From Oscillospiraceae bacterium (lineage in GTDB: Bacteria; Bacillota; Clostridia; Oscillospirales; Oscillospiraceae): DNA of 64,000 bases. The translations under genes were made by a program, and so were the position numbers. Below the pieces are notes generated by a model. That model saw nothing but the letters and a program-made list of their open reading frames with translations, was not told where the DNA came from and did not search any database. Below, piece by piece: positions 1-64,000 of the stretch (positions within the stretch are counted from its first letter, which is position 1; every line of letters starts with the position of its first letter). The stretch covers positions 37,414 to 101,413 of the forward strand of contig JAYFNM010000057.1 in NCBI GenBank assembly GCA_034933465.1. The letters run 5' to 3'.

Positions 1-1053
1 CTTCAGCTGTCCATGTGCCGCCTGAGCGCGGCGGAGAGAGCCATCGGGCTCGAGATCATCGGCGACCTCGACGACAGCGGATATTTTGTCGGCAATCTGG
101 AGACCATATGTCTGCTCTACCGCAGCAGCATGGAGACGGGGAAAAAGGTCCTGTCGCTGATACACGGCTTTCAGCCGAAGGGCATCGCCGCGCGCGACGT
201 CTATGAGGCGCTCTGCCTGCAGGTTGAGGACAGCTTCCCCTATCCGGAGCTCGCGAGAAGGATAATCCGCGAGGAGCTGCGCGCGCTCTGCGAGGGCGAG
301 AGCGGCGTTACGGCCTGCGCCGCGAAATACGGCGCGCCGGCCGAGCGCGTCCGCCGCTGCTTCGACTATATACGCACGCTCGAGCCGCGCCCCGGCAACT
401 GCGGCGAGAGGCCGCTGCAAATAAACTATATCATACCCGACATAGTTGTCAAAAAAACCGACGGGGAGCTGCTGGTCTATGTCTCGGGCGAGGCGGAAAA
501 CCCCCTGCGCGTGAACGACTACTATCTTGAGCTGCTGCGCAGGCCGGGTCTCGGCGCCGACGAGAAGCGCTACCTCCGCCAGAGCCTGAACTCGGCCACG
601 GCGCTCATACACAGCGTCGATATCCGGCGCCAGACCATACACCGGGCGGCGCTGTCGCTGGTCTCCCTGCAGGGGGACTTCTTCCGCGGCGGCCCGAAGC
701 TGCTTCGCCCGCTGACGATGCGGCAGCTCGCGGACGACATGGGCGTCAACGTGTCCACGGTCAGCCGCGTGGTGCAGGACAAATATGTCTCTACCCCCTG
801 GGGCATATTCCCGCTGAAATATTTTTTTGTGCGCGCGCTCAAGGGCGCGGACGAGACCGAAGTCTCGGCCGAGGCCGCCAAAACGCGCATTGCCGAGCTG
901 ATAAACGCCGAGGACGCGGCAAGCCCCCTGACCGACGACGAGCTTTGCGCGGCGCTCGGCCGCGAGGGCTATCCGATCTCGCGGAGGACGGTCTCGAAAT
1001 ACCGGCAGGCCGCCGGGATACCCGGCTGCTTAAAGCGCAGGAGAGGGAGATAG
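1..1053 (+). CDS. rpoN: RNA polymerase sigma-54 factor RpoN, C-terminal ~350 aa (5' end outside window)
   Basis: The frame of ORF 13..1053 is open from nt 1. It has a DNA-binding HTH (LTMRQLADDMGVNVSTVSRVV) and an RpoN box (ISRRTVSKYR) near the C-terminus. TAG stop at 1051-1053. Confidence 0.85.
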   Translation, partial: LQLSMCRLSAAERAIGLEIIGDLDDSGYFVGNLETICLLYRSSMETGKKVLSLIHGFQPKGIAARDVYEALCLQVEDSFPYPELARRIIREELRALCEGESGVTACAAKYGAPAERVRRCFDYIRTLEPRPGNCGERPLQINYIIPDIVVKKTDGELLVYVSGEAENPLRVNDYYLELLRRPGLGADEKRYLRQSLNSATALIHSVDIRRQTIHRAALSLVSLQGDFFRGGPKLLRPLTMRQLADDMGVNVSTVSRVVQDKYVSTPWGIFPLKYFFVRALKGADETEVSAEAAKTRIAELINAEDAASPLTDDELCAALGREGYPISRRTVSKYRQAAGIPGCLKRRRGR

Positions 1054-1055
1054 GC

Positions 1056-3077
1056 ATGGAATACGACAGAGCCGCCGTGCTGGAGGCTTGGAAAAAAGCC
1101 GTGAACCGCGGCGTCATAGACACCGCGAAGCTCCGCCCGGAGATAGCCCGCGCCTGGGCGCGCTGTATGAGCCTCGGGGTGGACCCCTGGTCGTCCGATT
1201 TTTCAAAGTCGGACGAGGCGCTGCTGGCCTCCATGCGCCGCAGGCACGCCGCCGTCATGGAGGCCGCAAGCCCCGTGCTGCAATATCTGCTGACGCTCTT
1301 CAACTGCAACGCGAGCATCGCGGACATGCACGGCTTCGTCTTCGACCTGGTCACGCCCCTGTCCGCCTATCCGAGGACGCTCGGCACCTATGTGACCGAG
1401 CCGCTCACCGGCTGCGGCAACATCACCATCACCATCCAGGACAGAAAGCCCTGCCGCGTGGACGGCTACGAGCACTACCGCGCCATATCGCAGAACTATT
1501 CCGGCGTCGCCGCGCTCATCCGCGGCGTCGGCAGCGAGGAATACGTCCTGTGCATCAACGACCCCTTCGTCGCCCTGCCGCAAAACGCGCTCAAGCTGTG
1601 CGTGGCCGCGGCGGCGCTGGTGGAGAAGCTGGGCGCGTCCCGTCGCGAGGCCTTCAGCCACCTCTCCTCCGCCGCGTTCTTTGACCCTGTGATCGAGAGC
1701 GATTCCCTCGCCGTCATAGTCACCGACCCGGACGGCATGGTGCTCACAGCCAACTCCATCGGGAAAAAGGCGCTCTCCGGCTTTGAAAAATATCCCTACG
1801 GCTCCCGCTCGCTCGGCGAATACCTCAAGAACAGGCAGCAGCTCCCCGCGCTGCTGGACGAGGGCGACGGCGCGCTCCCCGAGGAGGACGTGGCCTTCAA
1901 GGGCGCCGGGCGCGGAAAGGGCTTCGGCATGAAGCTGCTCCGCCGCCGCCGCATAGACCTCATAAACGGCACAAAAAACTGCGTGCTGGTCTTTGAAAGC
2001 CCCGTCGAGGCCGAGACGCCCGAGCCCGCGCCGCTGCTGCGCGACGTGGGGCACAGCAGCGACTATATCGGCCAGAGCCCCCAGTGGCGCAAGGTGGACG
2101 AGCTGATACGCAGCGTGGCCGTGCACCGCTCGAACGTGATGATAATGGGCGACACCGGCACCGGCAAGGAGGTCGCGGCCCGGGCGCTGCACCGCATGAG
2201 CGGGCGCACCGGGGAATTTGTGGCCATAAACTGCGGCGCGCTGCCGCGCGACCTGCTCGCGAGCGAGCTGTTCGGCTACGAGGGCGGAGCATTCACCGGC
2301 GCGCGCTCCTCGGGCGCGAAGGGCAAGTTTGAATATGCCAACGGCGGCACGCTGTTTTTCGACGAGATAGGCGACATGCCGATAGACATGCAGGTCTCCC
2401 TGCTGCGCGTGCTGCAGGAGCAGAGCGTGACGCGCATCGGCGCGAACAAGTCCATCCCGATAAACGTGCGCGTCGTCGCCGCGACGAATCAGGACCTGCA
2501 AAAGCTCATCTCCGAGGGCAAGTTCCGCTCCGATCTGTGGTACAGGCTCAGCGTGATAGAGATATACCTCCCGCGCCTTTCCGAGCGCGAGGGCGACGTG
2601 GCGCTGCTGGCCGAATACTTCAACCAGACGCTGAGCCAATCCCTGAACATGGGCAGCTCGCTCCTGTCCGGCGACGTGCTGGATTTTCTGGACGGCTACA
2701 GCTGGCCGGGCAATGTGCGCGAGCTGAAAAACGTTATGGAAAAGGCGCTCATCGTCTCCAACGGCAGACCCCTGCGCGTGGAGGATTTCCCGAACTACAT
2801 GTCCCCCGGCCGCGAGCCCGCCGCCGCGGAGGCCTCCCAGCGCGAGCCACGGCGCATATTCGCGGGCGAGGCGGAGACGCCGCCGGCCGGCGGAGCGCTC
2901 TCCGGCAAAAAAATGCGCGACGAGCTGGAGCGCGAGAAGATAGTGCGCATACTCAGCGAGGAGCAGGGCAATATCTCGCGCTCGGCAAAGCGGCTGAACA
3001 TTTCGCGCAACACTTTGTACCGCAAGATAGAAAAGCTGGACATCCGCATAAAGGTGCAGGCCTTCGCCGACAAGTGA
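1056..3077 (+). CDS. sigma-54-dependent transcriptional activator (bacterial enhancer-binding protein) with a ~330-aa N-terminal sensory region
   Basis: ATG 1056 follows the SD GGAGAGGGAGA, 2 nt after the rpoN stop. AAA+ core has Walker A GDTGTGKE, the GAFTGA loop ([13 protein letters not shown]) and Walker [10 protein letters not shown]-terminal Fis-type HTH is [14 protein letters not shown]. Confidence 0.9.
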
Positions 3078-3154
3078 CCCGCGGCGGCGACCGCTCGGAA
3101 CGCCGTCAAGGCTTTCCCTGCCGCCTCTCCCGGGTATGCGCTCACTGAAATCAA

Positions 3155-3247
3155 CCTGTCATCCTGAGCGGAGCGAAGGATCTTTCCACAATGCCGCTCA
3201 GCGCGCGAAACCGCTCCTTCGCTCCGCTCAGGATGACAGGTTTTTTT
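3155..3247 (+). terminator. long-stem intrinsic terminator built from a palindromic repeat unit
   Basis: A perfect 26-bp inverted repeat, CCTGTCATCCTGAGCGGAGCGAAGGA (3155-3180) and TCCTTCGCTCCGCTCAGGATGACAGG (3215-3240), is followed by T7 (3241-3247). It lies 78 nt after the activator stop. The same unit recurs at 38091-38124 and 38282-38314. Confidence 0.65.
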
Positions 3248-3316
3248 CGCGGCGCTCTCAGGTCGCGCCGCCCCACAGTGGGCGGGCATTGTTTATTTTG
3301 TGTTCTACCCCGGCCG

Positions 3317-3333
3317 CGGCATACAATTTGCAT
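3317..3333 (+). promoter_or_regulatory. candidate sigma-54 (-24/-12) promoter
   Basis: Sequence is CGGCATacaatTTGCAT. GG at 3318-3319 and GC at 3330-3331 have the canonical 10-nt separation (consensus TGGCAC-N5-TTGCW). The site is about 70 nt upstream of ATG 3402, and rpoN plus an EBP are encoded immediately upstream. Confidence 0.6.
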
Positions 3334-3401
3334 GTAAAGCGGTGTGAATACAGTCAGGCCTCCCGCGCCCCGCGCGAAGGCCGTTTACGGAGGTAGAAAG
3401 C

Positions 3402-4784
3402 ATGTTTGAAAAGGTTTCAGCGCAGCTCGTCTCGCGCCTGAGAGCGCTTGTGGGTGAAAAGCGCGTGCTGACCGGAGACGCCATCGGCGCCGATTACGGC
3501 CATGACGAGCTGCCGAACAGCGTCTCCCATCTGCCCGAGGCCGTTGTGGAGGCCGGCTCCACGGACGACGTCGCCGCCGTCATGAAGCTCTGCGGCGAGT
3601 TTAACATCCCCGTGACCGTGCGCGGCGCGGGCACAGGCCGGGCGGGCGGCTCCGTCCCCGTAGAGGGCGGCGTGCTGCTGTCGCTCAGAGAGCTGAACTC
3701 CATCCTCGCCTTTGACGCCGAGGCGCGTCTTCTCACAGTCCAGCCGGGCGTGCTGCTACAGGACGTCAAGGCGGAGGCCGCAAGGCACGGCCTGTACTAT
3801 CCCCCGGACCCCGGCGAGAAGACCGCCACCATCGGCGGCAACGCCTCCACCGACGCCTCCGGCCCCTGCGCCGTGAAATACGGCGGCACGCGCGCCTACA
3901 TAGCGGACGCGCTCTGCGTCCTTGCGGACGGCTCCGCCGCCCGTCTCTCCGGCAACGCGGCGCTCGCCGCCGTCATCGGCAGCGAGGGTACGCTCGCCGT
4001 CATAACCGAGCTCACGCTGAGGCTGGTCGAAAAGCCCGGGTGCGAGGTGATCCTGCTTCTGCCCTTCGCCGATGCCGGGAGCTGCCTTGCGGCCGCCGGG
4101 AAGATACTCGCGGCCGGCCTCGACCCGGCCGTGCTCGAATACCTCGACACGGACATCGTGGAGTTCTCCGGCAGGGTGACGGGCGAGCCGGTCTTCCCCG
4201 TCGAGATGGACGGGGAGCGCGTCGGCGCGACGCTGATGGTCACGCTCGAGGCCGGTGACGACGACGCGCTCGACGGCAAAATGGAGGCTGTCGCGGAGCT
4301 CGCGGAGGAGCTTGAGTGCCTCGACATCCTCGTCGTCGATACGCCCACGCTAAAGCGCAGCGTCTGGGACGCGCACGACGCCTTCCACACCGCCATGGAG
4401 AGCGGCGCGAAATGCGCGGACGAGATAAACCTCGCTATAGCGCCCGATAAGCTCGCGGAGCTCATCGGCTTTGCCAAAGCGGAGGGCGAAGAGCGCGGCC
4501 TCAGAGCGCTGTGCTACGCCCACGCGGGCAGCGGCGGAGTACACATCCACGCGGTATCCGACGGCGCGAAGGACGAATTTCTCCCGGCGATGGCGGCCTT
4601 CAATGCCGCCGTGTGCGCCAGGTGCGCGCAGCTTGGCGGCGACCTCGGCGGCGAATACGGGCTGGGCTACGCGAAGAGAGCCTGCCTCAAGGCCGCGCTC
4701 GGCGATGAAAAATACGGCGAGCTCGTCTCCCGCAAGACCTTTTTTGACCCCAAGGGCATTCTCAACCCCGGAAAGATCATATAA
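3402..4784 (+). CDS. FAD-linked oxidase/dehydrogenase, GlcD/LctD (lactate/glycolate/2-hydroxyacid dehydrogenase) family
   Basis: 460 aa with a PCMH-type FAD-binding domain (VRGAGTGRAGGSVPVEGGVLLSL) and a GlcD-like C-terminal half. SD GGAGG precedes the ATG. etfB and etfA follow directly. Confidence 0.85.
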   Translation: MFEKVSAQLVSRLRALVGEKRVLTGDAIGADYGHDELPNSVSHLPEAVVEAGSTDDVAAVMKLCGEFNIPVTVRGAGTGRAGGSVPVEGGVLLSLRELNSILAFDAEARLLTVQPGVLLQDVKAEAARHGLYYPPDPGEKTATIGGNASTDASGPCAVKYGGTRAYIADALCVLADGSAARLSGNAALAAVIGSEGTLAVITELTLRLVEKPGCEVILLLPFADAGSCLAAAGKILAAGLDPAVLEYLDTDIVEFSGRVTGEPVFPVEMDGERVGATLMVTLEAGDDDALDGKMEAVAELAEELECLDILVVDTPTLKRSVWDAHDAFHTAMESGAKCADEINLAIAPDKLAELIGFAKAEGEERGLRALCYAHAGSGGVHIHAVSDGAKDEFLPAMAAFNAAVCARCAQLGGDLGGEYGLGYAKRACLKAALGDEKYGELVSRKTFFDPKGILNPGKII

Positions 4785-4815
4785 AGCCCACTATAATCGA
4801 AAGGACTGAACCGAA

Positions 4816-5604
4816 TTGCTCAAAATTCTCGTGTGTGTAAAGCAGGTCCCCGACGTTGACCAGATGCGTATGGACCCCGCCACCGGCAACCTCATCCGCG
4901 CGGGCGTGCCCGCCATCCTCAACCCGCTCGACGCGAACGCCCTGTCGGCCGCCGTCAAGGTCAAGGAGACCTGCGGAGCGGAGATAACCCTCATCACCAT
5001 GGGCCCGCCGGCCGCCGAGGCGGCGCTGCGCGAATGCCTGGCCGTCGGCGCGGACAAGGCCGTCCTCGTCACCGACAGAGCCTTTGGCAACGCCGACACT
5101 CTGGCCACCAGCTACTCCATCGTCTCCGCCGCGAACACCGTCGATAAATACGACCTCATCTTCTGCGGCAAGGAAACCCTCGACGGCGCGACCGGCCAGA
5201 TGGGCTCCCAGCTTGCCGAACGCTTTGACGCCGCGCAGATAACCAGCGCCTCGCTCATAAAGGAGATAGACCCCGAAAACGGCACGCTCGTCGTCGAGCG
5301 CGAGCTCGAGACCGGCGTCGAGACGCTGAGGGTCAAAATGCCCTGCCTCTTCACCATGGAGAAGACCAATTATCCCGTCCGCATCCCGAACCTCAAGGGC
5401 AAGCTCGCCGCAAAGAAGGCGCAGATCCTGACCGTCACCGCCGCCGATATCCCCGGCCTCGACCGCGAGCGCATAGGCGACGCGGGTTCCCCGACGAAGG
5501 TGCCCCGGATGTTCCCGCCCGTCATGCCGGAGCCCGGCGTGATACTCGACGAGGGCAGCGCGGAGGCGAACGCCGCGAAGCTGCTCGCGCTGATAAAGGA
5601 ATGA
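4816..5604 (+). CDS. etfB: electron transfer flavoprotein beta subunit
   Basis: 262 aa. The N-terminus (M)LKILVCVKQVPD is typical of EtfB. TTG start. Confidence 0.9.
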   Translation: MLKILVCVKQVPDVDQMRMDPATGNLIRAGVPAILNPLDANALSAAVKVKETCGAEITLITMGPPAAEAALRECLAVGADKAVLVTDRAFGNADTLATSYSIVSAANTVDKYDLIFCGKETLDGATGQMGSQLAERFDAAQITSASLIKEIDPENGTLVVERELETGVETLRVKMPCLFTMEKTNYPVRIPNLKGKLAAKKAQILTVTAADIPGLDRERIGDAGSPTKVPRMFPPVMPEPGVILDEGSAEANAAKLLALIKE

Positions 5605-5616
5605 GGAGGCACCGAA

Positions 5617-6609
5617 ATGGATAAGAAAAGCTTCAAGGATATGTGGGTCTATATCGAGCACGACGGCGCGGCCGTCCACCCGGTGGCTCTCGAGCTGTGC
5701 TGCGAGGCCAGAAAGCTCTGCGACCAGTCCGGCGACGCGCTCGTGGCGGTGGCCGCGGGCTCTCTGCCCGAGAGCGAGCTTGAGAAGATAAAGGCCTGCG
5801 GCATAGACGCCCTGATCCTCGTCTCCGGCGAGGGCTACGACCGATACAACACCGAGGCCTACACGAACCTCTTCACCGAGCTCTGCAAAAAATACAGCCC
5901 CTCCGCCGTCTTTGTCGGCGGGACGACGAACGGCCGCGATTTCGCGCCCCGCTTCGCCGCCCGGCTCGAGACCGGCTGCACCAGCGACGCGACCGAGCTG
6001 ATATATAACCCCGAGACCACCGACATCGAGTTCGTCGAACCTGCGGCCGGTGGCAAGATAATGGCCGTCATCACCATCCCCGTGCTCCGCCCCCAGGTCG
6101 GCACCATCCGCCCCGGCACCTTCAAATACGCCCCCACAGGCGCGAGGAAGGACGTCCGCGTCATAAAGGAGAGCATCTCCTTCCCCGCCGCCGACATCCG
6201 CACCGAGCTGCTCGGCTTCAAGGCGGACGCCTTCGACCCCGAGCTCGACATCGCCGACTGCGAGACCCTCGTCTGCATCGGCAACGGCGTTAAAGAGGAG
6301 AGCCTCGGCAAGTACAGGGAGCTCGCGAAGCTGCTCGGCGGCAAGCTCGCTTGCACAAGGCCGGTCGTCGATCGCGAGCTGCTGCCCTACAAGCTGCAGG
6401 TCGGCCAGTCCGGCGTGATGACAAAGCCCAAGCTCTACATAGGCTTCGGCATCTCCGGCGCCGTCAACCACGTCACTGGCGTGGACGCGGAGAAGTTCAT
6501 CGCCGTCAACAAGGACCCCGACGCGCCCATATTTAACTACTGCGATTACGGCATAGTCGGCGACATGGACGCGGTTTGCGACGCGATGCTGAGCATTCTC
6601 AAGGCCTGA
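5617..6609 (+). CDS. etfA: electron transfer flavoprotein alpha subunit
   Basis: 330 aa with the C-terminal FAD-binding block PKLYIGFGISGAVNHVTG. Starts 12 nt after etfB. Confidence 0.9.
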   Translation: MDKKSFKDMWVYIEHDGAAVHPVALELCCEARKLCDQSGDALVAVAAGSLPESELEKIKACGIDALILVSGEGYDRYNTEAYTNLFTELCKKYSPSAVFVGGTTNGRDFAPRFAARLETGCTSDATELIYNPETTDIEFVEPAAGGKIMAVITIPVLRPQVGTIRPGTFKYAPTGARKDVRVIKESISFPAADIRTELLGFKADAFDPELDIADCETLVCIGNGVKEESLGKYRELAKLLGGKLACTRPVVDRELLPYKLQVGQSGVMTKPKLYIGFGISGAVNHVTGVDAEKFIAVNKDPDAPIFNYCDYGIVGDMDAVCDAMLSILKA

Positions 6610-6630
6610 GCCTCTTCCTAAACAAGAAAA

Positions 6631-6660
6631 ACCGCCCCCGGACGAAAGTCCGGAGGCGGT
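6631..6660. terminator. bidirectional hairpin between convergent etfA and the sufBD-like gene
   Basis: ACCGCCCCCGGAC-gaaa-GTCCGGAGGCGGT forms a 13-bp stem with 1 mismatch. It is flanked by AAAA upstream and TTAATTTTT downstream. Confidence 0.6.
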
Positions 6661-6670
6661 TTAATTTTTC

Positions 6671-7588
6671 TCAATTCAAAAAGCCCTCTATTATCTTGGC
6701 CTCGGCCTCCTGCTCCGTCAGACCGAGAGTGCGCAGCTTCAAAATCTGCTCGCCCGCTATCTTGCCGATGGCGGCCTCATGGATGAGCGCGGCGTCGGTG
6801 TTGTGCGCCCAGAGCTGGGGCGCGGCGTCCACGGTGGCGGAGCCGGCAATGATGGCGTCGCACTCGGAGTGCCCGGTGCAGGGCGCGTTGCCGACGATGG
6901 TGGAGCAGTACTCCTGATGCGACTCATCCCGCGCGACCGAGCGCGAAATTATGTCCGCGCCGGAGCCCTCGCCGTTGAGCTCGACCTTGAATTCTGTCCG
7001 CGCCTGCTGGCTGTGCTCGGTGAGTATCCGCTCGCGGATGAGGAGCTTGCCGCCCTTCTCGACGGTCGCGGCGGTCTTTCTCAGGGTCTTGTCTACGCCG
7101 CCTATCTGCGCGGTGTCCATCTCGAGCACGGCGTCCTCGCCTATATGCGCCTCGGTCACGGGGTCGATGCTCCGCAGTCCCGCGCCCTTGCCGGTGCCGA
7201 GATGCTTCTCCTGATACAGCACGTGCGAGCCCTTCTCGAGGAAAAAGCGGTGGATGCCGTTATGCCGCGCGCTCTCTCCTGTCTCGGTGTGCACGCCGCA
7301 GCCGGCGACTATGACCACGTCCGCGCCCTCGCCGACATAGAAGTCGTTATACACCAGATCGTCCACGTTGCCGTGGGTGACGCAGGCGGGGATATAGACC
7401 CTGTCGCCCTTCGCGTGCGGCGCGATGCGGATGTTCAGCCCGGGATTGTCGGTCTTGCTCTCTATCTTTATATTGTCGCTCGACTGCCGGCCGGCGCAGG
7501 CGCCGTCCTCGCGGATGTTGAACGCGCCCTCGAACTTGCCCTCCCAGTCGGACACGGCCTTTAACAGCTCTTTCGTCACTTCATTCAT
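6671..7588 (-). CDS. SufB/SufD-family Fe-S cluster assembly scaffold-like protein (short form)
   Basis: 305 aa. The C-terminal SufBD signature is HEAAIGKIAGEQILKLRTLGLTEQEAEAKIIEGF. It overlaps the upstream ATPase gene by 8 nt. Confidence 0.8.
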   Translation of the reverse strand: MNEVTKELLKAVSDWEGKFEGAFNIREDGACAGRQSSDNIKIESKTDNPGLNIRIAPHAKGDRVYIPACVTHGNVDDLVYNDFYVGEGADVVIVAGCGVHTETGESARHNGIHRFFLEKGSHVLYQEKHLGTGKGAGLRSIDPVTEAHIGEDAVLEMDTAQIGGVDKTLRKTAATVEKGGKLLIRERILTEHSQQARTEFKVELNGEGSGADIISRSVARDESHQEYCSTIVGNAPCTGHSECDAIIAGSATVDAAPQLWAHNTDAALIHEAAIGKIAGEQILKLRTLGLTEQEAEAKIIEGFLN

Positions 7589-8309
7589 TGCACGCCGCCT
7601 CCCCTCTGCAGCAGCCCACGGCCGCGCTCTTGCCCTGGAGCACCGGGAGCATCTGCTCCCTTGCGCCGCTGGCCTGTATCGAGCCGCCCGCGAGCAGGAT
7701 TATCTCGTCCGCGATGCGCAGTATGCGCTCCTGATGGGAAATTATCATCAGGGTGCCCGTGAGATCCTTATGCATGTCGTTAAAGACGCCTATGAGGTTT
7801 TTAAAGCTCCACAGGTCTATGCCGGCCTCCGGCTCGTCGAAGAGCGAGAGGCGGGTGTGGCGGGCGATGACGGTCGCGATCTCGATGCGCTTTATCTCGC
7901 CGCCGGAGAGCGTCGCGTTGACCTCGCGGTCGATATAGTCCCTCGCGCAGAGACCCACCTTGCTCAGGATGTCGCACAGCCGCGCCTCGTCCTGCTCGCC
8001 GCCGGCGGCGGTGTCGATGAGCTGGCGCACGGTGATGCCCTTGAAGCGGACGGGCTGCTGGAAGGCGAAGCTCACGCCCCGTCTGGCGCGCCCGGTCACG
8101 TCGAGCCCGGTGATATCCTCGCCGTCGAGATATATGCGCCCCGCGCTGGGCTTTTCGATGCCCGCGATGATGCGGGCGAGCGTGGTCTTGCCGCTGCCGT
8201 TGGGCCCGGTTATCACCACGAGCTTCCCGTCGGGCACGGTCAGCTCCAGATCCTTCAGCACCGGCTTCCCGTCGGGCGAATTCCAGTCAATGTGTTCAAG
8301 CTTGAGCAT
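7581..8309 (-). CDS. SufC-like ABC ATPase
   Basis: 242 aa with Walker A GPNGSGKTT, signature LSGGEIKR and Walker B LSLFDEPEAGID. It has an unusual Cys-rich C-terminal tail, GCCRGEAACNE. Confidence 0.8.
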   Translation of the reverse strand: MLKLEHIDWNSPDGKPVLKDLELTVPDGKLVVITGPNGSGKTTLARIIAGIEKPSAGRIYLDGEDITGLDVTGRARRGVSFAFQQPVRFKGITVRQLIDTAAGGEQDEARLCDILSKVGLCARDYIDREVNATLSGGEIKRIEIATVIARHTRLSLFDEPEAGIDLWSFKNLIGVFNDMHKDLTGTLMIISHQERILRIADEIILLAGGSIQASGAREQMLPVLQGKSAAVGCCRGEAACNE

Positions 8310-8338
8310 GGTCTAAGACACCTCGTATAATAAAATTT

Positions 8339-10189
8339 TTATCTGTGAGAGCACATCAGAGTGCGCATGGAGTTGAGCGTCGCGAGCAGCATCACGCCGA
8401 CGTCGCCGAACACGGCGACCCACATGTTCACCGCGCCGAGCGCGCCCAGTATCAGGATGAGCGCCTTTACGCCGAGCGCGAACGCGATGTTCTGCCGCAC
8501 GATGCTCATCGTCCTGCGCGCGAGGGAAATGGCAAGCGGCAGGCGCGAGGGCTTGTCGTCCATCAGCACTATATCCGCCGACTCTATCGCCGCGTCGCTG
8601 CCGAGCGCGCCCATCGCGACGCCGACGTCGGAGCGCGCGAGCACGGGCGCGTCGTTTATCCCGTCGCCGACGAAGGCGAGACGGCAGCCGGAGCCGAGCA
8701 GCGCCTCGACCTTCTCGACCTTCTGCGCCGGCAGCAGACCCGCGCAGACCTCGTCCACGCCGACCTTTTCGCCGACGGCGCGGGCGACCCTCTCCATGTC
8801 GCCGGTGAGCATCACTGTCTTTTTGACGCCGAGCGCGCGCAGCGCCTTCACGCTGTCGGCGGCGTCGGGCTTTATCTGGTCGTTTATGACGATGTGCCCC
8901 AGATAGCCGCTCTCGCCGGAGACGTGGATGACCGTGCCTGTCAGATGGCACTCGTGCCAGTCGGCGCCGACCTTATCCATGAGCGCGCCGTTGCCGACAT
9001 AAAAGGTCTCCCCGTCTACCGTGGCCTTCAGACCCATGCCCGCAAGCTCCGTCACGGCGCCGAGGCGGCTGCGGTCTATGTCTCGGCCGTGAGCCTCGAT
9101 AATGGACTCCGCCACGGGGTGGGTAGAATAGCTCTCGGCGACGGCGGCAATATCCAGCAGCTCCTCCTCGGAGACGTGCTCGGGATGCACGGCCTCGACG
9201 GCGAAGCGACCTCTGGTGAGCGTGCCGGTCTTGTCGAAGACGACGGTGTCCACCCGGGCGAGCGTCTCGAGATAGTTTGCGCCCTTGATGAGCACGCCCT
9301 CGCGGGAGGCCGCGCCTATCCCGCCGAAAAAGCTCAGCGGAACGGAGACGACCAGCGCGCAGGGGCAGGACACCACGAGAAAGATCAGCGCCCGGTTTAT
9401 CCACATGCCCCAGCTCTGTCCGAGCAGCAGCGGCGGCAAAACGGCCAGCAGCACCGCGCCGCCCACGACGCAGGGCGTGTACCAGCGCGCAAAGCGCGTG
9501 ATGAAGTTCTCCACCCTCGCCTTTTTCTCGGAGGAATTCTCGACCAGCTCCAGTATCTTCGCCACCGTGCTCTCGCCGTAAAGGCTCTCTGTGCGCACCT
9601 TTATCAGACCGCTGAGATTTATGGAGCCGCTGACGACCCGGTCGCCCTCGCCCTTTTCAACGGGCAGGCTCTCGCCGGTCAGCGCGGCGGTATCGACTGT
9701 AGTATGCCCCTCCGTCACGCTGCCGTCAAGAGGTATCTTCTCGCCGGGTCGGATAAGGATGGTCTCGCCGACCAGCACCTCCTCGGGGGACAGCTTTTTC
9801 TCCTCCCCGTCCCGGAGGGCGACGGCATAGTCCGGGCGGATATCCATGAGCGCGGCGATGGAGCGCCTGCTCCGGCCGACGGCGATGCTCTGGAACAGCT
9901 CGCCCACCTGATAGAACAGCATCACCGCCGCGGCCTCGGGATACTCCGCTATCGCGAACGCGCCGAGCGTCGCGACGGACATGAGAAACTGCTCGTCGAA
10001 GAGCTGTCCGTGCAGGATGTTGCGAAGCGCCGCCCAGAGCACGTCGTAGCCTATCACGAGATAGGGCACGGCGAAGGCAAGGAGCTCCCACGCTCCCTCG
10101 AGCGGCAGCAGCCAGGCCACGGCCGTCAGCAGCGCGGCGGCGATTATCCGCCACAGGGTCTTCTTCTGTTTTCGGCTCAGCGCGCTCAT
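8339..10189 (-). CDS. heavy-metal translocating P1B-type ATPase (Cd/Zn/Co-type by CPC motif)
   Basis: 616 aa with SCPCALV, DKTGTLT and GDGINDAP motifs. There is no fused N-terminal HMA domain. Confidence 0.9.
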   Translation of the reverse strand: MSALSRKQKKTLWRIIAAALLTAVAWLLPLEGAWELLAFAVPYLVIGYDVLWAALRNILHGQLFDEQFLMSVATLGAFAIAEYPEAAAVMLFYQVGELFQSIAVGRSRRSIAALMDIRPDYAVALRDGEEKKLSPEEVLVGETILIRPGEKIPLDGSVTEGHTTVDTAALTGESLPVEKGEGDRVVSGSINLSGLIKVRTESLYGESTVAKILELVENSSEKKARVENFITRFARWYTPCVVGGAVLLAVLPPLLLGQSWGMWINRALIFLVVSCPCALVVSVPLSFFGGIGAASREGVLIKGANYLETLARVDTVVFDKTGTLTRGRFAVEAVHPEHVSEEELLDIAAVAESYSTHPVAESIIEAHGRDIDRSRLGAVTELAGMGLKATVDGETFYVGNGALMDKVGADWHECHLTGTVIHVSGESGYLGHIVINDQIKPDAADSVKALRALGVKKTVMLTGDMERVARAVGEKVGVDEVCAGLLPAQKVEKVEALLGSGCRLAFVGDGINDAPVLARSDVGVAMGALGSDAAIESADIVLMDDKPSRLPLAISLARRTMSIVRQNIAFALGVKALILILGALGAVNMWVAVFGDVGVMLLATLNSMRTLMCSHR

Positions 10190-10404
10190 ATTATCACCCG
10201 GCAGTCCGGCTCCACGCGGGCTATTATCTTCACGGCCTTTTCAAGTATCTCCGGGAAGAGGCCGTCCTCGGCCTCTATGCTCAGCTTCTGGGCAACAAAG
10301 CTCACGCAGGCGCTGTCCACGCCCGGTATCTTCCTTATGGCCGTCTCCATTTTTGCGGCGCAGGCCGCGCAGTCCAGCTCCTCAAGTCTGAATGTCTTTT
10401 TCAT
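10186..10404 (-). CDS. heavy-metal-associated (HMA) domain metallochaperone
   Basis: 72 aa with a CxxC site (LEELDCAACAAKME). It overlaps the ATPase gene through an ATGA. Confidence 0.8.
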   Translation of the reverse strand: MKKTFRLEELDCAACAAKMETAIRKIPGVDSACVSFVAQKLSIEAEDGLFPEILEKAVKIIARVEPDCRVII

Positions 10405-10751
10405 TTCCTTCCGTCCCTCTCCTCAATAAGATGGTCAAAGCCCTGCGCGACTATCGTCCTCACGTGCTCGTCGCTCAGAAAGTAGTATATGGTCTTCCCC
10501 TCACGGCGGTTCCCGACGAGATTGGCGTCCTTCAATATGCGCAGCTGGTGCGATATGGCCGACTGGTTCATGCCCAGCAGCTCCGCTATCGCGCACACGC
10601 ACATCTCCGACTCGAGCAGCGCAAAAAGGATCTTCATGCGCGTAGCGTCCCCGAAGAGCTTGAAGAGATCCGCCAGATCGCACAGCAGCTCGTCGGTGGG
10701 CAGCTCGCTCTTTACCTTGTTCAATATCGCCTCGTGGCTGTGCATGGTCAT
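10401..10751 (-). CDS. ArsR/SmtB-family metal-responsive repressor
   Basis: 116 aa winged-helix protein (ESEMCVCAIAELLGMNQSAISHQLRILKDANLV). It overlaps the HMA gene by 4 nt. Confidence 0.85.
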   Translation of the reverse strand: MTMHSHEAILNKVKSELPTDELLCDLADLFKLFGDATRMKILFALLESEMCVCAIAELLGMNQSAISHQLRILKDANLVGNRREGKTIYYFLSDEHVRTIVAQGFDHLIEERDGRK

Positions 10752-10761
10752 CTGCGCCCCC

Positions 10762-10823
10762 GTTCATATGTCTTGCTGTTCATATGATAGCGCGTTCATA
10801 TGAGTTTGTCAAGCATATATGAA
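10762..10823. promoter_or_regulatory. candidate ArsR-type operator array
   Basis: GTTCATATG occurs at 10762, 10778 and 10794, in a 16-bp phase. An inverted CATATATGAA lies at 10814-10823. The array starts 11 nt upstream of the arsR-like start. Confidence 0.45.
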
Positions 10824-10856
10824 AAATTTCCCCTCCGGCATATGCGGGAGGGGAAA
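10822..10856 (-). terminator. intrinsic terminator of ppdK
   Basis: On the minus strand, TTTCCCCTCCCG-catatg-CCGGAGGGGAAA is followed by TTTTT, about 30 nt after the ppdK TAA. Confidence 0.7.
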
Positions 10857-10885
10857 TCTCTGTTTATTCTGTTGCGCTTTGAGCC

Positions 10886-13525
<2,640 letters not shown>

Positions 13526-13625
13526 TGTTTTCGTCCTTTCTATATACATATAAATGTTGACTTATTTACACTAAAGCCATTATTTAGATTACCACAAAAC
13601 AGGCGAAATAATCAATGCACTTTAC

Positions 13626-14495
13626 TTACAAATCCGTATTCATTACCCTGCCTATTTCGTCGCTGATTTTTGCAAAACCGCCAATATCCAGCGCTTCTCC
13701 CCTGATTTTGGTGTCAAACCCGCAGGATCGCAGCGCTGCCTCGGCCTGCTCCCTGTCGATATTGCCGAGCCCCGCGCACATCGCGTTCACCAGCGTCTTG
13801 CGCCGCTGGTTGAAGGCCGCGCGCACCAGGGCGAACATCAGCGCGCTGTCGTTCACGGGGACGGGCGGCGCGGCGCGCCTCGTCAGGCGGATGACGGAGG
13901 ACATCACCTTCGGCTGCGGAATAAAGCAGGAGGGCGGAACGTCGAAAAGCGTCTCGACCTGCATGTTCCACTGCAAAAAAATGGCGAACGCGCCGTAATC
14001 GGCGGTGTTCGCGGGGGCGCTGACGCGCCGGGCGACCTCGCGCTGCACCATGACCGTGATCGTGTCGAAGCAGCCCGCCTTAATAAAGGCCGTCAGCAGC
14101 GGCGTCGTCACATTGTAGGGCAGGTTCGCGCACACCACCGGGCGCAGGCCGTCGAAGCGCTCGCGCACGAGCTGCTCGAGGTCGAGCCTCAGCACGTCGC
14201 CGAAGACCAGCTCCACATTGTCCCGCCCGGCAAGCGTCTCCTTCAGCACGGGTCTGAGCGCCTTGTCCAGCTCCACGGAGACGACCTTTCCGGCGCGGCG
14301 CGATATCTCCTCAGTCAGGCTGCCTATGCCTGGGCCGACCTCGAGCACGCAGCTGTCCCTGTCGAGCAGGGCGCCCTCCGCGATGCCCTCCGTCACCCAG
14401 CGCGCGGTCAGAAAGTTCTGCCCCAGAGAGCGCGAAAAGCGAAAGCCGTGCCTGTGCAGCAGCTCCCGTATATCGTCGATATTCGTCAGCTCCAT
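13626..14495 (-). CDS. rsmA: 16S rRNA (adenine1518/1519-N6)-dimethyltransferase
   Basis: N-terminus MELTNIDDIRELLHRHGFRFSRSLGQNFL and SAM motif LEVGPGIGSLTEE. I chose the internal ATG at 14495; the ORF-track N-terminal extension is Arg/Ala-rich junk. Confidence 0.9.
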   Translation of the reverse strand: MELTNIDDIRELLHRHGFRFSRSLGQNFLTARWVTEGIAEGALLDRDSCVLEVGPGIGSLTEEISRRAGKVVSVELDKALRPVLKETLAGRDNVELVFGDVLRLDLEQLVRERFDGLRPVVCANLPYNVTTPLLTAFIKAGCFDTITVMVQREVARRVSAPANTADYGAFAIFLQWNMQVETLFDVPPSCFIPQPKVMSSVIRLTRRAAPPVPVNDSALMFALVRAAFNQRRKTLVNAMCAGLGNIDREQAEAALRSCGFDTKIRGEALDIGGFAKISDEIGRVMNTDL

Positions 14496-14497
14496 AC

Positions 14498-14680
14498 TCA
14501 CTTCTTCTTGAAATAGCGCATCCACTGCCCGGCCATGCACATGGCTGTCAGCACCAGCCCGCACAGCTTGCCGAAGAGGCTCAGCGTGGAGCACAGCAGT
14601 ATGACCAGCGCCGCCAGGGCGAGCGCCGACCACAGTATCGCGGCTATGAGATAGTATCTCGGACTCTTATCATCGTTCAT
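14498..14680 (-). CDS. small hypothetical membrane protein (60 aa, 2 predicted TM helices)
   Basis: Hydrophobic ORF whose stop lies 2 nt before the rsmA start. A weak SD (AAGGAA) is present. No family recognised. Confidence 0.4.
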   Translation of the reverse strand: MNDDKSPRYYLIAAILWSALALAALVILLCSTLSLFGKLCGLVLTAMCMAGQWMRYFKKK

Positions 14681-14714
14681 TTATATGACCATTCCTTTAT
14701 ACAAAGCTCTCTTT

Positions 14715-16004
14715 TCATCTGTTTTTCAGTATCTTTTCAAAGGCCTGCCGCGCGCTGTCGTGCCCGGGCTCGGCGCTTATGCGAATGTTCCCCCTGTAAC
14801 GGTAGCCGCTCTCGCGCAGCAGCTCCTGCATGGGCTTGTTCTTTTTGTGGGTGTCCGTGCGGATGCACCTCCTGGAGAGGGCGCGCGCCCGCTCCTCCGC
14901 GCAGCTCATCATGAACCGCGCCATGCCGCTCCCCCTGTATTTCGCCGCGACCGCCGAGCGGTGCAGCACACAGCAGGCCAGCCCCTGCGTCCACTTTCCG
15001 TCGCTTATCTCGGCGTAGCACGGCTCGTCCTCCACCGACAGCACGAAAAAGGCCGCCGGCTCCTCGCCGTGGAGCGCGATGAAGCACTCCCCTCTCTCTA
15101 TGTCCGCCGAAAAGACCTCCCGCGCCGGGTACTCGCCCTGCCACTGGTCCACCCCGTGGCGGCTCAGGCTCCGCCGCGCGTCGGCCACCATGGCCATTAT
15201 CGCGTCGATATCCCCCGCCGCCGCGCGGCGGCAGCTCAGGGGCTCCGTGAACTTCACGCGCTTTTTGTCTCTCTCTATCTCCGCGAGCAGCTTTTTGTCG
15301 CCCTCGCCGGTCAGCGCCAGCTTTTCAAACATGTCGGGGCGCTTTTCCATCGTGCGCTCGAGCTGCTTTTTCCGCCGCCAGCGCTCAACGCGCGCATGGT
15401 CGCCGTTCAACAGCTCCTCCGGCACTCTCCTGCCCTCCCAGTCCTCGGGGCGGGTATACTGCGGGTATTCAAGCAGACCGTCCCAGTGGCTCTCGCCGAT
15501 ATAACACTGCTCGTCCGACAGCACGCCCGGCACGAGGCGGCACACGGAATCCGCCACGGCCATGGCCGCGATCTCCCCGCCGGTCAGCACGAAGTCGCCG
15601 AGCGAGAGCTCCTCGTCCACGCACTGCTCGATAAAGCGCTCGTCTATCCCCTCGTAGTGGCCGCAGACCAGCACCAGATGGTCGTAGTCCCGCCTGAGAC
15701 GCTTCGCGGTCTCCTGCGTATAGGTCTTCCCCTGCGGCGAGAGATATACGACCCGGCTCCTCAGTCCGTTTGCGGTTGACATAACATCGTCAAGGCAGGC
15801 CTTGAGCGGCTGCGCCATCATCACGCAGCCCCAGCCGCCGCCGTAGGGATAGTCGTCCACCTGGCACTGCTTATTGTCGGTATAATCGCGTATCTGGACG
15901 CAGTTTATCTCTATTATCCCCTTTTTTGCCGCCCTGCCGATGATGCTCTCATGCAAAACGGCGTTCACGGTGTCCGGAAAAAGGGTCATAATATCTATGC
16001 GCAT
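14715..16004 (-). CDS. trmD: tRNA (guanine37-N1)-methyltransferase TrmD fused to a C-terminal GNAT N-acetyltransferase domain
   Basis: TrmD motifs are DDYPYGGG, GHYEGIDERF and GDFVLTGGEIAAM, in about the first 250 aa. A linker follows, then a ~165-aa GNAT domain with motif A (YRGSGMARFMM). The frame is continuous, and ATG 16004 has SD GAGGGAA. Confidence 0.85.
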   Translation of the reverse strand: MRIDIMTLFPDTVNAVLHESIIGRAAKKGIIEINCVQIRDYTDNKQCQVDDYPYGGGWGCVMMAQPLKACLDDVMSTANGLRSRVVYLSPQGKTYTQETAKRLRRDYDHLVLVCGHYEGIDERFIEQCVDEELSLGDFVLTGGEIAAMAVADSVCRLVPGVLSDEQCYIGESHWDGLLEYPQYTRPEDWEGRRVPEELLNGDHARVERWRRKKQLERTMEKRPDMFEKLALTGEGDKKLLAEIERDKKRVKFTEPLSCRRAAAGDIDAIMAMVADARRSLSRHGVDQWQGEYPAREVFSADIERGECFIALHGEEPAAFFVLSVEDEPCYAEISDGKWTQGLACCVLHRSAVAAKYRGSGMARFMMSCAEERARALSRRCIRTDTHKKNKPMQELLRESGYRYRGNIRISAEPGHDSARQAFEKILKNR

Positions 16005-16009
16005 ACTTC

Positions 16010-16498
16010 TCACATTCCCTCGATAAGCCTGACGGTGATGATCCCCGCCTCGGCATCGGTTGACATAATAAATTCAGGCACTGCGGGGATGAGGTGCTCC
16101 GTCTCCCCGCGCACGACGTAGACGTCGGAGGCGGGGGTGGTCATTATGTCGGCGAGCAGGCCTATCTCCGCGCCGCTCTCGTCGCGCACCGACGCGCCGA
16201 GCAGATCCTGCACGAAGAAGCGCCCCTTCGGGAGCTTCGCGTCGGCGCGGGCGATATACACGTCCCTGCCCTTGAGGCGCATGGCGGCGTTCACATCGTC
16301 CACGCCCTCGAGCTTTGCGATGAGAAAGCGCTTCTGCGGCTTTCCCGAGAGCAGCTTCAGCTCCGCCCCATCGACAAACAGGCGCGGAAACAGGCGCATG
16401 AACTGCGGGCTGTCGAGCCAGACCTCTATTTTTACCTCGCCGGCTATACCGTGAGTATTCACGATACGTCCGGCCTCAATGAATTCGTTTTTTTCCAT
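16010..16498 (-). CDS. rimM: 16S rRNA processing protein RimM
   Basis: 162 aa with the N-terminal block GRIVNTHGIAGEVKIE and a PRC-barrel C-terminus. Confidence 0.9.
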   Translation of the reverse strand: MEKNEFIEAGRIVNTHGIAGEVKIEVWLDSPQFMRLFPRLFVDGAELKLLSGKPQKRFLIAKLEGVDDVNAAMRLKGRDVYIARADAKLPKGRFFVQDLLGASVRDESGAEIGLLADIMTTPASDVYVVRGETEHLIPAVPEFIMSTDAEAGIITVRLIEGM

Positions 16499-16525
16499 TC
16501 TCTCCTCCGTCGCCCCGGTATCGTC

Positions 16526-17380
16526 TCAGTCGGCCGCGCGCACCGCGTCCGGTATCGTGACCTCGCCCACCTGATTGAAGCGCGAGAGGACGGCGCTGAA
16601 CGAAGCGCTGCTCACCTCAAGATTCGAGCTGAGGTTCTTGAGGGCGAGAGAGTTGGTAAGGCCGCCGACGAGCTCCGGCAGAACGCTCCGCACGACGGAG
16701 GTCATATCCATGTCGTAGCGCACGAGCATACCCGTCTCCTTGTCTATCCAGACGGACGCCGGGATATCCCCGAGATTGGAGAAGTCCTCGTCAGAGAGCG
16801 TGACGCCGAGGTTGCGCGAGAGCATGTCGCCCGCGCCGGTCAGCTCCATCACCTTTTTGACCTCGCTGCCCGTGATGACGCCGTCGTATCTGACGGCTTC
16901 GGCGCCCATGACGCGCTCCTCGCCGGCCTCCTCGAAGCTGGCGGCGCAATCCACGAAGAGCTGCAGGCCGTCCACGATGTTTATCTGCGTGGGCGCGCCG
17001 CTCTCCGTCACGGTCTCCTTATCCCAGTCGTCGCCGTCGTCGTCGGAGACATACACGTCGTAGCCCGCGTCGGTCTTCTCCACATAGGTCAGCACGCTCT
17101 TGTCTATTCCGGCCGCCGCCACCGTGACCTCCGTTTTGGCCGTCAGCGGGTCTGTCTGAACGTCCATGCTCCCGGCCATGGTCACGTCCGTCCCGATGGT
17201 CTTTCCGAGCACCTTCACGCCGAGGGCGATATCCATGCTCATGTCCATATGCATATTGTCCACCCTGCTCATCGCCCTGACGGCCTTCGCGACCTTCGTC
17301 TCGAACGAGCCGCAGGCGGTCAGGCACAGCAGCATCGCGGCAGCCGCAATGAGCGCCGCCGACTTTTTAGAAAGCTTCAT
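16526..17380 (-). CDS. hypothetical lipoprotein
   Basis: 284 aa with a lipobox signal (MKLSKKSAALIAAAAMLLCLTAC|GS). The mature part is acidic. No family recognised. Confidence 0.7.
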   Translation of the reverse strand: MKLSKKSAALIAAAAMLLCLTACGSFETKVAKAVRAMSRVDNMHMDMSMDIALGVKVLGKTIGTDVTMAGSMDVQTDPLTAKTEVTVAAAGIDKSVLTYVEKTDAGYDVYVSDDDGDDWDKETVTESGAPTQINIVDGLQLFVDCAASFEEAGEERVMGAEAVRYDGVITGSEVKKVMELTGAGDMLSRNLGVTLSDEDFSNLGDIPASVWIDKETGMLVRYDMDMTSVVRSVLPELVGGLTNSLALKNLSSNLEVSSASFSAVLSRFNQVGEVTIPDAVRAAD

Positions 17381-17423
17381 TCACGTTCTCCCTTCAACAG
17401 ACACAGCTTATTCTTCCTGTTCC

Positions 17424-17452
17424 ATTTTACTTTATATCCGGCTCTATTTCAA
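17424..17452 (-). promoter_or_regulatory. candidate sigma-A promoter for lipoprotein-rimM-trmD
   Basis: On the minus strand, TTGAAA (17452-17447), a 17-nt spacer, then TAAAAT (17429-17424). It sits about 45 nt upstream of ATG 17380. Confidence 0.5.
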
Positions 17453-17511
17453 TCTGTATTTTGGGCTGGTTTTTATCTTTCGGCAGCGCGGGCGGGACGG
17501 CCTTGCAGACG

Positions 17512-17634
17512 AAAAGAGCCCGCCGCGAAACGGCGCGGCCGGAGCCGTTCCCCGCGGGAGGCGGCGCGTTCTTTCAAACGCGCGCTCCGCGGGGCCGGGT
17601 CCTGGCTCGACCGCATTTCGCAACAGGCTCTTTT
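17512..17634 (-). terminator. large nested GC-rich hairpin / possible terminator after the KH-protein gene
   Basis: The outer arms are AAAAGAGCC (17634-17626) and GGCTCTTTT (17520-17512) on the minus strand. They enclose an imperfect hairpin with ~16-19-nt arms at 17550-17594. A U-run follows the 3' arm. Confidence 0.4.
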
Positions 17635-17641
17635 GCCCGTC

Positions 17642-17872
17642 TCAGTCGAGTATTTCGACGGAGACCTTTTTGCCCTTTCTCTGGGCGACGGCCCGCATGA
17701 GTATACGGATCTGTTTTACGATCCTGCCCTGCCGGCCAATGACCTTGCCCATATCACCCTCGGCGACACGAACCTCAAAAACAGTCTCGCCGTCGGCTTT
17801 GCGCTCGGTCACAGAGACTTGATCGGGATTATCCACAAGGCTCTGCACAATGTAGGTCAATAAATCTTTCAT
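17642..17872 (-). CDS. KH-domain RNA-binding protein (YlqC family)
   Basis: 76 aa with the GxxG KH loop (MGKVIGRQGRIVKQIR). Confidence 0.85.
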   Translation of the reverse strand: MKDLLTYIVQSLVDNPDQVSVTERKADGETVFEVRVAEGDMGKVIGRQGRIVKQIRILMRAVAQRKGKKVSVEILD

Positions 17873-17890
17873 GCCGGTAGAAACTCCTTA

Positions 17891-18139
17891 TTAGGCCTCG
17901 GCCTTTGCCTCGGCCTTCTTGAGCAGGCCGCGGACTGTCTCGGTGGGCTGAGCGCCGTTCGCAATCCAGTATTTTGCGCGCTCAAGGTCTATCTGGATCT
18001 TTTTTTCGTCGCACATGGGATCGTAGATGCCGATCTCCTCAATAAAACGCCCGTCGCGGGGGCAGCGTGAATCCGCCACGACGACACGGTAATAGGGAGC
18101 CTTGGTAGCGCCCATTCTGCGAAGTCTGATTTTAACCAT
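17891..18139 (-). CDS. rpsP: 30S ribosomal protein S16
   Basis: N-terminus [28 protein letters not shown] 18139 follows SD GGAGGTG. Confidence 0.95.
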
Positions 18140-18217
18140 TGTATATTCACCTCCATACAATTTCTCTTATATTACAAACACCGCAGTGTGAGTAATCTGA
18201 TCATCCCGGCCGCCCTG

Positions 18218-19591
18218 TCAAAGCCCGAAGCCGCCGGGGAGGCCGGGGAAACCGCCCGCTCCGCCCATTCTGCCCATTTTTTTCTGCATCTTCTTCATGC
18301 CCTTGCCGCTGAACTGCTTCATCATCTGCTGCATCGCGTCAAACTGCTTGAGCAGCCTGTTGACGTCCACGACCGAGGTGCCGGAGCCGGCCGCCACGCG
18401 CTTTTTCCGGCTGCTGTTGAGGACGGCGGGGTTGTCGCGCTCGGCCTTCGTCATGGAGTAGATTATGGCCTCCTGGCGCGAGAGCGCCTTCTCGTCCATC
18501 TTCGCGCCCTTGAGCGCCTTCGCGTCGAGCCCGGGTATCATCCCGGCCAGGTCGCCGAGATCGCCCATGTTTCTGAGCTGCCCCATCTGGTCGAGATAGT
18601 CGCTCAGGGTGAAGCGGTTGCTGCGGAGCTTTTCGGCCGCCTCCAGCGCTTTTTTCTCGTCGAAGCTCTGCTCGGCCTTCTCGATGAGGGTCAGCATATC
18701 GCCCATGCCGAGGATGCGCGAGGCCATGCGGTCGGGGTGGAAGGCCTCTATCATGTCGAGCTTTTCGCCGACGCCGATAAATTTTATCGGCTTGCCGGTC
18801 GCGGCTCTTATGGACAGCGCCGCGCCGCCTCTGGCGTCTCCGTCGAGCTTCGTGAGCATCACGCCGGTCACGCCGAGCGCCTCGTCGAAGGCGGCGGCGG
18901 CGTTCACCGCGTCCTGCCCGGTCATGGCGTCCACCACGAGCAGTATCTCCGCCGGGTCTACGGCGTCGCGGATGTTCTTAAGCTCGTCCATCAGCGCCTC
19001 GTCTATGTGCAGCCGCCCGGCCGTGTCGAGGAAGACGAGGTCGTTGCCGTGTTTTTTCGCGTGCTCCACGGCGGCCTTCGCTATGTCCACGGGGTCGGCC
19101 TGTCCCATCTGAAACACCGGGATGTCGAGCTGCGCGCCCACCGTCTCGAGCTGCTTTATCGCGGCGGGGCGGTATATGTCGCAGGCGGCGAGCAGCGGGC
19201 GCTTGCCCTGCTTTCTCATATATGCCGCTATCTTCGCGCCGTTGGTGGTCTTGCCCGCGCCCTGCAGGCCGACCAGCATCACGACGCTCGGCGACTTTGA
19301 GCCTATGCTGAGCTTCTGGTTCTGCCCGCCCATCAGGGCGCACAGCTCCTCGTTGACGATCTTGATTATCATCTGCGCCGGGGAGAGCGCCTCCAGCACC
19401 TCCGCGCCGCAGGCGCGGTCGGTGACCTTTTTTGTGAAGTCTTTTACGACCTTATAGCTGACGTCCGCCTCCAGAAGCGCCATGCGCACCTCGCGCATCG
19501 CCTCTCTCACGTCCGCCTGGGTGAGCCTGCCCTTGCCGCGGAGCTTTTTGAACGCGGCGCTCAGTTTTTCGGATAAGCTCTCAAACGCCAT
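18218..19591 (-). CDS. ffh: signal recognition particle protein Ffh
   Basis: 457 aa with an NG domain (GLQGAGKTT, DTAGR) and a Met-rich M domain at the C-terminus. Confidence 0.95.
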   Translation of the reverse strand: MAFESLSEKLSAAFKKLRGKGRLTQADVREAMREVRMALLEADVSYKVVKDFTKKVTDRACGAEVLEALSPAQMIIKIVNEELCALMGGQNQKLSIGSKSPSVVMLVGLQGAGKTTNGAKIAAYMRKQGKRPLLAACDIYRPAAIKQLETVGAQLDIPVFQMGQADPVDIAKAAVEHAKKHGNDLVFLDTAGRLHIDEALMDELKNIRDAVDPAEILLVVDAMTGQDAVNAAAAFDEALGVTGVMLTKLDGDARGGAALSIRAATGKPIKFIGVGEKLDMIEAFHPDRMASRILGMGDMLTLIEKAEQSFDEKKALEAAEKLRSNRFTLSDYLDQMGQLRNMGDLGDLAGMIPGLDAKALKGAKMDEKALSRQEAIIYSMTKAERDNPAVLNSSRKKRVAAGSGTSVVDVNRLLKQFDAMQQMMKQFSGKGMKKMQKKMGRMGGAGGFPGLPGGFGL

Positions 19592-19952
19592 CGCGTCCTC
19601 CTCCGTTATTCAGCGCGTCTATCTCCGCGACGGCGGCGGCGGCTGTCTCCCGCGCGCGCCCGTCCGTCAGCCGCACTATCTCCTCCAGCTTCGCCCGCAG
19701 GCGCTCAAGGGCGTCCTGCGTCTCCGAAAAGCGGCCTATCAGGCCGGTCTTCGCCTCGATATCCTTCAGCGCGGCGTCGGCGCGGCGGATATTGTCCCAC
19801 ACGCCCTGGCGGGATATCCCGCTCTGCTCGGCTATCTCCGACAGGGACAGATCCTCATTGAAGTGCAGATCGAAGCACTCCCTCTGCTTCTCCGTCAGCA
19901 GAGCCCCGTAAAAATCCAGCAGCATACTCTGCATAAGCCTGCTCTCGCTCAC
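19581..19952 (-). CDS. ylxM: YlxM/UPF0122 putative DNA-binding protein
   Basis: Contains LLDFYGALLTEKQRECFDLHFNEDLSLSEIAEQSGISRQGVWDNI. The GTG at 19952 lies 7 nt after GGAGGA, so I prefer it to the ORF-track start at 19970. Overlaps ffh by 11 nt. Confidence 0.8.
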   Translation of the reverse strand: MSESRLMQSMLLDFYGALLTEKQRECFDLHFNEDLSLSEIAEQSGISRQGVWDNIRRADAALKDIEAKTGLIGRFSETQDALERLRAKLEEIVRLTDGRARETAAAAVAEIDALNNGGGRDGV

Positions 19953-20114
19953 GGTAAGTCCTCCTGTCAAGCAAATCAGCTTAACAGAGTATATAACAGC
20001 CCGACCCCCCTGTCAAGTATTTTTTCTTGTCAGTTTCGGTCTTTTCGCCCCGCTGCATATTAATCCAGTCTTTGGGAAAAATGAATAATACTCTTTTTAT
20101 GATTGGAGAAACCC

Positions 20115-22283
20115 ATGGATATCGACAGCTCCGGACTGTACATTGAAGACAGGCGGCTCTGCGACTGTGCCGCCGCCGAGGCGAGGCTGCTGCGCCCCGC
20201 CGGAAGCCGCGGCGGCAGGCGGAGCGTCCGCTCGCTGCGCCGAAGTCTGGATGAGATACGCCGTACCCACGACGCGGTGCAGGCGCGCTGCGGCGAGCTG
20301 CCGCAGCCGCCCGCCGCCTGCGAATGGCTGCTGGACAACTGGTATATCGCGCTGCGCGAGTACATGTGCGCCGCCGCCGCGCTCAGGAGCGCGCCCCGTC
20401 TGCGCGCAAGCGGCGGGGAGCCCCTGATACTCGCCCTCGCCCGGGCGCTGCTGCGCGCGGGTCTGGGGAGCGCGACCGAGGAGCGGTGCAGGCTCTTTCT
20501 GGACGGCTTTCAGGCCGTCACCGTGCTCCGGCGCTCCGAGCTGGAGCTGTTTCCCGCCGCGGTCAGAGCCGCGGCGATAGAAGGTCTCGCCGAGACCTGC
20601 CGGAAAATGCGCGGCGGCGAGGATGAGCAGGCGCTCACCGCCTCCTTTGAGGCGCTGTTTACGACGCTGCGCCTCTTCTCCGTGCTCGACGCCGAAAAGC
20701 TCATAAACTCCGCCGACGTCACCGGCGCCGTTCTCTCCGCCGACCCCGGCGGGGACTACGCGCGCATGGACAGCGGCACGAAGCGCCAATACCTGCGCCG
20801 CGTGGAGAAGCTCGCCCGCCGCGAGGGCGCGGAGGAGCACGTATTCGCCCGCCGGCTCATAAAGAGAGCCCGCGCCGAGGGAAGGCACGTGGGCTTCTAT
20901 CTGTTCGCCGCCCCCGGGCGCGCGGGCGAGGCCTGTTATATAGGCGCGAACGTCCTGCTGACGCTGTTTTTCTCGCTGCTGCTCGCCTTTGCGTGCGACA
21001 GCGCGGCGGCCGCGCTGCTGCTGTTGCTGCCGGTATCGGAGCTCGTCAAGAACCTGCTGGACTTCATCCTGCTCCACACGCTCCCCTCAAGGCGGCTGCC
21101 GAGGATGAGCACGGAGGAGGGCGTGCCGCCGGAGGGGCGGACCATCTGCGTCATATCCGCCCTGCTCACAGACCCCGACGGTGCGCAGCGCCTTGCGGCA
21201 AGGCTCGAGGAGCTGCGGCAGACCTGCCGCGAGAGCGCCGTGTCCTTCGGGCTGCTCGCGGATCTGCCCTCGGCCGCCGAAGCGCTCGCCGAGGGGGACG
21301 GCGCGGTGCTCTACGCCGCCCGCGCCGCCGTGGAGCGGCTCAACCGCGAGTACGGCGGCGGCTTCTATCTCTTCACAAGGCCTCGCGTCTTCGACGGGGA
21401 GAGCTGGACGGGGCGCGAGCGCAAGCGCGGCGCGATAACGGAGCTCGCCAGGCTCCTGTGCGGCATGGACTCGGAGCTTGAGACGACGGGCGAGCGCGCC
21501 GCGCTCTCGGGCACGCGCTACATCCTCACGCTCGACAGCGACACGCGCGTATACCCCGGCGCGATACAGGAGCTCATCGGCGCGATGCTCCACCCGCTCT
21601 GCAAGCCCCGCGTGGATGAAAAGCGCGGCGTCGTCACGGCGGGGCACGCCGTCATCCACCCCCGCATGGGCACGGAGCTGTACAGCGCCAATTCCACCGA
21701 CTTTGCCTTGATCTTCGCGGGCGCCGGCGGCAGCGACCCCTACGGCGGGGTCTGCGGGGAGCTGTATATGGACGCCTTCGACAGCGGCGGCTTTGCAGGC
21801 AAGGGCATTATCGACGCGCGCGCCTTTATCCGCTGCGCCGCCTCGCGCTTCCCGGCGGGGCGCGTGCTGTCGCACGACGCGCTCGAGGGCGCCTGTCTGC
21901 GCGGCGCCTTCATGGGCGACGTCGAGTTTTCCGACGCCTTTCCCTCCCGGCCGCTGGCCTACTACAAGCGGCTGCACCGCTGGATACGCGGCGACTGGCA
22001 GAACGCCCGCTGGGTCTTCTGCCGCGATTTTGCGCCCATAGACCGCTGGCGGCTCTTCGACAGCCTGCGGCGCAGCCTCATCGCGCCCATGACGCTCCTC
22101 GCCGTATGCGCGGGCTTCCTTCTGCCCGAAAACGGCCTCGCCGTGGCCGCGTGGGCGGCGCTGCTCTCCCCCCTCGCGGCGGCGGCGCTCGCCCTGCCCG
22201 CGCACCGGGACACGGAGCTGAGCGGGGAGGAGCGCGCGTATATCACCGCGGCGGCGCGCGAGAGCTTTTCGTATCTCGCGTAG
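20115..22283 (+). CDS. cyclic beta-1,2-glucan synthase-like protein, N-terminal membrane/GT84-like part, ending at an in-frame TAG
   Basis: ATG 20115 follows SD GGAGAA. The product has hydrophobic segments and glycosyltransferase-type motifs (LTLDSDTRVYPG, SHDALEG, WIRGDWQN). The TAG at 22281-22283 is followed by the same open frame. Confidence 0.75.
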   Translation: MDIDSSGLYIEDRRLCDCAAAEARLLRPAGSRGGRRSVRSLRRSLDEIRRTHDAVQARCGELPQPPAACEWLLDNWYIALREYMCAAAALRSAPRLRASGGEPLILALARALLRAGLGSATEERCRLFLDGFQAVTVLRRSELELFPAAVRAAAIEGLAETCRKMRGGEDEQALTASFEALFTTLRLFSVLDAEKLINSADVTGAVLSADPGGDYARMDSGTKRQYLRRVEKLARREGAEEHVFARRLIKRARAEGRHVGFYLFAAPGRAGEACYIGANVLLTLFFSLLLAFACDSAAAALLLLLPVSELVKNLLDFILLHTLPSRRLPRMSTEEGVPPEGRTICVISALLTDPDGAQRLAARLEELRQTCRESAVSFGLLADLPSAAEALAEGDGAVLYAARAAVERLNREYGGGFYLFTRPRVFDGESWTGRERKRGAITELARLLCGMDSELETTGERAALSGTRYILTLDSDTRVYPGAIQELIGAMLHPLCKPRVDEKRGVVTAGHAVIHPRMGTELYSANSTDFALIFAGAGGSDPYGGVCGELYMDAFDSGGFAGKGIIDARAFIRCAASRFPAGRVLSHDALEGACLRGAFMGDVEFSDAFPSRPLAYYKRLHRWIRGDWQNARWVFCRDFAPIDRWRLFDSLRRSLIAPMTLLAVCAGFLLPENGLAVAAWAALLSPLAAAALALPAHRDTELSGEERAYITAAARESFSYLA

Positions 22284-22535
22284 TTCTCCTCCGCCGCCGA
22301 CAACTTCCTCCCGCCGGATAATTTTCAGGAGCAGCCGCCCGTCGGCGTCGCGCACCGCACCTCGCCGACGAACATCGGCCTCGCGCTCGCCGCGGCGGTC
22401 GCGGCCTTCGATCTGGGCGTCACAGACAGGGAAAGCGCGCTGGGCTATATCCGCCGCGCCCTCTGCTCGCTCGAGCGCCTGCCCCGCCTGCTGGGGCACT
22501 GCTACAACTGGTACGACACGCGCACGCTCAGACCC

Positions 22536-25500
22536 ATGCAGCCGCTCTTTATCTCCACCGTTGACAGCGGCAACCTCTACGCCGGACTGCTGACCGCGCG
22601 GCAGGCGCTGCGCGGCCTGGGCGAGGACGAGCTCGCCGGGCGCGTGGACGCGCTGATGGAAGGAATGGACTTTTCGCCGCTCTACGACAGAGAGCGCGGC
22701 CTTTTCTACATCTGCTTCGACGCGGAAAAGCAGCGCGGCGCGGGCGGCTGGTACGACCTCATGGCGAGCGAGGCGATGCTCACGAGCTATATCGCCGCGG
22801 CGAAGGGGGACGTCCCCGTCAGGCACTGGCGCGCTCTCAGCCGCGCCCAGCTCCAGAAGGACGGCTACCGCGGCCTCGCGAGCTGGACGGGCACGATGTT
22901 CGAATACCTGATGCCGGAGCTGTTCCTGCCCTTTTACCGGGGCAGCCTGCTGTTCGAAAGCGGCCGCTTCTGCCTGTACGTCCAGAAGCGCCGTGTCTTC
23001 GCGGGCAAGCCGTGGGGCGTCTCGGAGAGCGCGTTTTACTCGCTCGACCCCTCGCTGAGCTACCGCTACAAGGCCAGCGGCTGCGCCGCGCTCGCGCTCA
23101 AGCGCGGCCAGGACGCGGACATGGTCGTCTCCCCGTACAGCAGCTTTCTCGCGCTGGCCGTCGATGCGCCGGGAGCCGTCAAAAATCTCCGGCGGCTCGA
23201 GCGCTTCGGCGCGCGCGGCCGCTTCGGGTTTATCGAGGCGCTGGACTTCACGCCCTCCCGCAGCCGCAGCGGCGAGGGGGAAAAGGTGCGCTGCTATATG
23301 GCGCACCACGTGAGCATGAGCGTTATCGCCGCGGCCAACGCCGTGTGCTCCGGCAGCATACAGCGGCGCTTCATGTCCGACTGCGCCATGCGCGCGTTCA
23401 GTCCGCTCCTGCAGGAGCGCCTGCCGGATCAGGGGCTCGTCATACGCCGCGACATAACGCAGCCGCCCGAAAAGCCGGAGCGCGGCTCCGGCGCGCTCTG
23501 GCGCATACGCGGCGGCGCGGAGGATACCGGGGAGCGCCGCTGCCTGCTCTCCAACGGAGCCTACTCCATCCTCGCGAGCTCCCGCGGGGAGAGCTCCGCC
23601 GCGTTCGGGCGCGTGTGCGTCTACGGCGCGCCCGATCTGTCGCGGAGAGGGCCGGCGCTGGAGCTGATCCAAAACGGCCAAAAACGCCCGCTCGCCCCCG
23701 GCGGGAGGACGGCGCTCTGGGAGCTGTCGGAGGAGCAGTGCCGCTGGGAATACGACGGAGGCGGGCTGAAGGCCTCCGTCTCGGTCTGCACCGCCGCCGG
23801 GGACTGGGGAGAGCTGCGGCGCGTGGAGCTGCGCGCGGAGCTGCCCACCGCGCTGACCCTGCGCCTGAGCTTCAGGCCGATACTGGCGGATTACCGTGAT
23901 TATGTAAACCATCCGGCCTTCTGGAGGCTGGGCGTCACGGCGGAGCTCGCCGGCGGGGCGCTGCTGCTGCGGAGGCTGCGGCGCGGCGACACGGGCGAGC
24001 TGTGGCTCTGTCTGCGCTGCGATCAGCCCGCGCTTTTCTCCGCCGAGGAGGGCGGAGAGGGTCCCTGTCTCGCCGACCCCTTCGTCACCGCCGACACGGC
24101 GCTCACCGTCGGCCCGGAGGGCGCGTCCCTGCGCTATGCCCTGTGCCTCGGGGACAGCCGCGCCGCGGCACTCGCGGGGGCGGAGCGGATACTGCTCCGC
24201 GGCGAAAGCGGCGGCATGGTCGGCGCGGCGGCGCACCTCGGCATGAGCGCGGCCGAGACGGGCGCGGCAATGGCGCTCCTGCGCCCGCTCGCGCGGCCGC
24301 TCTCCGGCGCGGCGAGCCGGAAGGAGCTCTGGCAATACGGCATATCCGGCGATCTGCCGCTCATCTGCTGCGACGGGCAGGCGGTGGAGGCGCTGCCGCT
24401 CTTGAAGCGCTTCTGCCTGCTCAAAAGCTGCGGCGCGGACTGCGAGCTCGTCTATCTCAGCGGCGAGCAGGGCGAATATCAGCGCCCGCTCTACCGGCGC
24501 TTCACCGAGGCGCTCTCGGCGGTCGGCCTTGAGGCGCTCATCGGCTGCCGCGGCGGGCTGCACCTTGTCCCGATGTCCGCGGCCGGGCTCGTCCGGAGCC
24601 GCGCCGCGGTCGTGATAGGCGAAGCTCCGGATGAAAAGAGCCCGCTCCGGCCGCCCGTCCTGAGCGCGCCGCGCGGCGCGGACGCCATCCCCCGGCACAG
24701 CCGGAACGGCGCGGCGTTTGAATATTATGTAAACCAGTCCCTGCCGGCGCGCGCGTGGCAGCTCATGCTGGGCAACGGCCGCTTCGGCTGCATCGCGGTT
24801 GACTGCGGCATGGCCGGGATGTGGCTGGAAAACGCGCGGGAGCTGCGCATAAGCGAGCCCTTCGACGACATCCGCGCCGTCGGCGGCACGGAGGCGCTCT
24901 GGGTCGAGCGCGACGGCGAGCGGCTGAGCCTCTTCGCCGCGAACGACGCCCTGCCCTGCCGCGTCTTGTTCACGCCGGGGCTTGCCCGCTGGGAGAAGGA
25001 GCTCTTCGGGCGGCAGGTCGTGACGGAGGTCTTCGTCCCCGCCGGGACGGACGCGAGGGTGCTGCTGATAAAGGGCGCGCAGGGGCTGGAGCTGCGCTGG
25101 GCGCTCAATTGCGTGCTCGGCGCGCCGGACGCCTCGTCGCTGCGCTGCCGCTTCGATGGCGGGCTGTTTTGCGCGGAAAATCCCGAGGCCTATCTGCCCG
25201 GCGTCGCTCTGCTCGCCGGAACCGGAGGGCCCTGCTCCTGCCGCTGCGACTTCGCCCCCGGCGCGCTGCTGATGAGTATCGCGCCGCAGGAGGAAACGGC
25301 GCTGGTCTGCGGCTGCTGCGGCGAGGACGCGCTCCGCGCCCTCCTGCGCCCCAAAAACGCGGCCGCGGCGCGCGACGGGACGCTCTCCGGGCTGCGCGGC
25401 CTGCTCGCCCGCTTTTCCTGCGCGACCGGCGACGCGCCGCTCGACAGGTATATGAACGGCTGGGCCGCGTATCAGGTCACGGCCTGCCGTCTCGAGGGGC

Positions 25501-26807
25501 GCAGCAGTCTGTATCAGAGCGGCGGCGCGTTCGGCTTTCGCGACCAGCTCCAGGACGCGGTGAACCTGCTGCTCCTGACGCGGCGCTACGCGCGCGAGCG
25601 CATACTGGACTGCTGCCGCCACCAGTATGCCGAGGGCGACGTGATGCACTGGTGGCACGCCCACCCCGACGGGGACAGGGGCATACGCAGCCGCTGCTCG
25701 GACGACCTGCTCTGGCTCGTGTGGGCGCTGTGCGAATATGTGGACGCGACCGGCGACACTGCGCTGTGCGATATCGAGACGCGCTATCTCGCCTCGCCCG
25801 TCCTGTCGGAGAGCGAGCGCGACCGCTACGAGACGCCGGAGAGCACACAGAAGACGGCCTCCGTGCTGCTCCACGCGCGCGCCGCGCTCGACCTCTGCGC
25901 CGCGAGGGGCTTCGGCCCGCACGGTCTGCCGTGGTTCGGCAGCGGCGACTGGAACGACGGGCTGGACGCGGTGGACGGGGAGAGCGTATGGCTCGGCTGG
26001 TTTTTGTCCCATTGCGCCGCGCGCATGGCGAAGCTTCTCGAGCGCCTTTCGCTCCCCGGCGCGGAGCGCTACTCGGCGCTCGCCGCGTCCGTCGGCGCGG
26101 CGGCCGACGGCGCGTGGAACGGACGCTGGTATCGCCGGGGCTATCTCGCGGACGGGACGCCGCTCGGCGGCGACGGGCGGATAGACTCGCTCGCCCAGAG
26201 CTGGGCCGTCATCAGCGGCGCGGCGGACGCGGAGAGAGCCGGCCGCGCGATGGACGCCGCAAAGCGCGCGCTCATCGACCGGAGGCAGTCCCTTGTGCGC
26301 CTCTTCTCCCCGCCCTTCGGGGGGGAAGACCCGTATCCTGGCTATATAGCTGGCTATGGGGAGGGCTTTCGTGAAAACGGCGGGCAGTACACGCACGGCG
26401 CAATCTGGCTGGCGCTGGCCTTTCTGAAGCTCGTCCGCGCGGACGACGCCTGGGAGACTCTCGGCCTCCTGCTGCCCGAGAACCACGACCTGCGCCGCTA
26501 TAAGGGCGAGCCCTTCGTCCTCCCGGCGGACGTTTACTCCGCACCGGGGCACGAGGGAGAGGCTGGCTGGACCTGGTACACCGGCTCCGCCGGCTGGTAT
26601 TTTCGGGTCGTGACGGAGAGCATGCTGGGTCTGAAGCTCGAAAACGGCGCGCTCAGAATTGCGCCCGCGCTCCCGGCCGCTATCCCCTCCTACAGCGCCG
26701 TCTGGACGGACGCGCGCGGCGTCCGGCACGAGATAAGCGCCGACGGGAAAAGCATCCGCGCCGACGGCGAAAAATATGACGGGAAACCGATAGGCGCGGC
26801 CAAATAG
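22536..26807 (+). CDS. cyclic beta-1,2-glucan synthase-like protein, C-terminal GH94 (glycan phosphorylase-like) part
   Basis: This ORF is in the same frame as 20115..22283, and the frame is open back to 22284. Codons 22284-22535 encode the conserved LPPDNFQE..RTSPTNIGL block. GH94-type motifs are GSGDWNDGLD and GGQYTHGAIW. The first ATG at 22536 has no SD. Confidence 0.75.
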   Translation: MQPLFISTVDSGNLYAGLLTARQALRGLGEDELAGRVDALMEGMDFSPLYDRERGLFYICFDAEKQRGAGGWYDLMASEAMLTSYIAAAKGDVPVRHWRALSRAQLQKDGYRGLASWTGTMFEYLMPELFLPFYRGSLLFESGRFCLYVQKRRVFAGKPWGVSESAFYSLDPSLSYRYKASGCAALALKRGQDADMVVSPYSSFLALAVDAPGAVKNLRRLERFGARGRFGFIEALDFTPSRSRSGEGEKVRCYMAHHVSMSVIAAANAVCSGSIQRRFMSDCAMRAFSPLLQERLPDQGLVIRRDITQPPEKPERGSGALWRIRGGAEDTGERRCLLSNGAYSILASSRGESSAAFGRVCVYGAPDLSRRGPALELIQNGQKRPLAPGGRTALWELSEEQCRWEYDGGGLKASVSVCTAAGDWGELRRVELRAELPTALTLRLSFRPILADYRDYVNHPAFWRLGVTAELAGGALLLRRLRRGDTGELWLCLRCDQPALFSAEEGGEGPCLADPFVTADTALTVGPEGASLRYALCLGDSRAAALAGAERILLRGESGGMVGAAAHLGMSAAETGAAMALLRPLARPLSGAASRKELWQYGISGDLPLICCDGQAVEALPLLKRFCLLKSCGADCELVYLSGEQGEYQRPLYRRFTEALSAVGLEALIGCRGGLHLVPMSAAGLVRSRAAVVIGEAPDEKSPLRPPVLSAPRGADAIPRHSRNGAAFEYYVNQSLPARAWQLMLGNGRFGCIAVDCGMAGMWLENARELRISEPFDDIRAVGGTEALWVERDGERLSLFAANDALPCRVLFTPGLARWEKELFGRQVVTEVFVPAGTDARVLLIKGAQGLELRWALNCVLGAPDASSLRCRFDGGLFCAENPEAYLPGVALLAGTGGPCSCRCDFAPGALLMSIAPQEETALVCGCCGEDALRALLRPKNAAAARDGTLSGLRGLLARFSCATGDAPLDRYMNGWAAYQVTACRLEGRSSLYQSGGAFGFRDQLQDAVNLLLLTRRYARERILDCCRHQYAEGDVMHWWHAHPDGDRGIRSRCSDDLLWLVWALCEYVDATGDTALCDIETRYLASPVLSESERDRYETPESTQKTASVLLHARAALDLCAARGFGPHGLPWFGSGDWNDGLDAVDGESVWLGWFLSHCAARMAKLLERLSLPGAERYSALAASVGAAADGAWNGRWYRRGYLADGTPLGGDGRIDSLAQSWAVISGAADAERAGRAMDAAKRALIDRRQSLVRLFSPPFGGEDPYPGYIAGYGEGFRENGGQYTHGAIWLALAFLKLVRADDAWETLGLLLPENHDLRRYKGEPFVLPADVYSAPGHEGEAGWTWYTGSAGWYFRVVTESMLGLKLENGALRIAPALPAAIPSYSAVWTDARGVRHEISADGKSIRADGEKYDGKPIGAAK

Positions 26808-26924
26808 GGCTACCAATTTTCTCCCGGACATGTTATAATGGCTTATTAAAAAAGTCCGGGTCACCGGGCGGAATTTTTGCCCGGGCAAGCTTTAAGGGAC
26901 GGAATTTTTTCACGGAGGTAGACC

Positions 26925-28235
26925 ATGGAGATCACAAGGACGGAGATAATGCCCGGCGTATGGCTGAACCATCTGCGCTCCGACAAGTTCAAGACCGCTT
27001 GCATGAGCCTGTCCCTGCTGACGCAGCTGCAGCGGGACACCGCCTCCATGAACGCGCTCATCCCCTATGTGCTGCGCCGCGGCAGCACCCGCTACGCCGA
27101 CATGGAGGCCATAGCCGCGAGGCTGGACGAGCTTTACGGCGCGGCGGTCGAGCCGGTCGTGCGGCGCATAGGCGAGATACAGTGCACCGGCTTTTACGTG
27201 AGCGTTCCCGAGGGGGAATTTCTCCCCGGCGGGGAGGACGTCCTGCGCGAGGCCGCCGCCCTGCTCGGCGAGCTGCTGCTCTCCCCCGCGACGCGCGGCG
27301 GGCTGTTCCTGCCGCAGTATGTGGACAGCGAGCGCGACAAGATGCTCGACGCCATCCGCAGCCGCGTCAACGACAAGCGGGTCTATTCCCTCATCCGCTG
27401 CGTCGAGGAGATGTGCTGCTGCGAGGACTTCGCCACCGGCCGCTTCGGCGGCGAGAGCGAGTGCGAGGCCATCCACTACCAGAGGCTCACCAAGCACTAC
27501 CGCAGTCTCCTGCAGGAGAGCCCCATAGAGATATTCTACTGCGGCCGCGCCGCGAACGGGCAGCTCGTCTCCGTATTGACGGACGCGCTCTCCGCCCTCC
27601 CGCGCGGCGAGATAAACTGTGACATCGGCACGGAGATCCGCATGAACTCCCTTGAGGAGAAGCCCCGCTTCATCGAAGAGGAGCTGGACGTCGCGCAGGG
27701 CAAGCTCGTCATCGGCTTTCGCCTGGGCGATTGCATGGAGGAGCCGAACATCGCGGCGCTGTATGTGTTCAACAGCGTGTACGGCGGCGGCAGCACCTCC
27801 AAGCTCTTCATGAACGTGCGCGAGCGGCTCTCCCTCTGCTACTACGCGAGCTCCATGATAGATATCCACAAGGGTCTGATGCTCGTGTCCTCCGGCATAG
27901 AGTTCGACAAGCTCGACGCCGCCCGGGACGAGATCTTCGCCCAGCTCGAGGCCGTCAGGCGCGGCGAGATCAGCGACGGCGAGCTCGACGCCGCGAAGGC
28001 CTGCGTCGCCTCCGACCTGCGCTCCACGATGGACAGTCAGGGCGAGCTCGAGGGCTTTTATCTCGCGCAGGCGCTCGACGGGACAGATTGCAGCCCGCTC
28101 GAGCTCGCGGAGCTCGCGGAGGGCGTCACGAAAGACGACGTGGCCGCGATCGCACGGAGCGTGGAATGCGACCTTGTATATTTTTTAAAGGGCAGCGGCG
28201 AGACCGGCGGGGAGGATGAGTATGCAGAAGAATAA
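26925..28235 (+). CDS. M16 (pitrilysin) family peptidase-like protein, non-catalytic partner (no HxxEH)
   Basis: 436 aa with an insulinase-type two-domain layout and no zinc motif. SD GGAGG precedes the ATG. Confidence 0.75.
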   Translation: MEITRTEIMPGVWLNHLRSDKFKTACMSLSLLTQLQRDTASMNALIPYVLRRGSTRYADMEAIAARLDELYGAAVEPVVRRIGEIQCTGFYVSVPEGEFLPGGEDVLREAAALLGELLLSPATRGGLFLPQYVDSERDKMLDAIRSRVNDKRVYSLIRCVEEMCCCEDFATGRFGGESECEAIHYQRLTKHYRSLLQESPIEIFYCGRAANGQLVSVLTDALSALPRGEINCDIGTEIRMNSLEEKPRFIEEELDVAQGKLVIGFRLGDCMEEPNIAALYVFNSVYGGGSTSKLFMNVRERLSLCYYASSMIDIHKGLMLVSSGIEFDKLDAARDEIFAQLEAVRRGEISDGELDAAKACVASDLRSTMDSQGELEGFYLAQALDGTDCSPLELAELAEGVTKDDVAAIARSVECDLVYFLKGSGETGGEDEYAEE

Positions 28236-29499
28236 TTATCCGAATATCGGCGAGACGCTGTACTCCGCCACGCTCCCGAACGGCCTGCGCCTGAGGGTGA
28301 TACCGAAGAAGGGCTTCTCCACGCGCTACGCCGTGTTCGGCACGAACTACGGCGGCGCGCACCGCCGCTTCGAGGCGGACGGCCGCGTCATCGACACGCC
28401 CGCGGGCGTCGCGCACTTTCTCGAGCACAAGATGTTCGACCTGCCAAACGGCGACAGCGCCATGAACATCCTCAGCTCGAACGGGGCAGACCCCAACGCC
28501 TTCACCTCCAGCGGCATCACCTGCTACTATTTCCAGTGCACGGAGAGCTTCGAGGAAAACCTCCGAATGCTGCTGCATTTCGTGTCCACGCCGTATTTCA
28601 CGCCGGAGACCGTGCAGAAGGAGCAGGGCATAATCGCGCAGGAGATACGCATGGGCGACGACAGCCCCGATCTCGCCATATACTACAACCTGCTGGAAAT
28701 GCTCTATGAGCGCCACCCGATACGCGACAAGGTCGCCGGCACGGTGGAGAGCATCGCGCAGATAACCGACAAAACGCTCTACGACTGCCACAGGGTCTTC
28801 TATTCCCCGGGCAATATGGTGCTCTGCATCGAGGGCGACGTGGACGCCGCGCGCATCCGCGCCATCGCGGAGGAGGAGCTGCCCAAGGAGGGCGGCGCCG
28901 TGCCGCGCGCGGACTTCGGCCCCGCGGAGGGTCTGCTCCCGTCGCGGCGCCTGCGCCGGGAGGCCATGTCCGTCTCCGCGCCGCAGTTTCTTATCGGCGC
29001 GAAGCTCGCCGTCGCCCCCGCCGGGGCGCAGGCGCTGAGGCAGCATCTGGTGTCCCAGCTCTCGCTGCGGCTGCTGGTCGGCTCGTCCTCGCCGTTTTAC
29101 ACGAGGCTCTATTCCGAGGGTCTGCTCAACCGCGACTTCGACTATGAGGCGGATTTCTCCGCCGGGACAGGCACAGTCATCATCGGCGGAGAGAGCGCGG
29201 AGCCGGAAAAGGTCTTCGCCGCGCTCGGCGACGAGATAGCGCGCGTCAACGCCGAGGGGCTCGACCCCGACCGCTTCGAGCGGGCAAAGCGCGCCTCCCT
29301 CGGCGCGCGGCTCAGGGGGCTGGAGGATTTTGAAAACGTCTGCGTCTCCATGGCCATGGGCGTTTTCGACGGCTACTGCGCCCTTGACGCGCCCGAGGCG
29401 CTCCAAAGCGTAGACAGAGCCGAGTGCGAGGCCTTCATCCGCGAATGTCTCGCGCCGGAGCGGCTCGCCGTATCAATAATCGAACCTAAGAAGGTATGA
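28216..29499 (+). CDS. M16 family zinc peptidase (catalytic subunit)
   Basis: 427 aa with the inverted zinc motif HFLEH (AGVAHFLEHKMFD). It overlaps the preceding M16 gene. The ATG at 28222 is an alternative start. Confidence 0.8.
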   Translation: MSMQKNNYPNIGETLYSATLPNGLRLRVIPKKGFSTRYAVFGTNYGGAHRRFEADGRVIDTPAGVAHFLEHKMFDLPNGDSAMNILSSNGADPNAFTSSGITCYYFQCTESFEENLRMLLHFVSTPYFTPETVQKEQGIIAQEIRMGDDSPDLAIYYNLLEMLYERHPIRDKVAGTVESIAQITDKTLYDCHRVFYSPGNMVLCIEGDVDAARIRAIAEEELPKEGGAVPRADFGPAEGLLPSRRLRREAMSVSAPQFLIGAKLAVAPAGAQALRQHLVSQLSLRLLVGSSSPFYTRLYSEGLLNRDFDYEADFSAGTGTVIIGGESAEPEKVFAALGDEIARVNAEGLDPDRFERAKRASLGARLRGLEDFENVCVSMAMGVFDGYCALDAPEALQSVDRAECEAFIRECLAPERLAVSIIEPKKV

Positions 29500-30398
29500 C
29501 CATGCTTCAAACTTTAGTGCAGACCATCCAGCGCGACTCGTCCATCAGCTTTCCGATGTTCGGGGACTTCTCCATCGATCCCCCCTCGTACTTCACGGTC
29601 TTCGGGAAAAATATCTATTTCTACGGGGTCATAATCGCCCTCGGCTTTATCCTCGGCATCCTGTACTGCTCGAAGAACAGCCGCCGCTTCGGCATAAGGG
29701 AGGATGATTTCTACGATCTCATGCTCTGGCTCATCCCCTTCTCCATCGTCGGGGCGCGGCTGTACTACGTGCTGTTCAAGCTGGAGGACTATATCGGCGA
29801 CCCGCTGGCGGTCTTCGCCGTCCGGGAGGGCGGGCTCGCCATATACGGCGGCATCATCGCGGGCGTCATCGTTATCGCGCTGGTCTGCCGCCGCAAGAAG
29901 ATACCCTTCGCCGCCATGCTCGACCTCGTCATCTTCGGGCTGCTCATCGGGCAGGCGGTGGGGCGCTGGGGCAATTTCATCAACCGCGAGGCCTTCGGCG
30001 CGGAGACGACGGTCTTCTGCCGCATGGGGCTCACCTCGCCCGACGGCACCATCTACGTCCACCCCACCTTTCTGTATGAGAGCCTTTGGAACCTCGTCTG
30101 CCTCGCCTTTCTCATCGTCTGGACCCGCCGCGGCGGCCGCCGCTACGACGGGCAGGCCGCGCTGATCTATTTCCTGTGGTACGGCATAGGCCGGGCATGG
30201 ATAGAGGGGCTGAGGACGGACAGCCTGTACATCGGCAGCAGCAGCATACGCGTATCACAGGCGCTGTCAATGGCGCTTGCTTTGATATCGCTCGTTGTCC
30301 TCATCGTTCAAAGCAGAAGACCGCAGCCCCCGGAGGCGCTCTACGTCAACCGGGTCGCGGAGGACGGCGAGCCGGAACATACACAACAGAAGCCTTGA
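29496..30398 (+). CDS. lgt: prolipoprotein diacylglyceryl transferase
   Basis: 300 aa polytopic protein with GGLAIYGGIIAG and GRWGNFINREAFG. ATGA overlap with the M16 gene. Confidence 0.9.
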   Translation: MTMLQTLVQTIQRDSSISFPMFGDFSIDPPSYFTVFGKNIYFYGVIIALGFILGILYCSKNSRRFGIREDDFYDLMLWLIPFSIVGARLYYVLFKLEDYIGDPLAVFAVREGGLAIYGGIIAGVIVIALVCRRKKIPFAAMLDLVIFGLLIGQAVGRWGNFINREAFGAETTVFCRMGLTSPDGTIYVHPTFLYESLWNLVCLAFLIVWTRRGGRRYDGQAALIYFLWYGIGRAWIEGLRTDSLYIGSSSIRVSQALSMALALISLVVLIVQSRRPQPPEALYVNRVAEDGEPEHTQQKP

Positions 30399-30421
30399 CC
30401 GAAAAATGGAGGTAAAACACA

Positions 30422-30880
30422 ATGGCAGATTACAAGGACATCATCACCGGCACCCTCAGCAGCCTGGTGGGCAAGGTAAAGGAAGTCGCCGAGAGCGGCA
30501 GCGTGCGCAACATCTATGAGCAGGGCAGCAACCGCGCAAAGGCCTACGGCCGCATCGCGAAGCTCACCCTCGAGATGAACGGCGACAACGAGGAGCTCAG
30601 GCGCGTCTACACCGAGATAGGCAAGCTCTACTACGAGCAGGCCAAGGACGCCCCCGAGGGCTTTTTCGCCCCCCTGTTCACCCAGGCAGAGCAGATCACC
30701 GCGCAGATCCTCGCGCGCGAGGACGAGATAAACACCCTCAAGGCCAGCTTCGACGGCTCGGCCGAGGACGCCGACATCGAGGTAGAGGTCAGCGAGTTTG
30801 ACGACGTGGTGGACGCGACGCAGGACGACGGCGCCGACGCGAAGAGCGCCGACAAGCCCGACGACGCGAAGGGCGAATAA
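30422..30880 (+). CDS. hypothetical cytoplasmic protein with an acidic C-terminal tail
   Basis: 152 aa, helical and coiled-coil-like at the N-terminus and Asp/Glu-rich at the C-terminus. SD GGAGG precedes the ATG. No family recognised. Confidence 0.6.
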   Translation: MADYKDIITGTLSSLVGKVKEVAESGSVRNIYEQGSNRAKAYGRIAKLTLEMNGDNEELRRVYTEIGKLYYEQAKDAPEGFFAPLFTQAEQITAQILAREDEINTLKASFDGSAEDADIEVEVSEFDDVVDATQDDGADAKSADKPDDAKGE

Positions 30881-30896
30881 AACATCCCCTAAAAAA

Positions 30897-30926
30897 CACG
30901 GCCCGGAGCGCTCCGGGCCGTGTTTT
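30897..30926 (+). terminator. intrinsic terminator
   Basis: CACGGCCCGGAG/CTCCGGGCCGTG palindrome followed by TTTT. A second hairpin, TCGTTGGCAAAGTC-atgcc-GACTTTGCCAACGA, lies at 30930-30962. Confidence 0.75.
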
Positions 30927-31134
30927 GAATCGTTGGCAAAGTCATGCCGACTTTGCCAACGAAGAGGTTGCGCTCCGTTTTGCGCCTCAACGCCCGCCTT
31001 TGGCGGATGTTTCGACACAAACTCCGCGAGAAGTGTTTTCCGCGACGTACACGCCGCCGCTGAAAACTTTTTAAAACTATTTTTCTCCTGCGGGAGAAAA
31101 ACTCTGCGAGGCTTTGTCTACAGGCGCAAACATG

Positions 31135-31163
31135 TTGCGAAAAAAGGGAATCCGGCTTATACT
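31135..31163 (+). promoter_or_regulatory. candidate sigma-A promoter
   Basis: TTGCGA (31135-31140), a 17-nt spacer, then TATACT (31158-31163). It is about 40 nt upstream of ATG 31205. Confidence 0.5.
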
Positions 31164-31204
31164 GTATGTGTAAAAAATTCACCCGGCACAGTGAGGAAAC
31201 GGAT

Positions 31205-32125
31205 ATGCTGTCTGTCATAATACCGGCGTTTAACGAAGAGAAGATGGTGCCCGCCGCCGCGGAGGTCATAACCGGCGTTCTCGACGAGGCGGAAATAGAC
31301 CACGAGCTGCTGTTTATCGACGACGGCTCGAAGGACAAGACCTGGGAGGCCATAACGCGCGCCGCCGGGAAGGACGCGCGCATAAGGGGCGTCCATTTCA
31401 GCCGCAACTTCGGCAAGGAGGCCGCGATGTTCGCCGGCCTCGAGCGCGCCGGGGGCGGCTGCTGCGCCGTGCTCGACTGCGACTTGCAGCATCCGCCGGA
31501 GAAGCTGGTGGAGATGTACCGGCTCTGGGAGCAGGGCTACGAGGTCGTGGAGGGCGTCAAGGAGGACAGGGGCGATGAGTCCGGCTTCCACAAATTTGCC
31601 GCCGGCAGCTTTTACAGCCTCATCAGCCGCTCGACCGGGATGGACATGTCCGCCTCGTCCGACTTCAAGCTGCTCGACCGCAAGGTCGTGGATACGCTCA
31701 ACCAAATGCCCGAGCGCAACGTCTTCTTCCGCGCGCTGTCCTTCTGGGTCGGCTTCAGGCGCGCCGAGGTGAGCTATAAGGTGCGCGAGAGGGCGGCCGG
31801 CGAGAGCAAATGGTCCACGGGCTCGCTTATAAAATACGCCGTGACCAATATCGGCTCCTTCTCCTCCGCGCCGCTGCACATCATAACCATACTCGGCTTT
31901 ATCACGCTCGCGGTGTCCCTCGTCTTCGGCGTCACGTCGCTGGTGCAGAAGCTGACCGGGCAGGCGCTCGGCGGCTTTACGACAGTCATACTGCTGCTGC
32001 TGTTTTTCAGCAGCATGATAATGATAAGCCTCGGCATCATCGGCTACTATATCGCCCGCATGTACGATGAGATCAAGGGTCGCCCGCGCTATATCGTGTC
32101 CGAGACCTGCGGAGGAGACAAATGA
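31205..32125 (+). CDS. family 2 glycosyltransferase (polyprenyl-phosphate sugar transferase, GtrB/ArnC-like) with C-terminal TM helices
   Basis: Motifs are LSVIIPAFNEE, DDGSKD and DCDLQHPPE (DxD). ATG 31205 follows SD GAGGAA. Confidence 0.85.
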   Translation: MLSVIIPAFNEEKMVPAAAEVITGVLDEAEIDHELLFIDDGSKDKTWEAITRAAGKDARIRGVHFSRNFGKEAAMFAGLERAGGGCCAVLDCDLQHPPEKLVEMYRLWEQGYEVVEGVKEDRGDESGFHKFAAGSFYSLISRSTGMDMSASSDFKLLDRKVVDTLNQMPERNVFFRALSFWVGFRRAEVSYKVRERAAGESKWSTGSLIKYAVTNIGSFSSAPLHIITILGFITLAVSLVFGVTSLVQKLTGQALGGFTTVILLLLFFSSMIMISLGIIGYYIARMYDEIKGRPRYIVSETCGGDK

Positions 32126-32631
32126 ACGAAAAACCGACTTTTTTTGAACGTCTCAAGGGCTTTTGCGCCCGATTCTTCGACGTCACCTTCTGGAAATTCA
32201 TCCTTGTCGGCGTGGTCAACACCCTCTTCGGCACGGGCGTGATGTTCCTGCTGTATAATGTCGCCTTCAAAAGCTATCACAGCTCCGACTGGGCATACTG
32301 GGTCTCGAGCGCGGCGAACTACGTACTCGGCAGCATCCTGAGCTATTTTCTCAACAAGACCTTCACCTTTCAGAGCAAGCACGACACCGGCAAGACCATA
32401 TGGCGCTTCGTCGTGAACATCTCGCTGTGCTATCTCGTCGCCTACGGCGTGGCGAAGCCCCTCGTGCGCGAGCTCTTCTCCGGCGCGTCCGCGACAACCC
32501 AGGGCAATGCGGCCATGCTCGCCGGGATGTGCTTTTTCGTGGGGCTCAACTATATCGGGCAGCGCTTTTTCGTCTTCAAGGGCGCCCAGTCCGAGGCGGA
32601 GCAGACGCACGCCGACGGCGAGGGCAAATAA
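32122..32631 (+). CDS. GtrA-family membrane protein
   Basis: 169 aa with 4 TM helices. The block FWKFILVGVVNTLFGTGVMFLL is GtrA-like. ATGA overlap with the GT2 gene. Confidence 0.75.
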   Translation: MNEKPTFFERLKGFCARFFDVTFWKFILVGVVNTLFGTGVMFLLYNVAFKSYHSSDWAYWVSSAANYVLGSILSYFLNKTFTFQSKHDTGKTIWRFVVNISLCYLVAYGVAKPLVRELFSGASATTQGNAAMLAGMCFFVGLNYIGQRFFVFKGAQSEAEQTHADGEGK

Positions 32632-32653
32632 GCCCGAGGCGCGCGCGCCTTTT

Positions 32654-32703
32654 AAAAAAACTGTCATCCCCCGGCCTTGCAGCCTCGGGATGACAGTTTT
32701 TTT
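32654..32703. terminator. bidirectional terminator between convergent genes
   Basis: A7-CTGTCATCCC...GGGATGACAG-T7. The stem termini match the CTGTCATCC/GGATGACAG repeat family. Confidence 0.7.
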
Positions 32704-32716
32704 GCGATAATTTCGT

Positions 32717-32989
32717 TTATTTGCTCAACCTGTACGCGAAGACGATGGTCAGCATCGACAGCGCCACCGCCGTGCCGATGAGCGCCGCCTCAAAGCTGAA
32801 CGGCAGGAGCTTTCGCAGCAGGAACACCGCCGCCAGCGCCCCGATATCCACGACGCTCCTTATCGCGTTCGCCGCGAGCATCGCCCCGGAGCTGTTCTTC
32901 GCGATGCACTTTTTGCTGACAAAGGCGTTCAAAAGCGCCGCCGCCGCACCCCAGACGAGACCCGCCAGCGCGCCCCAGAGATAGTTCAT
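32717..32989 (-). CDS. small hypothetical membrane protein (~90 aa, 3 TM helices)
   Basis: Hydrophobic ORF MNYLWGALAGLVWGAAAALLN... I prefer the ATG at 32989 to the GTG at 33025. Confidence 0.5.
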   Translation of the reverse strand: MNYLWGALAGLVWGAAAALLNAFVSKKCIAKNSSGAMLAANAIRSVVDIGALAAVFLLRKLLPFSFEAALIGTAVALSMLTIVFAYRLSK

Positions 32990-33152
32990 TATTATGACCG
33001 TTCCTTTCATTTCACGTGAGGGCACAAAGGGTCAAAAAAGAAATGGCCGCCTTGTGCGGGATTACGCGCCCGAGTCTTCGGGCGTTTTCCTGATTCTACC
33101 ACAGCCGCGCCTGTTTGCCAACCGCTTTTTGCCCCTCCGCGCTCCGAAACGG

Positions 33153-33180
33153 AAAAAGCCTGCCGCGCTCCGCGGCAGGC
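33153..33180 (-). terminator. intrinsic terminator of the LCP gene
   Basis: GCCTGCCGCG-ctc-CGCGGCAGGC hairpin at 33158-33180. A-run and T-run flanks would allow function on both strands. Confidence 0.7.
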
Positions 33181-33195
33181 CTGTTTTTTATCCGC

Positions 33196-34398
33196 TCAGC
33201 CCAAAACTATCGTGCCGTCGGAGGGCGCGGGCGGCTGTGTCGGCGTCTCCGTCGGCACGACGATTATCGCGGGGCCGGTGGGAGTCGGCGTCTCGGGGGG
33301 AGCCGTTATGACGGTCTCAGGAGACACGGTGGGCTGCGGGGTCTGATAGTAGTACCAGTCGCCCTGCAGGGTGGTGGTCGCGGCGAAGGAGTTGCCGCTG
33401 ATATAGACTATGTCCACATTGCCGTAGCCGACCTGTGTGCCGTAGGGGTTGATATAGTCGTTGACCATTTGCAGCCACTCGTTGATGTCGAGCACGGCAT
33501 AGCTGTAGCCGCTGACCATGGTGGCGGTATTCGGGGCGGTGTAGAAGTTGATGTCCTCGCTCTTGCACTGTATCGCCTGTCTGAGGAAGAAGGCGATGTT
33601 GGCCGAGGAGAGGTTGGTGTCCAGCCCGCCGGCGAGGATGTTGACGACCTTGGAGATGTTGGGGATATTGCCGAGCGTGATGAACTGATCCGCGCAGGCC
33701 TTCAGGAAATTGTGCTGCATCTCGATGCGCCCGAGGTCGCCGTTGGCATAGCCGCTGCGGAAGCGGACGACGCCCATGGCCTGGTTGCCGTCGAGCAGCT
33801 GGTATCCCGGGGAGAGGTGGATGAACAGGTTCTGATCCGCGTCCTCATAGTCCATCGCCTGCGGCACGTCGAAATAAACGCCGCCAAGCGCGTCTACGGT
33901 GTCCATGAACACCTTGAGGTCGATGACCGCGTAGCAGTCCACGTCGAAGCCGGTGAGCCGCTTTATATGGTTTCTCAGCGCGTCGATGCCGTTGCCGCCG
34001 CTGTTTTTGGAGCCCCAGTAGACAGAGTTTATCTTTCTGACGTCCCAGTTCACGTTTATGAGCGTATCGCGCGGAATGCTGACGAAGTCCATCTTGTGCT
34101 GCACCGTGTCTATCTTGCCGACCATGATGGTGTCTGTGTTGCCGTTGCCCTGGTCATTGCCGACCAGCAGGATGGTATACACGCCGTCGGCTCTCTCCGT
34201 GTCGAAGGGCAGGCCGTTGTCCGCCTCCGCGGTCGCGCCGGCAGAGGCGGCGGGCGTGGCCGTCGGTATCTTCGAATCCACGTCGGGCGCCTTTTCCCAC
34301 AGCATATACACGCTGAATAGCCCTATGAGCGTCAGGGCGAACACGCCGAGCACCGTACACATTATTCTCAAAAAAAGCTTGTTCTTTTTATTATGCAT
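33196..34398 (-). CDS. LytR-CpsA-Psr (LCP) family cell-wall glycopolymer ligase
   Basis: 400 aa with an N-terminal TM anchor, the LCP core (TDTIMVGKID..FVSIPRDT) and a Pro/Thr-rich C-terminal extension. Confidence 0.85.
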   Translation of the reverse strand: MHNKKNKLFLRIMCTVLGVFALTLIGLFSVYMLWEKAPDVDSKIPTATPAASAGATAEADNGLPFDTERADGVYTILLVGNDQGNGNTDTIMVGKIDTVQHKMDFVSIPRDTLINVNWDVRKINSVYWGSKNSGGNGIDALRNHIKRLTGFDVDCYAVIDLKVFMDTVDALGGVYFDVPQAMDYEDADQNLFIHLSPGYQLLDGNQAMGVVRFRSGYANGDLGRIEMQHNFLKACADQFITLGNIPNISKVVNILAGGLDTNLSSANIAFFLRQAIQCKSEDINFYTAPNTATMVSGYSYAVLDINEWLQMVNDYINPYGTQVGYGNVDIVYISGNSFAATTTLQGDWYYYQTPQPTVSPETVITAPPETPTPTGPAIIVVPTETPTQPPAPSDGTIVLG

Positions 34399-34664
34399 TA
34401 TTTTCCCTCTCTGCTGCTTCTGTGGGTCCGGACGACCCGTGTTATTGCATTATAGTATAAAGACGGGAATAATCAATATATGTTTTCCCAATTTTACCTT
34501 AATTTTTCTGAATTTCCAGACAATTATAACCCCCGCCGGCAAAAAATATAAGACGGCGGCTATGACGGCGGCGGATTTTTTGTGGAAATTGTCCGGGATT
34601 CGGCTTCTCTGACGGCGGAAACTGGTACAACAGTCCAAAAGTGTCGAAAACCGGCGCGCCGCTC

Positions 34665-34693
34665 TTGACTTCATCGCCAAAAAGTGTTAAAGT
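34665..34693 (+). promoter_or_regulatory. candidate sigma-A promoter of the ABC-importer operon
   Basis: TTGACT (34665-34670), a 17-nt spacer, then TAAAGT (34688-34693). Confidence 0.6.
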
Positions 34694-34721
34694 CTTTCCA
34701 TCACCTGAAAGGGGAAAGAAA

Positions 34722-34802
34722 ATGGCTTCTGTACGTTTCGCGGCCGCATATTATTACTATTACTTTTTTAGGAAAAGTGATAGGAGTTTGTGCTGCGCTT
34801 AA
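34722..34802 (+). CDS. candidate regulatory leader peptide MASVRFAAAYYYYYFFRKSDRSLCCA (26 aa)
   Basis: SD GGGGAAAG lies 4-11 nt before ATG 34722. Codons TAT TAT TAC TAT TAC TTT TTT occupy 34749-34769. TAA at 34800-34802 lies 28 nt upstream of an intrinsic terminator. Confidence 0.55.
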   Translation: MASVRFAAAYYYYYFFRKSDRSLCCA

Positions 34803-34830
34803 CGTGAAACTGTTTTTCACCGGTTTTCAT

Positions 34831-34863
34831 AGCTGCACGGACTTCGCTCCGTGCAGCTTTTTT
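34831..34863 (+). terminator. leader (attenuator) intrinsic terminator
   Basis: AGCTGCACGG-acttcgct-CCGTGCAGCT followed by TTTTT. It sits between the promoter/leader ORF and the SD plus ATG of the binding-protein gene. Confidence 0.7.
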
Positions 34864-34912
34864 GTTTCCCTTGCGGGGAACGAGAGGTGGAAAAAAATTT
34901 GGAGGAATAAAA

Positions 34913-35917
34913 ATGAAAAAGCTTCTTGCCATCGTCTGCGTTTTCGCGCTTGTTTTCGCGCTTGCCGCCTGCGGCCAGACCGCCGCCGTCACCGCCAGCG
35001 AGGCTCCTGCGGCCGCGACCGAAGCCCCCGCCGGGGCGAGCTACGTCGTCGGCATCTGCCAGCTCGTGCAGCACCCCGCGCTCGACGCGGCCACCGAGGG
35101 CTTTAAAGCCGCTCTGACCGACAAGCTCGGCGACAGTGTCAGCTTCAGCGAGCAGAACGCCTCCGGCGATTCCGCCACCTGCGCCGTCATTTGCAGCCAG
35201 TTCGTCAGCGACGAGGTCGATCTGATCATGGCCAACGCCACCCCGGCGCTGCAGGCCGCCGCCTCCGCCACGAACGAGATACCCATCCTCGGCACCTCCG
35301 TCACCGATTACGGCACCGCGCTCGGCATCAGCGACTGGACCGGCGCCTCCGGCGCCAACATCTCCGGCACCTCCGACCTCGCCCCGCTCGACGGGCAGGC
35401 AGATATGCTCAAGGAGCTCTTCCCCGACGCGAAGACGGTCGGCCTGCTCTACTGCTCCGGCGAGCCCAACTCCAAGTTTCAGGCCGACAGCATCCGCAAG
35501 CTGCTTGAGGACATGGGCTACACCGTGACCGACTTCACCTTTGCCGACAGCAACGACGTCTCCTCCGTGACCGCCACCGCCTGCGGCGAGAGCGACGTGC
35601 TCTACATCCCGACCGACAACACCGCCGCCTCCTGCGCCGAGGCCATAAACAACGTGGCGCTCAACGCCGGCGTCCCCATAGTCTGCGGCGAAGAGGGGCT
35701 CTGCTCGGGCTGCGGCGTGGCCACGCTCTCCATCTCCTACTACGACCTCGGCTACGCGACCGGCGAGATGGCCTTTGAGATCCTCGTCAACGGCGCGGAC
35801 GTCTCCGCCATGCAGGTGCAGTTTGCGCCCAAGTTCACCAGGGAATACAACGCCGCCAACTGCGAGGCGCTGAAGATCACCGTCCCCTCCGACTACGTCG
35901 CCATAGCCGCCGACTGA
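34913..35917 (+). CDS. ABC transporter substrate-binding lipoprotein, ABC_sub_bind/COG2984 family (putative tryptophan/tyrosine-type TrpX-like)
   Basis: Lipobox MKKLLAIVCVFALVFALAAC|G and the family-typical VGICQLVQHPALDAATEGFKAAL. ATG 34913 follows SD GGAGGA. Confidence 0.8.
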   Translation: MKKLLAIVCVFALVFALAACGQTAAVTASEAPAAATEAPAGASYVVGICQLVQHPALDAATEGFKAALTDKLGDSVSFSEQNASGDSATCAVICSQFVSDEVDLIMANATPALQAAASATNEIPILGTSVTDYGTALGISDWTGASGANISGTSDLAPLDGQADMLKELFPDAKTVGLLYCSGEPNSKFQADSIRKLLEDMGYTVTDFTFADSNDVSSVTATACGESDVLYIPTDNTAASCAEAINNVALNAGVPIVCGEEGLCSGCGVATLSISYYDLGYATGEMAFEILVNGADVSAMQVQFAPKFTREYNAANCEALKITVPSDYVAIAAD

Positions 35918-35930
35918 GCCTGAACGACTT

Positions 35931-35959
35931 GAGGTCTGCCGCATTACGCGGCAGACCTC
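35931..35959. repeat. palindromic hairpin unit, copy 1
   Basis: GAGGTCTGCCGC-attac-GCGGCAGACCTC, 14 nt after the binding-protein stop. Confidence 0.6.
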
Positions 35960-36182
35960 GCAGGCAGTCAAAAAACTATACTTCCAAGCCAATGGCGATT
36001 GAGCAGCGGGAGAGCGCGAGAGGGCAAGGCCCGTCTCGCGATACAATAAACCGCCAGCAAAGGCTTGATTTATCAAGTCTTTGCCGAGCGAAGCGAGTTT
36101 TTTCGTGATATCACGCTTTCACGAAAAAAGTGGCGGATAAAGCCTGTCAAGGAAGTCGGCGACGACTTCTTTGACAGGCTGT

Positions 36183-36211
36183 GAGGTCTGCCGCGGAACG
36201 CGGCAGTCCTC
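36183..36211. repeat. palindromic hairpin unit, copy 2
   Basis: GAGGTCTGCCGC-ggaac-GCGGCAGTCCTC, 35 nt before the permease GTG. Confidence 0.6.
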
Positions 36212-36245
36212 GCGGCAATACAGATAGAACAAGGAGAAAGCTACC

Positions 36246-37202
36246 GTGAGCATAGCTGCATATTTTTCTTCCCTCAGCATATTGAAGCTTGTCAAAAACA
36301 TGCCCGGCGGAATCGCGCAGGGGCTTATATGGGGGCTCATGGCTCTCGGCGTGTATATCACCTTCCGGCTGCTGGACGTGGCCGACCTGACTGTGGACGG
36401 CTCCTTCACGACGGGGGGCGCGGTCACGGTCATGCTCGTGATGGGCGGCTGCCCCGCGTGGCTCGCGCTGTTGGCGGCCGTCGCGGCGGGCATACTGGCG
36501 GGACTGTGCACCGGGCTTCTGCACACGAAGCTCGGCATCCCGGCCATTCTGGCGGGAATACTCACCCAGTTCTCGCTCTATTCGATAAATCTGCGAATAA
36601 TGGGCATGGCGGCAAACAAGGCCGTGAGCGTCGATAAATACGAGCTCGTGCTCTCCTCGCGCAACATCCCCGCCTCCATCCTCACCGGGCTTGCCATCGC
36701 CGCGGTGCTGGTCGCCGTGTTCTACTGGTATTTCGGCACCGAGCAGGGCTCCGCCCTGCGCGCCACCGGCAGCAACCCCGCCATGAGCAGCGCGCTCGGC
36801 ATCAACATCAACTCCATGAAGGTGCTGGGGCTCGCTCTCTCAAACGGCGTCGTCGCCCTCTCTGGCGGGCTCATGGCGCAGTATCAGGGCTTCGCCGACA
36901 TCAACATGGGGCGCGGCGCGATCGTCATCGGCCTCGCCGCGGTCATCATCGGCGAGGTGCTCGGCCGCGCGCTGCTCGGCAGGCATCTGAACTTCTTCGG
37001 CACGCTCTCGTTCACGGTCATCGGCGGCGCGCTGTACTACCTTGTGGTCGTGATCGTCCTGTGGCTCAAGCTCAATTCCAACGACCTCAAGCTCTTCACC
37101 GCGGTGATAGTCGCGCTGTTCCTCGCGGTTCCGTATCTGCGCGCGCAGTCGAAAAGCTCCTTCGGGCGGCTGAAAAAGAAAGGGGCTGAGCGCAATGCTT
37201 GA
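36246..37202 (+). CDS. ABC transporter permease (COG4120, TrpY-like)
   Basis: 318 aa polytopic protein. GTG start follows SD AAGGAGAAAG. Confidence 0.8.
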   Translation: MSIAAYFSSLSILKLVKNMPGGIAQGLIWGLMALGVYITFRLLDVADLTVDGSFTTGGAVTVMLVMGGCPAWLALLAAVAAGILAGLCTGLLHTKLGIPAILAGILTQFSLYSINLRIMGMAANKAVSVDKYELVLSSRNIPASILTGLAIAAVLVAVFYWYFGTEQGSALRATGSNPAMSSALGININSMKVLGLALSNGVVALSGGLMAQYQGFADINMGRGAIVIGLAAVIIGEVLGRALLGRHLNFFGTLSFTVIGGALYYLVVVIVLWLKLNSNDLKLFTAVIVALFLAVPYLRAQSKSSFGRLKKKGAERNA

Positions 37203-37992
37203 CGTCAACCATATCAGCAAGACCTTCAACCGCGGCACCATCAACGAGAAGCTCGCTCTGAGCGATCTCGACCTGCATCTGGACGCGGGCGACTTCGTCA
37301 CCGTCATCGGCGGCAACGGAGCCGGAAAATCCACCCTGCTCAACGCCGTCGCGGGCGTGTGGCCTGTGGACGAGGGCAGCATCGTCCTCGACGGCTGCGA
37401 CATCACCGCGCTGCCGGAGTACCGCCGCGCGGGGCTTATCGGCCGCGTGTTCCAGGATCCGATGCTCGGCACCGCGCCCAACATGCAGCTTGAGGAGAAC
37501 ATGGCGCTGGCGCTGCGGCGCGGCGAGAAGCGCGGGCTGCGCTGGGGCGTGACCGCGGCGGAGCGCGAGGAGTACCGCGAAAAGCTCAAGACGCTCTCGC
37601 TCGGCCTTGAGGACAGGATGACCGCGAAGGTCGGCCTTCTCTCGGGCGGGCAGCGGCAGGCGCTGACGCTGCTCATGGCCTCCCTCAAGAGGCCGAAGCT
37701 GCTGCTGCTCGACGAGCACACCGCGGCGCTCGACCCCGCGACGGCCGCCAAGGTGCTGGAGCTGTCCGAAAGCATAATCAGCGAAAACGGGCTCACCGCC
37801 ATGATGATAACCCACAACATGAAGGACGCCATCCGCCACGGCAACCGCCTCATCATGATGAACGAGGGCGAGATAATTCTCGATATCTCCGGCGAGGAGA
37901 AGCAGCACCTCACCAAGCAGGAGCTGATGGAGAAGTTCGCCCAGCTCTCCGGCGTACAGGTCGAGAGCGACCAGGTGCTGCTGACGAAGTAG
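37195..37992 (+). CDS. ABC transporter ATP-binding protein (COG1101, TrpZ-like)
   Basis: 265 aa with Walker A GGNGAGKST, signature LSGGQRQA and Walker B LLLLDEHTAALD. Overlaps the permease gene by 8 nt. Confidence 0.85.
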   Translation: MLDVNHISKTFNRGTINEKLALSDLDLHLDAGDFVTVIGGNGAGKSTLLNAVAGVWPVDEGSIVLDGCDITALPEYRRAGLIGRVFQDPMLGTAPNMQLEENMALALRRGEKRGLRWGVTAAEREEYREKLKTLSLGLEDRMTAKVGLLSGGQRQALTLLMASLKRPKLLLLDEHTAALDPATAAKVLELSESIISENGLTAMMITHNMKDAIRHGNRLIMMNEGEIILDISGEEKQHLTKQELMEKFAQLSGVQVESDQVLLTK

Positions 37993-38037
37993 GCTCAGCC
38001 CGCCCGCGGACGATGGCCAAACCGCCGCCCGTGGCAG

Positions 38038-38360
38038 GGCTGTCGTCCTGAGCAACGCGATGGGGCTGTTACGTGTGAAACACGACGACGGGAAAAGATC
38101 CTTCGCTCCGCTCAGGATGACAGGGGCGGTTACGCCCGGGATGACAGGGCTTTGTCTTGCGGCAAAGCCTCTGTGTGAACGCGGTCGGCCACATGGGTGC
38201 GCCCGCCGCCGAGGTAAAAAACCTGTCATTCTGAGGCCGAAGGCCGAAGAATCTTTCCGTATACCGTATGGCGGGTCGCCGGGAAAGATCCTTCGCTCCG
38301 CTCAGGATGACAGGGACGGTTATGCTCAGGATGACAGGGGCGGTTTCGCTCGGGATGACG
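38038..38360. repeat. cluster of CCTGTCATCCTGAGC/GCTCAGGATGACAGG-type palindromic repeat units
   Basis: Full units GGAAA(A)GATCCTTCGCTCCGCTCAGGATGACAGG lie at 38091-38124 and 38282-38314. An inverted variant is at 38222-38258. Partial (G)GATGAC(A/G) units occur near 38038-38053, 38135-38149, 38324-38340 and 38348-38360. Confidence 0.75.
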
Positions 38361-38410
38361 ATTCTTTTGCCGTCGCGCCGCGTCTGCGCCGTATGGGGGC
38401 CGCGCCAAGG

Positions 38411-38466
38411 CAGACAAAACGCTCTTACCTCCGTGCCGGGCACGGGAGGTAGGAGCGTTTTGTCTG
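38411..38466. repeat. 56-nt near-perfect palindrome downstream of the GLUG gene (terminator-like, no clear U-tract)
   Basis: CAGACAAAACGCTCTTACCTCCGTGCC / GGCACGGGAGGTAGGAGCGTTTTGTCTG. About 26 of 28 positions pair. Confidence 0.55.
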
Positions 38467-38492
38467 TTCAGCGGGCTCATGCCCGTCTGTGT

Positions 38493-41372
38493 TTAATCCT
38501 GCTTCTCGCCGCCGCTCTCGGGCGGCGCGGCGGGGTCTTCCGCGGATACGGGGTCTGCCGTCTCCTGCGAGGCGATATCTGGCTGCTCCGCGGCATCGTC
38601 GGACGGCTGTCCGGCGGTCTCGGACTGCTCCGCGGCGGCGGCCTTTTTCTTTTTCCTGCTCTTGTTCCAGATGAGCAGCGCCGCTATCACAAGGATCGCC
38701 GCGGCTCCCGCGCCTATGGCCCAGGCCGCCGTCGTCTCCTCGGTCTCCGCCGCGCAGAACACGAGAGTGTCCGCGTTATTCTCGAAGGTCAGGTAGCTTC
38801 CGTTCGTCCCGGTGCCTATGCGGCTCCACTGGTCGTCCTTGAGCACGAACAGCTCAATGCGGCCGCCCTTCTGCGTGACCTCGGGCGGGAGGAAGCGGAC
38901 GGTGTAGGTCTCTCCGGCATCATCCGGGCTGTTGAGGCGCATCACCCATTTTTCGAGCACATTGCCGTTTTCAACAGTGGGACCCTCGCCGTTATAGCTG
39001 TTGAGGGAGACGCTCGCGGTGTCCTCGAAGTCCCCTTCAAGGAGGAGGATGGACATCGGCGAGTCGGCGCGCTGGTTCTTGGCGGCTATCGTCGGCTGCT
39101 TGGGCGTATACACCGCCTCTATGGTGTCGCTGAAATACAGTCTGCTGTAGTCGTAATCGGGCCATTCGCCGCTGTAGCCCTCCTTCTGAGGTACCTCGGG
39201 GATGGAGGAGGGGTCTATCGTGCCGCCGTAGGTGAACTCCACCTCCGCGACGGTATTCCCGTCGGCCACAAAGCTCAGCCTGAGCTTTTTGAACTGATCG
39301 GGCAGATCCTCTCTCTTGAGGAACTGCTCATAGCTTGAGGCCTCGGCTCTGCCGGCATAGCTTATGCCGTCCACCGCGCCGAGCGTCTCCTGGACGAAGC
39401 TGTTGTTCGTGATGCTGTCCTCGACGGAGACGTCCACCCAGCCCGCTATCGCCCCGCAGAACGGCACCGTCATATCCTTTATGCCCACAAGGCTGCCGCA
39501 GCTGTCTATCGTCGTGCCGTAGCCCGCGATGCCGCCGACATACTGTGTGCCGTCGATGTTGCACATCGCGTAGCAGCTGCGCACGGGGGTGCCGGTATAG
39601 CCGACGATGCCGCCGACATAGCTGCCCTCGGTGCTGCTCACGCTGCCGTAGCCCTCGCAGCGCAGTATCGTGCCGAGCTCCACCAGCCCCGTGACGCCGC
39701 CCGCGTCGTCCTTCTTGGCGACGACCGAGCCGCGGTTGACGTTGTCCACGTTGACGCACTTGCTCTCATAGGTATTGGAGATTATGCTGGTCTTCTTGCT
39801 CAGCGCCGAGGCCAGCGCTCCGTCAAGGTCGAATTCGTATTCTATGCCCATCGCGCCGGCTATGCCGCCCGCGTTCTTGTCGGAATCCACCTGCCCGTAG
39901 TTCACGCAGGAGGCCACCTTGCCGTCCAGATCGTCCTCCTTGAGAGTGTCTGAGACGTCCTCGATTATGTCCAGGTCGATGCCCGACATGGCGTTGGCCA
40001 TGAGCATGATGACCCGCGCGAGCTGGTCGTTGACCGCGACCATATCCTCCGCGAGCGCGCCGGAGGAGGCGCCTATTATGCTCGCCATCTGGTTCATCCC
40101 GCCCGCCATCTGGTTGAGGTTGTTCTGGAGATCGTCCGATATCGTGATATCGCCGGAATTTCCGCCGCTATCGCCGCCGCTGATATCGCCGCCGGCCTCT
40201 CCCCGGTCGCCCGTCCCGCTCTCCGACATGGTAGAGGCATAGGCCGCGGCCTCCGGCTCGCTCTGAACGGGCGCGCTCTCGGAATACGCGGAGGCTGACT
40301 CCGCGCTGTTCAGGCTCTGCTGCGCGGCGGTGGCGTTCGAATCGACATCTACGAGGGTGGACTGCATCTGGTCGGACATGTCGGCGACATTGCTCATCGC
40401 CTGCACTACGAGGTTATGCAGCAGTGCCAGCTCGCTGGAGAGGCTCACGGAGTTTTTGAGCAGCAGGAACGGCTCCATCTGCCCGACTATGCCGCCCACG
40501 TCCTTGCGGCCATATATCTCGCCGAAATTGCTGCAGCTGCTTATATAGCCGGACTGTCTGCCGGCGATGCCGCCGACGTTATAGCCGTAGTGCTGATAGC
40601 CGATAGTGCCTCTGTTCTCGCAGTTCATCACCTTGCCGGTGTTGAAGCCGACGATGCCGCCGGAATCGGAGACGACGTCCGTGTCCTCGGCGTTCGTCAG
40701 GTCGAGGGTCGTGATATCCGAAAGGCTGAGCTCGTTGAGGTCTATCCCGCCCTCGGTAATGCTCGTGTTCACGAGCGCGGTGCTGCTGCAGGTGCTTATC
40801 ATGCCGGTGCTGCTGCCGGCGACGCCGCCGGTAAAGCGCTTGCCGTCGATCTTGCCCTCGACGGTACAGGCCCTGATAGCGCCGCAGTTCTCTCCCGCGA
40901 TACCGCCTACATAGTTCATGCCGGACACGGTCCCGTTGAAGCTGCATTTTACTATGGTGCCGCAGTTCGTGCCGGCGATGCCGCCCACCTGGCACTGGGT
41001 GCTCTCTGGCGTCACCGTGCCGGTCACGTTCAGGTTCTTGACCGTGCCCTCCGCCCGGATGTACCTGAACAGACCCTGATGCGAGCCGTTCGTGGCGGTT
41101 ATCATGTTGCTGATGGTGAAGCCGCCGCCCTCAAAGGTGCCGCTGAAGGTGGGTATCGGGTAAAACTCGACGCCGGTCAGGTCGATGTCGTTATCCAGCA
41201 CGACGGTCAGCCCCTCGGAATACCCGTCGAGCGTGCAGCTCTGTGCGAACGCGCTCAGCTCCTCGGCGGTGCTGATATGGATGGTCTCCCCCTCGGCCGT
41301 GGCCGCGGGGATGGCGATGCTGCACAAAAGGGCAAGCAGCACCGCGATTGAAACAGCTTTTTTGATCTTCAT
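38493..41372 (-). CDS. large cell-surface protein with two blocks of GLUG-motif repeats and a C-terminal membrane anchor
   Basis: 959 aa with a signal peptide. It has at least 10 repeats of the type VGGIAGxxxGxIxxCxxxGxVxG and a central Ala/Ser/Gly-rich segment. An InlB-B-repeat-like module (KEGYSGEWPDYD) is followed by a TM helix, KSRKKKK and an acidic tail. Confidence 0.8.
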   Translation of the reverse strand: MKIKKAVSIAVLLALLCSIAIPAATAEGETIHISTAEELSAFAQSCTLDGYSEGLTVVLDNDIDLTGVEFYPIPTFSGTFEGGGFTISNMITATNGSHQGLFRYIRAEGTVKNLNVTGTVTPESTQCQVGGIAGTNCGTIVKCSFNGTVSGMNYVGGIAGENCGAIRACTVEGKIDGKRFTGGVAGSSTGMISTCSSTALVNTSITEGGIDLNELSLSDITTLDLTNAEDTDVVSDSGGIVGFNTGKVMNCENRGTIGYQHYGYNVGGIAGRQSGYISSCSNFGEIYGRKDVGGIVGQMEPFLLLKNSVSLSSELALLHNLVVQAMSNVADMSDQMQSTLVDVDSNATAAQQSLNSAESASAYSESAPVQSEPEAAAYASTMSESGTGDRGEAGGDISGGDSGGNSGDITISDDLQNNLNQMAGGMNQMASIIGASSGALAEDMVAVNDQLARVIMLMANAMSGIDLDIIEDVSDTLKEDDLDGKVASCVNYGQVDSDKNAGGIAGAMGIEYEFDLDGALASALSKKTSIISNTYESKCVNVDNVNRGSVVAKKDDAGGVTGLVELGTILRCEGYGSVSSTEGSYVGGIVGYTGTPVRSCYAMCNIDGTQYVGGIAGYGTTIDSCGSLVGIKDMTVPFCGAIAGWVDVSVEDSITNNSFVQETLGAVDGISYAGRAEASSYEQFLKREDLPDQFKKLRLSFVADGNTVAEVEFTYGGTIDPSSIPEVPQKEGYSGEWPDYDYSRLYFSDTIEAVYTPKQPTIAAKNQRADSPMSILLLEGDFEDTASVSLNSYNGEGPTVENGNVLEKWVMRLNSPDDAGETYTVRFLPPEVTQKGGRIELFVLKDDQWSRIGTGTNGSYLTFENNADTLVFCAAETEETTAAWAIGAGAAAILVIAALLIWNKSRKKKKAAAAEQSETAGQPSDDAAEQPDIASQETADPVSAEDPAAPPESGGEKQD

Positions 41373-43828
41373 TCGGTTTTTTCTCCTTCCTCGTCCGTCG
41401 CCTGGAGCAGAGGCTCAGGCAGCTCCTCAACACTTCCGATTTCAATCACCGCGTTGATCGTCCCGCGGAAAATACCGGAAACCTCCGCGTCTATAAGTCC
41501 GTCAAGGTTCCCGCGCACCCGGCCGTTTATGCGCAGCAGGCCGGTCTTCTGCGTGGGGGTGTTGTTCCTGGTGATAGTAAAGGACGTCTTCCTGATTATT
41601 ATATCGCCCATCAGCAGTATCTGCGGCAGCACACACATGACGAGGAATATCGAGATGAGGGTGCCGGCGCCGAGATACACGCCGATCGTGGATATGGTCT
41701 CGTTGGAGGTCATGATGCCTATCACGACGCCGGCGGAGGCGAGCATCGTCCCCGAGGTGATGATAGTCGGGAAGGCCATGTTCAGCGTCTCTATCATGGC
41801 GTCCTTAAGGGCCATCAGTTCTTTATATTCCATGTACCGGCCGGAAATGACTATGGCATAGTCTATGTTCGCGCCCATCTGTATGGCGCTGATGATAAGA
41901 TAGGTGAGGAAGAAGAGGTTGCCGCCCTTGATAAAGGGCACGGAGAAGTTTATCCAGATACTGCCCTGGATGATGATGATCAGCAGCAGCGGCAGACCCA
42001 CGGATTTAAACGAGAATATCAGCACGGCGATGACGAAGAGGATCGTCAGCACGCTGATGAGCATGTTGTCGTTCTCGAAGGAGTCCTTCAGGTCGCTGCA
42101 GCTCGTCGTATCGCCGACGACATAGTAGCTGCTGTAATACCTGGCCACGACGCCGTGGATAATGTCCAGATACTCGAAGCTGTCCTCGTCCTCGGTCGGC
42201 AGATCCAGCTCCACTACTATGCGGCTCCAGTTCTCGCTTTGCAGCTGCAGCTTCGCGTCGTCCAGCTGCTTTTGCAGATCGTCGAGCTTCTCCTCGGTCT
42301 CCTCCGGCAGATTGAGCGCCACGTCGCCGCGCCTCGCGCAGAGGTACTCGAAAACATCTATCAGCGGCACGCTGTAGTTTTCAAGGTTGGTCACAACCTG
42401 CCCGTAATCGCTCTGGTTGATGGCATAGCCGGTGTAGAGCACCTTTGCCACCTCGTAATCGACGTCCGCTATCTCGGAAAACTGGCGCGGCGTGATGGAG
42501 GTGGTCAGGGTGTACCCGTCCGTCACCTCGACGTTGGCAAGGCCGGTCACGCTCTCCACGCGGCTGAGCTCCTCTATGTCGGAGATGAGCGCCGTCTCCT
42601 TCGAGTAGTCCCCGGAGGGGACGATGACGGCCATCTCGTTGCTCTTGCCGAAGAGCGTCTTTATCTTGGCCGCGGCTATCTGCGACTCGTTCTGCCGGTA
42701 TGAGGAGACCGAGTACTGGGAGTAGACGTAGTTCACCCGCTGGGAGCAGTAGCAAGCGGCAATGGCGACGATTATGAAGATCACCGGCATCACGAAGCGC
42801 GTCGCGTAGACCGCCTTGCCGAGGAAGTTTATCTTCGGGACGAAGTTTTTATGGTGCGTCCTGTCTATGAGGCCGGAGAACATCACGAGCAGTCCCGGCA
42901 TCAGGAAGAACACGGACAGCAGGCTCAGCAGTATGGCCTTGATGAGCACAACGCCCATATCGTAGCCCAGCCTGAACTGCATGAAGCACAGGGCGAGAAG
43001 CCCCGCCACGGTGGTGAGGCTGCTTGCGGCGATGGACGGGATGGCCTTGCTCAGCGCCGCGACGGCGGCCTCGCGCGCGGGCTTGTTCTCGTGCTCCTCC
43101 ATATATCTGTGGCAGAGGATTATCGCGTAGTCTATGGCCAGGGCGAGCTGCAGCACTATCGCGATTGAGTTCGTGACATAGGATATCTCGCCCAGGAGAT
43201 AGTTCGTGCCCATATTGAGCAGCGCCGCCGCGCCGAAGGTCAGCAGCAGGACGGGTATCTCGCCGTAGGTCTTGGAGGTGAGCAGCAGCACCACGACGAT
43301 TATCACGAAGGCTATGAGATCGACCACCGCCATCTCCTGGTTGATGATCGTCTTGAGCGGGTCGCCGACGTTGCTGTCCATATAGAGGTCATAGTCCTTC
43401 AGGTCGCTCTTTATCGTGTCGAGCGCGTTTATGCTGACGTCGTCGTTCTCGAGGCCGTCAAAGGTCACGGAGAAGAGCGCGGCGGCGGCGGTATAGTGCT
43501 TCTCGCTGTTGTCGAACTCCACCGATTTCACGCCGTCTATCGCGGAGATGGTGTCGAGAAGCGCCTCCGCCTGCTCGTAGGTGACGTTCTCCACCATTAT
43601 CTCGGCCGTGCCGAAGGTGGTAAACTCCTCGTCCATCAGCTCAAGCCCCTCGCGGGTCTCCGTATTGTCCGGCAGATATTTCGTCAGGCTGTCCTCCACC
43701 TGGACCCAGCTGCGCGACACCGCGCAGAAGGCCGAGGCCACAAGGAAGAGGAAGAAGATAATATTGCGCTTATCTACAATAAAGGCTGACAGTCTTTCCA
43801 TAAAAGAAGTCTGATTCGTTGCTTTCAT
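41369..43828 (-). CDS. MMPL/RND-superfamily transporter
   Basis: 820 aa from ATG 43828 (SD GAGGGG). It has two homologous halves, each a large extracytoplasmic loop plus about 5-6 TM helices. Its TGA overlaps the ATG of the GLUG gene (ATGA at 41369-41372). Confidence 0.75.
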   Translation of the reverse strand: MKATNQTSFMERLSAFIVDKRNIIFFLFLVASAFCAVSRSWVQVEDSLTKYLPDNTETREGLELMDEEFTTFGTAEIMVENVTYEQAEALLDTISAIDGVKSVEFDNSEKHYTAAAALFSVTFDGLENDDVSINALDTIKSDLKDYDLYMDSNVGDPLKTIINQEMAVVDLIAFVIIVVVLLLTSKTYGEIPVLLLTFGAAALLNMGTNYLLGEISYVTNSIAIVLQLALAIDYAIILCHRYMEEHENKPAREAAVAALSKAIPSIAASSLTTVAGLLALCFMQFRLGYDMGVVLIKAILLSLLSVFFLMPGLLVMFSGLIDRTHHKNFVPKINFLGKAVYATRFVMPVIFIIVAIAACYCSQRVNYVYSQYSVSSYRQNESQIAAAKIKTLFGKSNEMAVIVPSGDYSKETALISDIEELSRVESVTGLANVEVTDGYTLTTSITPRQFSEIADVDYEVAKVLYTGYAINQSDYGQVVTNLENYSVPLIDVFEYLCARRGDVALNLPEETEEKLDDLQKQLDDAKLQLQSENWSRIVVELDLPTEDEDSFEYLDIIHGVVARYYSSYYVVGDTTSCSDLKDSFENDNMLISVLTILFVIAVLIFSFKSVGLPLLLIIIIQGSIWINFSVPFIKGGNLFFLTYLIISAIQMGANIDYAIVISGRYMEYKELMALKDAMIETLNMAFPTIITSGTMLASAGVVIGIMTSNETISTIGVYLGAGTLISIFLVMCVLPQILLMGDIIIRKTSFTITRNNTPTQKTGLLRINGRVRGNLDGLIDAEVSGIFRGTINAVIEIGSVEELPEPLLQATDEEGEKTE

Positions 43829-43994
43829 CGCTTCGCCCCTCAAGAAGATTTGATCGCTTTCGAAACAATTGTAATCCATTTTCTTAAGAAAACGCTTAGA
43901 TTTCCGCAGCAGCCGGGTCTGTCGTCCCGGTTCCCCCCGCGCGTCCCTCAAAGCCCTGCCGGAGCGGCTGTTTCCCCCCGGCTTTATTCGTATG

Positions 43995-44023
43995 ATTATA
44001 TTCTTTTCCGGCGCTCAAATCAA
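43995..44023 (-). promoter_or_regulatory. candidate sigma-A promoter of the MMPL-GLUG operon
   Basis: On the minus strand, TTGATT (44023-44018), a 17-nt spacer, then TATAAT (44000-43995). This leaves a GC-rich leader of about 160 nt. Confidence 0.6.
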
Positions 44024-44095
44024 CTGTAGGTAATAATGAATATACCATTTTATACAGCGCGCTTTCCCGGCGGAGCCGTCTGCCCGGACGCCCGT

Positions 44096-44599
44096 TTACC
44101 GCGTCAGCTCCATCTCCAGGCACTTCCAGTCCTCGCCGAAAAAACGCAGGGATCTCTCTTCGCCCGCCGGCACGTCCGTAAAGTCGGCCGACCTGTAGCA
44201 GCGGCGCGCAGGCTCGTTGTTTTCAAACACTCCCAGCCATATTCTCCGCACCCTTAAAATCCGGAAGGCGTATTCGGCGGCCAGCCCGAGCATTTGCGCG
44301 CCATAGCCCCTGCCGCGCTTCGCGTCGTCCACGATAATGAATCCGAAGTGCAGCTCGGTCCTGTCCCGGTTCGTGAAGCTCATGACCAGATGTCCCGCGG
44401 GGCCGTCCTCGTCGAAGGCCGTCATGGCGATGAAGGAATCGGCCTCGTTCTCCCTCTCGTAGCGCGCGTCGATGTTCTCCGCGCGCACGGGGTATTTGTC
44501 GAAGCTTTCCGCGCACCATCTTCTGAAGGTCGCCTCGTCCCTTATCCAGCCCGCGATATGCTTCGCATCGGCCTTTTTGTACGGTCTCAATCGCAGCAT
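44096..44599 (-). CDS. GNAT family N-acetyltransferase
   Basis: About 167 aa from ATG 44599 (SD AAGGAG), with motif A RGRGYGAQML. Confidence 0.8.
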   Translation of the reverse strand: MLRLRPYKKADAKHIAGWIRDEATFRRWCAESFDKYPVRAENIDARYERENEADSFIAMTAFDEDGPAGHLVMSFTNRDRTELHFGFIIVDDAKRGRGYGAQMLGLAAEYAFRILRVRRIWLGVFENNEPARRCYRSADFTDVPAGEERSLRFFGEDWKCLEMELTR

Positions 44600-44734
44600 T
44601 AAAGCAGGCTCCTTCCGCCGGCGTTCCGGCACAGCGCTCTGTATCGTCCGTCACACTCTTAACATACCACATATTTATATAAAAAGGAAACCTATTTTTT
44701 TACATTTTTGGCCGTATGTAACAAAAATCCCTCC

Positions 44735-46147
44735 CTATTGTGCCGCAAAGCCCCCGTCCTCGCTCCAGGCCTCTCTGAGAAGCGCCACGGCGCGCGGCAG
44801 GGAGGCGTCTTCTACTCCGCCGTAGCCCAGCACCACCGTGCCGGGCAGCGGCGGGCACTCGCGGCAGTATTCCCCCAGCCCGTGGAGATATATGCCCCTT
44901 GCGGCCGCTCTGCGCCTGAGCTCGTCCCCGTCCCTGCCGGGGAGGGTCAGAAGGAGATGTATGCCGCCGCCCGCGCCGCTTATGACGGCGTCCGGAAAGG
45001 CCTCGCGCAAAAGCCGCGTCAGCAGGGCGCAGCGCTGGCGGTAGAGGTTCCCGACGCGCCGGAGATATCGCGAATAATAGCCCTCCCGGATGAAGCGCGC
45101 CATAACCGTCTGCTCATAGCGGGAGACGGTCGAGGAAAACGCGCCGAACATCTCGCCGCCGCGGCGCAGCAGCTCGTCCGGCAGAACCATGTACGCGATG
45201 CGGATGGACGGAGCCAGACTGCGGCTGAAGGTGCCGACATATACGACGCGGCCGCCGCCGTCCGTCCCCTGCATGGCCTGGACAGGGCGGGAGCTGTGGC
45301 GAAATTCGCTGTCGTAATCGTCCTCGATTATATACCTGCCCGGCTTGGACGAGGCCCAGTACAGCAGCTGGGAGCGCCTGCCCGCGGGCATGGTGACGCC
45401 CATGGGGAACTGGTGCGAGGGCGTGACATAGGCCACCGACGCATCGGAGCCGCTCAGCGCGGCGGCGTCCATGCCGCAGCCGTCCACGGGGATGAGACAG
45501 ACGCGGCGGCCGCTGTTGCGCAGGCTCGCGTATGTGGCGGTATAGCCCGGGTCCTCCAGCGCGAAGCCCGTGTCCCGCGGGAGGAGCTGTATCAGCAGCT
45601 CCGTGAGGTATTCCATGCCCGCGCCGATGATTATCTGCCCAGGGCGGCAGCGCACGCCCCTGTATTGCTCCAGCAGCGCGGCCAGCGCGCGCCGCAGCGA
45701 CGGCTCCCCCTGCCTGTCGCCCCGCTGCAAAAGCTCCGGCGAGGCGTAGACCACCTCGCGGTTGAGCTTGGCCCAGGAGGCATAGGGAAAGACGGAGGTA
45801 TCGACCGTGGCGGTTGAAAAGTCCACCGCGGGCGCCTGTGCCGCCGGTGCGTCGTCGTCCTCCTCCGCCGTAGGCGGCGCGGGCGCGGCGAGCGGGCAGG
45901 TATAATCGGCCACATAGAAGCCGCTTCTGGGCACTGCGCGGACATAGCCCTCGGACAGGAGCGCGGCGTAGGCGTTCTCCACCGTTGAGCGGCTGACGCC
46001 CAGGCTCTGGCACAGGGCGCGCTTGGACGGCAGCTTCGCCCCGGAGACGAGGCCGCCGCGCTGTATCTCTCCGGCAAGGTACCGGTACAGCTGCTGGTAC
46101 ATGGGCTGCTTTTGTCCCGGCGACAGGGCAAGCGTAATATTATACAT
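44735..46147 (-). CDS. MocR/PdxR-type regulator (GntR wHTH fused to a fold-type I aminotransferase-like domain)
   Basis: 470 aa. The N-terminal region is PMYQQLYRYLAGEIQRGGLVSGAKLPSKRALCQSLGVSRSTVENAYAALLSEGYV, followed by a long AAT-like domain. Confidence 0.85.
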   Translation of the reverse strand: MYNITLALSPGQKQPMYQQLYRYLAGEIQRGGLVSGAKLPSKRALCQSLGVSRSTVENAYAALLSEGYVRAVPRSGFYVADYTCPLAAPAPPTAEEDDDAPAAQAPAVDFSTATVDTSVFPYASWAKLNREVVYASPELLQRGDRQGEPSLRRALAALLEQYRGVRCRPGQIIIGAGMEYLTELLIQLLPRDTGFALEDPGYTATYASLRNSGRRVCLIPVDGCGMDAAALSGSDASVAYVTPSHQFPMGVTMPAGRRSQLLYWASSKPGRYIIEDDYDSEFRHSSRPVQAMQGTDGGGRVVYVGTFSRSLAPSIRIAYMVLPDELLRRGGEMFGAFSSTVSRYEQTVMARFIREGYYSRYLRRVGNLYRQRCALLTRLLREAFPDAVISGAGGGIHLLLTLPGRDGDELRRRAAARGIYLHGLGEYCRECPPLPGTVVLGYGGVEDASLPRAVALLREAWSEDGGFAAQ

Positions 46148-46258
46148 GGCTCTCCATATCTGACCACATAAAATTAGCGGAATCTGGGCATTTAAACCGG
46201 GTCAGATTTATGTATAATTATACCCGGGTCAAAAAACAAAGTCAACGAGGTGGGTCAA

Positions 46259-46837
46259 ATGAAAAAAACAGCGCCTGACACGAGCAGGCTGGTGTTCATT
46301 TCCGTGATGGCGGCGATAATCTGCGTCGTAACGCTCCTGCGCTTTCCGCTGCTGGGTTCAAAGGTGCATTTTGCAAACGCCCTGTGCCTGCTGGCGGGTA
46401 TGCTGTTCGGCGGCGTGGGCGGCGGTCTGGCCGCCGGGCTCGGCTCGGCGCTGTACGACGGGCTGCTTGGCGGCTACGACATATTCCAGTGCCTGATAAC
46501 CTTCGTGTCCAAGTTCCTGATGGCCTTCATCTGCGCAAGGATAGCCTGGGGCGGCGGCGCGCGCGCGGAGAGGCACGGGCGCAACGCCGTCGCCTGCGTG
46601 GCCGGGGCGCTGAGCTATGTGGCGCTGTATATGCTCAAGACCTTTGTCTACCAGAAATTCATATATGCCTATCCCGCCGACGCCGTGTGGCTGACCATGC
46701 TGGGCAAGCTGCCCGCCTCGCTCATAAACGCCGCCGTGGCCATGATCGCCGCGCCCATCCTCTACGCCGGTCTGCTCCCCGCGCTGAAAAAAGCCGGCAT
46801 ACTCGAAAAGCTTCGCCCCCGCACCCCGGAGGCCTGA
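46259..46837 (+). CDS. ECF-transporter S-component-like membrane protein
   Basis: 192 aa with about 5-6 TM helices. ATG 46259 follows SD GAGGTGG. It is divergent from the MocR-type regulator. The family call is tentative. Confidence 0.55.
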   Translation: MKKTAPDTSRLVFISVMAAIICVVTLLRFPLLGSKVHFANALCLLAGMLFGGVGGGLAAGLGSALYDGLLGGYDIFQCLITFVSKFLMAFICARIAWGGGARAERHGRNAVACVAGALSYVALYMLKTFVYQKFIYAYPADAVWLTMLGKLPASLINAAVAMIAAPILYAGLLPALKKAGILEKLRPRTPEA

Positions 46838-46857
46838 GCCGTCGAAGCCAAATTTAT

Positions 46858-46923
46858 AAAAAAACAGCCCGCCCACTGGGCGGACTGTTTTTTATGGCAG
46901 CGGGAGACGGATTCGAACCCTCA
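46858..46923. repeat. 66-nt direct repeat copy: bidirectional terminator plus the last 29 nt of tRNA-Gln (truncated tRNA 3' fragment)
   Basis: A7-CAGCCCGCCCACTGGGCGGACTG-T6-A-TGGCAGCGGGAGACGGATTCGAACCCTCA. It is near-identical to 46992-47058, with 1 substitution and 1 T indel. No matching tRNA 5' half is present. Confidence 0.75.
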
Positions 46924-47029
46924 GCGCCTGCGGCGCTGCGCGCGCGTTTGTATTTTTTTGTGAGGCTTCGAATCCACTGTGCCCTTCTATGAAAAAAACA
47001 GCCCGCCCACTGGGCGGACTGTTTTTTTA

Positions 47030-47103
47030 TGGCAGCGGGAGAAGGATTCGAACCCTCACAAACAGAGTCAGAGTCTGTCGTGCTACCTTTACACAATCCC
47101 GCT
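47030..47103 (-). tRNA. tRNA-Gln (anticodon CUG)
   Basis: 74 nt, AGCGGGATTGTGTAAAGGTAGCACGACAGACTCTGACTCTGTTTGTGAGGGTTCGAATCCTTCTCCCGCTGCCA. It has a 7-bp acceptor stem, a 4-bp D stem with a GG loop, anticodon stem ACAGA/TCTGT with loop CTCTGAC, a T arm with the GGTTCGAATCC core, and an encoded CCA. Confidence 0.85.
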
Positions 47104-47116
47104 AAACGCATTCATT

Positions 47117-47144
47117 ATTATACAAATTTTCCGCGGTTTGTCAA
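47117..47144 (-). promoter_or_regulatory. candidate sigma-A promoter of tRNA-Gln
   Basis: On the minus strand, TTGACA (47144-47139), a 16-nt spacer, then TATAAT (47122-47117), ending 13 nt before the tRNA 5' end. Confidence 0.6.
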
Positions 47145-47256
47145 GGACTTTTTCCGCGGTTTTCATTTTTTTGCGATTTCAGCGGAAAAACGCGCCCGCG
47201 AAGCGCGCCGCGCGGGAGGCCTCCGGGTCTTTCCGGGAGGTCTCCCGCGCCGGGGA

Positions 47257-48588
47257 TCACTCTGATTTTATTGCCTCGAGCGCGGGAATCTGCACGGCTT
47301 TGTTGGCGGGATAATACCCGCTGCCAAGGCCGATGAACACCGAGAACACTATCGCGAACAGCAGCAGCCACACGGGTATCACCGACAGCCTCGACACGCC
47401 CTCGCCGCCCGCTATCGCCGAAAGCAGCGTCGCCGGGGACGGCGGCCCGAGCGCCACAAGATTGATTATCACCGACACTATACAGCTCACCACGCAGCCT
47501 ATCAGGCCGCCCAGCAGGCCTATCGCCCCGGCCTCCGCGAGAAACATCACCCTGATATCGCGCACATAGCAGCCCAGCGCCTTCATTATGCCTATCTCCC
47601 GCGTGCGCTCCGAGATCGACATTATCATCGTGTTGGTTATGCCCAGCGCCGCCACGAAGAGCGATATCGCGCCGAGCCCGCCGAGCATCATCTGCTGCTG
47701 CCGCGACTGCTTCTGCATGGACTTGCGGATGCTCTCCATGGACTCCGTGGAGTAGCCCAGCTTCCGTATCCGGTTCTCGACGTCCTCCACCTTGGAGATA
47801 TCGCCGACCTTGACGAGGATGGAGCTGTAGGGCACGGCCTTCTTGCTGCTGCCCTGGGCGCGGTCGATGATCGCGCGGAGCTGGCTGAGGTTCATTATTA
47901 TGCCGCTGGAGGTCTCCATGCCCTTGGAATAGTCCTCCTTCGCGAGCGCCGCGACCTTCAGCGGGACGGTGAACTTGCCGCCGCCGCTCCCGTTGTCCAC
48001 CTCGAGCGTCATCTCTGTCTTCGTGGGGTCGAAGTACGGGTCGGGCAGCGCGCTGCCGTCCATGGCGCTCCAGCGTTCCACGGTATTCGCGCCCTCCGGG
48101 CGCAGGCTGTCTCTGAAATCGTACGCCGTATACTGGCCGGCGACCACCTCCCCGCCGGCGCCCGTGGTCGCGCCCGACGTGAATTTATAGCCCATTTTTT
48201 CCAGCGCGCCCATATCGAGCCCCACAACCGTCGTCCAGTTCGACACATAGCGCTGACCCGCTCCGGCGATGAGGCGCAGCGTATAGCCGCTGAGCTCCAG
48301 CTTCGGCGTCACCGCCTCCACATCCGTAAGAGCGCCGATCTTTTCGACGGCCGCGTCGTCGAGCTTCGCCTTGCCGCGCCCGTCCCGCGGGGTGGTGACG
48401 GTGACTATCGTGAGATCGCCCATCTCCTTGAGCATCTTCTCCGAGGCCTCGTTCATGCCGATTCCGAGCGAGACCATGATGACGATGGAGCAGCAGCCTA
48501 TGAGCACGCCGAGCACCGTCAGAAAGGTGCGCGATTTTCGCCGTTTCAGATTCTGGACGCACATATGGAAGATGTCCTGTCTGAGCAT
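47257..48588 (-). CDS. MacB-type (FtsX-domain) ABC transporter permease
   Basis: About 443 aa from ATG 48588. Layout is an N-terminal TM helix, an extracytoplasmic domain of about 250 aa, then 3 C-terminal TM helices (EIGIMKALGCYVRDIRVMFLAEAGAIG). The ORF-track N-terminal extension was rejected. Confidence 0.85.
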   Translation of the reverse strand: MLRQDIFHMCVQNLKRRKSRTFLTVLGVLIGCCSIVIMVSLGIGMNEASEKMLKEMGDLTIVTVTTPRDGRGKAKLDDAAVEKIGALTDVEAVTPKLELSGYTLRLIAGAGQRYVSNWTTVVGLDMGALEKMGYKFTSGATTGAGGEVVAGQYTAYDFRDSLRPEGANTVERWSAMDGSALPDPYFDPTKTEMTLEVDNGSGGGKFTVPLKVAALAKEDYSKGMETSSGIIMNLSQLRAIIDRAQGSSKKAVPYSSILVKVGDISKVEDVENRIRKLGYSTESMESIRKSMQKQSRQQQMMLGGLGAISLFVAALGITNTMIMSISERTREIGIMKALGCYVRDIRVMFLAEAGAIGLLGGLIGCVVSCIVSVIINLVALGPPSPATLLSAIAGGEGVSRLSVIPVWLLLFAIVFSVFIGLGSGYYPANKAVQIPALEAIKSE

Positions 48589-48589
48589 G

Positions 48590-50335
48590 TTATTTCCCTC
48601 CGCCGCTGCCGGTCTCGGGCTTGTCGTCGTCCCAGCTGTTCCAATCCGTCGTCTCGGCGGCGGGGACGGCGGCCTTCGCCCTTCTGCGCCTGATAAAGAG
48701 CGCTGTGCCCCCGCCGAGCGCGGCCAGGGCGACAAGGCCGATTATCCAGCCCGCGGCCGAGCCGCCCGAGCCGCCCTGCTCGTCCGCCGTATCCTGTACG
48801 GGCAGCGGCTCCTGCGCCTCTATCGTTATGGGGAACTCCTTCGTCGTGACCTTCTGCGCCGCGTCCTCATAGCTCACTGTCAGCTTGAGCTTGGTGCTGC
48901 CGGTATTGAGCGGCGTGATCGCAAAGCCCAGGCTTCCGCTGCTTCCGGCGGTTATATTGCCTATGTACTGGGTCTTGGCCGGGGTGGACACGCCCTCGCC
49001 GACAACGCTCGCCTCGACGTTATAGACGTCCTCGCGGCCCTTGTTGACATAGGCCATCGTCACGGTCATCTCCTCGCCGACATAGCTCGCCTCGGGCAGC
49101 ACGGGCGCGGTGAGCTGGAAGCGGTCGGGCTGGACGACGGGCACGGAGAGCTTGATCTCGGTCGTCACGTTTCCGCGCTTGGAGCTGTCCACATATTCGT
49201 ATTTAAACGACACGCCGACGCTGTGCGCGCCGCTCTTCGCCGCGGCGAGAACCTGCATCGGAGCCTGCTGCTTCTGCTCCGCCCCGGCGGCAAGCTCGCT
49301 GTAATAGAAGGTGTTGGTGCTGTTGTCCATGGTGAAGCTGTCGCCGCCGTCAACGGTCACGACGATATTCTCTATCCTGAGCTTTCCGGTGTTTTTAAAG
49401 CCGAAATCCAGCTTGAATCTGTTGCCCGCGGCGACCGTGTCGGAGCCGAAGGAATAGCTGCTGATTATGACGCTCGGCACGGAGGGGTCGATCGCGGAGC
49501 CGAAGCCGCCGCCTCCTCCGCCGCCCGTCTCGGTGCTCGCGCCGCTCGGGTTGGAGGAGATGCTTATCTTGTCGGAGGAGCTGCCGGAGGCGAGCTCGCC
49601 CTTGCTGTGATAGGAATACTTGGTGTCCACGGTGAGGGTCTGGTTGGTGGAGCTGATCTCCTTTGTGGCCTTGACCTTGATGGCGATATCGGTGCTCGCG
49701 CCGGCGGCGAGGTCGGCGAGGACGAAGGTGGAGGTGTAGTTGAGCACTATCAGCGCCTCGGAGGGCGTGACGGAGACCACCGGGGAGAGCATGGCGGCCG
49801 TCCCGCCGTTTTTCACCGTCAGTATGAAATCAAGCGTCTCGCCCGCGGAGACGGGCTTTACAATGGCCGAGCGCGTCACGATGACGCTGGGCGTCCCCTC
49901 GCTCTGGGGCGGCTCCGTGTATTCCACCGCCTCGTTTATCGTCAGCTCGATGGGTCTGTAGGACTCCGCGCTGCCCTTTATGCCCGCGTTCAGCCGCAGC
50001 GCCTTTCCGCTGCCGGAGTAGCTGAGGTTCGTGACCTTTATCGAATAGGCGAGCGGCTCGGCGCCCGTGGAGCTAAGCTCCACGGCTATGTCGCCGCCGG
50101 AGAAGCTGTCCGAAAGCCGGGTCACGTCTATATCCTTTACATTCACCTTGTCGGTGGTGAGCGTGTCGTCCTTAACGGACACGAGGATATCCACGGCGTC
50201 GCCCCTGGCGATGGACGCCTTGCTTGAGATATAGCTTTCCGCTGTGCCGACAGCTCCCGCCGCCGGCAGGACGAGAAGCGCCGCCGACAGGACGAGCAGC
50301 AGGGACGCGACGGCGCGGACCAGTTTGTTTTTCAT
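48590..50335 (-). CDS. membrane-anchored extracytoplasmic protein with about four tandem CARDB/COG1361-like beta-sandwich domains
   Basis: 581 aa with a signal peptide and repeated Ig-like segments. A Gly7 linker is followed by a C-terminal TM helix (GWIIGLVALAALGGGTALFIRRRR). Its stop lies 1 nt before the permease ATG. Confidence 0.65.
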   Translation of the reverse strand: MKNKLVRAVASLLLVLSAALLVLPAAGAVGTAESYISSKASIARGDAVDILVSVKDDTLTTDKVNVKDIDVTRLSDSFSGGDIAVELSSTGAEPLAYSIKVTNLSYSGSGKALRLNAGIKGSAESYRPIELTINEAVEYTEPPQSEGTPSVIVTRSAIVKPVSAGETLDFILTVKNGGTAAMLSPVVSVTPSEALIVLNYTSTFVLADLAAGASTDIAIKVKATKEISSTNQTLTVDTKYSYHSKGELASGSSSDKISISSNPSGASTETGGGGGGGFGSAIDPSVPSVIISSYSFGSDTVAAGNRFKLDFGFKNTGKLRIENIVVTVDGGDSFTMDNSTNTFYYSELAAGAEQKQQAPMQVLAAAKSGAHSVGVSFKYEYVDSSKRGNVTTEIKLSVPVVQPDRFQLTAPVLPEASYVGEEMTVTMAYVNKGREDVYNVEASVVGEGVSTPAKTQYIGNITAGSSGSLGFAITPLNTGSTKLKLTVSYEDAAQKVTTKEFPITIEAQEPLPVQDTADEQGGSGGSAAGWIIGLVALAALGGGTALFIRRRRAKAAVPAAETTDWNSWDDDKPETGSGGGK

Positions 50336-50425
50336 GTTTATGACCTTTCCTTTCGTTTCAGTCCTTCGTTTCAGTTAAAACGCCGCCTCGGCGGCGCGGG
50401 AGGCTCCGTAAAAGCCCGGGTCTTT

Positions 50426-51148
50426 TCAAGCCCCGTCCCTCGCGTTTATTATCTCCTCCACTATCTCCCCGTCGAGCAGCTTGAGTATCCGGTCGGCGTA
50501 GGCCGCCATATCCGGGTCGTGCGAGACGAGGACAATGGTCTGATGATAGCTCCGCGCAAAGGAGCAGATCATCTCCATCACTTCCTTTGTGGTCTTTGAG
50601 TCCAGGTTTCCCGTGGGCTCGTCGGCGAACACCACGTCCGGCCGGGCGATAAAGGCTCTTGCGATGCCGACGCGCTGCTGCTGCCCGCCGGACATCTGAC
50701 CCGGGAAATGCTCCAGCCGGTTTGCCAGGCCGACGCGGCGCAGCATCTTGCGCGCCGCCTCCTCCCGCTTCTCCTTCGGCACGCCGCGAAACATCAGCGG
50801 CATGGCGACGTTTTCGGTGGCCGTCAGGTTCGGCAGCAGATTGTACGACTGGAAGACAAAGCCCAGGTGCTTTTGCCTGAATGTGGCGAGCTGATCCTCG
50901 CTCAGGCGGGATATCGGCACGCCGCCGATGCGCACCTCGCCCGAAGTCGGCTTCTCCATTCCGGCCAGCTGGTTGAGCAGGCTGCTCTTTCCCGAACCGG
51001 AGGTGCCGAAAATACAGCATATCTCCCCGCGCGGCACGTTCACGGAGATGCCCCTGAGCGCGGCCACCGTCTCGTCGCCGACGGAATACTCTTTTCTGAG
51101 CTTATTTACCTCGATTATGGGCCGGTCTCTCTGACAACTCTCGCTCAT
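50426..51148 (-). CDS. ABC transporter ATP-binding protein (MacB/LolD-type)
   Basis: 240 aa with Walker A GTSGSGKSSLLN, signature MSGGQQQRVGIARA and Walker B VVFADEPTGNLD. Confidence 0.9.
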   Translation of the reverse strand: MSESCQRDRPIIEVNKLRKEYSVGDETVAALRGISVNVPRGEICCIFGTSGSGKSSLLNQLAGMEKPTSGEVRIGGVPISRLSEDQLATFRQKHLGFVFQSYNLLPNLTATENVAMPLMFRGVPKEKREEAARKMLRRVGLANRLEHFPGQMSGGQQQRVGIARAFIARPDVVFADEPTGNLDSKTTKEVMEMICSFARSYHQTIVLVSHDPDMAAYADRILKLLDGEIVEEIINARDGA

Positions 51149-51273
51149 ATGCTCCGCCCCCTTTCAACGACGCAATGATACCGCCCCAAGCTTTAGCCTT
51201 TGTGTGCCGAACCTTAAGATAGGGAAAGGAAAAAGCAAAGATTCTTAAACCGCAAAATGCGCGTTTCGGCATG

Positions 51274-51315
51274 AAAAAGCCCGCCCCGGAGGTCGCTTCG
51301 ACCTCCGGGGCGGGT
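51274..51315 (-). terminator. intrinsic terminator after the histidine kinase gene
   Basis: On the minus strand, ACCCGCCCCGGAGGTCG-aagc-GACCTCCGGGGCGGGC is followed by TTTTT. Confidence 0.75.
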
Positions 51316-51360
51316 TGACGTTCATTGTTAATTAATGCGGGCTTTCTCCCGGCTTCAGTC

Positions 51361-52935
51361 CTAAGCCGTCGGCAGCGTCAGCACGAACTCGGTGCTCAGG
51401 CCGGCAGACGGGACGCGCGCGAGCGCTATGCCGCCGCCGTGCAGCTCGACGATGCGCTTTGTTATCGCGAGGCCGAGGCCGCTGCCGCCGCCCGAGCGCG
51501 CGTCGCTGCCGACGACGAAGGGCTCGAAGATGCGCTTCGCCTTTTCCGGCGCTATGCCGCCGCCGTTGTCCCCGACGCGGAGCACCGCCGTCCCGTCCGC
51601 CGCCGCGGAGAAGAACAGCACCGTGCCGAGCCTGTTGTGGCGCAGGGAGTTTGAGAGCAGGTTGTCCAGCGCGCGGGCAAATTGCAGCTCGTCGAGAAGA
51701 CAGTATACCGGCGTCTCCTGGATGGACACCTCGAGCGTGAAGCCCGCGAGGTCTATCTCGTCGTACTTCCCCGCCAGATACTCGCGCGAGAACTCGCACA
51801 GATCGCAGCGCTCCATATGCAGCGCGAATTCCGGGTGCTCGACCTTGCTGTATTCATGGAAGGCGTCGATAAGCCGGTTGAGCGTGTCGGCCTTGCTCTT
51901 TATCGCCGCGAGGTAGCGCGCGAGCTCCTCCGGCGGCGCCTTCCCGTCGGCGATGGCGTCGGCATAGCCGGAGATGACGGTTATGGGCGTCTTGAGGTCG
52001 TGGGAGATGTCCGCGATGAGCTTCTGGCGGCCGCTGTCCAGCTCGCGGCGCTCCTCCTCGCTCCTTTTCAGGCGGGCGGACAGCTCGTCGAAGCTGTCGG
52101 CGATGCGCTGTATCTCCTTGGGGCCGCCGCAGCCTCCGGCGGGCACCGGCTCCCCTCCGGCCTGCGTCACGACCGCCTCGTTGAGCCGCTCGAGCGGGCG
52201 GCGGATGGTCCTGTCCATGCGCCATATGAAGAGCCCCGCGGCGACGACATACAGCGGGATGAAAATCAGCCAGATCTTCCAGGCGCTCTGATAGCCGCGA
52301 AAATACTCCTCGGCGCTGAGATCCTCGACCCTGACGAGCAGGGCATAGCCGCGCCCGTCCGCGGAGACGAAGCTCTCCTTATAGCGGGAGAAGCCGTCCG
52401 GGGCATCCACGGTCAGATAATCGATCTCGCTGTCGGTATAGGCCGAGCGCCCGTCGCCGAGACCGCCCTCGATAACGCGGCCGTCCGCGTCGAGAACGGC
52501 CGAGGTCGCCTCATAGCTCCCGGAATCGTCCGAAAATTCATATTTTGTCAGCCGGCAGCGGGTCTGCCCGGTCTCGGTGGTATACCTGACGGCCTCCACG
52601 AACGAAGAGGCGCCGTGCCCCTGCGCGCACTCGAGCTCCCCGGCGGTGACGTCCGTCCCGAAGCTGCCGTCGGAGCTGTATACGAGCCGCCCCTCCGCGT
52701 CGAGCACGGCATAGGCGTACTCGCCGTGAAAATGGCGGGAGAGCCTGTCGTATTTCCCGTTTGCGAGCGCCGCGTCGCCCATGAGCGCGTCCCAATCCAC
52801 CGGCCGGGACAGGCGGTCTATGCTCCCGCTCCAGAGCAGGTAGACCCCGCCCGTTATGAGGAACAGCACCAGCGTGAAGAGGAGATAGTTCCTCGTGAGC
52901 AGGCCGAAAAGGCTGCCCGAAGCTCTATTTTTCAA
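51361..52935 (-). CDS. sensor histidine kinase (2 TM helices, extracytoplasmic sensor domain of ~170 aa, HAMP, HisKA, HATPase)
   Basis: 524 aa with H-box ADISHDLKTPIT, N-box LSNSLRHN, and G-boxes GDNGGGI and GSGLGLAI. TTG start overlaps the response regulator gene by 11 nt. Confidence 0.9.
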   Translation of the reverse strand: MKNRASGSLFGLLTRNYLLFTLVLFLITGGVYLLWSGSIDRLSRPVDWDALMGDAALANGKYDRLSRHFHGEYAYAVLDAEGRLVYSSDGSFGTDVTAGELECAQGHGASSFVEAVRYTTETGQTRCRLTKYEFSDDSGSYEATSAVLDADGRVIEGGLGDGRSAYTDSEIDYLTVDAPDGFSRYKESFVSADGRGYALLVRVEDLSAEEYFRGYQSAWKIWLIFIPLYVVAAGLFIWRMDRTIRRPLERLNEAVVTQAGGEPVPAGGCGGPKEIQRIADSFDELSARLKRSEEERRELDSGRQKLIADISHDLKTPITVISGYADAIADGKAPPEELARYLAAIKSKADTLNRLIDAFHEYSKVEHPEFALHMERCDLCEFSREYLAGKYDEIDLAGFTLEVSIQETPVYCLLDELQFARALDNLLSNSLRHNRLGTVLFFSAAADGTAVLRVGDNGGGIAPEKAKRIFEPFVVGSDARSGGGSGLGLAITKRIVELHGGGIALARVPSAGLSTEFVLTLPTA

Positions 52936-53599
52936 TTTTATACCCCAGCCCTCTCACCGTAAGTATATATTTCGGATTCTTGGGGTCGTCCTCTATCTTC
53001 TCGCGCAGCTTCGAGATATGCACCATCATCGTGTTGTCGTCGCTCTCGAAATACTCGCCGTTTATTCCCTCGTACAGCTGCACCTTCGTGAAGATGCGGC
53101 CGGGGGCGCGCATCAGCTGGGCGAGTATCTTGTACTCCGTCGGCGTGAGGAAGACCTGCCGCCCCTTTTTCGTGAGCGTAAAGCAGGCGGTGTCCAGCGT
53201 CAGGTCGCGCACGCTTATCTCCGCGTCCGCCGCCATCGACGCGCGGCGCAGCTGCGCCTTCACGCGGGCCACTATCTCCACGGGGTTGAAGGGCTTGGAT
53301 ATATAGTCGTCCGCGCCGAGGTTCAGCCCGAGTATCTTGTCGCTGTCCTGGTTCTTGGCGGAGAGGATGAGGATGGGGATATCGCTCCGCTTGCGCAGGG
53401 CGCGCGTCAGCTCGAAGCCGTTCATGCGCGGCATCATGACGTCGAGTATCGCCATGTCCGGCGTGTGCTCGCGCGCTTTCGCGAGCGCGGCGGCGCCGTC
53501 CTCCGCCTCTATGACCGCATAGCCCTCGCTCTCGAGATAGAGCTTGAGCAGCGCGCGGATGTCGGCGTCGTCCTCGGCTATAAGTATGGTCTGTTTCAT
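52925..53599 (-). CDS. OmpR-family response regulator
   Basis: Receiver domain (ILIAEDDADI, DVMMPRMNG) and a winged-helix output domain (LTPTEYKILAQL). ATG 53599 follows SD AAAGGTG. Confidence 0.9.
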   Translation of the reverse strand: MKQTILIAEDDADIRALLKLYLESEGYAVIEAEDGAAALAKAREHTPDMAILDVMMPRMNGFELTRALRKRSDIPILILSAKNQDSDKILGLNLGADDYISKPFNPVEIVARVKAQLRRASMAADAEISVRDLTLDTACFTLTKKGRQVFLTPTEYKILAQLMRAPGRIFTKVQLYEGINGEYFESDDNTMMVHISKLREKIEDDPKNPKYILTVRGLGYKIEK

Positions 53600-53785
53600 G
53601 CGGCACACCTTTCTTTCCGGCGGCAGCGGCCGGCCGTTCTGCCGACATTATATTGTGTTTTCCCCTTTCCGTCAACAGTTCTCCCCCGCCGCCCGGCGGG
53701 GCATTGACCGGCCGGGAAAACTGTGCTATTTTTAAAATGAAGAAAAATCCGCCGCGGACAGCGGCGGCGAAAAAGAGGTACCCAT

Positions 53786-55354
53786 TTGAAGGATAAGGAG
53801 CTTTTCACCGTCGTGGTGGCGGACGACGAGGACGAGCTGAGAGAGGCCGTCTGCTCGCTCGTGCCCTGGGAGAGCATAGGCTTCCGGCTCGTGGGCAGCG
53901 CGGGCAACGGGCTCGACGCGCTGCAGCTTGTGGAGCAGCTGCAGCCGGACCTGCTGCTGACAGACATACACATGCCCTTTATCAGCGGCACGGCGCTGGC
54001 AAAGCAGGTGCGCGAGCTGCAGCCGCTCATACAGATCGCCTTTCTCAGCGGCTACGACGATTTTGAATACGCGAAGCTCGCCATCGAATACGAGGTCATC
54101 ACCTATCTGCTCAAGCCCATAAGCATGAACGATCTGACGGCCGCGCTGAGGGAGCTGCGCGCGAAAATGGAGGCGAAGTTCAGCTATCTCGCCTCCGGCG
54201 CGGACGCGGGCGGCGGGCTTCAGCTCGCCGTGGCCTCCCTGCTGCTCGACGGCTTTGCCGAGCCGCCCGCGGAGCACGAGCTGCAGCGCTTCCTGTCGGA
54301 GCTCGGCCTGGTCGTGACCGCGCCCTACGAGCTGACGGCGCTCGCCCTGCGCATGGAGGACGGCTCCGTCCTCGAGCAGAGCGCCGCGCAGACCGTGGAC
54401 AAGGTGCTCAGAAAATACTTCGGCTGTTGCAGCATAGTCTCGGGCGAGCGGATACTCACGCTGCTCGTCTCGGAGGACGGCTTTTCCCGCCTCGGCACCG
54501 CGCTCGACGAGCTTTTGCAGGTCGTCCGGCGGCTGCTCGATTCCGGCTGCTCGATAGGCGTCAGCCGCCGGTATTCGGAGTTCTCCCGCTGCCACGCCGC
54601 CTGCCGCGAGGCGGTGGACGCGCAGCGCTTCTCCGGCGATAACGGCATACACCGGATAAGCGACATGCTCTCTCTCCCGTCCGACGCGCCGCCCGCGCCG
54701 GACGCCGCCGCGGAGCTGGAAAAGCTCCTGCACGGCGAGAGCCGCTATCCGCTCGAAAAATACCTCTCCAAGACGCTCCCTCCCGACCGCTCCCCGCCGG
54801 AGAGTGCCGGGGACGCGGCGCTCTTGCAGACGCTCGTCGCCGCGCAGAACGTGCTGGCCAATTCCCTGCCCGCCAACGAGCTCGCGCTGCTTTTAAAGCG
54901 CTGCGGCCTGACCGACCCGCTCTCCGCCGGGCTCGGCCGGGACGAGCTGCGGCGGCGCGTCGCGGACCTGTGCATCTCCGGCTACGGCCTGCTTGAGGAG
55001 CGCCGGCGCGACGGCGTGAGCCACATGTGCGACAGGACCATGCGCATGATAGAGCAGAACTATATGGACGAGGAGCTCTCCCTCGGCTCCGTGAGCGAGC
55101 AGCTGCACGTCAGCCCGAACTATCTCAGCGCCAACATGAAAAAATACGCCGGGGACACCTTTATAAACCTGCTAATCAAAAAACGCATGGAGGTCGCCCT
55201 CGCGCTGCTCTCCGCCGGAGGCATGAAGATTGCGGAGGTGTCGCGCCGCTGCGGCTACAGCGACCAGCACTATTTCAGCTTCTGCTTTAAAAAATACTAC
55301 GGCGTCTCCCCCGCGCGGATGCGCAGAGGCGACGGGAAGGAGGAGGGCGCGTGA
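53786..55354 (+). CDS. response regulator with AraC-type HTH output (YesN-like)
   Basis: 522 aa with a receiver domain (VVVADDEDE, LLLTDIHMPFISG) and a C-terminal AraC HTH (YSDQHYFSFCFKKYYGVSPARMR). TTG start follows SD AGAGG. Confidence 0.85.
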   Translation: MKDKELFTVVVADDEDELREAVCSLVPWESIGFRLVGSAGNGLDALQLVEQLQPDLLLTDIHMPFISGTALAKQVRELQPLIQIAFLSGYDDFEYAKLAIEYEVITYLLKPISMNDLTAALRELRAKMEAKFSYLASGADAGGGLQLAVASLLLDGFAEPPAEHELQRFLSELGLVVTAPYELTALALRMEDGSVLEQSAAQTVDKVLRKYFGCCSIVSGERILTLLVSEDGFSRLGTALDELLQVVRRLLDSGCSIGVSRRYSEFSRCHAACREAVDAQRFSGDNGIHRISDMLSLPSDAPPAPDAAAELEKLLHGESRYPLEKYLSKTLPPDRSPPESAGDAALLQTLVAAQNVLANSLPANELALLLKRCGLTDPLSAGLGRDELRRRVADLCISGYGLLEERRRDGVSHMCDRTMRMIEQNYMDEELSLGSVSEQLHVSPNYLSANMKKYAGDTFINLLIKKRMEVALALLSAGGMKIAEVSRRCGYSDQHYFSFCFKKYYGVSPARMRRGDGKEEGA

Positions 55355-57060
55355 AGAACAAGGGGCTGCGGATGAACACCGTTCTGGTGCTCTCTCTGCT
55401 CGGCACGGTCATCGCCGTGCTGCTGTGCACGATACTGCTCTTTTTGCAGACCTATCAGGCCTCGCTCATCCGCAGCGCCGAGACCTCCGGCCGCCGCACC
55501 ATCGCCCAGGTCTGCAACACCGTGGACGACTATCTGGGCAATATGAACGGGGTCATGGACTATATAGAGGGCTCCCTCGGGAGCGCGGAGGAGAACAGGG
55601 AGGAATTTTTCGACGTCTTTTTCCGCATCCGGCCGGACGTCGTCTCGGCGACGACCTACAACGCCGCGGGCGAGCTTGTCAACTGCTACAGCCCCGGCCG
55701 CAGCGTCCGCCCGGAGATCCTTGAAAACCTCTCCTTCAGCCCGGCGCTCCTCGGCGAGTATACCGACGGCTACGTCTCCGCCCCGCATGTGGCCTCCATC
55801 TTCGAGGGCTACTACCCCTGGGTCGTCACGATGGTGTCCGCGCTCGACGCGCCCGGCGACGAGCGCTATATCGCGCTGGACATAAGCTGCACCAACATCT
55901 CCTCCTATATAAATGACGTCGGCATCGGGCAGCACGGCTACTGCTTCCTTATGGACCCGGACGGGAACATCGTCTTCCACCCCCAGCAGCAGCTCCTGTA
56001 TTCCGAGCTCAAGATCGAGAACATCGAGCTCATCTCCAGCCTTGACGACGGCAGCCACGTCGAGGGCAGCGTCATATACACCCTCCAGTCTCTGGAAAAC
56101 GGCCGCTGGCGCGTGGTCGGCGTGAGCTTCGTGCAGGAGCTCATCTCCGACAGCGTGATGGAGGTCGCCGGCATACTGATAGTCGCCGCGGCGGTGATTT
56201 TCGTGGCGACGGTGGTGATAAGCGCGGTGCTCTCCCAGGTGCTCTCCCGCCCGATACACGGCCTTGCCGACGCGATGCAGCAGTTTGAGCAGGACGCGGA
56301 CAACTTCACCTACGAGCCGGTGGGCGGCGCGCAGGAGGTGCGCATTCTGTCGGAGTCGTTCAGCCACATGGTGCTGAAAATACAAAAGCTGATGGACACC
56401 GTGCGCGGGGAGGAGATAAACCTCCGCAAGACCGAGCTGCGCGCGCTGCAGGCGCAGATAAACCCGCATTTTCTGTACAACACGCTCGACTCCATCTCCT
56501 GGATGTGCGAGCGCGGCAAAAACGCGGAGGCCGTCCAGATGGTCAACGCGCTCGCGCGGCTGTTTCGGATAAGCATCAGCCGCGGCCACGAGCTCATCCC
56601 CATCCGCAGCGAGCTGCAACACGCGGAGAGCTATCTGCAAATCCAGTCCTACAGATATAAAAACCAGTTCACCTATTCCTTTGAGGCCGATGAGGACTGC
56701 CTCGACTATCTCTGCAACAAGATAACGCTCCAGCCCATCATCGAAAACGCCATATATCACGGCATAAACGGTCTGGTGGACGAGGGCAGGATAAGCGTGC
56801 GCCTGCGCGCCGACGGGGACGACGTCGTCTTCACCGTCGAGGACAACGGCACCGGCATGGACGGCGCGCAGATAGAGGCCATCATGAGCAAGGAGCACAG
56901 CGACAGCGCCGGGATAGGCATAAAGAACGTCAACGACCGGCTGAAGATCTATTTCGGCGGCCGCTACGGCATACAGATAGACAGCACGCCCGACGAGGGC
57001 ACGCGGGTATACATCCGAATGCCGAAGGTGCGCGAGGAGGCCGAGTATGAAAAACGTTGA
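55351..57060 (+). CDS. sensor histidine kinase, YesM/LytS-type
   Basis: 569 aa with 2 TM helices, an extracytoplasmic domain and HAMP. The His_kinase block is LQAQINPHFLYNTLDSISW and the HATPase block is VEDNGTGM. GTGA overlap with the response regulator gene. Confidence 0.85.
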   Translation: MKNKGLRMNTVLVLSLLGTVIAVLLCTILLFLQTYQASLIRSAETSGRRTIAQVCNTVDDYLGNMNGVMDYIEGSLGSAEENREEFFDVFFRIRPDVVSATTYNAAGELVNCYSPGRSVRPEILENLSFSPALLGEYTDGYVSAPHVASIFEGYYPWVVTMVSALDAPGDERYIALDISCTNISSYINDVGIGQHGYCFLMDPDGNIVFHPQQQLLYSELKIENIELISSLDDGSHVEGSVIYTLQSLENGRWRVVGVSFVQELISDSVMEVAGILIVAAAVIFVATVVISAVLSQVLSRPIHGLADAMQQFEQDADNFTYEPVGGAQEVRILSESFSHMVLKIQKLMDTVRGEEINLRKTELRALQAQINPHFLYNTLDSISWMCERGKNAEAVQMVNALARLFRISISRGHELIPIRSELQHAESYLQIQSYRYKNQFTYSFEADEDCLDYLCNKITLQPIIENAIYHGINGLVDEGRISVRLRADGDDVVFTVEDNGTGMDGAQIEAIMSKEHSDSAGIGIKNVNDRLKIYFGGRYGIQIDSTPDEGTRVYIRMPKVREEAEYEKR

Positions 57061-58021
57061 AAAGCGGCGTCTCGCCGCGCTGCTCGCCTGTATCGCGCTG
57101 CTGCTGTGCGGCTGCGCCTCGGGCGAGACCTCAAGCGCCCCGTACAGGGTGAGCTTCGTGGCCAAATCCACCGACACGGAGTTTTGGCAGGCGGCCTTCG
57201 CCGGGGCGAACGCCGCCAAGGCCGAGTACAACATCGACCTGAGCATCTGCGGCCCGGAGACCGAGGAGGACTATGAGGCGCAGAACGAATACATCGCGCA
57301 GGCGGTGGCGGACGGGGCAGAGGCGCTCGTCTTCTCCGCCATAAGCTATACCGAAAACGCCGCCGCCATCGACGCGGCCGCCGCGGCTGGCGTGAAGATC
57401 GTCGTCATCGACAGCGACGTCGACTCGGACAGCGTCGACGTGCGCATCGGCACGGACAATATCGAGGCCGGCCGCATGACGGCCGCCGCCGCGCTCGATA
57501 ACGACTTCGAGGAGCTGGTCGTCGGCATCGTCAATTACGACCTCGGCAGCCGCAACGGGCAGGAGCGGGAGCAGGGCTTTCGCGAAGCGCTCGCCGGGGA
57601 CGCGAGAGTGGCGCAGCTATACACCATAAACGTCCTCACGACGCCGGAGGCCGCCATGCAGGCCACCGAGCAGCTTCTCCGCGAGCACCCGGGCATAAAC
57701 GTCCTCGTCGGCTTCAACGAGCCGCTCGCCGTGGGCGTCGCGATGGCGGTGGACGACATGGGGCTGGAGGGCAGGGTGCGCGCGGTCGGCTTCGACACAA
57801 ACGTCAAATGCATCGACCTCATGCAGACCGGCGCGGTCTCCGCGCTCATCGTCCAGAACCCCTATGCCATGGGCTATCTCGGCGTGGAGGCCGCGTGGAA
57901 GCTACTGGAGGGCTCGGGCAGCTTTGATGCGAACGTGCTGCTGGACACCTCCACAACGATCATCACCAAGGAGAACATGTTCACGCCCGAGAGCCAGAAG
58001 ACCCTGTTCCCCTTCGGCTGA
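57047..58021 (+). CDS. periplasmic-binding-protein (type I sugar-binding) lipoprotein, likely sensor partner of the kinase
   Basis: 324 aa with lipobox LLLCGC|AS and a ribose/galactose-binding-protein-like fold (VSFVAKSTDTEFWQ). Overlaps the kinase gene by 14 nt. Confidence 0.75.
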   Translation: MKNVEKRRLAALLACIALLLCGCASGETSSAPYRVSFVAKSTDTEFWQAAFAGANAAKAEYNIDLSICGPETEEDYEAQNEYIAQAVADGAEALVFSAISYTENAAAIDAAAAAGVKIVVIDSDVDSDSVDVRIGTDNIEAGRMTAAAALDNDFEELVVGIVNYDLGSRNGQEREQGFREALAGDARVAQLYTINVLTTPEAAMQATEQLLREHPGINVLVGFNEPLAVGVAMAVDDMGLEGRVRAVGFDTNVKCIDLMQTGAVSALIVQNPYAMGYLGVEAAWKLLEGSGSFDANVLLDTSTTIITKENMFTPESQKTLFPFG

Positions 58022-58193
58022 TTTGTGGAAAACTCACAAAAACACTCCGGCATTTTTGTGAGGTCTTAAAAAACAAAATAAGATATTTAACATTCATCGT
58101 AAGTATTCGCATTGTTTTTTCCTGTTTCTCTGTTAAAATCAAAGCATGGCTTGGTATTCGTACCAAAATACATATTTTATGGAGGAAAAAGCA

Positions 58194-59330
58194 ATGAAAA
58201 AGATCCTTGCAATGCTGCTTGCGCTCGTAATGGTATTCGCGCTGTGCGCCTGCGGCACGACCACGACCACCCCCACCGCTACTGAGGCTCCCGCAGCTGA
58301 GGAGACCGCGCTGAAGGTCGGCGTATTCTACTATGCCTTCTCCGACACTTACATTTCCACCGTCCGCACCGCTCTGGACGCCGAGCTGACCGCCAGAAAC
58401 GTCACCTTCCAGAACTTCGACGGCAACAACAACCAGACCACCCAGAACGAGCAGATCCAGACCGCCATCACCGACGGCTACAACATGCTCGTCGTCAACA
58501 TGGTCACCTCCGGCTCTCCCGACGTCGCCAATGAGATCATCTCCATCGCCGGCGACGTCCCCGTGGTCTTCTTCAACCGCGCCATCGAGGCCGACGGCGA
58601 GGAGGGCACCGTCCTCAACGCCAACGAGAACATCTGCTTCATCGGCACCGACGCCCCCGAAGCCGGACATCTGCAGGGCAAGATGGTCGGCGAGTACCTG
58701 CTCGCCAACTACGAGAAGGTTGACCTCAACGGCGACGGCACCATCTCCTACGCGATGTTCAAGGGTGACGAGGCCAACGTCGAGGCTATCTACCGCACCC
58801 AGTACGGTGTTGAGGATGCAGACGCGGTTCTGACCGCCGCCGGCAAGCCCGCTCTCTCCTACTTTGACGCCGCCAACACCACCAAGTACCAGGTTGACCT
58901 CAACGGCTCCTGGTCCGCTCAGGCCGCTCTGGACTACATGAACACCAACCTCTCCCAGTTCAACGTGGCCAACAAGAACATGATCGAGCTCATCATCTGC
59001 AACAACGACAACATGGCCGAGGGCTGCATCTCCGCCCTTGAGGCCGCCGGCTTCAACACCGGCGCCGCCGACGTCACCACCATCCCCGTGTTCGGTGTGG
59101 ACGCGACCGACGCCGCCAAGGAGCTCATCGCCGCCGGCAAGATGACCGGCACGGTCAAGCAGGACGCCGAGGGCATGGCGGCCGCCATCGCAATGGCAGT
59201 CGAGTCTGTCGGCACCGGCTCCACCATGATCGAGGCTCTTGCCGTCATCGTCGATTCCGACGAGATGTACACCCTGGCCGACGGCATTGCCAACAAGCTC
59301 TTCGTCGCCTACGCTCCTTATACTGCATAA
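58194..59330 (+). CDS. mglB: galactose/glucose (methyl-galactoside) ABC transporter substrate-binding lipoprotein
   Basis: Lipobox LVMVFALCAC|G and MglB-like blocks (VGVFYYAFSDTYISTVR, GNNNQTTQNEQIQTAI). ATG 58194 follows SD GGAGGA. Confidence 0.75.
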   Translation: MKKILAMLLALVMVFALCACGTTTTTPTATEAPAAEETALKVGVFYYAFSDTYISTVRTALDAELTARNVTFQNFDGNNNQTTQNEQIQTAITDGYNMLVVNMVTSGSPDVANEIISIAGDVPVVFFNRAIEADGEEGTVLNANENICFIGTDAPEAGHLQGKMVGEYLLANYEKVDLNGDGTISYAMFKGDEANVEAIYRTQYGVEDADAVLTAAGKPALSYFDAANTTKYQVDLNGSWSAQAALDYMNTNLSQFNVANKNMIELIICNNDNMAEGCISALEAAGFNTGAADVTTIPVFGVDATDAAKELIAAGKMTGTVKQDAEGMAAAIAMAVESVGTGSTMIEALAVIVDSDEMYTLADGIANKLFVAYAPYTA

Positions 59331-59350
59331 GTTCTCAGCACACCTAAACG

Positions 59351-59381
59351 GGGGCAGCTGTCGTTCGGCGGCAGCTGCCCC
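59351..59381 (+). other. intra-operon hairpin between mglB and mglA
   Basis: GGGGCAGCTG ... CAGCTGCCCC forms a stem of at least 10 bp, followed by TTTC. It is a plausible partial terminator or mRNA stabiliser. Confidence 0.5.
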
Positions 59382-59423
59382 TTTCAATCAATCGGCTTTC
59401 CGCGAAAAAAGGGAGGGAAAGGT

Positions 59424-60920
59424 ATGGATCAGGATATCCTGCTGAGGATGACGGATATCACAAAGACATTTCCCGGCGTCAAGGCTCTGGACCGCGTCTC
59501 TCTGGAGCTGGAAAAAGGCACGGTCCATGCTCTGATGGGCGAAAACGGCGCCGGAAAATCCACGCTGATGAAATGCCTCTTCGGCATATACAGCAAGGAC
59601 AGCGGCAGTATCTGCCTCGAGGGCAGGGAGGTTGACTTCAAGAGCAGCAAGGAGGCGCTCACTAACGGCGTCGCCATGGTGCATCAGGAGCTCAACCAGG
59701 CGCTCAAGCGCTCCGTGATGGACAACTACTGGCTCGGCCGCTACCCGCTGGCCGGCGGCATCATGGTCAATGAGCGCAAAATGTACAAGGACACGATGGC
59801 CGTCTTCAAGGAACTCGGCATAGACGTCGATCCGCGTAGGATCATGAGCACGATGCCCGTCTCGCAGCGGCAGATGGTGGAGATAGCCAAGGCCGTCTCG
59901 TATCACTCGAAGGTCATCGTCTTCGACGAGCCGACCTCCTCGCTCACCGAGGAAGAGGTCGAGCACCTGTTCAAGATAATTAACATGCTCCGCGACCGGG
60001 GCATGGGCATCATATATATATCCCACAAGATGGCTGAGATAAAGCGCATCTCCGACACGATAACCGTCATGCGCGACGGCGCGAACGTGGCCACAAAGCC
60101 CGCGAGCGAGCTTGAGGTCAACGATATCATCCGGCTGATGGTCGGCCGGGAGCTCTCGAACCAGTTCCCGCCCAAGACCAACAAGCCCGGCGAGCCCTAC
60201 CTCAGGGTCGAAAACCTCACCGCGCAGTACTCCCTGCTGAGGGACGTCTCCTTTGAGGCGCGGCGCGGCGAGATACTCGGCCTCGCGGGGCTCGACGGCA
60301 GCGGCCGCACGGAGACGCTGGAGAACATCTTCGGCGTGGCCACGCGAAAATCCGGCACGATAACGCTCGACGGCAGACCCTGCAAAAACCGCAGCGCGAG
60401 CGAGTCCATAAAGAACGGCTTTGCGCTGCTGACAGAGGAGCGCCGCTCCACGGGCATCTTCTCCATCCTGAACATCCGCGAGAACACCGTCATATCCAGC
60501 CTGAAAAAGCATCTGCGCGGGCTTTGGCTCAGCGGACGCTCCATGAGGGCGGACACCCAGTGGTCCATAGACGCGATGCGCACCAAGACGCCCTCTCAGG
60601 ACACGAAGATCCGCTCCCTCTCAGGCGGCAACCAGCAAAAGGTCATCATCGGCCGCTGGCTGCTGACGGAGCCGGACGTGCTGCTGCTCGACGAGCCCAC
60701 CCGCGGCATAGACGTGGGCGCGAAATACGAGATATACCAGCTCATCCTGGATCTGGCGAACAAGGGGAAGACCGTGCTGGTCGTCTCCTCGGAGATGCCG
60801 GAGCTTCTGGGTATCTGCGACCGGATACTTGTCATGTCCGGCGGCAGGCTGGCCGGGGAAGTGGACGCCAGAGCCACCACCCAGGAGGATATAATGCGTC
60901 TGGCCGCGAAATATGCATAA
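59424..60920 (+). CDS. mglA: sugar (galactose/methyl-galactoside) ABC transporter ATP-binding protein, duplicated ATPase
   Basis: 498 aa with two nucleotide-binding domains (GENGAGKST; GLDGSGRTE). Signature is LSGGNQQKV. Confidence 0.85.
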
Positions 60921-60933
60921 GGGAGGCCGCAGC

Positions 60934-62028
60934 ATGACAAACCCTGTAAAAAATCTTCAGCGCACAGCCGAGGAGTACCGCAAGCTCGACCGCGGCGACA
61001 AGCGCCGCTTCTGGAGCGACGGGTTCCTGAATAACGCGCTGTACATATTGATGGTGATCTTCATCATCTATACCTCCGTCAAGAACAAAAACTTTGTCAG
61101 CCCCGCCTCAATAGTGAACATCGTCTCCCTGGCCGCCGCCTCTCTGCCCATAGCGCTCGGCATAGGCGGCTGCATCGTCCTGACCGGCACAGACCTGTCC
61201 GCCGGGCGCGTCGTCGGCCTCACCGCCGCCATCGCGGGCGCCATGCTCCAGAACTCCGAGATATCGCGGAAGATGTTCGCGAACCTCCCCGCCATCACCC
61301 CGGGCTGGATACTGCTCGTCGTGCTCGGCGTCGTGCTGGTGGGCGCGGTGATCGGCCTTGTCAACGGCTTCTTCGTGGCCAAGTTCAGCCTGCACCCCTT
61401 TATCGTCACGCTGGCCACGCAGCTCATAACCTACGGCCTCATCCTCATCTTCTTCATGCTCAACGGCAACAACGGCCAGCCCGTCTCCGGCCTGTCGCAG
61501 AACTATAAGGATGTGGTCTCCGCCGCGTTTATCGAGTTCAAGATCAACGGCGTCGCCGTCTCCATCCCCTGGTATGTGCTCTACGCGATACTGCTGGTCG
61601 CGCTGATGTGGTTTATCTGGAACAAGACCACCTTCGGCAAGAACATGTTCGCCGTCGGCTCCAACCCCGAGGCCGCCAAGGTCTCCGGCGTCAACGTCTT
61701 CTGGACCACCGTCCTGGTACACACTCTCGCCGGCGCGACCTACGGCTTCACCGGCTTCATAGAGGGCGCGCGCATCAGCTCCATCACCCAGTCCGCCGGC
61801 CTCAACTACGAGTGCGACGCGATCGCCGCCTGCGTCATAGGCGGCGTGTCCTTCGTCGGCGGCACCGGCAAGATAAGCGGCATAGTGCTCGGCGTGTTCG
61901 TGCTGCGCATAATATTCGTCGCGCTGTCCATGCTCGGCATAGACCCCAGCCTGCAATACATCATCAAGGGCGCGATAATCCTCGCCGCCTGCTCGCTGGA
62001 TATGCGCAAATACCTCGTGCGCAAATAA
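60934..62028 (+). CDS. mglC: sugar ABC transporter permease
   Basis: About 364 aa polytopic protein. ATG 60934 follows SD GGGAGG. It has an N-terminal cytoplasmic extension. Confidence 0.8.
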   Translation: MTNPVKNLQRTAEEYRKLDRGDKRRFWSDGFLNNALYILMVIFIIYTSVKNKNFVSPASIVNIVSLAAASLPIALGIGGCIVLTGTDLSAGRVVGLTAAIAGAMLQNSEISRKMFANLPAITPGWILLVVLGVVLVGAVIGLVNGFFVAKFSLHPFIVTLATQLITYGLILIFFMLNGNNGQPVSGLSQNYKDVVSAAFIEFKINGVAVSIPWYVLYAILLVALMWFIWNKTTFGKNMFAVGSNPEAAKVSGVNVFWTTVLVHTLAGATYGFTGFIEGARISSITQSAGLNYECDAIAACVIGGVSFVGGTGKISGIVLGVFVLRIIFVALSMLGIDPSLQYIIKGAIILAACSLDMRKYLVRK

Positions 62029-62052
62029 AACGCGGTTTCGGAGGATACTGGC

Positions 62053-63231
62053 ATGTACGAACAGCTGAAGCAAAAATTCAGCGAGACCTTTGCCCGGCCG
62101 GCGGAGCTTATCTTCTCCGCCCCCGGGCGTACGGAGCTCGGCGGGAACCACACGGACCACCAGTCCGGCCGCGTCCTCGCCGGCGCCGTCAGCGTCGATA
62201 CCGTGGCCGCCGTCTCCGCCGGAGGCGACGGCCCTATATGCGTCCTGTCGGAGGGCTATCCCCTCTTCCGTATGGAGCTGAGCGAGCTTGACGCCCGGCC
62301 GGAGGAACGTGGCAGCTCGGCCGCGCTCGTGCGCGGCATCGCCGCCGGCTTTGCGCGGCGCGGCTTTCCCCTGCGCGGCTTCTCCGCCTGCGTCCGCTCA
62401 GACGTCCTGCCCGGCAGCGGGCTGTCCTCGTCGGCGGCCTTCGAGGTGCTCATAGGCACGATCATAAACCATATCTGCGCCTGCGGCCTGAGCCCCGTCG
62501 AGATAGCCAAGCTCGGCCGGTACGCGGAAAACGTGTATTTCGGCAAGCCCTGCGGCCTCATGGATCAGACCGCCTCCGCGGTGGGTAACATAGTATATAT
62601 AGATTTTGCCGACCCCGACAGCCCGAAGGTCGAGCCGGTGGATTTCGACTTCAACAAGTGCGGCCACGCCCTGTGTATAATAAACAGCGGCGCGGATCAC
62701 GCCGACCTCACGGCGGAGTACGCCGCCATCCCGGACGAGCTCGCGAAGGTCAGCGCCGTGTTCGGGAAGGAGCGCCTGCGGCAGGTGCCGGAGGAGGACT
62801 TCTTCCGCCGCATCTCCGAGGTGCGCGCCGCGGCGGGCGACCGGGCGGCGCTGCGCGCGATACACATTTTTGAGGACAACCGCCGGGTGGGCGCCCAGGT
62901 GGACGCCCTCAGGAGTAACGATTTCGCGCGTTTTCTCGCGCTCGTGTCCGAGTCGGGGCGCTCCTCGTGGATGCACCTGCAAAACGTCGTCCCCACGGGA
63001 GCCGCCGCCCATCAGGAGCTGGCCTTCACCCTCGCGCTGGCCGAAAGGCTGCTCGGCGGGCGCGGCGCCTTCCGCGTACACGGCGGCGGCTTCGCCGGAA
63101 CCATACAGGCCTTCGTGCCGCTGGATCTGCTGGAAGCCTTCCGCGCGGAGACGGACAGGGTGCTCGGCGGCGGGAGCTGTCAGGCGCTGTCCATCCGCAG
63201 GGCGGGCGGCGTCCTGCTCGAGAAACTTTAA
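62053..63231 (+). CDS. galK: galactokinase (GHMP kinase family), atypical signature
   Basis: 392 aa. It carries APGRTELGGNHTDHQSG in place of the canonical GRVNLIGEHTDY, and GHMP motif PGSGLSSSAAFEV. It sits between mglC and galT. Confidence 0.7.
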   Translation: MYEQLKQKFSETFARPAELIFSAPGRTELGGNHTDHQSGRVLAGAVSVDTVAAVSAGGDGPICVLSEGYPLFRMELSELDARPEERGSSAALVRGIAAGFARRGFPLRGFSACVRSDVLPGSGLSSSAAFEVLIGTIINHICACGLSPVEIAKLGRYAENVYFGKPCGLMDQTASAVGNIVYIDFADPDSPKVEPVDFDFNKCGHALCIINSGADHADLTAEYAAIPDELAKVSAVFGKERLRQVPEEDFFRRISEVRAAAGDRAALRAIHIFEDNRRVGAQVDALRSNDFARFLALVSESGRSSWMHLQNVVPTGAAAHQELAFTLALAERLLGGRGAFRVHGGGFAGTIQAFVPLDLLEAFRAETDRVLGGGSCQALSIRRAGGVLLEKL

Positions 63232-63251
63232 AAAAAGGAAAACGGCGAAAA

Positions 63252-64000
63252 ATGAAAGCATATATTGACGCGCTCATCAAATACGCCCTCGACCGGGAGC
63301 TCATCCGGCGCGGCGACGAGAGCTTTATTTTCAACCGCCTGCTGGAGATAATGGGTCTGGACTCGGCGGCGGACGGCGCTCCCGTCGATGCTCCCCTGCC
63401 GGAGATACTCTCCGCGCTGACCGACGACGCCGTGAAACGGGGTCTGCTCGACGACAACATCACCGCGCGCGACCTGTTCGACACGCGGCTCATGGGCGCC
63501 GTGACCCCCCTTCCGCACGAGGTGCGCGCCTGCTTCGAGGCGCTCCGCGCCGTCAGTCCCGAGGCCGCGACCGACTGGTACTACGACTTCAGCCGCGACA
63601 CGAACTATATCCGGCGCGACCGCATCGCGAAGGATCTGCGCTGGGTATACGACAGCGAGTACGGCCCGCTCGACATCACGATAAACCTCTCGAAGCCCGA
63701 GAAGGATCCGCGCGCCATCGCGGCGGCGCGGCTCGCGCCTCAGTCGTCCTATCCCAAGTGTCAGCTCTGCGCCGAGAACGAGGGCTACGCCGGGCGGATG
63801 AACCACCCCGCGCGTCAGAACCTGCGCCTCATCCCGGTCACTATCGACGGGAGCGACTGGTTCTGGCAGTACTCCCCCTATGTCTACTACAACGAGCACT
63901 GCATCGTCCTCAACGGCGAGCACCGACCCATGAAGATAGACCGGGCGGCCTTCAGCAAGCTCTTTGATTTTGTCCGCCAGTTCCCGCATTATTTTCTCGG
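63252..64000 (+). CDS. galT: galactose-1-phosphate uridylyltransferase (Firmicutes type 2), N-terminal ~250 aa; 3' end outside window
   Basis: The frame is open from ATG 63252 to the window end. It reads MKAYIDALIKYAL...YPKCQLCAENEGYAGRMNHPARQNLRLIPV..WFWQYSPYVYYNEHCIVL. This ORF is absent from the ORF track because no stop is reached. Confidence 0.85.
   Translation, partial: MKAYIDALIKYALDRELIRRGDESFIFNRLLEIMGLDSAADGAPVDAPLPEILSALTDDAVKRGLLDDNITARDLFDTRLMGAVTPLPHEVRACFEALRAVSPEAATDWYYDFSRDTNYIRRDRIAKDLRWVYDSEYGPLDITINLSKPEKDPRAIAAARLAPQSSYPKCQLCAENEGYAGRMNHPARQNLRLIPVTIDGSDWFWQYSPYVYYNEHCIVLNGEHRPMKIDRAAFSKLFDFVRQFPHYFL

Follow-up and report, generated by a model that had tools for sequence, protein, structure and literature searches.

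The 64-kb window (i.e., the whole stretch of DNA that was analysed) carries on its forward strand the genes of an ABC importer: a substrate-binding lipoprotein (PF04392; 34913-35917, with the Shine-Dalgarno [SD] sequence GGAGG at 34901-34905 and the ATG at 34913), a permease (PF02653; 36246-37202), and an ATPase (PF00005; 37195-37992). The leader region upstream of these genes, on the same strand, starts with a sigma-70-type promoter (34665-34693), composed of the -35 hexamer TTGACT (34665-34670), a 17-nt spacer, and the -10 hexamer TAAAGT (34688-34693). The -10 is of the extended type, with TG at 34685-34686, and the promoter was also recovered by a consensus scan. The likely transcription start is A34700, within a conserved CATC.

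Downstream of the promoter, the leader SD region AGGGGAAAG (34710-34718, forward strand, with GGGG at 34711-34714) is followed 7 nt later by the ATG of a 26-codon open reading frame, MASVRFAAAYYYYYFFRKSDRSLCCA (34722-34802, forward strand; ATG at 34722, stop TAA at 34800-34802). Five Tyr codons (TAT TAT TAC TAT TAC) and two Phe codons (TTT TTT), the putative regulatory codons, lie in a row at 34749-34769 (forward strand). An intrinsic terminator then precedes the binding-protein gene, with a GC-rich stem of 11 bp (34831-34841/34848-34858; −19.8 kcal/mol) followed by TTTTTTGTTT. The promoter, the SD, the 26-codon frame, the seven aromatic codons, the terminator, and the downstream ATG had all been located by an earlier reading of this DNA (hereafter, the sequence-only reading), and each was found at the position it gave.

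The run of aromatic codons is the sole run of at least seven in the 64-kb window, considering all six frames, and shuffles gave 0 runs of at least seven and 0.04 runs of at least five. The run has a GC content of 23%, compared to 63% for the window, in agreement with its description as an AT-rich island in a GC-rich genome. The core of the candidate attenuator has no second copy in the window.

Alternative hairpins of the leader RNA

The predicted folding of the leader is much more stable than that of shuffled sequences (z = −5.6), and four regions can be recognised on the forward strand. Region 1 (34733-34768) holds the aromatic codons and is the 5' strand of a 1:2 hairpin (−27.0 kcal/mol for 34733-34806), whose 3' strand is region 2 (34772-34805). 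Within region 2, positions 34783-34796 (GGAGUUUGUGCUGC) represent the 5' strand of the antiterminator. Region 3 (34831-34845) includes the terminator 5' arm (34831-34841) and loop bases, and region 4 (34848-34867) includes the terminator 3' arm (34848-34858) and the T tract TTTTTGTTT.

The antiterminator is formed by GGAGUUUGUGCUGC (34783-34796) with GCUGCACGGACUUC (34832-34845), with 13/14 pairs, and it extends into the terminator loop and includes an invariant U-pyrimidine mismatch. The sequence-only reading had proposed a pairing between these segments, described as weak (6 + 2 pairs): the pairing stands, while its weakness does not. In structure-blind MAFFT alignments, 90% of the antiterminator cells are paired among 19 sequences and 88% among 46 sequences, versus 25-56% when the partner strand is slid; 0/500 shuffles match the observed values, although such statistics overstate independence because the aligned sequences are kin. 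Compensatory changes occur in four pairs, and the variants of the helix include GAAG:CUUC, GUCA:UGAC, GCGG:CUGC, and UCUGCGC:GCGCAGA. RNAalifold, unprompted, predicted both the antiterminator and the inner hairpin described below. The terminator helix, which is mutually exclusive with the antiterminator, is 88.7% paired, with compensatory changes at 7/11 pairs (46 sequences).

The 1:2 element was absent from the sequence-only reading. The aromatic run pairs with 34772-34783, providing the 5' strand of a hairpin of 12 bp. Conservation is strong in the inner hairpin (34757-34783), whose helix CUAUUAC/GUAAUAG is 86-99% paired across relatives. The 1:2 element overlaps the antiterminator strand only via the outer pairs GCAUA:UGUGC, which are 74% paired in relatives and missing from the copies of the element found ahead of an aro operon (see below). 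A large part of the 1:2 hairpin is conserved and not covarying; thus, its conservation could reflect the codons, the structure, or both.

With the two states enforced and the energies computed on the RNA located 3' of the ribosome, the terminator state is favoured over the antiterminator state by 4-6 kcal/mol at equilibrium, and the switch must therefore be kinetic. When the leader was folded at equilibrium with ribosome-footprint masks, as the sequence-only reading had suggested, the minimum-energy structure was always the terminator, and RNA on the 5' side of the ribosome paired across the ribosome; equilibrium folds thus do not settle a switch that is kinetic. For ribosome-free nascent RNA, the antiterminator is present in the minimum-energy fold, alongside the inner hairpin; thus, the outer 1:2 pairing may not enforce termination if the leader is untranslated, and the basal state is uncertain.

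Conservation of the leader peptide and distribution of the element

The leader frame, the start signals, the terminator, and the antiterminator are all kept in 46 distinct relatives, and a scan for the element returned at least 120 copies. One locus (L121) looks like a natural loss of the terminator. The sequence-only reading had named a lack of conservation of the short frame or its aromatic run as refuting its attenuator, and this outcome was not observed: the leader frame with its SD/ATG and aromatic cluster, the terminator, and the antiterminator are retained upstream of orthologous transporters, and the helices carry compensatory changes, in agreement with the attenuator it proposed. Anchor-motif matches in five loci (L024, L025, L039, L042, and L066) were discarded as fortuitous, lying either within the leader or a long way from it. 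Two loci considered as a third target class (L109 and L155) were rejected, since both carry a truncated binding-protein gene.

The 80 genome loci include 22 complete leaders, and the attenuator features are also conserved in about 43 metagenome loci from the matches listed. All 22 have an SD-like motif and an ATG, and they are 17-34 codons long, with 34% aromatic residues; Tyr is never absent (2-6 per leader), Phe ranges from 0 to 8, and Trp and His do not exceed one each. The reading frame persists through 3-nt indels and through shifted start and stop positions. In the six codons located 5' of the conserved core, aromatic codons account for 41% in frame versus 11-14% off frame.

A peptide-level consensus, RFAxAYGFYYYFF..N..LCCN, is apparent in many loci. 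In seven loci, the frame stops earlier, at the UAA within GUAAUAG, and GUUUGUGCUGC is still kept. Thus, the C-terminal "LCC" is an RNA-level feature, because it is untranslated in these seven loci while its nucleotides persist. In general, the stop codon either precedes the antiterminator strand by 6-11 nt or lies 13-37 nt beyond the point where that strand begins. A terminating ribosome would cover the antiterminator strand in the early-stop class and in the window (stop at +13). In a few loci (L010, L015), the stop lies 28-37 nt beyond the start of the strand, and a ribosome parked there would leave it uncovered.

The search of the leader against Rfam 15 gave no family match even at E up to 10, returning only four chance-level matches (E = 1.6-7.5), far under the gathering scores. 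On the basis of covariance-model scores, the leader is not a member of the Phe, Trp, His, Thr, or Leu leader families of Rfam 15, and a search of 34300-35100 with the T-box model (RF00230), which comprises Stem I with its specifier loop and the conserved T-box sequence, gave no match with E values as high as 10. The literature searched, with few subscription journals in it, contains no description of this element. We regard the attenuator as a new RNA family with a textbook mechanism.

Regulon context and importer substrate

The same element, with its core sequences (e.g., leader MVTMNSSVRFSFYYYYFFTRKK), is present in gut metagenomes ahead of an aro operon (aroF-tyrA-aroB-aroA-aroC-pheA-aroE/K), whose products include DAHP synthase, prephenate dehydrogenase, and chorismate mutase/prephenate dehydratase. 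In these copies, the N-terminal nucleotides differ and the frame is again aromatic-rich; their promoters are ordinary and lack the HisR-type site described below, hence the attenuator acts as an independent unit. Among the orthologous importer loci, two (L019 and L044) have T-box matches (E = 1.8e-17 and 2.6e-13), which we read as Phe-specific from a GAA-UUC specifier. These matches score just under the gathering threshold, and they were found by eye and then by E-value search; none of the 20 orthologous loci without the attenuator has an Rfam match at the gathering threshold. Another aromatic-rich leader (..FFGFWF..), not related to the first, lies ahead of other importer orthologues.

Among proteins of solved structure, the binding protein is closest to CD0873 of C. 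difficile (PDB 6HNI; E = 2e-53), a tyrosine-binding lipoprotein in which Glu263 hydrogen-bonds to the hydroxyl group of Tyr, while Trp is excluded by Tyr279 (PMC6816091). Both proteins are lipoproteins of the same ABC family. Glu260 and Tyr276 of the window protein align with these two residues (the offset was checked on Val235/Pro236), and the equivalent residues are present in all 80 orthologues. Tyr276 sits where SP1069 has a Trp-admitting Gln, and the AAESG of CD0873 is replaced by GEEG in the window protein. Against the TrpX equivalog NF041285 (NCBIfam), the binding protein scores 224 bits, below the cut-off of 390.

The sequence-only reading had assigned tyrosine, and possibly phenylalanine, to this importer. 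Indirect support for this substrate comes from the attenuator shared with the aro/tyrA/pheA operon, from the T-boxes read as Phe-specific, and from the conserved CD0873 determinants, and we regard Tyr, possibly with Phe, as the probable cargo. Its statement that the transporter family was known from regulon predictions only is superseded by two studies (PMC6816091, PMC9382623).

The promoter of the window contains an operator-like site of the HisR type (TrpR family), GACTTCATCGCCAAAAAGTG (34667-34686, without strand assignment), with a putative regulatory function. The site matches the 20-bp HisR palindrome cacTTTAnnnnnnTAAAgtg (PMC9413887) at 11/14 positions, with three mismatches, and is the sole match to the consensus in the window; at least one such match occurs in 30/100 shuffles, thus it is not significant alone. 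The site is kept in relatives, where its counterpart is GACTTTAGCACCAAAAAGTGCTAAAGT, with the inverted repeat ACTTTAGCAC/GTGCTAAAGT and 12/14 consensus matches, and the orthologous loci without the attenuator have cleaner sites upstream (12-13/14). The promoter hexamers are near-invariant in 19 aligned loci and, unusually, so are the spacer positions. A motif search for a hisR/TrpR-family gene found none in the window, the motif being met only in an unrelated long frame (1-1050). HisR operators, and the hisXYZ* transporters named for such sites, have been described, and binding of HisR to the hisX promoter was shown in R. gnavus (PMC9413887). Given the site and this naming, histidine is a possible additional substrate of the importer, or an additional signal.

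Proposed mechanism and comparison with known systems

The features of the leader and their conservation, the terminator/antiterminator covariation, the codon-level enrichment, and the regulon context make it highly probable that the leader is a classical ribosome-mediated (leader-peptide) transcription attenuator sensing charged tRNA-Tyr and tRNA-Phe. For leader translation, ribosome stalling, timing, and the direction of regulation, we infer the following course. Transcription would start at about 34700, and a ribosome would load at the leader SD/ATG and trail the polymerase. With ample Tyr and Phe, the ribosome would pass the seven aromatic codons and reach the stop at 34800; being translated or covered by the ribosome, 34783-34796 could not pair, the terminator (34831-34858) would form, and transcription would end at the T tract, upstream of the binding-protein gene. 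Under a shortage of Tyr-tRNA or Phe-tRNA, the ribosome would stall at 34749-34769 and melt the 1:2 hairpin, leaving 34783-34796 free to pair with 34832-34845 as soon as this is made and before the terminator 3' arm exists, with read-through into the importer operon.

Other explanations deserve consideration. The structured leader RNA could itself be the sensor, responding directly to a ligand (like a riboswitch) or to a protein (like a protein-dependent antiterminator), with an incidental and untranslated frame. Such an RNA would be consistent with the fold stability reported above (z = −5.6), with the location of the most conserved nucleotides (CUAUUACUUU, GUAAUAG, and UUUGUGCUGC) all within paired strands, and with the aromatic codons themselves being in a stem. 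However, the leader is without an Rfam match at E up to 10, and it consists merely of two simple alternative hairpins, in which a conserved junction or internal-loop core is absent. Furthermore, the SD, the ATG, and the open frame occur in 22/22 leaders, even though indels are present and the start and stop positions vary, the in-frame enrichment (41% vs 11-14%) concerns unpaired codons 5' of the core, and the aro-operon copies keep an aromatic-rich frame on different N-terminal nucleotides, so we consider direct sensing very improbable. We give still less credit, as a most improbable case, to a small functional peptide, hydrophobic or Cys-containing, that would not be a sensor but, for instance, a micropeptide of the membrane or the precursor of a modified peptide. 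The consensus RFAxAYGFYYYFF..N..LCCN is what suggests it; on the other hand, its "LCC" is untranslated in the seven early-stop loci, which retain the nucleotides, the N-termini of the aro-operon copies are wholly different, a terminator and, beyond it, a metabolic or transport operon invariably lie downstream of the frame, and adjacent modification or export genes are absent.

Slightly more credible, even if still improbable, is a control residing chiefly in the promoter, where a HisR-type repressor would occupy the palindrome over the -35/-10, with the hairpin and T tract acting only as a constitutive partial terminator or as a stabiliser. This explanation leaves the conserved leader frame and the covarying antiterminator unexplained, and it meets a site with three mismatches that is not significant by itself, attenuator copies ahead of the aro operon that have no HisR-type site, and a window in which the hisR gene was not found; in its favour are the unusually conserved, HisR-consensus-like spacer, the many orthologous loci having a HisR-type site alone, without the attenuator, and the binding of HisR to the hisX promoter in R. 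gnavus (PMC9413887). Promoter control and attenuation are compatible and not exclusive. Tentatively, the importer operon may integrate two independent signals, a HisR-family repressor at the promoter operator and, downstream, the Tyr/Phe leader peptide. If so, the hisXYZ* transporters, whose name derives from regulon predictions, would be importers of ring-bearing amino acids (Tyr/Phe and perhaps His), and the aro-tyrA-pheA operon and the importer would form an unrecognised Tyr/Phe regulon across uncultured gut Oscillospirales.

Amino-acid control in gut Clostridia is usually assumed to act via T-boxes and repressors, and Tyr-dominated leader peptides are, to our knowledge, rare among described attenuators. 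The Tyr/Phe leader-peptide attenuator adds a well-supported cis-regulatory RNA family for these abundant and mostly uncultured bacteria, and it provides a regulatory argument for the substrate of an ABC importer family variously called Trp, Tyr, or His transporters. The reuse of a single attenuator module for biosynthesis and uptake makes it a practical marker for Tyr/Phe regulons in metagenomes. The mechanism being textbook, the value of the element lies in extension and annotation and not in a new concept.

A T-box senses uncharged tRNA directly, with no need for translation. T-box leaders control transporters of the trpXYZ/hisXYZ type, e.g., TrpX of S. suis (PMC9382623); they share with the element described here the transporter family and a premature termination that reads tRNA charging, and two importer orthologues (L019 and L044) use them, whereas the window leader is without T-box features. 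Among Gram-positive bacteria, the aromatic-rich leader aroR of Corynebacterium glutamicum, as described in the citing paper, acts by ribosome-mediated attenuation of aro genes (Neshat et al. 2014, cited in PMC6892785). The likeness, compared by description only, concerns the attenuation of aromatic biosynthesis; C. glutamicum belongs to the Actinobacteria and, unlike for the window element, that description reports no transporter control. His-leader attenuators have been predicted before the his operons of Peptostreptococcaceae, Erysipelotrichales, and the Bacillus cereus group (PMC9413887), likewise as classical attenuators obtained by comparative genomics in Firmicutes, including Clostridia. 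They differ from the window element in having 3-5 His codons in a row, his biosynthesis targets, and an unrelated sequence. The sequence-only reading had regarded the mechanism as unusual in Clostridia: because of these earlier predictions, the claim survives only in a softer form.

The closest parallel in architecture is with the attenuators of E. coli pheA (pheL) and pheST and of the trp and his operons of Proteobacteria. Both have a short leader frame with a run of regulatory codons, an arrangement of 1:2, 2:3, and 3:4 alternative hairpins, predicted in the case of the window, and an intrinsic terminator upstream of the structural genes; the starvation-induced read-through of those systems would be shared by the window element. 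Similarity in sequence or to the Rfam models is absent between them. Compared with those attenuators, the one described here has mainly Tyr codons, with Phe, an ABC importer as its target, and a high-GC host among the Clostridia (Oscillospiraceae-like). Moreover, its antiterminator has the invariant U-pyrimidine mismatch, and its stop codon lies after region 2, or inside it in some relatives, whereas in the E. coli and proteobacterial systems it lies between regions 1 and 2.

Anatomy and predicted alternative hairpins of the leader

We read the window sequence between 34400 and 35100, and every feature named in the sequence-only reading was present at its place: the −35 TTGACT (34665-34670) and the −10 TAAAGT with a TG in front (34688-34693; 17-nt spacer), the leader SD GGGG (34711-34714), the leader ORF (ATG at 34722, stop TAA at 34800-34802; peptide MASVRFAAAYYYYYFFRKSDRSLCCA) with its Tyr/Phe codon run (34749-34769), the terminator stem (34831-34841/34848-34858) followed by TTTTTTGTTT, and the SD GGAGG (34901-34905) and ATG (34913) of the binding-protein gene. 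A consensus scan recovered the same promoter and terminator. The codon run has a GC content of 22.6% versus 62.8% for the whole window, and it is the only run of at least seven aromatic codons in the six frames of the window (shuffle expectation 0.0 for at least seven codons, 0.04 for at least five). The 176-nt leader folds at −64.3 kcal/mol versus −41.9 ± 4.0 for shuffles (z = −5.6). Since the upstream LCP-family gene (33196-34398) lies on the opposite strand to the importer, the terminator serves no upstream gene.

The aromatic run (within region 1) is one strand of an inner helix, CUAUUACUUUUU (34757-34768) × GAAAAGUGAUAG (34772-34783), and the hairpin with its outer pairs spans 34733-34805 (−27.0 kcal/mol). 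Directly 3' of this helix, GGAGUUUGUGCUGC (34783-34796; part of region 2) can pair with GCUGCACGGACUUC (34832-34845), which is the terminator 5' arm plus four loop bases (region 3), in 13/14 pairs with one U-U mismatch. The weak antiterminator of six plus two pairs first suggested was thus too modest. On the basis of the aromatic-run hairpin, this pairing, and the terminator, the predicted layout is the textbook one: 1:2, 2:3 (antiterminator), and 3:4 (terminator, with its 3' arm as region 4). A small hairpin, GUGAAAC..GUUUUUCAC (34804-34820), lies between region 2 and the terminator and is not kept in relatives, where this spacer is variable (about 25 to 65 nt).

Pairing was counted on structure-blind MAFFT alignments. 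For the antiterminator, 90.1% of the cells were paired in 19 sequences (slid controls 25-51%) and 88.4% in 46 distinct sequences (slid controls 25-56%), with four pairs showing compensatory change in each set; none of 500 shuffles reached a pairing or covariation as high as observed. Among the same 46 sequences, the values were 88.7% for the terminator (compensatory change in 7/11 pairs; slid controls 23-47%) and 86.5% for the 1:2 hairpin, which is mostly conserved with little covariation (slid controls 39-60%). The compensatory changes of the antiterminator include GAAG:CUUC, GUCA:UGAC, GCGG:CUGC, and GCGA:UCGU, as well as UCUGCGC:GCGCAGA in one relative's locus (L065). The covarying positions join region 2 to the terminator loop; as the loop would otherwise have no reason for constraint, this argues for a real antiterminator. 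The UUU of region 2 is invariant, and A/G changes in the terminator arm are absorbed as U-A or U-G pairs. The unguided RNAalifold consensus structure also consists of the inner hairpin and the antiterminator.

With a ribosome stalled on the aromatic codons, the RNA 3' of it has −24.5 to −25.8 kcal/mol in the antiterminator state versus −28.4 to −31.7 kcal/mol in the terminator state. Being less stable, the antiterminator must win kinetically, before region 4 is transcribed, which is the accepted view of classical attenuators. With its A site on 34761-34769, a ribosome would extend over the RNA to about 34783, leaving 34783-34796 free; at the stop (34800), it would cover about 34785-34815 and mask the antiterminator strand. 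In relatives with a short ORF, the stop lies 6-11 nt before UUUGUGC, which the footprint would again cover. Two loci (L010 and L015) have their stop 28-37 nt past the start of the antiterminator strand, so ribosome parking at the stop cannot alone account for the switch there. In ribosome-free nascent RNA up to 34847, the inner hairpin is favoured together with the antiterminator (−40.0 kcal/mol). Termination would then appear to require the ribosome itself and not 1:2 pairing, which may fail to enforce it when the leader is untranslated.

Conservation in importer loci and on the aro operon

The attenuator proposed from the window is supported by what is kept upstream of orthologous transporters, together with the covariation of terminator and antiterminator. 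Using the binding protein as query and one genome per species, we obtained 80 loci (60-82% identity), mostly from uncultured Oscillospiraceae, 'Candidatus Limivicinus', Ruminococcus, and Lachnospiraceae. A complete short ORF was found at the equivalent place in 22 of them and in the window, always with an SD-like motif and ATG, 17-34 codons long, and containing 2-6 Tyr, 0-8 Phe, and at most one Trp and one His (34% aromatic residues overall). The frame is kept despite a 3-nt indel (a GGC codon missing in the window) and shifted starts. Moreover, over 49 distinct sequences, the six codons 5' of the TAT-TAC core, outside the inner helix, are 41% aromatic when read in frame versus 11-14% off frame, which points to selection on the codons.

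A conserved 'LCC' in the leader was ruled out as a peptide feature: in seven loci the ORF stops earlier, at the UAA within GUAAUAG, yet the downstream GUUUGUGCUGC is still kept, so what is conserved here is the antiterminator strand, at the level of the RNA.

Scanning metagenomes with GTAATAGNNNTTTGTGCTGC yielded at least 120 stretches. Among the matches listed, about 83 carry an aromatic-rich leader, followed by the binding protein in about 43, by DAHP synthase in about 34, and directly by tyrA in one (L192); in the remaining ones, the contig ends before the downstream gene. The leaders before the biosynthetic genes (e.g., MVTMNSSVRFSFYYYYFFTRKK, MLNLFAANFYYYYYFFGTKR, and MFSNLFAAYFTYYYFYDQK) share the CUAUUACUUU/AAGUAAUAG hairpin, UUUGUGCUGC, and a GCCGCACGAA-type terminator. 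This aro operon encodes DAHP synthase with a ferredoxin-like domain (PF00793 + PF18152; NF006421), prephenate dehydrogenase (PF02153/PF20463), 3-dehydroquinate synthase (PF01761/PF24621), EPSP synthase (PF00275), chorismate synthase (PF01264), chorismate mutase-prephenate dehydratase (PF01817/PF00800), and shikimate dehydrogenase/kinase (PF08501/PF01202). An attenuator for Tyr and Phe would be expected to look like this, with a Tyr/Phe-rich leader ahead of the common pathway and of the branches to both amino acids.

Some copies are unusual. Compared with L154:742-938, one aro-operon copy (L121:133-329) has lost the terminator by a short deletion, with leader and antiterminator strand kept; this may be a constitutive variant that occurs naturally or an error of assembly. 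Two other loci (L109 and L155) have a complete leader, then a truncated binding-protein ORF (128-166 codons) and unrelated genes, and are either rearranged or chimerically assembled.

The importer, its probable substrate, and possible additional inputs

Downstream of the attenuator lie the PF04392 substrate-binding lipoprotein (34913-35917), a PF02653 permease (36246-37202), and an ABC ATPase (37195-37992). Among solved structures, the closest to the binding protein is that of the tyrosine-binding C. difficile CD0873 (6HNI; E = 2e-53). In it, Glu263 hydrogen-bonds the Tyr hydroxyl and Tyr279 excludes tryptophan, and these positions are occupied differently in the Phe-binding VC_1101 and Trp-binding SP1069 (PMC6816091). 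The equivalent residues of the window protein are Glu260 and Tyr276 (numbering offset verified on Val235/Pro236), and both residues are identical in 80/80 orthologues. The binding protein does not reach the NCBIfam TrpX equivalog cut-off (224 vs 390 bits). Judged from these residues and the aro-operon context, the best reading of the substrate is Tyr, with Phe possible, which supports the putative importer specificity originally suggested.

At 328 nt, the window's spacer between binding protein and permease exceeds the 4-130 nt of most orthologues and contains a MITE-like insert (35931-36211) with 45-nt terminal inverted repeats (35931-35975/36167-36211, 84% complementary) and a palindrome, GAGGTCTGCCGC-N4-CGCGGCAG, in each end; a related palindrome lies at 33155-33183. 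GC-rich repeats (38060-38480), flanked by the ATPase gene and by a large gene for a surface protein (38493-41372, minus strand), translate on both strands to recurring peptide-like motifs (SFAPLRMTG, VILSGAKDL).

Other orthologous importers carry other controls. T-boxes precede the binding-protein gene in L019:2663-2915 (E = 1.8e-17) and L044:2656-2919 (E = 2.6e-13), both scoring just under the Rfam gathering score and thus missed at the default threshold. Their specifier GAA-UUC can be read as Phe by the GAA-codon-purine rule that applies to T-boxes of the glyQS type; L044 has a C next to the codon, where the rule has a purine. Five loci (L030, L046, L048, L053, and L058) have a longer leader ORF, non-homologous to that of the window (33-57 codons, about 330 nt upstream of the binding-protein gene), ending ..RFxFALRFyFFGFW/Y.., with the Phe/Trp/Tyr cluster near the end and then a terminator, whose 3' side (CCGGAUGGG) could form pairs with the final codons of the ORF and its stop (CCCAUCUGA). 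Three more (L035, L039, and L072) have further Tyr-rich short ORFs, each with a terminator after it. Taken with the attenuator, these suggest that the orthologous group is under at least three non-homologous devices reading aromatic tRNA charging.

Conservation of the promoter reaches well past the hexamers into the spacer (window 34667-34693; also L013, L015, L016, L020, L052, L055, L057, L060, and L065): in relatives, where the sequence is TTGACTTTAGCACCAAAAAGTGCTAAAGT, ACTTTAGCAC-N6-GTGCTAAAGT forms an inverted repeat. It resembles the operator of HisR (TrpR family), cacTTTAnnnnnnTAAAgtg (Ashniev et al., PMC9413887); the window site (34667-34686) has three mismatches to it and is not significant alone. 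Clean HisR-type sites occur 50-130 nt upstream in many orthologous loci without the attenuator. Transporters with such sites were named hisXYZ*, in R. gnavus HisR binds the promoter of hisX and histidine acts as the co-repressor, and HisR paralogues are linked to tyrosine metabolism (PMC9413887). No regulator gene for the site was found within the 64-kb window, and the site is absent from the aro-operon copies, whose promoters are ordinary. Being conserved in importer loci, cleaner where the attenuator is missing, and absent from the aro operon, the predicted operator is probably a second, independent input, and histidine is a possible additional substrate.

Relation to known attenuators

The window leader matched no family in Rfam 15, and a full-text literature search found no description of this attenuator. 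Closest among earlier examples are the aroR attenuator of C. glutamicum, as cited in PMC6892785, and predicted His-leader attenuators of Peptostreptococcaceae and other groups (PMC9413887); a 2005 survey described tyrosine genes as T-box-regulated and reported no tyrosine attenuator (PMC1262725). On computational grounds, we consider the element very probably a ribosome-mediated leader-peptide attenuator. The regulatory family it represents is new, widespread, and backed by good evidence, belongs to gut bacteria that have received little study, and offers a useful way to approach transporter specificity. Its principle is textbook: the mechanism proposed for the window leader is shared with the attenuators of pheA, pheST, trp, and his.
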